A stretch of DNA of 64,000 nt from Mobula birostris (Eukaryota): the NCBI RefSeq assembly GCF_030028105.1, contig NC_092379.1, positions 87,407,006-87,471,005 of the forward strand, read 5' to 3'. The translations under genes were made by a program, and so were the position numbers. The notes beneath the pieces are model-generated. The model was not told the DNA's origin and searched no databases. It saw only the letters and a program-made list of their open reading frames with translations. Each line of letters starts with the position of its first letter. The first letter of the stretch is position 1. Shown here one piece after another: positions 1-64,000 of the stretch.

Positions 1-244
1 TGGCATACCTACATGAATGAACAAATTTACCAGTGAGGCAAGAGTTCTATTTTCTTGGTTGTGTTCCAACAACGGAATGGGAACTCACTGTAATTTCAGT
101 TAGGCTTTGATAACTGCACTCACAGTATAATGCTTCTGCTTGAAATACAGCTGAGATCGCAATACACAAAAAGTAATCCCATCCAGAGTTGGAAGTAAAT
201 TGAATAAGCTGATTTGAGTGGTGAATGTTGTTGTGTGGAATTGA

Positions 245-560
245 TGTGTTATTTGGCATTGCTGCCTCAAAGCTCCAGAGATCTAGGTTTGAGCCTGACC
301 TCAGGTGCACTCTGTGTGTGATGACCACTTGGATATGTTCTGTGTGTTCTGATTTATTCCCACATGCCAAAAATATATTCACTAGTAGTTAAATTCCCAA
401 TTATAAATTGTCCACACTGTAGCATGTGACTGAATGAGGATGAGTTTTTCAGAATGCAAGAGGGAAAAAAGATGAATTAAGGTGAATGCTTGATGATGGC
501 ACAAATGGGAAGGACTGAAGAGTCCATATTTCCATGTGGTGTGACTCCATAACTCTAATG
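245..560 (+). mobile_element. Degenerate V-SINE (HE1-like) with CR1-type tail
   Basis: tRNA-like head (gctgcctcaaagctccagagatctaggtttgagcctgacctcagg), V-domain-like core (tctgatttattcccacatgccaaaaa), CR1-like tail (ctgaagagtcc..tttccatgtggtgtgactccataactct). Confidence 0.6.
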
Positions 561-1938
561 CATCTATCCTACTCTAACAGTCATGTTAAAGTTGCTTGTT
601 CCATCACATTGCATTTCCTGATCTATCATCCAATTGATGACGCATGCATGTAGAGGATACTTGCATATTATAGGAGATGGGGATAACAAGTCTTCCTCAT
701 AATTTGGAATCAGAAAAACTGAGAAATCTTGGTTATGATCTGAGTCAATATCACAACGTATGTTACAAGCTGAGTCAATATCACAATATCAGTATCAAAA
801 AGTATTATTCCAAACGGGACCAGATGATATATGCAGTTCATTTGTTGATCATTTGGTCAGTTCTGTATGATCTGTGTACGAGGAGAAAATTTGAAGAGCT
901 GAGTAGCCTTCAACATTTCCACTTATTTGTGGTGACATCTTCAGAAAACATTTTTCATTATTCATGAGGAATATCAGAAGCATGAACAGATGGTACAGTG
1001 GGAAAGAAAAATGACAGTGTTGTTATTGGAACTAGTCCACAATCCACACATTACTTTAGTTTCTGATTAATTAAAGTTATATTTATGATTTTAAACCCAT
1101 TTCTGATTAAATTTACTTGCATAATTTGATCATCAGAGAAACACATCAAAAATCCTAGAATATTACATCTACTCTGGTTGTAGTATCGTTTAGAAACAAC
1201 ATATAGCTATTGTGATCAGTTCACTATCCTTGTAGAAAATAAGTTCATTCTTTTGGTCTTTCATTTATGTATATTCAACATTTTGTGCCAGATTCTGTGA
1301 ACCAGATTTCTTACATTTTCTGAAACAAAATGGATTTCTTCCATTTTTGTGAAGGAGAACTTTATTGTTTATCCTGTCATATTTTAACAGGTTAGCTGTC
1401 TGTTGATGAAAGAGAAACAAGGAATTTGGTGCCAAAGAAATCTTCAGATTAAAATGGAAATGGATCGTCAATTTAAATGAGCTTGTTTGTAAAAAGAATG
1501 TAGGAAATGATTGCTATCAGAGAACAAAAATTATGTTTTGGTGTTTAAAGTGACAACAGAATTAAGCAGAGTAACATGTTAAACACAATAATGAAATCAT
1601 TTCTCACTAACTTAACAGAAGGAACAGAACAAGTAATAAAAGTTGACTTTTAATTTGGAAAAAAAATGCATTACGTGGTGTCTTAGATATTTTATTTAAA
1701 ATATAGATACTGTTAAAATGTATAGACGCTGGAGTCACTTTGTGTGGTCTAAGAGTACAGAAAATAAGTGTGAATTCTGGAAATAATACTGATTTGATCA
1801 ATAGAAGAACAGCTCTTGTTTGAATAAGATCATAAGATCTCTCAGGGTAAAGGACTATTGGGGTGTAACTTAATATTTTATCTAAAAGATGGTGATTGTA
1901 ATATTACAATAGTTCCTCAGACCTGCATTGACTACTAG

Positions 1939-3331
1939 TGTCATAAGATGGGTGTTGATGGTGGACCCAAATGCAAGACACAGACACTGAAGTACAAGGA
2001 ACAGGACTAGGTGTGTCAAGAAAGCAAGGGAAGTGGGGAAGAAATGACATTAGACATTGACACAGGCCCTGGACGAGACTAGGATACAGGGCCTAGGCTA
2101 GGACTTGACGAAGAAAGAGGAACTAGGAACTAGGAGCCTGGGCTAGGACCCCAAGCCAGAGACTGGACAAGGACCCATAACCTGGGTTTTGACTTGGGCT
2201 TGGGACTTGGAACTAGGCAAGGACAAGACATGGCTACAGGACGAGGAGTGGCAACAAGACTGGACGTGAGGCTCCTGGACAGGGCGAAGGAACCCCAGCA
2301 CCAGGCTGGGCGAGGTACTCCTGGGCTTGGCGAGGCACATGGACAAGATGAGAACAGGAACGCAGAGCCTTGGTCGAGGGAGAACACTTTATACTTTGCT
2401 TTATACTTCATTGTCGCCAGACCATTGATACTAGAACGCACAATCATCACAGCGATATTTGATTCTGCGCTTCCTGCTCCCTGGAGTACAAATTGATAGT
2501 AAATATTAAAAATATAAATTATAAATCATAAATAGAAAATAGAAAATGGAAAGTAAGGGAGTGAAAAAAAACCAAGAGGCAGGTCTGGATATTTGAACTG
2601 TATGGCTCAGATCCGGGTCATGGATCCGTTCAGCAGTCTTATCACAATTGGAAAGAAGTTGTTCCTAAATCTGGCCATACAAGTCTTCAAGCTCCTGAGC
2701 CTTCACGAGTGCAGAGCCTTGGTCGAGGGAGAAACACAAACGCAGAGCCGTGGTCGAGGGAGAGACACGAACGCAGAACACAGAGCTGGGACCCCTCTTT
2801 GGGAACAGGACATAGGGCCGGGACTCATACACAGAACACAGAGAGACAGTTCCAACACAAGGTAGCGGCAAACAGCCAGACCTACCTAGAGAAGGCGTGG
2901 ACACAGAGACGGTTCCCAACACAAGGTAACGGCAAATGGTCAGACCTACCTAGGGAAGGCGTGGAGACAGAGACAATTCCAATCAATGATAGACAGTAAC
3001 TTATCTAGACACAGCAAGGCTCTGGTCTTGCTCTGGCGGTAGAACTTGACAGCGATACAGGCAAGGGCACAGGCGAGGTTGCAGGCAAGTCTTCAGCCCA
3101 AGACTTCAGGCAGAGGTTGCAGGCGAGGCTTCAGGAGGAAGGTGAAGGGAAGGGAACAGTCCAGCAAATTAAGCTGAACCCAGGAGCTATTTATGTAGCC
3201 AGCCCAAAATTAGAATCATATGCCTCAATTACGGCACACAACAGGACAAGGGAAAACCAGAAAACCTGGAATACGGATCAGTACACTGGACTGTGAACCG
3301 GAATGCAGACTTCATGGACTGGACCATGACA
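1939..3331 (-). mobile_element. Solo LTR (Gypsy/sushi-like)
   Basis: TGTCAT...ATGACA inverted ends. 5-bp TSD ACTAG (1934-1938) / ACTGG (3332-3336). TATA-like cataaatag on the minus strand near 3190. Internal short tandem repeats, including a ~30-bp cgcagagccttggtcgagggaga unit. Confidence 0.8.
2387..2704 (-). mobile_element. Rex1/Babar LINE 3' fragment inserted in the solo LTR
   Basis: Matches the copies at 22376-22755 and 50470-50780 (RFGNSFFPTVIRLLNGS-type C-terminus, AATAAA plus (AAAGT)n-like tail). Interrupts an LTR tandem unit. Confidence 0.85.
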
Positions 3332-4777
3332 ACTGGACAAAATTTTTGGTTCATATGTGCTAGGAATCGCTTGTAGTTCCTGACCAACCTGCTTATGTTT
3401 CTCCATGTGAGTGCCTCAGCTTTCCTCAGATTTAGGATCCACATGCAAGCATTGACATCCTAAACTTCCATGCTCTTTTGGGGCTTTGAGGTTTATTCTG
3501 GCACTGAGCTCTTCTCAATTCAAGAGGCAAGGAACATTACACAGCAGTAAGTTGGGTAATCTGCCATCTAACCTGCACCAGGTCAGAGTTGCATGAAGAA
3601 ATCTATTGAATTCAGTGAACCAGCCAATATTTAAAGAGGAAAATAAAAAGACAATATTGTCCCTGCATGTAGACAGTCTAGATATAGATTTTAATCAAAT
3701 AACCAACCATTTTGGACCAAAAAATGTGGTTTTATAATTGATAACAACTAAATTGTTGAAATGTCCATTAGATCACTTATGTCCAATGGGAATTAAATTC
3801 TGACACCGTTAGCTAATTTGCCTTTATTGTTTCACACTTAATGAAGTATCTTGCTTTTAATTGCCTCCTCTATTTCCTGTAAATTAGGGATAAGTAATGA
3901 TACTTGTCCGCATCCCAAGGAGGAATAAAGGAAGAAAAGTAATTGTATCATTCAGTCCACATTCAAATAGTTAAAATCTTCACTTATTTATAAAAGAAAG
4001 CAATTGTATGATAAAGACATTAATCAAACACAGGCATAACAAATTGCTAATCACATACCCAAATACAATTGAGCTACTAATTTAATCTTTGACCTCATAC
4101 TAATGATTAAGTTGCTTGACATGATTGCTTGTGATGTGTGCATGAATTCTGTACAATCTAATGAAACAGTTTTATGATATGCTGCACTTGATGGCCAATT
4201 AAATAATGCCATTTTGATCTGCAATGGAAATAATCATGCAGCTATTCCTCTTCTAAAAAAATTCTGGTTTCTTTCTGCTAGAAATAACACATGTTTGTAT
4301 CCTGAGAAAGCAGATTAGATTTGATTGTGATAACTTTTGAGGTAAATAAGCTTTCAATGTTCTTTTAGCTTTTGAGGTTGTAAATAATATCCTAAATGAA
4401 ATATATGGTGTAGCATATCTGATTTGTAAACAATGAATGAATGTCTGTCAAGTCAATGACTACTTAACTCTTTTTAATCTTGTAGCATGTGAGATCTGTA
4501 AAGTAAACACTGAGGGTGTCTGTCTGGATTCAGACTTACTGCTTAGATTTTAACATTCTTTGTGTTGGGACACGGGGAGATTTAGGAATGTGAAAGCAAA
4601 GGATGATCATTAAAATATCTAGCTGATCTACGAGGACTGTGTTAATGGACACGGGATGTACAACGTTTGTATTTGGAAAAATAAAGAAGCAAGCCATGTT
4701 AATAGCATGAGAACAAAAGAACAATGAGTTTGTCTGCCTTGTGGTTACTCTGCACTTTTGAAGCTTGTAGATACATG

Positions 4778-5735
4778 GTTCAATTTCAAAGGTTCAGTGG
4801 TTCTATTTAATATCACGGAATGTATATGGTATACAGCCTGAAATTCTTCTTCGCAGACAGCCACAAAACAGGAAAAAAAATCAGAGAGTGAAAGACAGAA
4901 ACATTAGANNNNNNNNNNNNNNNNNNNNNNNNNNNNNNNNNNNNNNNNNNNNNNNNNNNNNNNNNNNNNNNNNNNNNNNNNNNNNNNNNNNNNNNNNNNN
5001 NNNNNNNNNNNNNNNNNNNNNNNNNNNNNNNNNNNNNNNNNNNNNNNNNNNNNNNTCTCCCTCGCCCCGTCTCCCTCTCCCTCCCCTCCCCCTCTCCCTC
5101 TCCCTCTCCCACGAACAAGCAGCACCACCCCAGCATGCAAGCAATAGCAAAGCCCACCAAGAGAACATGGTCTAGAGCTCATCAAAAAACTACTGTCCAT
5201 TCAAATACTTTGATATCTCAAACAGGCTTTCTCTCACCAGTGGGGGAGAGACACGTTGCTCCTACAACAAGCGAGAGTGGAAGACCAGCAGTTCGCTGTT
5301 TCGATTATAGAATCTGCCCTGTTGCTTGTCTGAGTCCCCTGATTCAAGGACCGACAAGCTCTCACTCATCATCAAGAGAGAGAAAGGGGGCTGCTTGAGT
5401 GCAGGGGCCATCTTCCAACAGCAGCGCACACCGCCTGCCATCTCAATGTTTCTTTCAGTCTCCTGCAATGCTTCATTTGGTGACATTGACAAGGAATCGG
5501 GTTGTCCACACCCTGCAGCTGTACATCTTCCAGGCCACACCTGGAGATAACGAAATGCCAGGCTTCACGGTGGACACGAGAATGAGGACCCACTACGTCT
5601 GGAGATCCATAGCTTGAGCTGCAGCTGTAGATTACAGACTCCGACAGGACTCCCACCTTAAAAAGAAAAGAGAGATGTGAGAAAAAAAGAAAAAGAAGCT
5701 GCTTCACAGACAAACTGGAAGAAGTCACCTAGTCT
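4778..5735 (-). mobile_element. Non-coding retroposon-like element with (TGAACC)-type tail
   Basis: On the minus strand it ends in gatattaaatagaaccactgaacctttgaaattgaacc. GC-richer non-coding body with an internal (CTCCCT)n tract. Confidence 0.5.
4909..5055. other. Assembly gap (147 N)
   Basis: Run of N next to a (CTCCCT)n microsatellite at 5056-5110. Confidence 1.
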
Positions 5736-6340
5736 GCAAAAACCTCTGGCTCACTCTTTTCTTGCTCCTCCTGTTTTTTTTCAATTTTGTTTAGAATTTC
5801 ACCAGGGACTGGGCTCATGATCAGTACCTGGGGCCTAGGGGTGGTTTCATGAGTCTGAAATCAGAGCACCTGTGATAGTAACTTGCTATGCAGCATTTAG
5901 TGTGGTTTAATCATTTTTTTTACTACTTCTTGATAATAAATTTAGCTGAAGTTACTTTGTTGTACTTGTATACTTATTACCACATCTCCTGGACACTCAA
6001 ATAATTGGGTCTGATCAACCCAGCCCATTATATATGGATAGATTACACCCCAGCAAGATTCACTGTTCATTAAAAATATTGAAAATTGGAAGAAAAACAC
6101 ATTTGTATCATGATTTTAAGATTATGTACATATTCTGGCTTTATTAATTTTGTGCTCTGGTCAGTTATAAATTGAAAAGCCAATCACAGAATCAGAATCA
6201 GATTTAATATTTATGGCATATGTCATGAAATTTATTACATTGTGACATCAGCACTTTGCAATACATAATATTAAAAAGGATAAAATTACATTAATAACTA
6301 TATTAAAAGGAAAATTATATTAAATAAGTAGAGCAAAACG

Positions 6341-8315
6341 AGATTAGATTAGATTATGAGGACACACAATCCTCTTTTATCGTCATTTAGTAATGCACGC
6401 ATTAAGACAGGATACAATATTCCTCCGGTGTAATATCACAAACCACAAGACAGACCAAGACTGAAAAACTAACAAAAACCACAGAATTATAACATATAGT
6501 TACAAAAGTGCAACAATACCATAACTTGATGAAGAACAGGCCATGGCACAGTAAAAAAGTTCAGAGTCTCTCGAATGTCCCACATCTCACGCAAACGGGA
6601 GAAGGAAGAAAACTCTCCCTGCCATGCCCAACCACAGTCCGACTCTGAGTCACCCGAAAACTTTGAGCCTCCGATCAGCCCTCCGACACCGAGCACCATC
6701 TCTATCTGAACGATTCGACCGCAGCCTTGGTCGCCAACAGCAAGCAAAGCTGGGGATTTTGGGGCCTTCCCTCCGGAAGATTCTCGATCGCCCAGAAACA
6801 GCAGCAGCGAACCGGCGTTTCAGAAATTTCTCCAGATGTTCCTCTGTGCTGTGGAAGACGTCCTGCCTCGTCCCTGTGCCGAAGACGCTGCGCCCCAGTG
6901 GCCTCAATGACTACAGGCCGGTGGCATTGATCTCCCACATCATGAAGACCCTGGAGAGACTTGTACTGGAGCTGCTCCGGCCTATGGCCAGGCCAAACTT
7001 AGATCCCCTCCAGTTCGCCTACCAGCCCCGACTAGGAGTTGAAGATGCCATCGTCTACCTGCTGAACCGTGTCTACGCCCACCTGGACAAGCCAGCGAGC
7101 TCTGTGAGGGTCATGTTTTTTGACTTCTCCAGTGTGTTCAATACCATCTGCCCTGCTCCGCTGGGGGAGAAGCTGACAGCGATGCAGGTGGATGCTTTCC
7201 TGGTGTCATGGATTCTTGATTACCTGACTGGCAGACCACAGTATGTGTGCTTGCAACAGTGTGTGTCTGACAGAGTGATCAGCAGCACTGGGGCTCCACA
7301 GAGGACTGTCTTGTCTCCCCTTCTCTTCACCATTTACACCTCGGACTTCAACTACTGCACAGAGTCTTGTCATCTTCAGAAGTTTTCTGGTGACTCTGCC
7401 ATAGTTGGATGCATCAGCAAGGGAGATGAGGCTGAGTACAGGGCTACGGTAGGAAACTTTGTCACATGGTGCGAGCAGAATTATCTGCAGATTAATGTGA
7501 AAAAGGCTAAGGAGCTGGTGGTAGACCTGAGGAGAGCTAAGGTACCAGTGACCCCTGTTTCCATCCAGGGGGTCAGGGTGGACATGGTGGAGGATTACTA
7601 ATACCTGGGGATACGAATTGACAATAAACTGGACTGGTCAAAGAACACTGAGGCTGTCTACAAGAAGGGTCAGAGCCGTCTCTATTTCCTGAAGAGACTG
7701 AGGTCCTTTAACATCTGCCAGACAACGCTGAAGATGTTCTACGAGTTTGTGGTGGCCAGTGCTATCATGTTTGCTGTTGTGTGCTGGGGCAGCAGGCTGA
7801 GGGTAGCAGACACCAACAGAATCAACAAACTCATTCGTAAGGCCAGTGATGTTGTGGGGATGGAACTGGACTCTCTGACGGTGGTGTCTGAAAAGAGGAT
7901 GCTGTCCAAGTTGCATGCCATCTTGGTCAATGTCTCCCATCCACTACATAATGTACTGGGTGGGCACAGGAGTACATTCAGCCAAAGAGTCATTCCACCG
8001 AGATGCAGCACAGAGCGTCATAGGAAGTCATTCCTGCCTGTGGCCAACAAACTTTACCACTCCTCCCTTGGAGGGTCAGACACCTTGAGCCAATAGGTTG
8101 GTCCTGGACTTATTTCCTGGCATAATTTACATATTACTATTTAACTATTTATGGTTTTATTACTATTTATTATTTATGGAGCAACTGTAACGAAAATCCA
8201 ATTTCCCCCGGGATCAATAAAGTATGACTATGACTATGACTTTCATGTTTGTCTCCATCAAATTAGAACTGTCCATGGCCCCTATTTAACGGATATGATA
8301 TCATTTCACCGTAGA
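6341..8315 (-). mobile_element. Non-autonomous retroposon with (TCTAA)n tail (6341-6850 and 8241-8315)
   Basis: agattagattagatt tail and non-coding body. The body reads through as ctctgtgct|ttcatg once the Rex1(+) insert is removed. Confidence 0.65.
6849..8241 (+). mobile_element. Young 5'-truncated Rex1/Babar LINE (RT pseudogene)
   Basis: [51 protein letters not shown] (catalytic DD altered). Frameshift near 7598. Ends gggatcaataaagt plus (ATGACT)n. Confidence 0.95.
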
Positions 8316-9117
8316 GGGGGAAAATAAAATTCTAAGGCAGTGCTCATGGGTTCATTGTCCATTCAGAAACCTGACGGTAAAGGGGAAAAAGCTGTTCTTG
8401 AAATGTGGAGTGTGTATCTTCAGGCTTCTGTATCTCCTCCTTGATGTTTGCAATGAGAAGTGAACACCTCCTGGGTGATAAGCTTCTTTTATGATATGTG
8501 CCGTCTTTTTGAGGCATTGCTTTTTGAAGGTGCTGTTGATGCTTGGGAGGCTGGTGCCCATGATGAAGTTGGTTGGTTTACAGTTTTTTAAAGCTTTGTC
8601 TGATCCTGTGCAGTGTCCTCTCCACACAAAATGGTGATGCAACCAGTTAAAATGTTCTCCATGGTACACCTGCAGAAAGTAATGTTTAAGTTTCATTGTT
8701 TAAAGGAAAAATTAGTAAAGACAAAGCAATCCAAGTAATGTTAGCTGACTGGCTAAACTAATACAAGGGAAGATTTCATATGATTGCTTCCTATTATACT
8801 TATAAACATATTTAGTACTTGAAAATACAAATTCAAATGACAATAAGCTTAATGAAGAGCTTCTTTGAAATACCAGCAACGTTAGCATTTCAAATCAATC
8901 TGCTGCTAAAAAATGATGTGGTGTTTACACACCCTTCAGGCCAACTCTTTCTCCTGTAAGTAATCATTTTATCAATTCCCATCATAACTTAATTTGCTAA
9001 ATTAAACATTTTCTAATAAAGATATTTAAAGTTGTATTTGTTGACCGTCTTCATATATCTATAATTTAAGTAATAAATTTCAAACAGCAAATAAAATGAT
9101 ATGTGATTTTCCTTCAG

Positions 9118-9235
9118 GTCATCTGGTGAAGGGTCTTTGACCTGTTTCTCTTTGCACAGATACAATCTGACTTGCTGAGTACTTCCAGCATTCCTTGTTT
9201 TTATTTCTGATTGCCAGCATTTGTATTTCTTTTAT
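9118..9235 (+). repeat. Degenerate Penelope terminal repeat
   Basis: ctggtgaagggtctttgacctg...tgacttgctgagtacttccagcatt, same family as 53335-53475. Confidence 0.6.
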
Positions 9236-9599
9236 TTTCAAATATTATTTTAATGCCATCTCAGAAACATTTGATATTTCTGGTTTATCCTCCATTTTAT
9301 ATTTCCTAAAATTATTTCATATAATTTTCTCATAGAATATTATTATATAGAGAAGCAGGATATGAATTTATAAAAAGCATGGATTTCATGAAATTTCATG
9401 AGGTATCTGATTGATTAACAACATAACTATCAGAAGGCTTGTAAATGATCCTGTAAAATGTTATTCCCTCATAAAATGTATATTCTAAAATAAAAAAAAG
9501 TAATCTCACCAAAGACAAATTGAAGACAATAATCTTTGAAGACAAATTGGAGAAAAACAGGGTTAATATTTCAGAATCAGGTTTATTATCACCGTCTTA

Positions 9600-10181
9600 C
9601 AGTCTAGATAAGATCTTGGTCAGACCCCACTTGGAGTACTGTGTTCACTTCTGGTCACCTCACTACAGGAAGGATATGGATATTACAGGCAGAGTGCAGA
9701 GGAGATTTACAAGGATTTTACAAGGAGGGCGTACCTTATGAGAATAGGTTGAGTGTACTTGGCCTTTTATCCTTGGAGCGACAGAGGATGAGAGGTGACC
9801 TGATAGAGGTGTATAAGATGATGAGGAGCATTGATCGTGTGGATAGACAGAGACTTTTTCCCAGAGCTGGAATGGCTAACATGAAGGGGCATAGTTTTAA
9901 GATGCTTGGAAAAAGGTACCAAGGGGATGTCAGGGGTAAGTTTTTCACACAGAGAGTGACGGGTGTGTGGAATGCACTGCCGGCGACAGTGGTGGAAGCA
10001 GATATAATAGGATCTTTTAAGAGCCCCTTAGATAGGTACGAGGAGCTTTGAAAAATAGAGGGCTAAGCGCTAGGGAAATTCTCGGCAGTCTCTAGTGTAG
10101 GTTACATGGACGGCACAATGTTGTGAGCTGAAGAGCCTGTAATGTGCTGTAAATTTCTATGTTCTATGTTTTATGTTCTTA
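9600..10181 (+). mobile_element. CR1 LINE 3' fragment
   Basis: LVRPHLEYCVHFWSPHYRKD, MRGDLIEVYK, FFTQRV..WNALP, (TTCTATG)n tail. TSD TCTTA at 9595-9599 / 10177-10181. Confidence 0.95.
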
Positions 10182-10287
10182 TATGATGTGAATTTTTTGT
10201 TTTCCAGCAGCAGTGCAGTGAAAGGCAAAAAAATTATTATAAATTACAAAATAAATTGCTCTTTTGCACTAAGATGAAGTGTTCATA

Positions 10288-10984
10288 GTCATAGTCATAG
10301 TCATAGTCATACTTTATTGATCCCGGGGGAAAATGGTTTTCGTTACAGTTACACCATAAATAATAAATAGTAATAGAACCATAAATAGTTCAATAGTAAT
10401 ATGTAAATTATGCCAGTAAATTATGAAATAAGTCCAGGACCTGCCTATCGGCTCAGGATGTCTGACCCTCCAAGGGAGGAGTTGTAAAGTTTGACGGCCA
10501 CAGGCAGGAATGACTTCCTATGATGCTCTGTGCTGCATCTCGGTGGAATGAGTCTCTGGCTGAATGCACTCCTGTGCCCACCCAATACATTATGTAGTGG
10601 ATGGGAGACATTGACCAAGATGGCATGCAACTTAGACAGCATCCTCTTTTCAGACACCACCGTGAGAGAGTCCAGTTCCATTCCCACAACATCACTGGCC
10701 TTACGAATGAGTTTGTTGATTCTGTTGGTGTCTGCTACCCTCAGCCTGCTGCCCCAGCACACAACAGCAAACATGATAGCACTGGCCACCACAGACTCGT
10801 AGAACATCCTCAACATCGTCTGGCAGATGTTGAAGGACCTCAGTCTCCTCAGGAAATAGAGACGGCTCTGACCCTTCTTGTAGACAGCCTCAGTGTTCTT
10901 AGACCAGTCCAGTTTACTGTCAATTCGTATCCCCAGGTATTTGTAATCCTCCACCATGTCCACACTGACCCCCTGGATGGAAAC
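10288..10984 (-). mobile_element. Young Rex1/Babar LINE 3' fragment
   Basis: ORF 10445-10963 is nearly identical to 7580-8096. (ATGACT)n tail. TSD TCATA at 10283-10287 / 10985-10989. Confidence 0.95.
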
Positions 10985-12674
10985 TCATATTCATTGGTTC
11001 ATGATCTATTCAGAAATTTGACAATGGAGTATATCTAAGTTTGGGCCTTCAGACTCTTTCCTGTACCCCTTCCCTGACAGTAGAGACAAAAATAGGGATG
11101 TGTCCCAGATGGTGAGGTTTCTTCATCATAAATGGCAACATCTTGGGCACTTCCTCTTGAAGACTTTCTTGACAGTGGGGAGGGTTGCGCCCTTGATGGA
11201 GTTGGCTGGGTCTACAGATCTGTTTCGGCAGCAGGCGAATTGTAGCAGGTCCTGCTCTTTGCTCAGGTAGAATTTAACTCTCACCGTAGCCAACAGCTCA
11301 AAGCTCCTTATTATGGTAGATATTAGTGCTACCTGTCAATAGTCATTGAGACAGCTCATCCTGCTTTTCTTGGGTACAGGTATGATTGCAGCCATTTCAA
11401 AACAGTTGGGAACCCCAGCCCACAGTAGTGAGAGGTTGAAGAAGTCTTTGAACACTACAGTCAGTGGTTCGACTCTGGTTTTCCTTGTCAGGAATACCAT
11501 TGGGGCCTAGCTTCTTAGAAAGGTTCATCCTCTTGAAGGATGTTCCGACATCAGCCTCTGAGAGTGAGAACATATGAACACCCGATACTGTGGGAATCTG
11601 TGCAAATATAGCGTTATTCTGATTTTCAAAGCATGTATATGAGCTCATCAGGGAGCAAAACCTTACCGTACTTTATATCGTTAGGTTTTACCTTATAGGA
11701 AGCAATGACATGCAATTCCTGCTATTGCTGTCAGCCATTCAATTGTCTCCTTAATTTCACACAGAATTACCTTTTTGCTCTCACAATGATCTTCTGTAGC
11801 TCACACCTAGACTTCTTGTAGGATTATGAATTGCACGACATGAAAACCACAGATCTAGCCATCAGCAGACTACAAACATCCTGGTACATCCGAGGCTTCT
11901 GGTCCTCTAAATGCTTCTCTGTCTCCCTTGACAATAATTTCACAGTACTCACCACTGGTGCTGTGGTCCTCAGTCTCCTCTGTGTGCTGGGAGTAGAATT
12001 ATAGCCAGGTACTTCCCAAAGTGCAGGTTCAGAGTGGGATGGTAAGCATTTTTGTTGTTGGTGTAACAATGATTTATTGTGTTGACACTTCTGGTTCTGC
12101 AGGTGACATATTGGTGGTAGTTTGTCAGATATTTCTTCAAGCTGGTCTGGCTGAAGACCTCTCCAATCATCAGGAAAGCATCAGAGTGTGCTGTCTACTG
12201 AATGTTGATCACGGTGCTCAGCTCCTCCAGTACCGGCTATTGGTTTGCCAGCAGTGGAATATACACCACTACCAGAGTGATGGTAGAGAGCTCCTTCGGC
12301 AGGTAGAACAGATGGCATGTGACCACCAAATGTTCCAGGTAGGGGAAACAGGACTTGGACAGAGTCATCACATCTATGCACTGCAATGAGTTAATTATGA
12401 AGCAAACACAGTTGACTCTGTTTTTACCTAATGCTGCTGTCTGGACCATGCAGTGAGTGGTGTAGCTCTTGAGCTGGACCACTATAGCCGGAGTGTGGAG
12501 GTTGAGCCATGTCTCTGTGAAGCAGGGTACCTGACAGTCCATGATGTCCCTCTGGAGTCTTGCTCTGAGATCTTCAATTTTAATATCCAGAGGCTGCATA
12601 TGAGCCAGGTGGATGGTGGATAATTTGAGAAAAGGTGTTTGTTAATATTTGCAGGATTGTCTGTTTATAGCTAC

Positions 12675-12912
12675 CATCAGGTAGTAATTCAGGATTACAG
12701 TGCCAGCAACCCAGATTCAACTCTGCCACGGTCTGCGAGGAATTTGTACCTTCTCACCATGACCACATGCGTTTCCATCAGGTGCTCTTGCTTCCTCCCA
12801 CATTCCAGAAATATATGGGTTAGTAGGTTAACTGGCCACATGGGTATAATTGGGTAGCATAGGGTCATTGGGCTGGAAGGCCTGTTAATGTCCTTTTTCC
12901 CTGAAATAAATC
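12675..12912 (+). mobile_element. V-SINE
   Basis: ttacagtgccagcaacccagattcaact head, V-domain gcttcctcccacattccagaaa, tail gggctggaaggcctgtt. Confidence 0.75.
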
Positions 12913-13349
12913 ATTTGTTACTTGCTTTGGATATTACCTCATTGATGTTGGTTGGGTGTTTGCATGCAGAAATCAGTTGCCATATTTATATGTTAGTAGT
13001 TCAGTGTCAAATATATTTGATTGACTTAGATCACAAAAGGATTTATAAGCAGGAGTTTAAGATCAGCAGCATTGCATTAAAATAAGTAAATTGAATATGT
13101 TTCACTTACACTTGTTGCTTTACTAGAGATCATATCTCTGATGGCTACAGAACTTAGAACTTGAGGGAATAAGTGAAGAGGTATGGAAGATATTCACATA
13201 ATAAGAGTAAGTAGGGGCAGTACATGATTAACGTATGTTTGAAATGCAGGTGGAGCATTCAATTTAGATCTCTTTGAACAAACTGTAGGAAAGATCCCTT
13301 TGATCTGATCAAATAATGTGGGAAACTTCAGTTTATATAACACAGCTAA

Positions 13350-13630
13350 ATAAAGTGTAGGAATAGGCTACTCAGCCCTCAAACAATAATTTTATTCAAT
13401 TAGCAATTTACTAAGACCATGACTGACTTATTTGAAATTATATCTTCTCATTTATATCTACACCAGTAATCTTTCTCCCCCCCCATCCATATCTACCAAG
13501 CACGTACCTACCTCTGCCTTAAAAATATTCAAAGATGCATAGTTTTTCCTAAAGTATTTGTCTCTATTTTTAATGGTTCTCTCCTTAGTGAACCCTTATA
13601 GACGAAACATTCTCTGTGCATTCATCCTAT
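13350..13630 (-). mobile_element. Very old CR1 3' fragment
   Basis: gtaggaataggctactcagccctc...tacctacctctgccttaaaaatattcaaaga resembles a reverse-complemented CR1 3' end. Confidence 0.55.
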
Positions 13631-14347
13631 TATTATCAATCAATATTATTTGAACATATTCTTTGCAATAAATTTGAAAGTAGACATAAAATGCAATCCA
13701 GTTATCATTACCTGGAATATAAAAGGACCATTAAGCTATGAAATTAATTAGCATGGGCTTGTCTAGTTCCTGTGTGTATGACACAACAGTTGTAATTTGC
13801 GATATTCTGATGAAGATGTTATTCAGTATGTATGATTTAATTAATTTGTTATCCAACTTGACCATATGAGTTGCTGTTGTTATGCAAGATCTTGCTATTA
13901 CAATATAGTTCCAATTAAGTTGCAGAATGAGATAGTTAACTGTGATGTCTGCACTCCAACTACTTCATTTAATATTGGTTATGTATTCGGCAAATGCTGA
14001 AGTCTGATCATCCTTATAATTTGGACTTATTGGCACAGCTACGTTTAAAATTACTTAAAATTTCATGTACCTCATTGTGTTGATTGACAGATTAAATGTC
14101 ATTTTTAGTCATTCTACAGTTGTTAGTTATTTTTGCATTTAAAACATAGGTTTTTCTGCAAGAAATATTTCTCCTCTTTCTTAATTTGTAACATTTTGGA
14201 ATCTATATGGTCATATTTAGGGTTGCTTAAACAGCAATCAGATATATTATCACCAGCATGTCTTGAAGTCTGTTAGTTTAGCAGCAGTAGTTCAATGCCA
14301 TACATGATAATATAAAAAGGAATCAATCAATCAATCAATTGCAGTAA

Positions 14348-14348
<1 letters not shown>

Positions 14349-14385
<37 letters not shown>
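14349..14385. repeat. (TA)n microsatellite in the Rex1 3' UTR
   Basis: Read directly from the sequence. Confidence 0.95.
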
Positions 14386-14391
<6 letters not shown>

Positions 14392-15940
14392 TGAATAGAT
14401 TGAAAATAGTGCAAAAACAGAAATAATATATATATATTTTTTCAAAAAGTGAGGTAGTGTTCATGGGTTCAATGTCCATTTGGGAATCATATGCAAGAGG
14501 GGAATCACTCAGGCTTCTGTACCTCATTCCTAATAGTAACAATGAGAAGAGGTCGTGGTCTGAGTGATGGGGGTCCTCAATAATAGATGTCACCTTCCTG
14601 AGAGGCACCACTCCTTGAAGCTGCCTTGGGTACTAGAGCTTAGTATCCAAGATGGAGCTGTCTAATTTTCTAATCTTATGTAGCTTCTTCTTGTCCTGTG
14701 CAGTACATCCCACTGCCATACCAGATATTAATGCAGCCTGTCAGAATGCTCTCCATGGTACATCTAAAGAAGTTTTCAAGTGTATTAGTTGACAAACCAA
14801 ATCTCTTCAAACTCCTAATGAAATACAGCTGCTGTCATGCCTTCTTTATAGCTGCATCAATATATCAGGACCAGGTTAGATCCTCAGGGATCTTGTCGTC
14901 CAGGAATTTGAAATTGCTCACTCTCTCCGCTTCTAATTCTTCTATGAAGATTTGTTTGTGTTCCCTCATCCTACCCTTTCTGAAGTCCATAATCAGCATT
15001 TTCATTTTATTGACACTGAGTGCAAGGTTGTGTTGTGACACCACTCAACTAGCTGGTATATCTTGTTTGTGTATGCCCTCTCATCTCCATCTGAGATTCT
15101 ACCAACAACGAATTTTTCATCAGCAAATTTATAGATGCTATTAGAGCTATACCTATCCATAATGTCATGGGTACAGAGAGAGCAGAGCAGTGGGCTAAGC
15201 ACACACCCCTGAGGTGCACCAGTGTTGATTATCATTGAGGAGGAGATATTATCACCAATCCACACAGATTGTAGTCTTCTGGTTAGGAAGCTGAGGATTC
15301 AATTGTAGAGGGAGGTACAAAAGCCCAAGTTCTACAGCTTTTCAATCAGGACCTTGAGAATGATGTTGTTAAATGCTGAGCTATAGTCAACAAAGAGCAT
15401 CCCGACATAAGTGTTCACATTGTCCAGGTGACCTAAGGCTGAGTGGAGAGCCATTGAGATAGTGAATACTGTAGACCTATTGTGGCAATAAACAAATTGC
15501 AGTGGGTCCACGTCCTTGCTGAGGCAGCTGTTCATTATAGCAATGGCCAACCTCTCAAAGCATTTCTTCGTTGAAGATGTGAGTGCTACTGGGCGATAGT
15601 CATTAAGGCAGCTCACACATCTCTACTCGGCCACTGGTATAATTATTGCCCTTTGAAGCAGATGGGAACTTCCTACCGCAGCAGTGAGCGGTTGTAAATG
15701 TCCTTGAATACTTTCGCCAGTTGGTTGGCACAAGTTTTCAGAGCCATACCAGGTTCAACCTTCTTAAGAACAGTTTAACATTGGCCTCCGAGACACAGAT
15801 TACAAGGTCATCAGGTGCATCAGGGATTTTCATAGTTGTAGTTATATTCTCCCTTTTAAAGCGAGCATAGATGATGTTGAGCTCATCTGGTAGTGAAGCA
15901 TCGCTGCCATTCATGCTATCGAATTTTGCTTTGTAGGAAG

Positions 15941-16715
15941 TGTGTCAAGCTGCAGCTGCTAAGGGACTGCGTTAGGGAACTGGAGATGCAGCTCGATGAC
16001 CTTCGTCTGGTCAGGGAGAGTGAGGAGGTCAGGAGAGGGAAGGAGAAGAGTCGGGTACTAGAGAGTACCCCTGTGGCTGTACCCCTTGACAATAAGTACT
16101 GCTGTTTGAGTACTGTTGGTGGGGGACAGCCTACCTGGGGGAAGCAACAGTGGTTCTGCCTCTGGCACAGAGTCTGGCTCTGTAGCCCAGAAGGGTAGGG
16201 AAAGGAAGAGGAAGGCAGTAGTGATAGGGGACTCTATAGTTAGGGGGTCAGACAGGCAATTCTGTGGATGCAAGAAAGAAACTCAGATGGTAGTTTTCTT
16301 CCCAGGTGTCAGGGTCCGGGATGTTCCAGATCGCATCCAAGATATCCTGCAGTGGGAGGGAGAACAGCCAGAGGTCGTGGTACATATTGGAACCAATGAC
16401 ATAGGTAGAAAAGGGGAAGAGGTCCTGAAAACAGACTACATGGAGTTAGAAAGAAAATTGAGAAGCAGGACCGCAAACATAGTCATCTCGGGATAACTGC
16501 CTGTGCCACATGGCAGTGAGTATAGAAATAGAATGAGGTGGAGGATAAATGTGTGGCTGAGGGATTGGAGCAGGGGGCAGGGATTCAGATTTCTGGATCA
16601 TTGGGACCTCTTTTTGGGCAGGTGTGACCTGTACAAAAAGGACAGGTTGCACTTGAATCCCAGGGGACCAATATCTTGGTGGGGAGGTTTGCTAAGGCTA
16701 CTGGGTAGAGTTTAA
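15941..16715 (+). pseudogene. CR1 ORF1 remnant: zinc-finger/coiled-coil end plus SGNH esterase domain
   Basis: CVKLQLLRDCVRELEMQLDDL, AVVIGDSIVRG (block I), VVHIGTND (block III), LYKKDRLHLN (block V). Frameshifted. Confidence 0.9.
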
Positions 16716-16844
16716 ACTGGAATTGCTGGGGAGTGGGAACCAAACTGAAGAGACTGAGGAAGAGGCAGTTGGCTCACAAATAGTGAAAGCTTGGAGACAG
16801 TGTGCGAGCTAGAATAGGCAGGTGATAGAGAAGGGACGCGCTCA

Positions 16845-19680
16845 GATGGACGGTTTGAGATGTGTCTATTTTAACATGAGGAGTACTGTGAACAAAGCAG
16901 ATGAGCTTAGAGCGTGGATCAGTACTTGGAGTTATGATGTGGTGGCCATTACAGAGACTTGGATGGTTCAGGGACAGGAATGGTAACTTCATGTGCTGGG
17001 TCTAGGTGTTTCAGAAAGGGCAGGGTGAGAGGCAAAAGATGTGAGGGCGTGGCACTGTTGATCAGATATAGTGTCATGGCTGAAGAAAAAGTGGACGTCA
17101 TGGAGGGATTGTCTACGGAGTCTCTATGGATGGAGGTTAGGAACAGGAAGGGGTCAATAACTTTACTGGGTGTTTGTTATAGGCAGCCCAATAGTAACAG
17201 GGATATCGAGGAGCAGATAGGGAAACAGATCCTGGAAAGGTGTAAAAATAACAGAGTTGTCATGATGGGAAATTTTAATTTCCCAAGTATCGATTGGCAT
17301 CTCCCTAGAGCAAGGAGATAAGATGGGGTGGAGTTTGTTAGGTGTGTTCAGGAAGGTTTCTTGACACAATATGTAGATAAGCCTACAAGAGGAGAGGCTG
17401 TACTTGATCTGGTATTGGGAAATGAACCTGGTCAGGTGTCAGATCTCTCAGTGGGACAGCATTTTGGAGATAGTGATCATAATTCTATCTCCTTTACAAT
17501 AGCATTGGAGAGAGATAGGAACAGACAAGTTAGAAAAGCGTTTAATTGGAGTAAGGGGAATTATGAGGCTATCAGACAGGAAATTGGAAGCTTAAATTGG
17601 GAACAGATGTTCTCAGGGAAAAGTATGGAGAAATGTGGCAAATGTTCAGGGGATATTTGTGTGGAGTTCTGCATAGACCTTCCAATGAGACAGGAAAATT
17701 ATGTTTAATGTTTTATGAAATTATGTTAGGTACATTCCAATGAGACAGAGAAATTATGTTAGGGTACAGGAACCATGGTTTACAAAGGCTGTAATAAATC
17801 TAGTCAAGAAGAAAAGAAAAGCTTACAAAAGGTTCAGAGAGTTAGGTAATATTAGGGATCTATAAGATTATAAGGCTAACAAGAAGGAGCTTAAAAAGGG
17901 AATCAGGACAGCCAGAAGGGGCCATGAGAAGGCCTTGACAAGCAGGATTAAGGAAAGCCCCAAGGCATTCTACAGGTATGTGAAGAGCAAGAGGATAAGA
18001 CGTGAAAGAATAGGACCTATCAAGTGTGACAGTAGGAAAGTGTGTATGGAACCAGAGGAAATAGCAGAGGTACTTAATGAATACTTTACTTCAGTATTCA
18101 CTATGAAAAAGGATCTTGGTGATTGTAATGATGACTTGCTGCAGACTGAAAAGCTTGAGCATGTAGATATTAAGAAAGGCGATGTGCTGGAGCTTTTGGA
18201 AAGCATCAAGTTGGATAAGTTGCCGGGACCGGATGAGATGCACCCCAGGCTACTGTGGGAGGTGAGGGAGGAGATTGCTGAGACCCTGGCAATGATCTTT
18301 GAATCATTAATGGGGATGGGAGAGGTTCTGAAGGATTGGAGGGTTGCAGATGTTGTTCCTTTATTCAGTAGAGATAGCCCAGGAAATTATATCCAGTGAG
18401 TCTTACTTCAGTGGTTGGTAAGTTGATGGAGAAGATCCTGAGAGGCAGGATTTATGAACATGCGGAGAGGTATAATATGATTAGGAATAGTCAGCATGGC
18501 TTTGTCAAAGGGAGGTTGTGCCTTACGAGCCTGATTGAATTTTTTGAGGATGTGACTAAGCACATTGATGAAGGAAGAGCAGTAGATGTAGTGTATGTGG
18601 ATTTCAGCAAGGCATTTGATAAGGTACCCCATGCAAGGTTTATTGAGAAAGTAAGGAGGCATAGGATCCAAGAAGACATTGCTTTATGGATCCAGAACTG
18701 GCTTGCCCACAGAATGCAAAGAGTGGTTGTAGACGGGTCTTATTCTGCATGGAGGTCGGTGACCAGTGGTGTGACTCTGGAATCTGTTCTGGGACCCTTA
18801 TTCTTTGTGATTTTTATAAATGACCTGGACGAGGAAGCGGAGGGATGGATTAGTAAGTTTGCTGATTACACTAAGGTTGGGGGTGTTGTAGATATTGTGG
18901 AGGGCTGTCAGAATTTACAGTGGGACATTGATAGGATGCAAAACTGGGCTGAAAAGTGGCAGATAGAGTTCAACCCAGGTAAATGTGAAGTGGTTCATTT
19001 TGGTAGGTCAAATATGATGGCAGAATATAGTATTAATGGTAAGACTCTTGGCAGTGTGGAGGATCAGAGGGATCTTGCGATCCAAGTCCATAGGACGCTC
19101 AAAGCAGCTGCGCAGGTTGACGCTGTGATTAAGAAGGCATACGGTGTACTGGCCTTCATTAATCATGGAATTGAATTTAGGAGCCGAGTGGTAATGTTGC
19201 AGCTACATAGGACATTGGTCAGACCCCACCTGGAGTACTGTGTTCAGTTCTGGTCGCCTCACTACAGGAAGGATGTGGAAGCCATAGAGAGGCTGGAGAG
19301 GAGATTTACAAGGATGTTGCCTGGATTGGGGAGCATACCTTATGAAAACAGGTTGAGTCAACTCGGCCTTTTCTCCTTGGAGCAATGGAGAATGAGAGGT
19401 GACCTGATAGAGGTGTATAAGATGACAAGAGGCATTGATTGTGTGGATAGTCAGAGGCTTTTTCCCAGAGCTGAAATGGTTGCCACAAGAGGACACAGGT
19501 TTAAGGTGCTGGGGAGTAGGTACACAGGAGATGTCAGGGGTAAGTTTTTTACTCAGAGTACTGAGTGCGTGGAATGGGCTGCCGGCAACCGTGGTGGAGA
19601 CGGATATGATAGGGTCTTTTAAGAGACTTTTAGATAGGTACATGGAGCTTAGAAAAATAGAGAGCTATGGGAAAGTCTAG
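16845..19680 (+). pseudogene. CR1 ORF2 (APE endonuclease and RT), frameshifted
   Basis: ITETW, GNFNFP, LDLVL, SDHN (APE). SQHGF, DFSKAFD, SVLGPL, KFADY (normally FADD), RPHLEYC (RT). Confidence 0.95.
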
Positions 19681-21133
19681 TAATTTCTAAGGTAGGGACA
19701 TGTTCAGCACAGCTTTGTGGGCCGAAGGGCCTGTATTGTGCTGTAGGTTTTCTATGTTTCTATGTTTCTAAGTAATGTCTTACAAACTCTGCCAGAGTTG
19801 GCATGCATCCGATGTCGCCTCCAACCTCCCTTGGAATTGTCTCTTCATCCTTGAAATAGCCATTTACGAGGTACAAGACATACCTGGTTTTCTTGTACAG
19901 ACCTGGGTCACCAGACTTAAATGCCACAGGTGAACATATAAAATAAACATGTAAAATTAACATGTAGATGTCTGACATTTCATAACTATTTACCAGGATT
20001 ATTGAAACAAAAGTTTGATTACTGATTTAATTCATGATTTTTAAAAATATTATTTTAATTATAAAAAATAAAAGACAAGCTGATGCATGGTTTTCAGGTA
20101 TCAAGAGTGGGCTTTCCACAGTAGGTCAGTCAGAGAAATTATTTTTATACACTTGAACATGATTATACATTTCTCAGAACAGCCCATGAAGGAGCCATTA
20201 ATTAAACTTAATAGACTTTTGAAAACTATACCGACAACTGTCATGGTTCAGCAGGGAGAATAACTTTACTTGTAGTAAACAAATTCAAGCTTGCTATCCT
20301 TATGCTAATCATGCTTCATTGTGTTGCAAGCATGAAGCATATCATTTTACTGCAGGGAAGTCGTAGCAGTTGTCAATCAGATTGTGGTAGTGAGAAGTAT
20401 CATTTTTGGATGAAGCTGCTTTGTGTATTTACGCCAAGTGAGAGAAGACCTATATTTATACTGTGGGTTTAGTTCCTTTTAGTGCACCCCTCCAAAATAA
20501 AACATCCAGCCAAAAACAATTTACATCTCTTAAGGTACTGGCACTGTGTAGCAGCTATTTTTGACAGAACATGGTCCAGCAATCAAATATGTAGTTGCAG
20601 CCATATGTTATAGAAATATATAGATAGGATTGGAGGAATAATTCATCTATTCTTCTCCAAATTATTGCCACAGAGATTCATAAGTATATTCAATTCTCTA
20701 TGATATTTCATGTCCTCTGTGAAAGACAACATAGCTGACTGTTGCACACTGTTAGAGTTGCACAAGGGTGTTCGGCTTGGTTTTTGTTCAGATTCTTGAG
20801 CAAAGATCAATAGAATGATGCACCCATCAACAATAAAGGCCAGAATCAGATTTATTAATGGTCCTGCTAGACCATGAAAATTCTGATATGGAAATCCGCT
20901 CAGAAACATATTGTTTACTCATAGAAGAGCACAAAAAAACTACAGATATGACTCCCCATCATGTCATTTAGTTGATTTTTAAATACTTACTAATTCTAAG
21001 TTAATTCCATAAGTTTTCTATAAGCATAAAATAAATCCCTGTCATTATTCTTATGGCATAATATAATATTCAATTAGTGTCTGTTTTGTCCAGTTCTCAA
21101 GATAGTTTGATGCCATTTTTCCAATTAACCATT

Positions 21134-22955
21134 TCCACAAAATGCTGGAAGAACTCAGCCGGTCAGGCAGCATCTATGAAAATGAATAAAGAGTCAAAAT
21201 TACAGACTGCGACCCTTCTTCAGAACTGGAAAGGGAGGGCAAAGATGCCACAATAAAAAGGTGGAGGAGGGGAAGGTGGATCACTGGTAGGTCGTAGGTG
21301 GAGCAAAGTAAATAGAAAAGGTAAAGGTCTAGAAAAGAAGAAATCTGATAGAAGAAGAGTGGGCTATGGGAGAAAGGGAAGAAGGAGGGCCACTGAAATA
21401 AGAAATCAGTGTTTATGGCATCAAGTTGGAGGCTTCATAGGTGCAATATGTGGTGCTGTCCTTCTATCCTGACAGCGGCCTCAGATGGCAAAAGAGGAGG
21501 CCATGGATCAACATGGGGATAGTTGGCCACTGAGAAATTCCACATATGGCAGATGGAGCGGAGGTCCTCTAACATACGATGGGTCTTACCAGTGTAGAGA
21601 AGGACAGAGAGAGAAACAAATACAATATACTACCACACCAGATTCACAGCTGAATTGTTGCCTCACCTGGAAGGACTGTTTGAGGGCCTGAATGGAGGTA
21701 AGGGAGGATGTAAATGGGCAGGTGTGGTATACCTGTTACTTGTGGGAATACGTGCCAGGAAGGAGATTAGTGGGGAGGGATGAACAAACAAGGGATTCAT
21801 GAGGGGTGAGACTCTTGTGGAAAGAGGAGAGTGGATGGAAATATAGAAGTGTTTGGTGGTAGGATCCCGTTGAAGATGTTAGAAGTTATGGAGAATCATG
21901 TGTGAATCATGGATGTGGAGGCACTTTGGGTTTTAGGTGAGGACAAGAGGAACAGTATCCCTGTTAAGGTGGCAGGAAGATGGGGTGAGCATGGATGTCT
22001 GGGAAATGAAGGAGATGCAGGAGCGGACAGCATCAATGGTGAAGGAAGGGAAACCCCAGTTCTTTGCAGATGGAAGACAGCTCTGATGTTCTGGAAAGGA
22101 AAGCCTCATTCTGGAAGCAGGTGCAGTGGAGTCAAAGGAACTGAGAAAAGAGAATGAGATTTTTACAGGTGACAGGTTGGGAAGAGTATAGTCAAGACAG
22201 CCGTGGAAATTGACAGGCTTATAAAAGGTGTCAATAGATAGTTTGTCTCCAGAGATTTCAATGGAGACATTCATAAAGGGGAGGGAGATGTCAGAAATGG
22301 ACCAAATAAATTTAAAGGCAGGGTGGAAGTTAGAGGCAAAGTTGATGAAATTGACGAGCTCAGCATGGGTTCATGAATACTTTATACTTTATACTTTATT
22401 GTCGCCAAACAATTGGTACTAGAACGTACAATCATCACAGCGATATTTGATTCTGCGCTTCACACTCCCTGTACAAATACTAAATATTAAAGATATTAAA
22501 ATAGTTAAAATTAGTAAATATTAAAAATTTAAATTATAAATCATAAATAGAAAATAGAAAAATGGGAGGTAAGGTAGTGCAAAAAAAAAAATGAGAGACA
22601 GGTCCAGATATTTGGAGGGTACGGCCCAGATCTGGGTCAGGATCCGTTCAGCAGTCTTATCACAGTTGGAAAGAAGCTATTCCCAAATCTGGCCATACGA
22701 CTCCTCAAGGTCCTGAGCCTTCTCCCAGAGGGAAGAGGGAAAAAAAGTAAAAACACCAATGTAGCTGCCAATGTACTACAGGAAGAGTTGGGGAGCATTA
22801 TCAGGGAAGGCTTGGAGCATGGACTGTTCTTCGTAGCCACCAAAAAGACAGGCATAGTTGGTGTCCATGTGCATGCCAATGGCTACCCCTTGAGTCTGGA
22901 GAAAGTGAGAGGAGCTGAAGGAGAAAATTATTGATACTGACAGAGGAGGGTGGTG
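21134..22955 (-). mobile_element. Penelope-like element (RT C-half, GIY-YIG remnant, terminal repeat)
   Basis: FSFSSSHFLQTQGVAIG..YACLF, DKLSIDTFYKP..LDYT, and LYTGKT (degenerate YIGET) near 21590. Terminal repeat at 21134-21230. Confidence 0.85.
22376..22755 (-). mobile_element. Rex1/Babar 3' fragment nested in the Penelope element
   Basis: PLPSGRRLRTLRSRMARFGNSFFPTVIRLLNGS, tail (ATAAAGT)n. Confidence 0.9.
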
Positions 22956-22959
22956 GTCA

Positions 22960-23140
22960 AAGGCACCAACGTAGCATACCCACAATTTGATCATCCTTAC
23001 CTGAACCATATGCCTTTGGAATGTAGGAGGAAGCCAAAGCACATGGAAAACAAACAATCATGGGGAGATTGTACAAAATACTCACAAACAGCTGCTGTTG
23101 TAGAGCTATTACGCAGGTCACTATGCTATCATGCGACCCT
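22960..23140 (-). mobile_element. V-SINE
   Basis: ctttggaatgtaggaggaagccaaagcac...catggggagattgtacaaa is a reverse-complemented V-domain. Confidence 0.65.
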
Positions 23141-25129
23141 ACATATAGATACAGTACATATAGATATACATATGAATAATCTATGGATTCCATATTGTGA
23201 CCAAGAAAATAGATCATTTCAAGCTGTTTATATCTATTCTATGTGATTTAACAGTCCAGTTGTCTCTTCTCAGTTATTACCTGCATCTTTGGGATTCTAG
23301 TGAACAAGCTAATGTCCGACTCAGATGTCAGACATGCTTTCCATATCACTTGCAGAGTAATTTACAAATTTTGGAGCATTGTAGTTGGGACAGCCCTCAC
23401 TGGGGAGTCCTGGGACAATGAGGTCCACTTAATGCAGCATTAAGGGATCCAAATAAGAGATATCTCATGTTTGCTTTTATCCTTCCCTGACATAGATTAT
23501 TTTTTCCTTCTCCCCTTCCTGAGTTGATCACCAACCTAGCTGCCTTCACTGCCTGCCCTCTGCATGCTTCACTTGAATATATGCCACACCATATGATGTG
23601 ATACTGAACTGCCACTCCTGAACACAGTACAGCTCAGGAAAGATTATTGTGGTGGAACTGAAAGAGCCAAAGCATTGGTGACTAAGGAGTTAACTAGGAT
23701 GGTGACTGCCAAACATTTAATGATGGCTTAATACTGAAGGGAGTAAAATCATATGATCTTTGGAGCAGAGATTCATGGGTTGGAAGCCAAGAGAAAAAGA
23801 AGCCAAATATAGTTCTAAAAGATAGGAGAAGTTGTGAGACCAGAATCAAAGGAATGCTGTGGTCAGAGTCAGCAACCTGACAATCAGGGTGTAGGAGAAT
23901 TCTCAGAAGAAAAGGCATATCAGAAACTTAGTATGCATTAGATACATTTAAGAAATTATGAGAATAGAATAGAGGAGGTGACCTGGAGAGAAACTGCTGT
24001 TCATACAGCTGTAAGATCATAGGGTCTTGTAATAAGGTAGTGTTTAAGTGCTTACTCAACAACTACAGTCAGGGTAAGAGGAAGGAGAGTCATTAATGGT
24101 GCAGGAAATAGGTGGAAATTAGATGTGGATCTGATGAAACTAAGTTTGCACACTATCACTAGAATTCCATACCACGAAGCTCTCAAATCCTTGTCTTTCT
24201 CACAGGAGATTTTGAATTATTTGACACAAATTTATTGTTTTTCCACAGATTCAAAATCTATCCAAGGTCAAAAGTAACATTCTATGGCCTATAAAGATTT
24301 ACTTTATTCCACTTTCTATAATCTTTAACATGATTAAATGTACAGTCCTAGTTTATTACTGTCCAGGTCAGCCATACTGTCCTTACCTCCTGATGTATAA
24401 ATCTTCAGCTATGGCTTCCCTACTTGACTGCACGCTTCCTCTGGAGCTCCTAGGGAATTAACCTTAATTCTGTGTCTTTCCGCAATTACAGGGTGTTCTT
24501 GACAACTGCTTCAGTTTGGATGCTAAAAAAAAAAAGCTCAGTTGGACATCCCTTCACTTTTCTGTTATCTTTGCACAGGTGGTCAGCAATTTTATACAGC
24601 TGATAACTAGGACAATCCATCAACATTAGGCCTTGAGCAAACCCCACAAAATAGGTATCAATTCCATTCTCCATCCAGGGAACTGTCCTATATCAAATTG
24701 AGCTGATTGCAAACACAATGCATTTATTACTGAAATTTCAGGTGAGCTTCCAATTTTGTATTTTCTTTCTTATTGAGGGAGCAGGGTGTAACATAACCAT
24801 GATATTAAATTTGCCACAATCCAAGTTCATCTCAACTTTCCAGCTGCTAAATCCCTCAGCCAGACCCTAGTTTTAACTGTTCCCCTGAATTTCTGGCTGG
24901 TTGTTATTCATTACGTTTCACTAGCTGAAACCCTACTGCCTATATCTTATCTTGCACTGAATCTGTGAGATTGCTAAATTAAACTGGCTTGTGCTTCACC
25001 AATACTCAAAATCAAAAGATCTCATTTTGTTAATATTGATTATTGATTGAATTGATGGACTGAAGATCCAGTTTCCTTGCTGTGTGACTGAATAACTTTC
25101 ATGATCTCACACCTATCTGCCACTCAATA

Positions 25130-25822
25130 CTTCCAGCCATTCAGTTCCCAACACCTGCCGTCCATGACATTCTTAAACTCTCACTGTTTCAGATTGTCAT
25201 TCCCTTCAGCTTTAAGAAGTCTACAATCATCCCAGTGCCCAAGAAGAACAGGTAACATGCCTAAATGACAACAGCCCATTGTCTCTAACCTCTACCATCA
25301 TGAAATTTGCAAGAGGCTGGCCATTGTACACGTCAAATCCAATTTTCCAGAGAAATTGAACCCACTGCAATTTACCAACCACAAAGACAGTTCTATGGCA
25401 AACACCATCCCCTGGCTTTAAAGACATGTATGTCAGATTGTTATTTATTGAAGACAGTTCTGCATTCAATATGATTATTTCATGCAAACTCATCATCAAA
25501 CTCTGTTCCCTGGGAGTTAATACATCCCTGTATAACAAGATCCTTGACTTCCTGACCAACGGAATCAGTCAGTAAGGATAGGCAGGAACAACTCTGTCAT
25601 GACCATTCTGAACACTAATGCAACAAAACATTGCACTCTTGGCCCCCTAATCTACTCCACGTGCACTCATGACTCTGTGGACAAATTCTGCTGAACCTTC
25701 ATCTACAAGTTTGCTGATGATATCACCATTGTGGGCTGCATTTCAAATAAGAATGAGTCAGAGTACAGGAAGGAGATAGAGAGCTCAGTGTCATATTTAC
25801 ATGACAACAACCTTTCTCCCAG
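25130..25822 (+). mobile_element. Old Rex1/Babar RT fragment
   Basis: acaatcatcccagtgcccaagaagaac..tgcctaaatgac and atctacaagtttgctgatgat (YKFADD). Confidence 0.85.
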
Positions 25823-27544
25823 TACCAATTGTTAGGGAGTATTCTGAAGTTATGTGAATATGGCAGATATTAAATCAACCAAGCACCAGGCTTCAGTTCT
25901 TATTGCAAATGTAGAACTGCAAACTTACATTGCAAACTTACATTAAGTAACTTAATATTGCAAACTTACATTAAGTAAGTTCAGGAAGTTTGCAGTTAGC
26001 GTCCAGGTATTTATTTTGTAAATTGCAAGCAGTAAATTGAAGTTAAAAGCACAGACTAAGAGTTTTCATATGCAAGAGTCAACATTAAAACAATTGGGTT
26101 GTGTTAATTGGCTTGCATTAAACCAGGCAACATGACTAAGTTATTTGCACCATTATGACTTGATTGCAAACTGGCAGACCAAAAAAATGTTGTCATTTAG
26201 TATATCAAACATGGTCGCAGGTATATGCAAAAACTATTGATTGCCTACTTACTATATTTGTTACTCAGAGGCAGCCCTGACAACATTAATTTGGCTCTCT
26301 GTTGTCCGGAGTTTTTAGACTACTTGTGTTAGTTGGTTTTCTCCAATGGCATTTTGACCTTCAGAGGTATCTTAACAATTACAATGTGCTTTCGCTATGC
26401 ATCTCAAAGGAACTGTTGTCATTGTAGGTAATGTCAATGTAACTATTGAAATTATATTGAATCAGCTACTGTTACCTTTGATCTTGTGGATACAAAATAT
26501 GATGTACTTTTGGGTTTTTGAGCCTCGACTGAGAATCTATCCAAAATGCTGCCTGATTGCTGTGCTGAATAAAGACTCCAATATCAGCAACTTCAGTGTC
26601 TCTCTGGTGACTGTGATCCCATTCCCAACATTTTTGTCTCTTGCAAATGCAACCTCTTAGCCTAAAGAGCATCTCGTGCTTTTAACTTCTATTTACTGCT
26701 TGTGATTTACAAAAATATACTGAAGTCTAATAAGTCTTCAATTTCTTTACATTTACAGTAAGAACTAAAGCCTAGTTGTTGTTTGAATTAATATCTGCTA
26801 TATTGACATAACTCCAGAACACTCCCTGACATCAAGAAAACAAAAGAGCTGGTCATTGACTTAAGAAAAGGGTGCAGTGCACGTGCTCCTGTCTAAATGA
26901 ATTGTGTTGCGGTTGTGAATGTTGAAAGCTTCAATTGCAACATGTGAACATTACAGATATTCTTTCCAGGTCCAACCACAAAGATACTATGGCCAATAAC
27001 TCTTACTAAACCTCTAATTCCTCAGGAGGCTAATGTAATTTGTCATGTCTCTGTAGACCCTTACCAATTTTTATTGGGGTATCTCAGAAAATTTGCTTGG
27101 TATGGCAACTGCTCTGAATGTGACTGCAAGAAACTATGGAGAATTGTGGACATAGCTCAACAATACATGGAAACCAGCCACCCTCTGTGGACTCTCTCTA
27201 CTTCTCACTGCTTCAGTAAAGCAGCCAGCATAATCAAAGATCTCACCCACCCCAGACATACTCCATTCTCCCCTCTCCCTTTGGGAAGAAGATAAAAAAG
27301 TCAGAACAATTGTACTACCAGGCTCATGGACAGCGTCTATCCAACTAATATCATTCTTTCGAATGGGTCTCTTGTTTGATAAGGAGGACTCTTCACCTCA
27401 CAATCTACATAGCTCATTATAATCTTGCACTTTATCATTTGTCTGCACTGCACTTTTTCAGTAACCCTTACACTTTATTCTGGATTGTTATTGTTTTATC
27501 TTATTCTAGCTCAATGCACACTTTGTAATGATTTGATCTGTATG

Positions 27545-27769
27545 TGTGGTAAACCATATATACGTTGTAACTGGGTTAACTGGACACACCCCTCTGCTGA
27601 CTGCCCCTGTGGCTCCTCCCACAGATTCCTGAGTAAAGATGATTTCACCTTGCCCCTCCCCCTCAGTCCAGGGACAGACACTCAGCATGGAGGTCGTATT
27701 GTACAGCGAATAAAAGCCTTTCAGTATTTTTCCCAACTTCAGTCTTTTGGAGTTATTGAAGGAGCTTCA
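27545..27769 (+). repeat. 5' LTR
   Basis: TGTGGT...CTTCA, AATAAA at 27709, aligns with 34588-34815. Confidence 0.95.
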
Positions 27770-27795
27770 ATTTTATTTGCTGTAGGTTTCAAAGC

Positions 27796-28545
27796 ATGGA
27801 ACATGCCCTGAGATCCGACAAGTTAGATCTCAACCTGCAAACGCCTGAAGCTGGAAACGCTTTTGAACTCTGGCTGGCCTGCTTCGAATCATACCTAGAA
27901 GAGATTAAAGCGACCGACCCCGTAGCGAAGCACAAAGTTCTACTCTCCAGGGTCAGTTCATGGGTCTATTCGCTGATCAGAGACCAGCCGAGCTACGATG
28001 GCGTGATGAGTGCCCTCAAAGTACAATACCTGTGGCTGATAAACAGCGTCTACGCGCGACATCGCTTAGCAACATGGCAACAACGGCCCAGGGAATCAAG
28101 TGCTGAGTTCGTCCGGGCCCTACGGACGCTCGTGCGAGCCTGCTGAGCCGGCGGCGCAGCATGCAGAACTCCTAGTGAGAGACGCCTTCATCACGGGGAC
28201 CAGGTCAGTGTACGTGCGCCAGCTGCTGTTGGAAAAAGCCGATCTTACCTTAAGTTCGGCGACCGAGCTGGCCGACACGATGGAGGCCGCTCTGCATAAC
28301 TCTGAGGCTCTCCAGGCACGCGATCCCCTGACGGCCTCATGGGTGCCGCAGGCCCCACAACCCGCCGGCGAGTCGACCTTGGCTGCCGCCAGTCACGAGT
28401 CCACAAAGTGCTTCTTCTGCGGACTCGAGAAGCACCCCCAGAAATGCTGCCCAGCTTGACAAGCTACCTGCTCCAGCTGCAGAAAGAAGGGCGACTTCGC
28501 CAAGATCTGTAAGTCCAAACCGCAAGCGGGATCGAACAGTGCTGC
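27796..28545 (+). pseudogene. gag: Gypsy gag (capsid plus two zinc knuckles)
   Basis: ARHRLATWQQRPRES..EFVRAL, LVRDAFITG, CFFCGLEKHPQKCC, CSSCRKKGDFAKIC. Frameshift and stop present. Confidence 0.9.
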
Positions 28546-28639
28546 GTGTGAGACATGGGGGCGGCCATCTTGGTTGGCGCCGCCTACGACCAACGGGTGC
28601 TCACAGGGCACCCCACCGCGCCAGACCAAGACAGCAACT

Positions 28640-31600
28640 CAACCCTGGCCTCCGTGACCCTCGACCAAAGCACTCCCCACCAGCTCACAAAGTCAATGAT
28701 GGACATCCTGGTGGAGGGGTGCAGGACGAGCTGCCTGTTTGACACAGGCAGCACGGAGAGTTTTATCCACCCGGACATGGTGCAGCATTGTGGACTCGTG
28801 ATACGGCCGGTAAGTCAGAGGGTCACCATGGCTTCCGGGTTGCATGCAACAGGCATCCAGGGGAGTTGTGTAGCGACGCTAGTGGTGCAGGGCACAGAAT
28901 ACAGAGATTTTCTGTTACTAGTCATGCCTCAGCTCTGTGTCCCTGTGCTACTGGGGCTCGACTTCCAGAGCCACCTGAAAAGCGTGACAATGAAGTATGA
29001 TGGGCCCGTCCCACCAATTACTGTCATAAATCCCTAGTTTTGTAGGGATACGTCACATACCCCGCTACTGACCACACAAACACACCGACCCGCACATCCC
29101 ACCCAACACCATGCCAACTACCACACTACCGACGTCACTTGTGGCCTCTCCACCCTCAAGATCCCTCCCCCACCGCTGTTCACCAACCTGACCCCCGAAT
29201 GTAAACCTGTGGCAACTAAAAGCAGGAGGTACAGCACGGGGGACAGAGCTTTCATTAAGTCGGAGGTGCAGCGGCTGCTCAGGGAGGGGGTCATTGAGGC
29301 AAGCACAAGTCCTTGGAGGGCGCAGGTGGTTGTTCAAACAGGGAGAAGAATAGGATGGTCGTGGACTATAGCCAGACCATCAATAGGTTCACGCAGCTCG
29401 ACGCGTACCCTCTACCCTGCATCACGGATATGGTCATCAGACAGCCCAGTACAAGGGTACTCGACCATAGACCTAAAATCCGCTTACCATCAGCTCCCCA
29501 TCCGCCGGGAGGACCGCCCTTACATCGCCTTCGAGGCGGACGGCAGGCTTGATCAATTCCTGCGCATCCCCTTCGGTGTCATGGTCTTCCAGAGGGCAAT
29601 GGACCAGATGGTGGACCAGTTCCAACTGAAGGCCAGGTTCTCATATCTGGATAACATCACCATCTGTGGTCACGACCAGCAGGATCACGACAACAACCTC
29701 CAAAAACTTCTCTAAGCGGCCAGAGCTTTCAATCTCACCTATAATCCTAGGGGGACCAATATCCTGGCAGGGAGATTAGCGAGGGCTACTGAGGTGACTT
29801 TAAACTAGAATGGTTGGGGAGTGGGAACCAAATTAAAGAGGCTAGGCGAGAGGAGGTTAGTTCACAACAGAGGGATAGGAATCAGTGCAGAGAGACAGAG
29901 GGATGTAAAATGAGGGTAGAAGCAAAAGTAGTAAGGTGAAAAGTAAAAGTGGCAGGCCGACAAATCCAGGGCAAGAATCAAAAAGAGCCACTTTTCAACA
30001 TAATTGTATAAGGGCTAAGAGTGTTGTAAAAGCAAGCCTGAAGGCTTTGTGTGTCAATGCAAGGAGCATTTGTAACAAGGTGGATGAATTAAAAGTGCAG
30101 ATTGTTATTAATGAATATGATATAGTTGGCATCACAGAGACGTGGCTCCAGGTGACCAAGGATGGGAGCTCAACATTCAGGGATATTCAATATTCAGGAG
30201 GGATAGACATGAAAGAAAAGGAGGTGGGGTGGTGTTGCTGGTTAGAGAGGAGATTAACGCAATAGAAAGGAAGGGCCTAAGCCAGGAGGATGTGGAATCG
30301 ATATGGGTAGAGCTGCATAACACTAAGGGGCAGAAAACGCTGGTGGGAGTTGTGTACAGGCCACCTAACAGTAGTATTGAGGTTGGGGATGGTATTAAAC
30401 AGGAAATTAGAAATGTGTGTGATAAAAGAACAGCAGTTATAATGGGTGACTTCAATCTACATGTAGATTGGGTGAACCAAATTGGTAAGGGTGCTGAGGA
30501 AGAGGATTTCTTGGAATGTATGCAAGATGGTTTTTTGAACCAACATGTCGAGGAACCAACTAGAGAGCAGGCTATTCTAGACTGGGTATTGAGCAATGAG
30601 AAAGGGTTAATTAGCAATCCTGTCGTGAGAGGCACCTTGGGTAAGAGTGACCATAATATGATGGAATTCTTCATTAAGATGGAGAGTGACATAGTTAATT
30701 CAGAAACAAAGATTCTGAACTTAAAGAGGAGTAACTTTGAAGGTATGAGACGTGAGTTAGCTAAGATAGACTGGCAATTGACACTTAGAGTGTTGACGGT
30801 GGATATGCAATGGCAAGCATTGAAAGATCACATGGATGAACTACAACAATTGCATCCCAGTTTGGCAAAAGAATAAATTAAGGAAGATAGTGCACCCGTG
30901 GCTGACAAGGGAAATTAGGGATAGTATCAATTCCAAAGAAGAAGCATACAAATTAGCCAGAAAAAGTGGCTCACCTGAGGACTGGGAGAAATTCAGAGAT
31001 CAGCTGAGGAGGACAAAAGGCTTAATTAGGAAGGGGAAAAAAGATTATGAGAGAAAACTGGCAGGGAACATAAAAACTGACTGTAAAAGCTTTTATAGAT
31101 ATGTGAAAAGAAAAAGATTGGTTAAGACAAATGTAGGTCCCCTACAGACAAAAACAGGTGAATTGACTATGGGGAGCAAGGACATGGCAGACCAATTGAA
31201 TAATTACTTTGGTTCTGTCTTCACTAAGGAGGATATAAATAATCTTCCGGAAATAGTAGGGGACAGAGGGTCCAGTGAGATGGAGGAACTAAGGGAAATA
31301 CATGTTAGTAGGGAAGTGGTGTTAGGTAAACTGAAGGGATTAAAGACAGATAAATCCCTAGGGCCAGATGGTCTGCACCCAGAGTGCTTAAGGAAGTAGC
31401 CCAAGAAATAGTGGATGCATTAGTGATAATTTTTCAAAACTCTTTAGATTCTGGACTATTTCCTGAGGATTGGAGGGTGGCTAATGTAACCCCACTTTTT
31501 AAAAAAGGAGGGAGGGAGAAACCGGGGAATTATAGACTGGTTAGCCTAACATCGGTGGTGGGGAAACTGCTGGAGTCAGTTATCAAAGATGTGATAACAG

Positions 31601-33180
31601 CACATTTGGAAAGCGGTGAAATGATCGGACAAAGTCAGCATGGATTTGTGAAAGGAAAATCATGTCTGACGAATCTCATAGAATTTTTTGAGGATGTAAC
31701 TAGTAGAGTGGATAGGGGAGAACCAGTGGATGTGGTATATTTGGATTTTCAGAAGGCTTTTGACAAGGTCCCACACAGGAGATTAGTGTGCAAACTTAAA
31801 GCTCACGGTATTGGGGGTAAGGTATTGATGTGGATAGAGAATTGGTTAGCAGACAGGAAGCAAAAAGTGGGAATAAACGGGGCCTTTACTGAATGGCAGG
31901 CAGTGACTAGTGGGGTACCGCAAGGCTCAGTGCTGGGACCCCAGTTGTTTACAATATATATTGATGACTTAGATGAGGGAATTAAATGCAGCATCTCCAA
32001 GTTTGCGGATGACACGAGCTGGGCGGCAGTGCTAGCTGTGAGGAGGATGCTAAGAGGATGCAGGGTAACTGGGATAGGTTAGGTGAGTGGGCCTATGAAT
32101 TCATGGCAGATGCAATTTAATGTGGATAAATGTGAAGTTATCCACTTTGGTGGCAAAAACAGGAAAACAGATTATTATCTGAATGGATTCCGATTAGGAA
32201 AAGGGGAGGTGCAACGAGACCTGGATGTCATTATACACCAGTCATTGAAAGTGGGCATGCAGGTACAGCAGGCGGTGAAAAAGGCGAATGGTATGCTGGC
32301 ATTTATAGCAAGAGGATTCGAGTACAGGAGCAGGGATGTACTACTGCAGTTGTACAAGGCCTTGGTGAGACCACATCTGGAGTATTGTGTGCAGTTTTGG
32401 TCCCCTAATCTGAGGAAAGACATCCTTGCCATAGAGGGAGTACAAAGAAGGTTCACCAGATTGATTCCTGGGATGACAGGACTTTCACATGATGAAAGAC
32501 TGGATGAACTAGGCTTATACTCGTTGGAATTTAGAAGATTGAGGGGGGATCTGATTGAAACGTATAAAATCCTAAAGGGATTTTGACAGGCTAGATGCAA
32601 GAAGATTGTTCCCGATGTTGGGGAAGTCCAGAACGAGGGGTCACAGTTTGAAGATAAAGAGGAAGCCTTTTAGGACTGAGATTAGGAAAAACTTCTTCTC
32701 CCAGAGAGTGGTGAATCTGTGGAATTCTCTGCCACAGGAAACAGTTGAGGCCAGTTCATTGGCTATATTTAAGAGGGAGCTAGATATGGCCCTTGTGGCT
32801 AAAGGGATCAGGGGGTAAGGAGGGAAGGCTGGTACAGGGTTCTGAGTTGGATGATCAGCCATGATCATACTGAATGGCGGTGCAATCTTTAAGGGCCGAA
32901 TGGCCTACTCTTGCACCTATTTTCTATGTTTCTATAACAAGGACGAGTGTGTCTTCGGGAACACCCGACTTACTATCCTTGGGTGTGTTGTGAAGAACGG
33001 AGTCATTGGCCCTGACCCCGACCGTATGCGCCCCCTGTTGGAACTCCCTCTTCCCAACACCCTCAGAGCCCACAAAAGATCCCTGGGATTCTTTTCATAC
33101 TACACCCAATGGGTCTCTAATTACGCAGACAAGGCCCGCCCCCTGGTCAAGTCCACCACATTCCCCCTCTCAGCCGAGGT
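28640..33180 (+). pseudogene. pol: Gypsy pol: aspartic protease and RT, interrupted by CR1 at 29745-32935
   Basis: CLFDTGSTESFI, STSPWRAQV, RMVVDYSQTINRFTQLDAYPLP, IDLKSAYHQ, IPFG, YLDN. FNLTY|NKDECVF rejoins across the insert. Confidence 0.95.
29745..32935 (+). mobile_element. CR1 LINE (subfamily B) nested in the Gypsy RT
   Basis: End of ORF1, APE (GITETW, YRPP, GDFN, SDHN), RT ([15 protein letters not shown]), tail ttttctatgtttctat. TSD CTATAA at 29739-29744 / 32932-32937. Confidence 0.97.
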
Positions 33181-34520
33181 TCACCCTGCTAACTGACCAG
33201 CACTCAGTCGCGTTCATGTTTAATAACCAACAGCGGAGCAAAATCAAAAATGATGAATTTCTGAGGTGGAGAATTGAACTCTCCACCTTCAACTATGACA
33301 TCATGTGCAGGCCTGGGAAGCTCAACGAGCCCTCTGATGCCCTCTTCCAGAGAACGTGCGCCAGCGCGCAGATTGACTGGCTATATGTCCTACATGTAGG
33401 TCTTTGCCTCCCGGGGGTCACCCGGCTTTTCGACTTTGTGAAAGCCCAGAACCTGCCTTACTCCCTTGAGGAGATCAGGACGATGACCAGGGACTGCCAA
33501 GTCTGCGCAGAGTACAAACCGCACTTCTACCGACCCGAAAAGGCACAACTCATCAAGGCCACCCGCCCCTTTGAGCGACCGAGTGTTGACTTTAAGGGCC
33601 CCCTTCCCTCCACCGACCACAATGTGTACTTTCTTAACGTTATCGATGAGTACTCGTGGTTCCCCTTCGCCATCCCCAGCCCCGACACCACTACCATGTC
33701 AGTTATAAAAGCCCTGTGCAAGCTCTTCACTCTGTTCGGATACCCATGCAATATCCACAGTGACAGAGGGTCCTCGTTTATGAGTGACGAGCTGCGCCAA
33801 TACCTACTGGCTAGGGGAATTGCAACTAGTAGGACCACGAGCTATAATCCCCGAGGGAATGGACAGGTGGAGAAGGAGAATGCCACAGTGTGGAAAGCCA
33901 CACTCTTAGCCCTCAGGTCAAAGGGACTGCCGGTCTCCCGTTGGCAGGAGGTTATTCCCGAGGCACTCCACTCCATCGGCTCCCTGTTACGCACGTGCAC
34001 CAATGCCACCCCTCATGAGCGGCTCTTTTCTTTTCCCAGAAAGTCGACCACTGGAACCACCCTACCAACTTGGCTGATGTCCCCGGGGCCAGTGCTGCTC
34101 CGGAAACATGCGAGGAGCAATAAATACTCCCCGATAGTCGAGAGGTTTCACTTACTTCATGCGAACCCCCAGTATGCCTATGTGGTTTTACCTGATGGGT
34201 GGGAGGGCACGGTCTCCATCTGCGACCTGGCGCCCGCAGGAGAACCGGGCCCCTACCCTGAACACTCCGTGGTGACTATTGACCCCGTACCCACCAATAT
34301 ATATACCCACGAGACACCGTGCACTCCAAGCCCTACACCGACACCACACGACACTTCCATACCAGGCGCGATGCACACGCACGAGGGATTACCAACGTCT
34401 AACGTGCTGGCACCTCAAGTCAGGCCGGAGCCAGCAGAACCAACGTCGCCAATACAATCACCAGCGGTGCTACGTAGATCACAGCGACGGACTCGACCGC
34501 CTGATAGACTTGACTGTAAA
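33180..34520 (+). pseudogene. Gypsy RNase H C-terminal tip and integrase
   Basis: RFTLLTDQHSV..RWRIELS. Degenerate HHCC (LHVGLCLPG..CQVC). DDE triad VDFKG / HSDRG / GQVEKEN. C-terminal LRRSQRRTRPPDRL. Confidence 0.95.
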
Positions 34521-34569
34521 TATACTTGTTTAAATATTGTCAGTCACCTCACCCCACAGGACTCTTTTT

Positions 34570-34587
34570 AAAAAAAGAAGGGGTGAA
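34570..34587 (+). other. Polypurine tract
   Basis: aaaaaaagaaggggtgaa immediately before the 3' LTR. Confidence 0.85.
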
Positions 34588-34815
34588 TGTGGTAAACCAT
34601 ATATATGTTGTAACTGGGTTAACTGTCTGGACACGCCCCTCTGTTGGCTGCCCCGGTGGCTCCTCTCATAGAGTCCCGTATAAAAGTGTTTTGCCTTGCC
34701 TCTCCCCGTCAGTCCGGGGGCAGACACTCACCATGGAGGTCGTATTGTACAGTGAATAAAAGCCTTTTAGTATTTTACCCAACTTCAGTTTTTTGGAGTT
34801 ATTGAAGGAGCTTCT
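34588..34815 (+). repeat. 3' LTR
   Basis: Copy of the 5' LTR. TATAAAA at 34679, Inr-like TCAGT near 34709, AATAAA at 34755. Confidence 0.95.
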
Positions 34816-35839
34816 GTACGAACAGTATACCAGGCAACGATTTCACTATACCTTGGTACATGCGACAATAGTAAACCAATACCAGTACCAACAAACTCCA
34901 CTCCTCCCTCTAGTATATGTCACTATGCAAATCACTCTCTAGATCTGTTCTCACTTGTCATAAATTTCTTGAACTCATTATCTTCAATTTGCCTATGTTT
35001 CGATCATACTTCTATGAATCACCTAGAAAAAACTGACTGCGCTAATGATTGCTGAAGATTACCATATCGGCTTATTTTCATAATTGCATTAATTTAGAGA
35101 CTATTAGTTTCCGTTTAGAAATATTTTGCAATTGAATTAAAGAAAGTACAATGGATGTTGATAAATTTGTAGTAAAATTTGGTAAATGCTTGTAACTAAG
35201 CGAACTAAGGTTTGTATAAAGGAGAAAAATTACTGACCCAAAATACTTACATTGCGTTTCTTTGCAAAGATGATGCTTGACCCAGTGAGCATTTTTTTTG
35301 TTAAACTGTGACAAGGGAAGTGGCTCCAAATAAGTAAAATGCATGAACAATATGAGGTGTCGTTCCCTTCTTTTTCTAATATGCAGAGTAGAATTATACT
35401 TAGCACAGTATAGATGATCTACCACATTTAGTGACTACTGCAAAGGCAGCATAGAATAACTACTTTTCTTTAAGGAACTTGTTAGAGAATATAACGGAAG
35501 TAATAATAAATATCATTCACTGATGAGAATTTGACATTTTCTTGTAGCAGTCCCTGTGTACATTAGACCTGCATTGAATTTTCTTAAATCTACATTGGTT
35601 CATATCTTCAATGAGCTGATCTGAAATGCCTGACTTCTGTAGCATGCAGTTTAATGAGGCCTATACTTAAAAGTTCATTTTCTGTTAATTATTTCCATCT
35701 ATGTTCTCTGCATGGTTCATTGGACAATGGTGCTGTCCTTTTACAAATAAAAGTGATGAAAAATTTTTTTAAAAGGTACATGAGTACCAGAGAGGAGGAA
35801 TTGGAGGCCTTAAAACCATTAAGGTATAGTAAATCATAA

Positions 35840-37185
35840 GTAAATGGATAAACTATCATAAGTCATAAATTAAGCATAAATCCCAGGACCTGAACTGATG
35901 CATTCTTAGACCATGTGGAAAGCTAGACAAGAAATTACAGAGACCCTCGCAGAGCTTTTTGCTTTATATTTGGCCACTTGTGAGATTCCAGAGGACTGTA
36001 GAGAAGTTCATGTGGTACCATGCAAAAACAGGGCAATCGAGAGGATAGATGAAGGGTAGGGTAGTGGAAGTTGACAAGATGGAATGTAGCAACGCCTTTA
36101 TCAAGGTACCTCCTGACAGGCTAGTCTAGAAGATTAGATCCCATGGGACCAAGGGGGAGATAATGGATTGGATTTATTGTTAGCTCACTGGTAGGAAGCA
36201 GAAGGTGATGATTGGGGGTTGTCTCTCAGATTGCCAGGGGCTAGTGGTGTGCCACAGGATCAGTGGTTGACTTTTGTTATTTGTAATTCATAGGAACAAT
36301 ATAGATGTAAGCATAGGGCCTGGCTGGTAAATTTGTGGATGGTACCAAAAAAGATGGTCACAGAGGGATCTTGATCAGCTAGGTGCGTGGGCTGAGGATT
36401 AGCCAATGGCTTTCAATCCGTATAAATGTGAAGTATTGCATTTTGGGAGATCAAACCAGGGTAGGATTTATGCAGTGAATGGTAGAGCCATGGGGACTAT
36501 TATGTAACAGAAAGACAGTGAAAAGTACTATGGGTGTATAGTTTGTTGGTAGTTAAAGTGGTGAAGAAACCATCTAACATGCCACTCATCATCAATCATG
36601 GCACGGAATATTGGAGTTGGGAAGTTTTAATGTAGTTATATAAGACATTTAGGAGGTTGAATGTTGAGTATTGTGTACAGCTTTGGTAACACGATCATAG
36701 GAAGAATGTTATCTGACTAGAAAGAGTGCAGAAAAGATTTACCAATATGTTGTCTGGATTTGGGGACCTGAGTTACAAGGAGAGTTTGCACAGTGTAAGA
36801 ATTTATTCCTTGGAAAATAGGAGACTGAGGGCTGAACTACAGAGGTATATAAGATTATAAGGGGCATAGACATGGTGAAAACACAGAGTTTTTTTTTCCC
36901 AGGGAGGGGGATGCTCAAAATAAGAGGGCATAGGTTTAAGATCAGGGGTGAGAGAGTTAAAAGGGACATCAAGCAGAGTGTGGTGTGTATTTGGAAAGAG
37001 CTACCAGAAATAGTATTTGAGGCAGATACATTAGCAACATTTAAAAACCATCTGGCTAAGTACATGGATAGACGTCTGGAGGCTGCACGACAACGCAGAT
37101 AGACCAGCTTACTGGGCAGTGCAGTGGCACAGATAAGTTGGGGTGAGGGGCTTGTTTCTATGCTGCATCAGTCTACGACTCTCTG
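35840..37185 (+). mobile_element. Old degraded CR1 LINE (RT and 3' end)
   Basis: aaatcccaggacctga, aaatgtgaagtattgcattttggg, RGHRFKIRGER..WKELP. Confidence 0.85.
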
Positions 37186-38478
37186 ACTTCACAAAGCAGT
37201 GCAAAATTTCTATAACCTCAATTAAATACATTTTTGAAAAAAATAGAAAATTATTTCATTGGTGTTTAATAACTACTTATGCTTGGATTAGACATAAGGA
37301 ATTCCATTATTGAGTTTAAAGAAACATGTTACTTGGATTTTCACTTATTTTTGTTGGTATTTAACTAAAATTAATGGAGGTTACACACACTGGCTAAATT
37401 ACTTGCTTGAAGCCTGGTGATGTGTATCCTGACAACTATAATCTCATTTAACACCACACTAATGTGCCAGGAAGCATCAATCAGATTGTTGAGGAACCAA
37501 CACAGTTCATCTGCCAAAGTGAGTGTCCTTGTCTGGAAGGGGAAATCAGATAATCTATTAAAGTATGTTGTTCATAAGGAGAATCTGACAAATAAATACA
37601 GATATAAGGGTGTACGAAGGGATAAAACGATCTAGTAACCTTGAAGATTCAAAAAATACAAATGCTAAGAAAATATTGGTAATTAATGCTTGCTAAATAA
37701 TCCCTAATAAAAGTATTCGTGCTTCTGTAAAAATAATCTATAACATAAATGTGACTGGAAAACAAAACAAGCTGAAAACTGTCTCTGGGTAAGGAAGACA
37801 TTAGGACCAAGGATGAAAAATGCTCTTGAATCTTTTAGTACTTAAACTATCATCTATCTTTGAGTCATTTTAAATGAATGAATGTGAAATACCTGCCAGA
37901 GACTTTGTGGACATTTAGGAACATCATTGTTTACTGGTAAGTCCAAGCCATAGTTTTTTGAGGAAAGCTTTCCACCACCAGAACAAATAAAATTATATTT
38001 CCTTAGGTACTGGGCAAATTTATAAATTTATTTCTAGCCAGCCAACATTTGATGGCTATTTTAATCTATTGCATGCATTTGGGTTTCAGAAAACTGGAAG
38101 AGGAATCAAAAGACTAATTGGTTACCATTGTTGTTTCAGAAGTCTCTAATTGTCATTTTTGGGGTTCAGTTGGAATAACAGTTCCTTAAATTGCCATGGT
38201 TTAATGACTAAAATTAGTAATTCAAATTTTAAAAACCATTGCTACAGATATATCTTTCCAGAATCCAGTCCCTAGATTTCTCCACAGAGGGTAACCAGGT
38301 TAATAAAGCTGATAACAATAAAAGAATGGCCTCGTTTAAATTGAAATAAACTTTACTGTCATTAAGACTGTTGCTAATTCTATCCTAGAACAGATGGTAG
38401 GTAGAGATCTGTATTGAGAAAGAAGAGGGCAATATAGAAAGGCAAGCTTCTATAAAAGCAATCAGGTTTTATTTATTA

Positions 38479-41400
38479 ATGTCTGTGCCACGCGACAGTG
38501 AGTATAGGAATAGAGTGAGGTGGAGAATAATTGCATGGCTGAAGGATTGGAGCAGGGGGCAGAGTTTCAGATTTCTGGATTACTGGGATGTCTTTTGGGG
38601 CAGGAATAACCTGTACAAAAAGGGCAGGTTGCACTTGAATCTGGGAGGGAACAATATTCTGGCAGGGAGGTTTGCTAAGGCTACTGGGGATTGTTTAAAC
38701 TAGAATCGCTAGAGGATGGGAATCGAACTGAAGAGACTGAGGAAGGGGTGGTTGGCTCACAAATCAAGAAAGCTTGTAGACAGGGTGAAAGGGAGGATAG
38801 GCATGTGATGGAGAAGGGAAACGCTCAGACTGATGATTAGGGATGTGTCTATTTTAGTGCAAGGAGTATCACAAACAAAGTGGATGAGCTTAGAGCGCGA
38901 ATCAGTACTTGGAGCTATGATGTTATGGCCATTATAGAGACTTGGAAGGATCAGGGGCAGGAATGGTTACTTAGAGTGCTAAGCTTTAGATGTTTCGGAA
39001 AGGACTGTGAGGGAGGGAAAAGAGGTGGGGGCGCAACACTGCTGATCAGAGAGAGTGTCACGGCAGAAAAGGAGGAAGTCATGGAAGGCTTGTCTACTGA
39101 GTCTCTGTGGGTGGAAGTTAGGAACAACAAGGGGTCAATAACTCTACTGAGTGTTTTTTATAGACCACCCAACAGTAACAGGGACATCGAGGAGCAGATA
39201 GGGAGACAGATTGTAGAAAGATGCAATAATAAGAGGGTTGTCATGCTGGGAGATTTTAATTTCCCCAATATTGATTGGCATCTCCCTAGAGTGAGGGATT
39301 TAGATGGGGTGGAGTTTGTTAGGTGTGTTTAGGAAGATTTCCTGACAAAATATGTAGATAACCCAACAAGAGGAGAGGCAGTACTTGATCTGGTATTGGG
39401 AAATGAACCTAGCCAGGTGTCAGGTCTCTCAGTGGGAGAGCATTTTGGAGATAGTGATCACAATTCTTTCTCCTTGAGCAGAACATTGGAGAGGATAGGA
39501 ACAGATAAGTTCTGAAGGAGTTTAATTGGAGTAAGATGAAATATGAAGCTATAAGGCCGGAACTTGGAAGCATAAATTGGGAACAGATATTCTCAGGGAA
39601 ATGTATGGCAGAAATGTGGCAAATGTTCAGGGGATACTTGGGTGGTGTTCTGCACAGGTGTGTTCCAATGAGACAGGGAAAGGATGGTAGAGTACAGGAA
39701 CCATGGTGTACAAAGGCTGTTGAAAATCTAATCAAGAAGAAAAGAAAAGCTTACAAAGTTCAGAAACGTAGGTAATAATAGAGATCTAGAAAATTATAAA
39801 GCTAGCAAGAAGGAGCTTAAGATTGAAGTTAGGAGAGCCAGAAGGGGCCATGAGAAGGCCTTGGTGAGCAGGATTAAGGAAACCCCTTGGCATTCTACAA
39901 GTATGTGAAGAGCAAGAGGATAATACGTGAGAAAATGAGACCAATCAAGTGTGACAGTGGAAAAATGTGTATGGAACCAGAGGAGATAGTGGAGGTACTT
40001 AATGAATACTTTGCTTCAGTATTCACCATGGAAAAGGATCTTGGTGATTGTAGGGATGACTTACAGTGGATTCAAAAGCTTAAGCATATAGACAATAAGA
40101 AAGAGGAGGTGCTGGAGCTTTTGGAAAGCATCAAGTTGGATATGTCACAAGGACAGGAGGAGATATACCCAGGCTTCTGTGGGAGGTGATGGAGGAAATT
40201 GCTGAGCCTCTGGCAATGATATTTGCATCATCAGTGGGTTCCAGAGGATTGGAGGGCTCCAGGTGTTGTTCCCTTCTTCAAGAAAGGGAGTAGAAGTAGC
40301 CCAGGAAATTATAGACCAGTGAGTCTTACTTCAGTTGTTGGTAAGTTGATGGAGAAGATCCTGAGAGGCAGGATTTATGAACATTTAGAGAGGTATAATA
40401 TCATTCAGAATAGTCAGCATGGCTTTGTCAAGGGCAGGTCATGTCTTACTAGCCTGACTGAATTTTTTGAGGATGTGACTAAACACCTGAAGGTAAAGCA
40501 GTAGATATAGTGTATGTGGAGTTCAGCAAGGCATTTGATGAGGTACACCATGCAAGGCTTATTGAATAAGTAAGGGCGCATGGGATCCAAGGGGACCTTG
40601 CTTTGTGGATCCAGAATTGGCTTGCCTACAGTAGGCAAAGGGTAATTGTAGACGGGTCATATTCTGCATGGAGGTCGGTGACCAGTGGTGTGTCTCCAGG
40701 GATCTGTTCAGTGATCCCTTCTCTTCGTGATTTTTATAAATGACCTGGAGGTAATGGAGGGATGGGTTAGTAAATTTGCTGATGACACAAAGATGGAGTT
40801 CAACCCAGATAAGTGTGAGGTGGTTCATTTTGGTAGATCAAATACGATGACAGGATATAATATTAATGGTAAGACTCTTGGCAGAGTGGAGAATCAGAGG
40901 GATCTTGGGGTCCGAGTCCATACGACACTTAAAGCTGGTTGACTCTGTGGTTAACAAGGCATATGGTGCACTGGGCTTCATCAACCGTGGGATTGAGTTT
41001 AAGAGCTGAGAGGTAATGTTACAACTGTATAGAACCCTGGTCAGACCCCACTTGGAGTACTGTGCTCACTTCTAGACACCTCATTACAGGAAGGATGTGG
41101 AAACCATAGAAAAGGTGCAAAGAAGATTTACAAGGATGTTTCCTGGATTGGGGAGCATGCCATGTGAGTATAGATTTAGTGAACTTGGCCTTTTCTCCTT
41201 GAAGCGACGGAGGATGAGAGGTGACCTGATAGAGGTGTTTAAGTTGATGAGAGGCATTGATCAGGTGGATCGGTAGTGGTCTTTTCCCCAGGGCTGAAAT
41301 GGCTAACACGAGAGGGCACAGGTTTAAGGTGTTTTGAAATAGGTACAGAGGAGATGTCAGGGGTAAGTTTTTTACGCAGAGAGTGGTGAGTGTGTGGAAT

Positions 41401-41586
41401 GGGCTGCCGGCAACTGTGGTGGAGGCAGATACAATAGGGTCTTTTAAGAGACAACTAGATAGGTACATGGAGCTTTGGCAAATAGAGGACTATGGGTAAC
41501 CCTAGGTAATTTCTAAAGTAAGTACATGTTTGGCACAGCTTTGTGGGCCAAAGGGCCTGTATTGTGCTGTAGTTTTTCTATGTTTC
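38479..41586 (+). mobile_element. CR1 LINE (subfamily A), 5'-truncated within ORF1
   Basis: Colinear with 16500-19770. APE and RT motifs. Internal deletion near 40790 (KFADDTK|MEFNPDK). Tail tttctatgtttc. Confidence 0.97.
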
Positions 41587-41589
41587 AAA

Positions 41590-44465
41590 ATTTCTGTTAT
41601 CATCACATGTACCAAGATACAGAGAAAAAAATTGTCTTGCTTGCTGTTTACGCAGATCAAGTCATTATACAATGCATGGAGGTTAAATAATATAAAATAT
41701 TAAGAATACAAAATAAAGTGTAAAAGCTACGAGGAAATTGCAGTATAGACAAACGGTAAATTGCAAGTTCATAATGAGGTAGATTTTGAGGACATGAATC
41801 CATGGTATCATACAAGAGGTCCATTCCATGGTCTGATAACAGTGAGATGGAAGCTGTCCCTGAGCCTGGCAGTATGTGCTTTCAGGCTTTTGTATCTTCA
41901 CCCCAAAGACAGAATATCCAGGGTGGGAGCTGTCTTTGTTTATTCCGGTTACTTTAGTGAGAAGTATGGACTATGTCCAGATTTGGATTCAGATTCAGAG
42001 TCAGAGTCATTTACTTATCAACGTACTTCCAAGCATACAGTGAAATTTGTCATTTGTGTAAAGGACGTGCTGGGGGCAGCCATTGAGTGCCATATATTCT
42101 GGCATCAACATAGTATGTACACAGTGTTCAGCAGAATTATTCAGCAACAGCAACGAAGCAGAACAGCAGCAGCAAACAAGCCCCTTACCTTCCAAACAAC
42201 CACTCACCTACCTATACACTCTGACAGTCCTCCATACGCTGCTTTCAGTTATTCGACTTCAAATCTTTGGCCTGGACTTACAGACTCGCAGACATCGGAT
42301 CTCTGACTTCTGGACACACTAAAGTACCTCTAACTTGCAGACTTTCAGACATCAGGCTTCAACTTCTAGACTCACTGGTCCTCCTGCTTCCTCTCCACAT
42401 TGACCCCTGATCCTGCACTGCTGAGGAGATCTTGCAGACTGAGTCAGGGGGAGGTGGGGTGCAGGAACGGTGGGGCACCAGCCTTTATCCTTGGAGCATG
42501 ACATCCAACCACGGGAATCTTCTTCCGCAGTGTTCTCTGAACTGGTCTCCAGCTCCTGAATCTAACTCTTTAGTTTTTGCATCTGACCTCTAAATACACT
42601 TGTATTTGTGCCTAACCCCCAACCTGTTTCCCTAACTCCCTGCATTACTCCCCAAACCAACCCTATGAACCTAAAAAACCACTAAGTCTGATCCATGACC
42701 TTGACAGACATTCATAGTAGAGAGGCTGGTTCCACGACGTGCTGAGCTGTGTCCACAACTCTCTGCAGATTCTTGCAGTCATGTGCAAAGCAATTCAATC
42801 AGAATCGGGTTTATTATCACTGGCATGTGTCAGGAGATTTGTTGTTCTGCAGCAGCAGTACATTGCAATACATAATAATAAAAACTATAAATTACAGTAA
42901 GTATGTATAAATTAAATAAGTATTGAAAAAAAAGGGGAAAGTGCTGAGATAGTGTTCATGGATCATTGTCTATTCAGAAATCTGATGGTGAACCAAGTTA
43001 TAATGCACCCAGATGCAAAGCTCTCAATAGGGCCATAATTATATTTGATAAGAGTACACACAGTGACATGCCAGCTTTCTTAGTCCCCTGAAGGTATAGG
43101 CTCTGGTGAGCTTTCTCACCAGTGACATCAACATGATGGATCAGGACAGGACAGTTTTCACACCGAGGAAGTTGAAACTCCCAATCCTCTTAACTTCAAT
43201 ACATCTGATGTAGACAGGAGCATGGGTAACACCCTCACCCCCATTCCTTTCTGAAGTCAATGGCCAGCTCATTTGTTTGGCTAACATTTAGTCACACCAC
43301 CAAATCTCGAAGCTCTCTGTCTCATTCCTGTATTCCAACTCATTGTTACTTGAGCTACAGTCCACTACAGCGGTATCATTTACAAACTTGTTGATGGAGT
43401 TAGAGCAGCATCTGTCTATGTAGTCATGAATGTACAGTGAGTAGTGCAGGGGACTGGGAACACAACCTTGTGGAACATCAGTGTTTGGAATAATCATAAT
43501 GGACATGCTGCTGCCTATCCTTACTGATGGTGGTCTGTTAGTCAGAAAGTCGAGGATCCAGAAAGAGGCATTAACTGACCATGGCCTGGAGTTTGGTGAT
43601 GAGTTTGCATGAAATAACTGTATTGAAGGCAGAACTGTAGTCAATAAACACTTAGGTGTCTTCATTGATCAGACACTCCGGAGATAAGCATAAAGCCGGG
43701 AAGAAGGTGTTTGCCATTGACTTGTTTTGGTGGTAGGTGAATTGCAGTGGGTTCAGGTAGTCTGGAAAGTGGGAGTTAATGCATGCCATGATCAGCCTCC
43801 TGAAGAACTTAATGATGGTAAATATTAGAGCCAATGGGTAATAGTCGTGAAGGCACGATATCTTGTTTTTTCTTTGGTACTGGGATGAATGTGTTCTTCT
43901 TAAAACAGGAGGGAATCATATCCTGAAGCAGGGAGGGGTTATGAATGCCTGCAAATATCCCTGCTAGCTGACCCATACAGGATTTAAGGACATAGCCAAG
44001 GTCACCAACCAGGCCCAATGGTTTCTGTGGGTTTTCCATCCAGGAGACTAATTTTTTGTCTGTGAAGGTGACTGTAGATGTCAGTGCACTGGAAACTGTC
44101 ATATCCATAGTGACATACTCATTCACTTCTGTCCAAAATCTGCAAAGAATGTGCTGAGTTCAGTGGGAAGGGATGGGCTGTCGTCGACAATGCTGCTCAG
44201 CTTCATTACATAACTGTGTTAGCCCTGCCACAGCTAATGGCTGGACTGACATGCAATTTTGGACTGGTTCTGAATCAGAGCATCCCGAGTACATTTATGG
44301 AGTTCAAATTCTGATGTTTTTATAAAGGTCAGGGTTAACTGATTTGAATGCTGCAGACATGGACTACAGAAGGCAGTGAATCTCCCAGTTCAATAATCGT
44401 TTCCAGTTTGGAAACACAAGGATCATCTTCTTTAGTATTCTGTCCTCAACACACTTGCTGATAAG
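41590..44465 (-). mobile_element. Old Rex1/Babar LINE with nested inserts (41983-42715 and 42795-42990)
   Basis: WILDFLTNRP, VPQGCVPSPL, PSCFKKNTFIPVPKK, LNPLQF, QGQLPSHCYQTMEW C-terminus. Confidence 0.8.
41983..42715 (-). mobile_element. Non-autonomous element with (TCTGAA/TCTGAC)n tail
   Basis: gattcagattcagagtcagagtca tail. Non-coding body with cagacatc/ctgacttc repeats. Confidence 0.55.
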
Positions 44466-44559
44466 GATATAGATTAATTCAATTTATGATTTTAGTTGAA
44501 GATTGGTTTAGATATTCATTTACAAAGAGTTCTGTCAGCTGAAGTCAATTAAAAGCAAG

Positions 44560-44895
44560 AAAGGCTTATATGATTTCTTTGATATACTAATATGTCTTAA
44601 AGCAAACTGAATACACTTAACTTATGTCATTCTTTTTGAAATATAAAGGAAATATAAAGAAAATATTGTAGACATGGCCCTAAGTGTGACAATGCCAGTG
44701 GCAATTGATTCTTCCGTCGATATTGGCAGAAGGGTGAATGTTGAGAAGACTGCCAGGAATATGCAATTCCGTTACTTAAACAATGTTGAGAAATCAATTA
44801 CGTCTGCCTGAACCACCAAGCGAAGTAATAATGAGATTGCTTAAGTTGCACTAGAAACACAGCAACTATACAAATGCAATGCATCTGTACAATGT
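44560..44895 (-). mobile_element. Ancient Deu-SINE (SacSINE1-like)
   Basis: gatattggcagaagggtgaatgttgagaagactgccaggaa...ttacgtctgcctga resembles a reverse-complemented Deu domain. Confidence 0.45.
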
Positions 44896-44902
44896 CTACA
44901 TT

Positions 44903-45410
44903 TACTCAGTAGTCAGTTTATAAAGTACAGTGAAACTTAATTTGGTCTTCTGCTGCTGTAGCTCACCCACTTCAAGGTTCAATGTGTTGTGCATTCAGAG
45001 ATGCTCTTCTGCACATACTGTTGGAACACATGGTTATTTGAGTTACTGTCACCTTTCTGTCAGCTTGAACCTGGTTGGTCATTCTCCTCTGACCTTTCTC
45101 ATTAACAAGATGCTTTTTCCCAAAGAACATTTTTTCTCTGTAACTCCAGACTCGAGACCGTTGTGCATGAAAATCATGGGAGATCAGCAGTTTCTGAGGT
45201 ACACAAACCACACCACCTGGTACCAACAATCATTCCACAGTCAAAATCACTTAGATCACATTTCTTCTCATTTCAGATGTTTGGTCTGAACAACTCTTGA
45301 CCACGTCTGCATGCTTTTATGCATTGAGTTGCTGCCAAATGATTGGCTGATTAGATATTTGCATTAGCAAGCAGGTGTACAGATGTATTGAATAAAATGG
45401 CCACTGAAAG
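44903..45410 (-). mobile_element. Internally deleted Tc1/mariner element
   Basis: Imperfect TIRs actcagtagtcagtttataaagtaca / tgtattgaataaaatggccactgaaag followed by TA. Transposase N-terminal remnant KGQRRMTNQVQADRKVTVTQIT. Confidence 0.85.
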
Positions 45411-45617
45411 TATAATTCATGATGTTAAACTTGAAGAAGCAGAATTTGTGGTTCTATACTGGATGAGAAGAAGATCAATGGTGCCAGTTTAGGTAGATTA
45501 CTAAGTGATAAAGCAGAAGTGTGGACGAAAATTACATCAGCTAGAAATTTTTAATAGCCATTTACTTAAATATAAGACTAAATGGTGCGTATAACTGAAC
45601 ATGGGCTTTTTGGGAAG

Positions 45618-46534
45618 CAACACTCACAAAATGCTGGAAAAATTCTGCAGGTCAGGCAGCATCTATGTATATGAATAAACAGTTGGCATTTCAGGCTGAG
45701 ACCTTTGTCCAGGACTAAGAAGGAAGGGGTAAGATGCCAGGAGAAGGAGGCCAGCCGGAAGGTGATAGGTGAAGCCAGATGAGTGTGATCGATAAAGGGC
45801 AGGAGAAGAAGGAATCTGATAGGAGAGAAGAGTGGACCATAGGAGAAAGGGAAGGAGGAGGGGGCATAGGGGATAATGATAGGCAGATGGAAAGAGGTGA
45901 AATGTCAGAGTGGGAAATAAATAGAAGAAGAGGGGATGGGGAATTTTTTTTACCAGAAGGAGAATTTGATATTCACGTCATCAGGAATATAAGACCATAA
46001 GACAAAGACAAAGGAGCAGAAGTCGGCCATTCGGCCCATTGAGTCTGCTCCACCATTTCTCCCATTTAGTCCCACTCCCCCGCCTTCTCACCATAACCTT
46101 TGATGTCCTGACTACTCAGATACCTATCAATCTCTGCCTTAAGTACACCCAATGACTTGGCCTCTACTGCCGCCTGTGGCAACAAATTCCATAGATTCAT
46201 CACCCTCTGGCTAAAAAACTTTCTTCACATCCCTGTTCTGAATGGGCACCCTTCAATCCTTAAGTCATGCCCTCTCGTACTAGACTCCCCCATCATGGGA
46301 AACAACTTTGCCACATCCACTCTGTCCATGCCTTTTAACATTTGAAATGTTACTATGAGGTCTCCCCTCATTCTTCTAAACTCCAAGGAGTACTGTCCAA
46401 AGGTGTTACTCCTCCAACTTGACTCCATCTTGGCAGAAGAGGAGGCCATAGATCAACATGTCAGAATGAGAAGGGGAATGGGAATTAAATATTTGGCCAC
46501 TGGGAAGTTCCACTTGTGGCGGATGAAGTGGAGG
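45618..46534 (-). mobile_element. Penelope-like 3' fragment split by CR1
   Basis: Terminal repeat cacaaaatgctgg..caggtcaggcagcatctatg. Colinear with 21134-21560. Rejoins as ggaatataag|gtgttactcctcc. Confidence 0.85.
45989..46400 (-). mobile_element. CR1 3' fragment (subfamily C, TCTTATGG tail)
   Basis: YSLEFRRMRGDLI..LFPMMGESSTRGHDLRI. Confidence 0.92.
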
Positions 46535-46700
46535 ACATTAAGCTCCCAGCTATAATCTTCTCTTAGCCATGATTCAGTGATACCTACAATATCATACCTG
46601 CCAATCTGCAACTGTGCTGCAAGTTCATCTGCCTTATTCTGTATAGTGTGCACATTCAGATAGAACATCTTCAGTCCTGTATTCACCCTTTTTAAATCGT
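46535..46700 (-). mobile_element. Isolated CR1 ORF2 N-terminal (APE) fragment
   Basis: LKMFYLNVHTIQNKADEL..YDIVGITESWL..WELNV. Confidence 0.85.
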
Positions 46701-47446
46701 CTGGTTTACATCTACAGTTCCAGTCCCTGTGTGGTTCATTCTCCTTCTTAACAGGCTCCTACAGTAAAGTTGTGATACTGACAAGCCATGGGCACATCAA
46801 ATACATTGTTGGGCTTGAGACGTACATACAGACTCAGGCGTTCACCAATGGAAGAATGATTAATCAGGCAATTGAATAATATGGTGGACTTTATGCAGAG
46901 TAGTCAGTGTAGACACCATGTTTACAAATGTGGGCCACTTTTGATCGGATGTTTAAAAATGGTAACAGTGGTTTAATTATTGTCTTTTTAGCCACGTCTT
47001 ATAGGTTCAATGGGAAAGCAAAAAGTTTAAAATGTGGGGCATCTAAAGGTCCTGTAGGTGATAAAGTTGGAATGCCTTACTATGGATATTATCAGCTCTG
47101 AATATCAATGTAAATTGACCAAGTACAACAATTATCACAACAGACTTAAGAAATGGTGGTAATTCAAGGAGATGGCCACAATGGACCTACAATTAAATAC
47201 TTTGCTGCATTTAGTTGTACATTGCAACTAATGCAGTAGATTGTTGTAGTACATTGCAGCAGCTTTCCCTTGCAGGAGTGTAATTATCATAGATCCTCTC
47301 AGGTCATGGGGTTTAAATCTTCTCCATGATTCATAGCTGAATGTAATAAGAACTACTGTGTTTTGATGTCGTCCATTGTTTGGGAAATCACATCAGGCCC
47401 TTCACTGCATGTTGCTTCCACTGTTTAACAAGCACCTTTGTTTGTT

Positions 47447-47530
47447 GTGCAACACACACAAAATGCTGGAGGAATTCAGCAAGCCAAGCAGCATCTATGG
47501 TCAACATCTTGGACCGAGACCCGTCAGTTT
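47447..47530 (-). repeat. Penelope terminal repeat fragment
   Basis: caacacacacaaaatgctggaggaattcagcaagccaagcagcatctatgg. Confidence 0.8.
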
Positions 47531-47669
47531 ACAGTATTTTATTTTTATTTATTTAGAAATGCAGTGTGGAGTAGACTATTACAGCACTACATCACAGGAA
47601 GGGAGCAAGGAAAAAAGATAGATACTGGTGTGGTTCCAGAAAACTTAATTTCACTTGGAAGGTTTCATC

Positions 47670-48075
47670 TGAAAAATCTGAAACTGCCTTGCTTGGAGGT
47701 AAGTGTTTTAAGGGGTAATTTGACAGAGTTATACAAGATCATCAAATGTTTATAGTATAAATATAGGGAATCTGTTCTCATTTGTAGATTTTTCAAGAAA
47801 CATGTAGGGAAATGAGCTGAAAACTAGGGGGATATGAAGATAAATGCCTTATATACAGGCATATTATGATCTGGGGCTCATAAAAACAGAGGAAACAAAC
47901 TTACCCAAAGATTTCAAACAGTAATTGGATAGGCTATGGATAGAAAAAATACAAAGAAGAGTTATAGAGAAAGATGAGTGACATGGAATTTACTTGATTT
48001 CTGTGAAAAAAGACAGCAGGGTCTCAGTGAGACAAATGGCTTCCTTCTGTGTAATTATGCTTCTGGTCCTCTATG
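47670..48075 (+). mobile_element. Very old CR1 3' fragment
   Basis: LRGNLTELYKII. 3' end gacaaatggcttccttctgtg. Confidence 0.6.
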
Positions 48076-48937
48076 TATCATTTATGCCATTGCATGAGAG
48101 CAAAGGTCAATTGATGAAGAACTCTCCTCTGATTATTAGATGTGACTCATATTGGAGATTATTACGATCAGAAAAGATTTAAAATAATGGCTACGTTGAA
48201 GGACTTGACATCTGCTGGAAGCATGGAACCATATCCATATTAAAGTACAAACTTTTTCTAAAAATGTGTTCACTCATTGCTGGAGATTATTACTACCACT
48301 CTGAGTGTATTTTCTGCACCATTGTGAATATAGCTATAATTCACTGCCTGAAATTGCCCTCTACATTGTGTGCTAGCTTTTAGAGTAGAAAAATCAGTGG
48401 ACGTGTGAAACCTCAGCAAAAAGTAACACTGAAACCTCACTGCTCTGTTCCCAGGCTATCACAACTTGCTGTGAAATATCACAAGTTAATTAAAGGAAAG
48501 TTATCGAAGTGCACTTGCAATATACTTATTATCTTTAGGTGATATTTCATAAGCATTTAACACAATATTTAAACCAGTCATGTGTGAACAAGACCCTAAC
48601 TATTGTCAATCATTACACTGCTATATTTCTGTTTATCATATAACACCAATTAAATATTTTATACATTTTTATATAACCATTACACTAATTCTGTATCGTA
48701 GGTGACTTTAAATATAGTTACCTATAGTGAATTGGGAGCATTTGGAAAGGGAAAATAAGCAAACATGTATTATCTCTATATATATTATTAATGCTAAGTT
48801 ATACGTATTTAGTATATGATAAAAACAGCAGCTAAAAGATTTCACAATTAAGATCTAGAATGGCTAGATTCCTTCTCCATTTTGTGCCAATTTAAATGCT
48901 CTATTAGTAATCAGGTTCCTTAAGATTGTCATAGTCA

Positions 48938-49500
48938 GGGAGGTAGTGGGGATAAGCTCCCACTACCTATTAGCTGATCCCAATGATGTGCGTCTCAAAC
49001 AGCCTTTGACAAGCAAATCCAGCTCCTGGCCTTTATGTGTGGCTTAGCTATTAAGCCCAGTGGAACCATCTCTACTGACAAGAGAAGTGGCAAAGACGGG
49101 TTCCTGGCACTTTAAAATCAGTCATTTTGGCCAGATGGGGTCCGTCAGCCATGTTTGGCAGCTCATCAAGGAGAAGGAAAACTCTGATCTCAAACCTATG
49201 CTACCTTACGGCTATACTCACTCATGGTGAAGGCTTTGGAAGTAAACCCCAAGGGATAATTTGGAGCTGAAGTCTCTAATGTAGTCCAACATTGAGTTCA
49301 GCACTGGCTGTCAACAGCTGCGAAGCAGGTGGTACCAAGCTGTATCTTGGCATTCCTTTGGATTCATCAGCTGCGTGGAAGGGGGGAGCCTGCTACATGG
49401 GAAAGAGCTTGCTCTCCATATTGCACTCTCATGGCTTGTGTTTCATGAGGACAGCTGGGAACAATATCCATGGCCGATCCTGACCAATGGCTGGCCTCAT
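48938..49500 (+). mobile_element. RTE-derived non-autonomous element
   Basis: RTE 5'-UTR-like motif ggcagctcatcaaggagaaggaaaactctgatctcaaacc. RTE-like 3' end atccatggccgatcctgaccaatggctggcct. No ORF. Confidence 0.65.
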
Positions 49501-50039
49501 TTGTAATCAACATATTCCATCACAACTTATATATATTGATGGATGAGGAAGAACACACCTACAATTGTGTTGAATTTCCTTGCAGTCTATGGTAAGAAGC
49601 ATGGTGTATCAATTATATTAATTAATTGATTATTAATTCACTTTATTGTCTAATATAGTCAAATATAACTTTTTCTTATTCTGAGTGGTTTCACAAAGTG
49701 AGATGGTTCACTTTTTTCCCTTCTTGTCAGCAAACTATACTGCAAGTAAATCAAATTACTAATGCATACTTTTGTAACAGTGAGAAGGTTATACACTTTG
49801 AACCACTGTATTTGATTTTAATTTCAGGGCATCTAATAAATACTGTAATAGCATTTCCAACATTTTGAATAATTTTGAAACTTCATCCAAAACATTATTA
49901 TTAAAACATATATTTGTTAATTGCAAATTTTAATTAGGTGTTATGTATATTTGCTAAAGGGAAATAGGGACGATTGATGAGAAAAATATTGTTGATGTGT
50001 GTATATGAGCCTCCTACAGAAATTTGGTAACCTTTTGCA

Positions 50040-50780
50040 AAATTGCACCCATTTACATCAGTGGTGCGCAAGTGGAACAGGTCAAAAGCTTTAAGTTCCT
50101 CGGGGTCAATATCACAAATGACCTGACTTGGCCCAACCAAGCAGAGTCCACTGCCAAGAAGGCCCACCAGCACCTTTATTTCCTGAGACAGCTAAAGAAA
50201 TTTTGGCCTGTCCCCTAAATCATTCAGTAATTTTTATAGATTCACCGTAGAAAGCATTCTTCTAGGGTGCATCACAACCTGGTATGGAAGTTGTCTTTTC
50301 CAAGACTGGAAGAAGCTGCAGAAGATCGTGAACACAACCCAACACATCACACAAATCAACCTTCCATCCTTGGACTCACTTTACACCGAACGCTGTCGGA
50401 GCAGTGCTGCCAGGATAATCAAGGACATGACCCACCCAGCCAATACACTTTTCGTCCCTCTTCCCTCGGGAGAAGGCTCAGGAGCTTGAAGACTCGTACG
50501 GCCAGATTTGGGAACAGCTTCTTTCCAACTGTGATAAGACTGCTGAACGGATCCTGACCCGGATCTAGGCCGTACCCTCCAAATATCCGGACCTGCCTCT
50601 CGGTTTTTTTGCACTACCTTACTTTCCCTTTTCTATTTTCTATTTATGATTTAGAATTTAAATTTTTACTATTTACTATCGATTTGTACTCCAGGGAGCG
50701 CAAAGCGCAGAATCAAATATCACTGTGCTGATTGTACACTCCAGTATCAATTGTTTGGCAACAATAAAGTAAAGTAAATA
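50040..50780 (+). mobile_element. Rex1/Babar LINE 3' part
   Basis: VEQVKSFKFLGVNI..AKKAHQHLYFLRQLKKF, RTARFGNSFFPTVIRLLNGS, aataaagtaaagtaaa tail. Confidence 0.95.
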
Positions 50781-50794
50781 AATTTTTCATGAAG

Positions 50795-52570
50795 ATTCGA
50801 GTTCATGGAATAAAAGACACATAAGGCTAAAGTATTGATGAAGTGAGTGCAAACAGAGAGTGGTGTCAAATTATTCTTTGTTATGATTAGAGATCATAAT
50901 AAACATTTAATACACAGATTTTAAAAAAAAATATATATATCAATTACATAGAATTGAGAGCATGGGACACAACTTGATGCCCTGAGTAAGGAATACAAAA
51001 TTATGATGGGCTTAGGAACATCTTTCAGCAGAAACGTATATAACCAGAGAGCATAGGTTTTGTATATGCAGTAGAAATGTTAGAGGGAACTTGTCAAAGC
51101 TATCTTTCATCTGTAAGGTTTTTGAAATCTTGAATACTGTGGGTGTTAATTTACATTGGGTATATTTAGAGCGGAGGTTGATAGATTCTTGGTTAATGAG
51201 GGTGCCAATGATTGTTAGGAAAAAGTTGGAGAGTGGGATTGAGAAGCAAAATAAATCTGCCATGACTGAATGATAGAGCAGACTTACTGGGCTGAATAGC
51301 CTTCTTCTGTTCTTATGTATTATGGTTTTCTGAGTCTGCAGCTGATACAAACCTTGAACTCATAATGAGCTGTGAAGGGGATGGAACAGACTTCAGGGGG
51401 ATTTAGTTAGTTTGGGTAAATATGTAGGCCAACAAGTGTCAGATAATATTTAAAAGATAAAAACACCAGGTGTTACATTTTTATTGAAAGAATGAGGACA
51501 GAGACTATGATCCAGAGGAAGAAGATTTGAGAATGCTTAAAGAATAGAGTGTTCTTGGGATAAATGAATATACATTATTAATACGTTTTGGAGAATATGG
51601 AGAGATGGTTAAAAACAGATATGATCATGGGTTTTATTATTATAGACATAACATACAGGAGTAAGGAAGTTATGATTAAATTTTATTAACCATTAGTACG
51701 GCCACAACTGGAGAATTTTGTCCCATTCTGAACACTATAGTCAAAGAAAAAAGTAAAGGTTGAAGAAAGCGGACACATTCCCTACACTCGAATGATTAAA
51801 GGAAGGAAGATCTTTAGTTACATGGACAGACTGGTGCCGCGGCTGTACCGGTCTATCTATGTAACTAAAGGGGATGTGATAGTTATGAAGGGTCCAGTTA
51901 GAATACAAAGAGTGAAAGTTCCCGGTAACACCTGGGTAATGAACTTAATGACATAGAATGACAGTGATAGCAAAAGGACCAAAAGCCACATGAGGAAATG
52001 ATGATGACAATGATGATGATGATGATAGATACTTTATTGATCCCAAAAGAAATTACAGTGTCATAGTAGTATTACAAGTGTACAGATATACAAATATTAG
52101 AAGAGAAGTAAGGAAGAATAAAAAATAAGTTACCTCAAACAGTCTAACAGGAGGAGGGCATCACTTTCGTGGCTATAGGTTGACTCATTATAGCGCCCAA
52201 TGGCCAAAGTTAAGAATGACCTCATATTGCGCTCTTTGGAGCAGCTCAGATACCTTAGTCTATTACTAAAATGTTCCACTGTTCAACCAAGGTGGCATGC
52301 AGTGGGTGAGAAACAATGCCCAGAATTGCCAGGATTTTCCGTAGGGTCCTTTATTCTACCACAGCCTCCAGTGTGTCTAATTTGACTCCTATAACAGAGC
52401 CAGCCTTTCTAATTGGCTTTAAGCAGCTAGTAGTCAAGATCTAGCTTGCACGTCCAGATGAAAGAGAAGTGGATAAGTACTTGGAAGGAAAGAAAAGAAT
52501 AGAAGGGTAGAATATGAGGATATGAGGATAGAAGATGAAATATTCCATCAACTTTTTAAAATTTTGTATA
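50795..52570 (+). mobile_element. Ancient CR1 remnants, including a younger CR1 3' end at 51040-51325
   Basis: ttagtacggccacaactggag (LVRPQLE) and gggctgaatagccttcttctgttcttatgt. Confidence 0.65.
51998..52420 (-). mobile_element. Rex1/Babar 3' fragment with (ATC)n tail
   Basis: gatgatgat..agatactttattgatccc tail, the same gggatcaataaagt end as the 6849-8241 family. Confidence 0.8.
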
Positions 52571-53334
52571 ATTCTGTAATTTTGGGCTTCTCTTCTGTTG
52601 CAAATTCAAATGTCACTTCTCTTGTGTTCTTTTCTCTCAGTATTGATGTTTGCTAGTGCCTGAAGTTAGCCAGTCAATTTAAAATCATTATGGGAAAGCC
52701 ATCATCAAACTTCTGAGCATTTTTTCTACCTTTAATATGTACAGTTCACTTCCTGGTGAAAGGATGACAAAGTTATACAGATGCTTTCCATTATAATATT
52801 TCATGTGGAGAGGAAAACATGAAACTAGAAAAGTAACCATAAAAGCAGGAAGTTAAAATGAATAGAATTGAGTGCCAGTTAATTCCAATTGTCAAACCTG
52901 TCTTCATTCAATAACTGCACTTGATTTAAAATCTTCTGTATTACACTAATCTTAATGTTTTAAGTATATTATGTAAGAACTATTTACTTTCCTTAGATTT
53001 ATGAAGAATTAATGTAAGTTTCAAATTTGGCATGCAAAACAATTACTAAACAAATGAAATAGCAATTCCATTTACTGCATATTCAGTAGAAAGTTACATC
53101 TAATCATAACAATATAAACTGCCATATGTTCTTCTAGCTGAATTAGTTTAGTGGGTTTCTTTGTTTAATCATTATGGTTCTAAATTCAAAAGGACTGAAA
53201 CAGAAATTCAATGCTTATTAGTCTTCCACAAAACATATTTGTGGAAACATTTCATAAAACATTTATAAGGCAGTTATTGTGGAAAAGATTTATAAATGCT
53301 GCTTAAGTAGGGGCAATTATAACATCCTCCTCCT

Positions 53335-53475
53335 TTCTTTCCAGACCTGATGAAAAGTCTTGGCTAGAAACATCAACTGTTGATTCATTTCCATGCTGCC
53401 TGACCTGCTGAGTTCCTCCAGAATTTTGTGCATGTTGCTCTGGATCTCAATCGTCTGTAGGATCTCTTGTGTTTG
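53335..53475 (+). repeat. Penelope terminal repeat with decayed minimal hammerhead motif
   Basis: cagac-CTGATGA-aaagtcttggcta-GAAA-c-ATC-aactg, followed by atgctgcctgacctgctgagttcctccag. Confidence 0.8.
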
Positions 53476-55904
53476 TAATTGTAAACCAACCAGTTAAAAA
53501 TCAGGCACAGTGTTCTTGAGACTTGTATGTTAGCAATTTCATAAAGTATAAAGACAGCATTTGCATTTTATGCCAATGTCCACTTTATTTTGAATAGGAA
53601 ACAGCCCCAAAGGAGTATAATCAAACAGGCCAGGTAAAAGAAAAACTCACAAGCTTGAATGGAGTTCCTCGTCCAATATTGGGCTATATTCATTTTACAG
53701 GAGAGTAAAATCTCACAATACACCTGACCCCTTTAATTTCCAAAAAGGTGATGCCACCAAAAGATGACGTTGATTAAGATTGGCTTCACTTTGATGGATC
53801 AGTGCACCTTGGCGTCAACCACTGCTTGTTTTTTCTTTCCCTAAAAAAGAGACTTTCCACGTGTTTTCTATGGATGACAGCACTAAGAGGGCAGACAAGC
53901 CTAGTTTGCCTTCCATTGTCCCACTCTTTGAGCAGAAGTTGGAAGGTCTTGGGAGGGGCTTCAAGGATTATTTTCCATTGCACATTCACATTTTTTGCCT
54001 CTTCAATAGGCTATTATCATTATTTAGAGATTCTGCTCATTTTGGCAACATAATCCTTTGGCATTCATAGGCATTTTGTTAATTTGTTGTGAATGGCTGC
54101 AAATACAAAACCTATTACACCTTGGGAGAAATTCAGAGATTACCATAGGAGAGTTAATAGCGTTCAAATGTTAACAATGAGATACAGAATCATATTTGGC
54201 TAATTCTGCATCGGAGAAAAGGTGCTGGTGTGAGAGGATGCCGTCTGCTACTGTTAATAGAGCTCATTGCATGCATCATGTTTCATAAATTAGTGATTTT
54301 AAAGTGTTTTAGCTGTTATATGGGTAATTACCAGCTAATAGTTGTTGCTGCTGTTTGGCAGAATTCATGTGTACCATTCGCAATGGTACAACTCTTTGAG
54401 AATTTCTTGTGCCTCAGAGATCTGTGGTACTTTCACCTTGCAACTTACATTTATATTTGTGTCTGGGCTTTTTCCTGGTCTTTGAGCAGAGTATTTTGTG
54501 TTTGTGCTACAAACTGCAATGATTTGACACTTGAAGTTCAGATTACAGTAATAGTTGGAGACTTAATGACTGCTATTACCAGCCACAGGAATCTAATGGA
54601 CGGTAAGTTCACAAAACAAAATAAGTGGAATTCAGTAAAAGGAAATGAAGATATGTTTGAAAATGCTTGGCAAGTGCTATGTGACCAAAACATTTCAGGT
54701 ATAATATAAATAATAATGTAAATGACACAATTGTCTCATTGTGTAATTATCAAACATATTTAGTATAATATGTACTAAATAGAAGATTTACATTAAAGAT
54801 GCACACTGATTACTGTTGGTTGGAAAACTGTGACTCATCAGATAAATTCATATTCAAAAGTGGTATAAATCAAAGTGATTCTGATTTGAATCTCTGTTCT
54901 AAGCTGAGTTTGAGCTCAGCATACAAACACTTGTCTCCAACTTTTCCTGGAGTCTTCTGGGAGTCTCATGAATACACTCTTCTAATTTATAAATAAAAAA
55001 AGACAAGCATTCATTAATGGGAGTAGAACTATTCAGATCTACACGGTACTTGAAATTCCCTAATGGCACAAGCATGACTATCTTGCATCTAAAATACTAA
55101 ACCAAAAATGCCACAAATTCTCATGATACAGAAATATAAAATAATTTGAAATTCCTTGACACATTTTAATTCTGTTACGTCGAAGACCGCACATCCAATT
55201 AAAATATATTACTAACATAGCAATGAATCTGGATGGCACATTGTGCCACATTTTTGATGAAATGTCACAATCAAAATGTCATTTCTGTTCAGAGGCTGTC
55301 TGAATTATTTTGGTTCCACATTTTTTTTTTCTGATTGTTTTAGTTCAATTTCAACAAGTCCCAATTATTTTCATCTGAAATTGTCTTTTTGTTTAAACAA
55401 AGTGTATCAAAATAGTGCTTGTGTGTAGAAGAATGATAAATCAAGCCCTCTTCAGTTACTTTCTTCCTTTGATTTTCATAGAATGTACATTCATAGTTTT
55501 CATATTGTGAACAGAAAATAATTCTAATGAGTTAAAGTTAATTATAATCCAGAGAACTGAATCGCTTTCATGGAAATCATGAAGGAATTTTTTTTTTCCA
55601 TTAATATCAACTTCCAGCTGCTCAGACATAAAAAGCAGTTCACGTAACTTTGCCGCAGAAATTTGCTTACAAGTTAGCTGATACCGAATAATATCACCAA
55701 TGGATTGCATGTCATATCTAGTTAATGAGAATGTTTCTCATTATCTCTTTAAGTAAGATTTCTATGTCTCTGACTGTCCACTGAATCACATTAACTGAAA
55801 ATAAATAGACACTATCTATTGATTTATTCCATTATATTTGAGGATTAGTTCTGAAGTTTCAAACAAAATCACTACTTTGAGTCAAACACTGAACATTCAT
55901 TCTC

Positions 55905-56220
55905 TCAAACAGCAATGCCCAATGGCTGCATTGTGCACCATTTACAAAAGCCTTTTCAGTTTCTCAGTTAAACTATTCATACAACACCTTCCAAACATAA
56001 ACCTTGATTTATAAGAAAGACAAGGACATGGTCCCTCCAAGTTGCACATGATACTGATCTGGAAGGTTATCATTTATCATTCAGCATCACTGTATCTATA
56101 TACTTGATAACTCATCTCAAATGATAGTGGGAGTACATTTGCCAATTACTAAAACAATCAAGAACATGTCTACTTTATCAAGGAGATTTAAGGAAGAGCA
56201 ATAAATTACCAGCAATATCA
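55905..56220 (+). mobile_element. Ancient L2/CR1-group LINE 3' end
   Basis: acaacaccttccaaac..ccctccaagttgcac..aaggaagagcaataaatt. Confidence 0.55.
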
Positions 56221-56319
56221 AAAGGCTTAAAAATGAAAAAAGGGGGAAAAAAATTACCCATCATGTTGGGTGGTTTATTGAAAAGCATCTGTTCAAATGA
56301 GAATTTGTAATGTTATAAC

Positions 56320-57335
56320 TCAGGAAATTAAGAACATGGCTCCTTAAGCCTGACTTGCCATACAGTATGGCTAATCTATATTGGTCCCATTCCCCTTCTG
56401 TGCCAGTTCACCATATATCTTAATCCCTCAATCTTTCAAATATTTATCTATCTTTAACTTAAATATAAAAAAATTCTAGAGATTCACTATTTCTGAGATA
56501 AATGAAAAATGTATGCATCTTGCTTTTAAGAGACAAGCTCTTTATGTTGCAGTTAAGTCCCCTTACTCTTCAACTAGTGAAAACATTTCAACATCTCCCC
56601 TTATATGTTGAAATGAAGCTATCTGTCATTATTTTAAACTTTTAGTAACACTATCCTGAACTGTCTAGCCTCTCCCAAGAGGACAGTCCCCTTATCTCAG
56701 GACTTAGCCTGCCTGATAAATCTCTTTTAACAGATTTATATGCAACTATATCCTTCTTTAGGTAAGGGAACCAAAATTGTGCACAGCATTCCCCGGAGTG
56801 GAATCACTGACAATCTGTACAACTGTACTAAAGTGTCCATATTCTTAAAATCCAACCTGTTCACAATAAAGGCCAACAGTCCAATTGCTTTCTTAACTAC
56901 TTGTTGGACCTGATAGAATTTTTATGTGATTTATGCACTAGAACACATAGATCCCTTTGAACTTCACTCAGTTGCAGTCTTCGTTCATTTAGATAATAGT
57001 CAACATTTTGAACCCTTACAAAAGTGCATGACCTCACACTTCCCCACATTAAACTCCATTTTCAGACTTTTGCCTACTCACTTTATCTATCTTCATCACA
57101 ATGTCTTGGATACCACATACCTTTCTGTCTGTTTTTGATTCTTAGGCAAATTTGGAAGTCCTGTATCTTGTTCCCTTCTCCATGCTATTAATGCAAATTG
57201 TAAAGAATTGAGAGCCCAGAACTGATCCATGAGATACTCCACTAGTTGCATCCCTCCAGCCTGATAACGACTCATTTATTACAAATCTTCATGTTTTTTT
57301 TTCGTGGCAGTCTGTTTTTTATCCATGCTAACACT
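56320..57335 (-). mobile_element. Ancient CR1 LINE fragment
   Basis: gggaaccaaaattgtgcacagcattcc (EYCAQFW-like on minus) and atgacctcacacttccccacattaaactccat. Confidence 0.75.
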
Positions 57336-58879
57336 TTCTGAAGTACCTTGGGTGCTTAATTTACCTAAAAAGCAAATTTATTATGTAAATGCAATGAAAT
57401 GCACAAGTAGATTTGCACAATTTCAAAATTAATTCAAAATGCAAATTATATATTTTCCTGGGCAATATTTTATACGGTCCATGCTGCCCTGAGACCTAAT
57501 AATTAACATATGATTTATATTAATAATATTATTTCCATTTTTTTTCTAAAACATGGGATGTTAAATTTTAGATTGTTAGCAACAAGGTTGCTCTAGTCCA
57601 GTACTTGTCTAATTTATTTGAAATTATTTTCACTTTAAAATTGCAGTAGGAACCAAAAATAGCAAACTAGCATAAAACAATTATCAGATTTAAGGATGAA
57701 AATCTCCAATGTATATCAATCTTGTCAGAAAGAAAATGACCAAAGCATTAAAGGTTCTGGGGAAGACAGGAAAGAAGAGGAAACTAGTCTTACAAAGGTT
57801 TGAATTATTTTCAATTTTTAAATACTTTTAGTTCTCTGGTTTCAATATGTGGGAAAAATATTAACTGAAAAATTATACTAATTATGTTTGAGTTTTGGTC
57901 TCTCTGAGTTCAGGCGACCTCATTAATGTTGCATCTGTTAGTCATTGAAAACCGTCTGCCACAATCTGTGAATTTCTGCTGCACCAAGAACTGCCCACAT
58001 TCATATTTGGCCAATCCTATTAAATCTCACTAATTTGAAGTGATAGCCATCATTTATTAAAATTGTAACATATTTTGATGTATTTTATACTGACAAATAC
58101 TTGCACTTAAATATTCTTGAACAGATTAATGACATGGCATGCTATCCAAAATCTATTTACTCTTTTCTCAATATTGAACTTATATGATTTAAGGGTCAGT
58201 CAGTAAATGTAGTGGGATTTTAGAAATGTGTCAAATCTACTCTGTTTTCACAATCTTTTTAAGCTCCCAGTGCTGAAACAATTGGCAATATGGATTGACT
58301 ATCTTGTTCTGATATAAGTCAGCAGCGCTTCAACAGATCGGTTGAAGAAAAGAAAGCATTTATCCTGTTTTTTCCTGCAGTCTCTCCCCCCAAATGTTCT
58401 GAAATAGCCCTACAATTTTCTATAATTCCTTATTGTTATGTCATGCATGTATATAAAGTTTAAACAGAGCTTTGTAACATAAAACAATAACTTCTCCTCA
58501 CTCACAAATACAGTAATCATGGTTAACCTTTTATATGCACTGGGAAGTTCTTTTTTGCTTTTAGGTGTTCTTCAATTTCTCATTCACCTTGTCTTAATGG
58601 AATAAGCAGCTTTCATTCCTTGCTAAGAAGTTGCAACATTTCCATTGTTTGTCCCTCTTTGCTTCTCCCACATCTTTACTCTGCCTCAAGTCTGAAAAAT
58701 CCTCAGATCCTTGGCAGAGAACAAACAATAAAATGTATTTTAAGGATAAAGTGGTAAATAAGCATATATTGGTACAAGAATAATTTTTAAAATAAGTTAC
58801 TCATCAGTAGATTGAATAGTGTTCATTTTATTAAGATGGCTGGAAGTCTATTGAAAAATAGACAAGACAGAATTAGAGA

Positions 58880-59470
58880 ACATTAGAGACCAATAGCACA
58901 GAAACAAACCCTCTCAACATTGAGCTTATGCCAATCATCAAGCATCTATCCACACTAATCATACCACAAGCACACTTTTTATTTGCTGCAGGTTGCCCTA
59001 ATTCCCCCAAGGCTCTATCTCTCACCTATATATGGATATCAAGCCTTGTACAAGGCATAACACAGTAGTGCCAGCTTGGCACTGAGCTCCTCAATACATA
59101 ACACTTGGAAAAAAAAGAGTGGCAGTGCCTTTGGAATACAGTTGTCAGGAGCTTCCCCTCCGTTGCCACTGACCCACCTGACATATAAATATGATTCAGT
59201 TCTTCCAGCATCACTGGAGCAGCTTACCTCACAGCATTGTATTTGAATCTGTATTTTAAGACCAGAAGCCCTGAATTCATTACGCATACAGCCATAAAGA
59301 ATGGAAACAAACCTTTCATCCCACCGAATCTGTGCCAACCATTGAGCACTCGTTTATGCAACTTCTGCACTAATTCCATTTTATTCTCCCCACATTCCTT
59401 CCAGCTCACCCCATATTCTAAGACCCACCTGCACGTTATGAGCAATTTACAGTGGCCATCTTCTGAATAA
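58880..59470 (-). mobile_element. Two V-SINE/CR1-tail remnants (58880-59030 and 59290-59470)
   Basis: cactaattccattttattctccccacattcc..gagcaatttacagtggcca. Confidence 0.55.
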
Positions 59471-59691
59471 CCTACCTCTACCATTTTACTCCCCTTATTC
59501 CAAACATTGGTTCTCTCTTGTCCCCTATCCCTGGATATTAATCCAGTACATTACACCATACAATATGTTCATTTGCACATTGCATAGCATACAAAGGAAA
59601 ATTTTTAAAAATTGTGGATTTTAGAGTGCTCAGCATCTTGTACTTCTAGTGCTCCTAAAGTTTGAAACAAAGGTGACTGAAACGGTTTTTG

Positions 59692-59985
59692 ACATAGAAC
59701 ATAGAACAGTACAGCACAGGAACAGACTCTTTGGCCTACAATATTATGCTGAACCAATTAAATTAGTAATCAAATGCCCAACTAAACTTACCATTCTGCT
59801 TACACAATATTCATACCATTCCCTTTCCTTCACATACATGTGCCTAATGTATCTTCCTCTACAACCACATCAGGCAATGCATTCCAGGTACTCACCATTC
59901 TGTGTAAAAATAACTGCCCTTCACATCTCCTTTGAACTTACCCCCCTCACGTTAAATTGTGCCCTTTGGTATTAGACATTTCTGG
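59692..59985 (-). mobile_element. CR1 3' end
   Basis: catagaacatagaacagtacagcacaggaacag tail and caggcaatgcattccagg. Confidence 0.8.
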
Positions 59986-60474
59986 TCTAATAAGCAACAA
60001 ACAAAAGCTCACATTTTACAGCACACATCAGCTTCCCTCACTGCAAAACTTCATCAAATCCATTTAATGATTTGAAGCTCAACGCAGATCATAATGGACT
60101 GATACAAATCTGTTGGTGTGAAACAATGACCCAAAATTTTCAATTCCAAAATTTACTACCTTCCTACAGTTCTCTTGTTATTTCATGTCCTTTGTACCTC
60201 TCAAGACAGTAGTGTAAATACATGGTAATTTCATGCTATAATCAAATATCCTCTGATCAGTGAAAACAGTGAAAAGTGATGGGGTCAACACTTCAATTTT
60301 CAGAACATTGGTCATCAAAAGCAGATAAATCAGCTCTATATCTCCAAGTAAAATCTTGGTAGAGCATAGCAGAAGAACATTTAGCTAGGTTGTAAGCCAC
60401 ACCAAAATTTCTTCTTCACAGCCTGACTTAAATAATGCAGACACTTATGTGGTTACTCTACTGGGGACAAGCAA

Positions 60475-60605
60475 AGAAAGGGGGTCTCAGCCTGAAGCGT
60501 TGACTGCACTCTTTTCCATCGATGCTGCCTGGTCTGCTGAGTTCCTTCAGCATTTTGTGTCTGCTGCTTGGATTTCTGGCATCTGCAGATTTTCTCTTGT
60601 TTGTG
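60475..60605 (+). repeat. Penelope terminal repeat
   Basis: gggtctcagcctgaagcgttgactg..gatgctgcctggtctgctgagttcc. Confidence 0.8.
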
Positions 60606-63600
60606 AAAGTAATAATGAGTCCGCTTTTTTGGAATTTATTATTGGGTGCAATTGTGCAAACAAGGAGAAGGACGATTTCTCCCTACTCTGAAATAGGGGA
60701 ATATTTGTGAGATGCTGCACAGAAAAGTGGTACTTCTCTTTAGTGGTTGTTGGGGTGGGGATTGTTGTATTTTCTTTTGGTAAAATTCAAATAAATTAAA
60801 AAACAGAAGGGGGATGGGAGATGTTGGAACAGTACTGAACATTACTTCGAAAATGAACTGTATTAGCAACACATGCTGGAGCAGCAAAGGCATTTGTTTT
60901 GATTTTAAGCAGCTGAACATGGTGTTCAATGTTAACAATACCATCCTGTCTTGTTAAGGGTGAAAATGACTGAATGGAATTCGCAGAAGCCAGAATTTTA
61001 TGCTAACAAATTCTCACACCCAGGTGTCAGAGGAAATGAAAATAGAAGCACTGAAAACAAGTCTCATGTTAGGTGGTACAGTGAAGAAAACAGGGGGGGT
61101 CAGAATTTTGATTGAGCTCACTTGCCAAATGGTGAGAGCTTCACAGAGGGACTCATGGAATAAAAGTGCAGAACACTAGAGATAGATGAAAGTTAGAAAT
61201 ACAAAAATGATACAAGAGGAAGCATAATGAGAAATTAAAAGAATCAAAACGTTAATGAAATGTTGGAAACATTAATTATGTGGGAGATCGTGGAGGAAAT
61301 GGAAGCAAAAACTGCCTTTGTCTGAAAGGTTACAGCATCTCAGGGGGAAAAGAGCAAAGAGAAATTATCAGATCTGCCCCTGCTAGCATCTTTTAATCTC
61401 TACCCAGCTAATAGGATTTATCTACCGTTCATTCCAGACTCATTACCTGCAGCCTATTTAACCCCAGTTACCATCAACAGTACTTGCTCACTCATTAAAC
61501 CAGCTAGCCTCAACCAGTTGCTCCAAGCTTTCACTCTCCCTGCTTAAAGGTTAGCTTGTTGCCTGTTGTGTTTAGTTTCCATTGTCTCATTTTGTGGCCC
61601 CGCATGGCTTTATATTTTGTGGTCTATTATTGGAGTTATTTTTTACTGCTAAATTGTCTCCACTGCTCCTCTTTCGGGTCAACCCTCCTCTATATTTCCT
61701 GATAGAAGTAGATTGACACCAAGGTGTGTGGCTTAACTCATCAGTATAATATGTTCACTGCCAAATATCATTTCTCTATACGCCACCAGTGACAAAGACT
61801 ATACATTTTGCATGAAACACAGAACTATTGTATCACTCTACAGATGCTGCCTGATGTGCATTTCTTTTATTTCTTTTGATTTAGGCATTGCTTTTGAAGG
61901 TTACTGCTTTTTTTTCTGTGAGCAGAGGATGTCTAAATTTGGCCATTTGGCATCTATTTCCTTACAATTTATATTGCTGCTCTCTCCCCTGTCGTCAGGT
62001 GCAGAAGTTCAATGAATGTAATGAAAAAAATAATGGGCAGCATTAGTCAAACATAAGAGGAGACTGGGTTTCACACTCATTTTTTTTCTATTGCTGTGAC
62101 CCTTTATTCAGGTTCTATTTCATGATGGAGCAATGGGACTTCTGGCTTATTCTTCAAGATCTGAATGAGCAGAAAGCATTTGCAATAAACAGCGAATGTA
62201 GAAATCACTTTAAAAGATGCAAATTCAGAGCACGTGCAGCAGAACAAAACAAAAAACATATAATGCTGGAAACTTTGATCAGCTCAAGCAGTCTAACTGG
62301 AGAGAAGGAGGGATACAAATGCCTTTTAATCTCCCTTGAAGAACGAACAGTTGGGAGATGTTGGGGAAATGCAGGCACAAAATAGCTCAGTATGAGGCTT
62401 TCTCAGATTGTACCTTCAAATCTGTCTTCTTCATTCTCTCAACACTGGCTGATGTACCTTCAGCTGTTAAGTGCCTCTGTTTTGGAATAATTTCTCTAAT
62501 CTTTCTTGGTCTGCCATTTCCTACTCCATTAAAACCCATCTGAGTCAAATATTTTTGGCACTTCACCTGTTGGTGATCCAAAATCAAACAATATCTATTT
62601 GTTTTGTTCTGTATGCACATTATTTACTTGTTATACACATAACAGAAAACTAGATTAGTATTATTTGAATGAAATAGGAATTGATAATCACTACCAATTT
62701 ACCTCTCTGGTATTGAAAATTAATGGACACAAGTGCCCTCTTGCCTTCTTTCTGGAGGTAAGCACACCTGCTTCCTCAAGACTGTTGAAAGAATCACGGT
62801 GTCAGTAATCCATCTGGACATGACAGATTTGGGAAGAGCTAGCATCCATAGATATAGTTGACATTTCTGATAGGGATCAGCTCAGGGTTTAACCTACACT
62901 ATGTGTTTGGCCAGATTGGATAAGTAAATGAAGTTCCATGTTTTTTGTAGTTTAACTTGTTAGGTAAATTTATTTTAAATAGGGAACGCAGTTCTGATTT
63001 TTATGGTTTGCATGCAAATGAGGCTCATACCTGTAATTCAGTCTTTTTTTTAAACAGCCAGCTTTACACTCTACTGAATAATGATCTTGCAATTTTAGAG
63101 CAAGCAAAGGATCTCTAGACCTACAAAGTTTAGTAAGACCTACAAAACATGCAGTTCTCCAAAGAATAAATCATTTGTCCCTGGCTATACTGCCCTGGAA
63201 TCAGCAAAATATTCTAATTTTTTTTCTTCAGTATTTCAATCCTTCAGATGTATTTCCAACTAAGTTAGTTGGTCATTTTCAACAAGCGAGCCAGAAGTGC
63301 CTCAGAAAAAAAAACAAACCAAGTTCCTACTCTACACCACCTGTATGCACTGAGGAAGAAACCCATCCATTTTTGTCATGAAATGCGTGTTGGTGCTGTA
63401 CTGTTAATTATCCTGATAATTAATGGGACACATTTAAAGCCTTTCCACTCCATCTCCTTTGACTCATTAATGCCATTTATGAGTTATTTGCCTTCAGCTT
63501 ATGATTTCACCAAGTCCCGATGTTTGTTCATGCTGATGCAATCTGAAGATATGAACACTTACTTAATATGATTTTCTTTGGTGGAATTTTAAATATACAT

Positions 63601-63872
63601 TTTATTTCAATCATATTGTGAAATTATTTTTTTCATTGTGGGTATACTATTACTTAGGGATGTATTTTCCAGTTTTAACAAAAAAATGAAACTATTTACA
63701 ATGGTGCTAGAATTTAACAAATCTAAATGGTATCCTTTATTGCATTTGAAACTCCTCTGATAGTCTTGGAAATGATAGAAGGCTTTATATGCATTAGAAT
63801 TATAGTGTCATGGAGTTAATCAGCAGAAAAACAGATCCTTTTGCCCATCACATCTATGCTGACTTCAACGCT

Positions 63873-64000
63873 ACAAATACAAGAGATTCTACAGATGTTA
63901 GAAATCCAGAGCAACACACACAAAACACTGGAGGAACTCGGCAGGGTAGGCAGCATCTATGGAGAGAAATAAGTGGTCAGCCCTTTGTGATGAGACCCTT
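63873..64000 (-). repeat. Penelope terminal repeat, runs off the window
   Basis: acaagagattctacagatg..caacacacacaaaacactggaggaactcggcagg..gagaccctt. Confidence 0.8.

Follow-up and report, generated by a model that had tools for sequence, protein, structure and literature searches.

A fold-back at the primer position of a non-chromovirus Gypsy clade suggests self-primed reverse transcription

In LTR retrotransposons the bases that abut the 5′ LTR form the primer site, and the position of the primer defines the U5 end of the DNA. We analysed a 64,000-nt stretch of the Mobula birostris genome (referred to here, as a whole, as the window) in which a decayed Ty3/Gypsy element carries at its 5′ end a fold-back between these bases and its own LTR, and asked what primes reverse transcription in such an element.

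The element and its fold-back in the ray genome

The element has the Ty3/Gypsy features of TG...CA LTRs, a target duplication, the order protease, RT, RNase H, integrase, and a polypurine tract. Its parts are as follows.

27540..27544, + strand: left target-site duplication GTATG (right copy GTACG at 34816-34820)
27545..27769, + strand: 5′ LTR, TG...CA, 225 bp (LTR alignment)
27631..27669, + strand: TATA position, decayed in the window copy, and initiator-like TCAGTCC at 27663-27669 (motif)
27677..27695, + strand: small predicted hairpin with a constant stem and a variable 6-nt loop (fold prediction)
27702..27715, + strand: predicted self-primer with AATAAA (27709-27714), predicted cut after 27715 (pairing)
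27716..27765, + strand: U5 stem-loop starting at the base after the predicted cut (fold prediction)
27770..27784, + strand: one unpaired A, then the putative primer-binding site complementary to the element's own LTR, no TGG (sequence)
27796..34510, + strand: decayed gag-pol, comprising Gag with two CCHC knuckles, protease, RT, RNase H and integrase, without a chromodomain
29745..32931, + strand: LINE of ~3.2 kb inserted in RT, flanked by 6-bp repeats (Pfam: endonuclease and RT)
34570..34587, + strand: polypurine tract
34588..34815, + strand: 3′ LTR with 88.8% identity to the 5′ LTR and a changed last base (LTR alignment)

Stops, frameshifts and a deletion of ~260 bp near 33178 damage gag-pol, and the LINE within it is, from its look, presumably of the CR1 type. 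The LTR boundary is real, since the 3′ LTR diverges at the same point and the 5-bp target duplication flanks the element; host DNA after the 3′ LTR holds no complement. A first look at the genome returned 1666-1738 candidates, and the closest named proteins come from the rays Mobula and Hypanus. Twenty copies were fetched and ten scored; all ten have 5-bp target duplications with at most one mismatch, and uninterrupted copies are ~4.4-4.5 kb long with LTRs 93-96% identical. Despite its matching target duplication the window copy falls below this range of LTR identity, and it is either older or has had one LTR converted. Elsewhere in the window two further RT-bearing frames (6555-7601 and 18378-19622) are LINE-like by context, and no host gene frame of at least 200 aa was found in the window.

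Beyond the CTTCA that ends the LTR at 27769 and the single A at 27770, the sequence TTTTATTTGCTGTA (27771-27784) pairs with TACAGCGAATAAAA of the LTR (27702-27715) through 13 Watson-Crick pairs and one G-U, and the gag ATG stands at 27796; on all of these points the preliminary description of the locus was accurate. The stretch 27695-27795 folds at -30.5 kcal/mol (z -4.59, with 0 of 200 shuffles as good), and the predicted fold contains the internal U5 stems that had also been described; for the matching 3′-LTR stretch the fold z is -2.3. Among the 60 best-matching copies of the ray family, the 14 positions are all paired in 43, with 13 paired in 16 copies and 11 in one. The position of the window's G-U is Watson-Crick in 47 of these copies, G-U in 8 and mismatched in 5, so the G-U is, as had been suggested, decay in that copy. 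Most copies have a longer pairing of 15-16 nt (position 15 is paired in 50/60 and position 16 in 58/60, G-U included), and position 17 is paired in 0/60. None of the 60 has a TGG primer site after the LTR, which rules out that a canonical site was deleted in the window copy and upholds the earlier statement that a tRNA site is absent.

An exact pattern for a perfect 12-bp complement matched 427 copies in the genome, and the reversed-pattern control matched 0. Copies of one family cannot show covariation: the one variant tested within the ray family occurs in 0 double and in 7 and 3 single-side copies, an unmirrored pattern that is expected for decay after insertion, and the test is powerless against 427 unchanged copies. 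Upstream of the pairing, TATAAA is present at the decayed TATA position in 44/60 copies and at 34679 in the window's 3′ LTR. The leader hairpin stops 5 nt upstream of the paired segment; the 50 of 60 copies in which its pattern matched carry seven loop variants (ACTGTG 23, AGCATG 10, ACCATG 9, and others), which differ by subfamily.

Pairing across distant families

Relatives (35-53% protein identity) were retrieved from metagenomes with an alignment built from the hits of a 50%-representative search. We fetched DNA for 80 of 503 confirmed metagenome loci, which are eukaryote by-catch, and for 10 MAG loci; the Gag start was included in 55 of the 90, and 50 lay far enough from the contig end. 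The ten bacterial MAG contigs (L161-L170) carry eukaryotic-type Gypsy elements and are likely host contamination of the bins.

The letters of the post-LTR stretch differ between families, yet every stretch is complementary to the LTR of its own element in a single fixed register, in which a partner ending in ...AAA (followed by GCC or ACC) lies opposite CA-N-TTT, and the putative primer site begins one base past the terminal CA of the LTR. Where a second LTR fixes the LTR ends (19 relatives and 2 ray copies), the Watson-Crick run reaches 10-17 nt in 15 of 21 elements; the host flank behind the 3′ LTR, used as a control, gives runs of at most 7, and cross-element matches to another LTR occur among kin only. 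The window copy itself scores a run of 7 in this test, or 14 with G-U, and the other five misses, with decayed or mis-set ends, all show the duplex in a blind scan for the best duplex upstream of gag. That scan scored at least 10 in 44 of 49 loci versus 5/48 and 7/40 control stretches; 32 of the 49 loci beat all 30 shuffles, and in 5 no duplex was found.

For an analysis by columns, ten loci were dropped (8 lacking CA-N-TTT, 2 short), and the 41 loci used gave 34 distinct pairs. The register was set from positions 1-11, and positions 12-16, which are independent of this setting, pair in 29, 28, 21, 22 and 21 of the 34, where column composition alone predicts 13, 18, 15, 10 and 12. Pairing is at chance from position 17 onward; across families the duplex measures 13-16 bp and breaks off sharply after 16. 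Positions 4-16 use 2-4 different pair types among 27 distinct sites; these column counts overstate independence, as the families share ancestry, and single mirrored events are unaffected by this. One such event separates L087 and L088: their gag is identical at 299 of 300 positions, yet a single change shared by the two LTRs has its mirror image in the primer site. Mirrored changes also distinguish L083 from L086, L083 from L093 and L105 from L141. Among 16 hand-picked related pairs, mirrored changes were found in 9 and solely unmirrored ones in 7, the latter being read as decay after insertion. The complementarity is therefore kept, and covaries, across relatives.

TGG occurs in one of the 41 loci (L116, a mis-set site), and gag starts within ~30 nt of the LTR end, so that no other primer site fits. 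Folded in isolation, the local fold-back has a mean pair probability of 0.64-0.99 in 27 families; the U5 stem after the predicted cut is paired at P>0.5 in 14 of 27 and reaches a shuffle p<=0.1 in 7 of 27, a moderate level of support.

Twenty regions of the same genome served as controls. Four sushi-type elements (L209, L212, L214 and L222, with a chromodomain confirmed in L214) have predicted self-primers of 10-11 nt located 166-283 nt from the LTR end, and the ray genome thus appears to host two distant self-priming lineages, sushi-type chromoviruses and the fold-back clade. Two elements that we take, from their motifs, to be Mag-A-like (L218 and L219) show no comparable fold-back, their best run being 9 nt with G-U, and one of them has a TGG six bases after the LTR. 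In both, a T-run follows the LTR (L218:2143-2168, L219:2043-2068), and a putative tRNA site starts 5-6 bases past the LTR end, an unusually large distance. The same test recovered TGG sites in L216 and L220, which resemble that of a CsRn1-like element described in PMC3587641.

Placement of the fold-back elements

In RT-RNase H quick trees with SH-aLRT support, estimated with ten DNA loci left out for short alignments, the fold-back elements group together on a single branch (SH-aLRT 99). A grouping with chromoviruses is rejected (p-AU 4.6e-66, from a 36-row quick tree with this genome's sushi-type elements as reference). No Chromo and no SH3_Tf2-1 domain turned up when the window integrase and a set of clade proteins were scanned, in line with the preliminary description as regards the chromodomain; both domains were recovered in the control L214. 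A ray-family copy at L206:1638-5435 lies inside a stretch with a chromovirus-type SH3 domain, apparently as a nested insertion.

The element had also been called Mag-like, a description that holds for Gag and less well for RT. Two CCHC knuckles are present in 7 of 9 clade proteins (one was found in the other 2), and in free trees the RT stands apart from the Mag-A-like elements; a joint clade of the fold-back elements and their sisters with the Mag-A-like group receives an AU p of 0.17, and the link to Mag is neither shown nor rejected. Two knuckles without a chromodomain fit either the Mag cluster or Cigr-1 in the supplement 3 table of PMC2774666. Named clade members occur, as proteins, in Trichinella and Cydia, and no relatives were found among viral contigs or in phage DNA. 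As far as sequences can tell, the earlier suggestion of tRNA-independent priming in a non-chromovirus lineage is supported by clade-wide covariation together with the tree.

A priming model, its rivals and known systems

The best explanation for these results, to which we assign a probability of roughly 0.8, is self-priming of the Tf1 type, in which the fold-back of the 14-16 bases after the LTR onto the element's own LTR would serve as a tRNA-free primer following an RNase H cut at 27715/27716. The R-region segment would anneal to the post-LTR site, and the element's own RNase H would cut after AAA; extension of the new 3′ OH through U5 by RT would then yield a short strong-stop DNA, 55 nt long in this element and 21-70 nt in its relatives. 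This DNA would jump to the 3′ end by way of the 10-30 nt that separate the cut from the poly(A) site. During plus-strand synthesis the primer site would finally be rewritten from the RNA primer, just as retroviruses copy their tRNA primer into the site. Such copy-back would explain the mirrored single changes between nearly identical elements. In families with a poly(A) signal in the primer, the ray family included, hiding the 5′ AAUAAA would be a likely side benefit.

The start of transcription bears on the form of the primer. In the ray family the TATA and initiator-like motifs place the predicted start ~51 nt before the 3′ end of the primer, in keeping with the caveat about the start that the preliminary description had raised, and with 16 nt of pairing the primer probably carries a 5′ extension, the fate of which the model leaves unexplained. 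A TATA-like motif is found in 3 of 26 other families. In most families an initiator-like AG stands at a distance of 11 nt from the end of the primer (A in 24/34, G in 30/34), and pairing extends beyond it. The AG also resembles a splice acceptor, and a splicing-dependent primer was considered and rejected; the AG and the 5 bases upstream of it pair with the primer site, which identifies the unspliced sequence as the partner.

Could the stem instead serve mainly to hide the poly(A) signal of the 5′ LTR, and perhaps the gag start codon, with something else doing the priming? Masking had been raised in the preliminary description, and part of it stands: AATAAA does lie in the paired segment here, a strong hexamer lies there in 13 of 26 other families, the partner strand exists at the 5′ end only, the ray TATA implies that the signal is transcribed, and pairing extends to the ATG in several families. 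As the main purpose of the stem it is weakened by the 13 of 26 families whose segment holds no strong hexamer (5 of the 13 have one downstream, and two are decayed copies), and it leaves the priming itself, the constant spacing of one base from the LTR end and the mirrored single changes without an account. We therefore consider masking improbable as the whole explanation and at most secondary, possibly of help in the ray family.

No more credence attaches to a variant in which the primer is the 3′ LTR copy of the segment, from the same or a co-packaged RNA and likewise cut after AAA. Wherever transcription starts, the segment and the bases upstream of it are present near the RNA 3′ end, and this would account for pairing over 16 nt; set against this are the strongly predicted local fold in 27 families (folded in isolation), the awkward strand transfer that would follow, and the want of a precedent in the literature examined. 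Least probable of all, and quite remote, is priming by a host RNA such as a tRNA half or other small RNA, with the LTR match secondary. Half-tRNA priming is known in Copia lineages (PMC6317226), and our tRNA comparison spanned 13 genes of three isotypes (Lys, Cys and Leu); within that set the best match is 4-5 nt, an Rfam search gave two chance matches and none near threshold, and the site varies across 27 families in step with the respective LTR. Because primer sites differ between families, one tRNA cannot serve the clade, a point that bears on the earlier question of a tRNA match alongside the direct comparison with three isotypes.

Returning to self-priming, a more ambitious version is that a Gypsy clade widespread in animals (rays, moths, nematodes and others) evolved it apart from Tf1/sushi and with a geometry of its own. 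A primer of 16 paired bases would be released from the interior of a longer leader by a cut immediately following the poly(A) signal, and one stem would set the primer, a very short strong-stop DNA, the strand-transfer repeat and 5′ poly(A) silencing. This version is tentative, and we would give it somewhat less than an even chance. The exact predicted cut site makes self-priming directly testable. Self-primed elements would escape silencing by tRNA fragments and would go unnoticed by element finders that require a tRNA site.

Some Gypsy families are listed as self-primed in Repbase. In the open literature, judged by titles and the beginnings of abstracts and with Repbase, GyDB and most subscription papers outside its scope, self-priming is described for Tf1/sushi, Tcn1 and the plant Copia TAR elements, and none is described for the ray clade. 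A single ORF of ~1200-1290 aa is common to the ray clade and to the Mag cluster and Cigr-1. The Mag cluster (A, B and C clades) and the Cigr-1 clade further share with it two CCHC knuckles and the lack of a chromodomain or env (PMC2774666); the Mag-A-like elements of this genome form a separate branch without a comparable fold-back. Self-priming is predicted for the plant Copia TAR elements (Houba, Osr-1) and moss Tcn1 by the same criterion, at least 10 nt starting 0-5 nt after the LTR and complementary to it (PMC6317226); these differ from the ray clade in belonging to another superfamily or to the chromoviruses, and in their plant hosts.

The closest parallel is with Tf1, Tf2, Tj1 and the Tf1/sushi chromoviruses, for which self-primed reverse transcription is described (PMC7175516, PMC4600332, PMC5341516 and bioRxiv 10.1101/2022.12.06.519325). 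The Tf1 primer consists of the 11 nt at the very 5′ end of the transcript, with RNase H cutting after base 11 (PMC7175516). Both groups lack a tRNA site, have post-LTR bases complementary to an LTR segment and a U5 stem adjoining the duplex, and follow the Ty3/Gypsy gene order; of the three duplexes of the Tf1 'pretzel', the ray clade has the central one, and a predicted U5 stem after the cut in the 14 of 27 families noted above. Unlike Tf1/sushi, the ray clade has no chromodomain or Tf2-type SH3 domain and does not group with chromoviruses. Its duplex is 13-16 bp rather than the 11 of Tf1 (10-11 in the sushi-type elements of this genome), its partner lies 20-69 nt from the LTR end instead of 166-283 and ends in AAA, often with a poly(A) signal, and the ray-family primer, judging from the predicted start, is probably not flush with the cap. 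Within Ty3/Gypsy, self-priming has been regarded as characteristic of the Tf1/sushi chromoviruses. The presence of a covarying fold-back in another clade, far removed from them, points either to independent invention or to an old mechanism kept in two places, and bears on whether hairpin priming preceded tRNA priming (PMC3601003). The mechanism itself is already known; here it most likely operates in a non-chromovirus Gypsy lineage.
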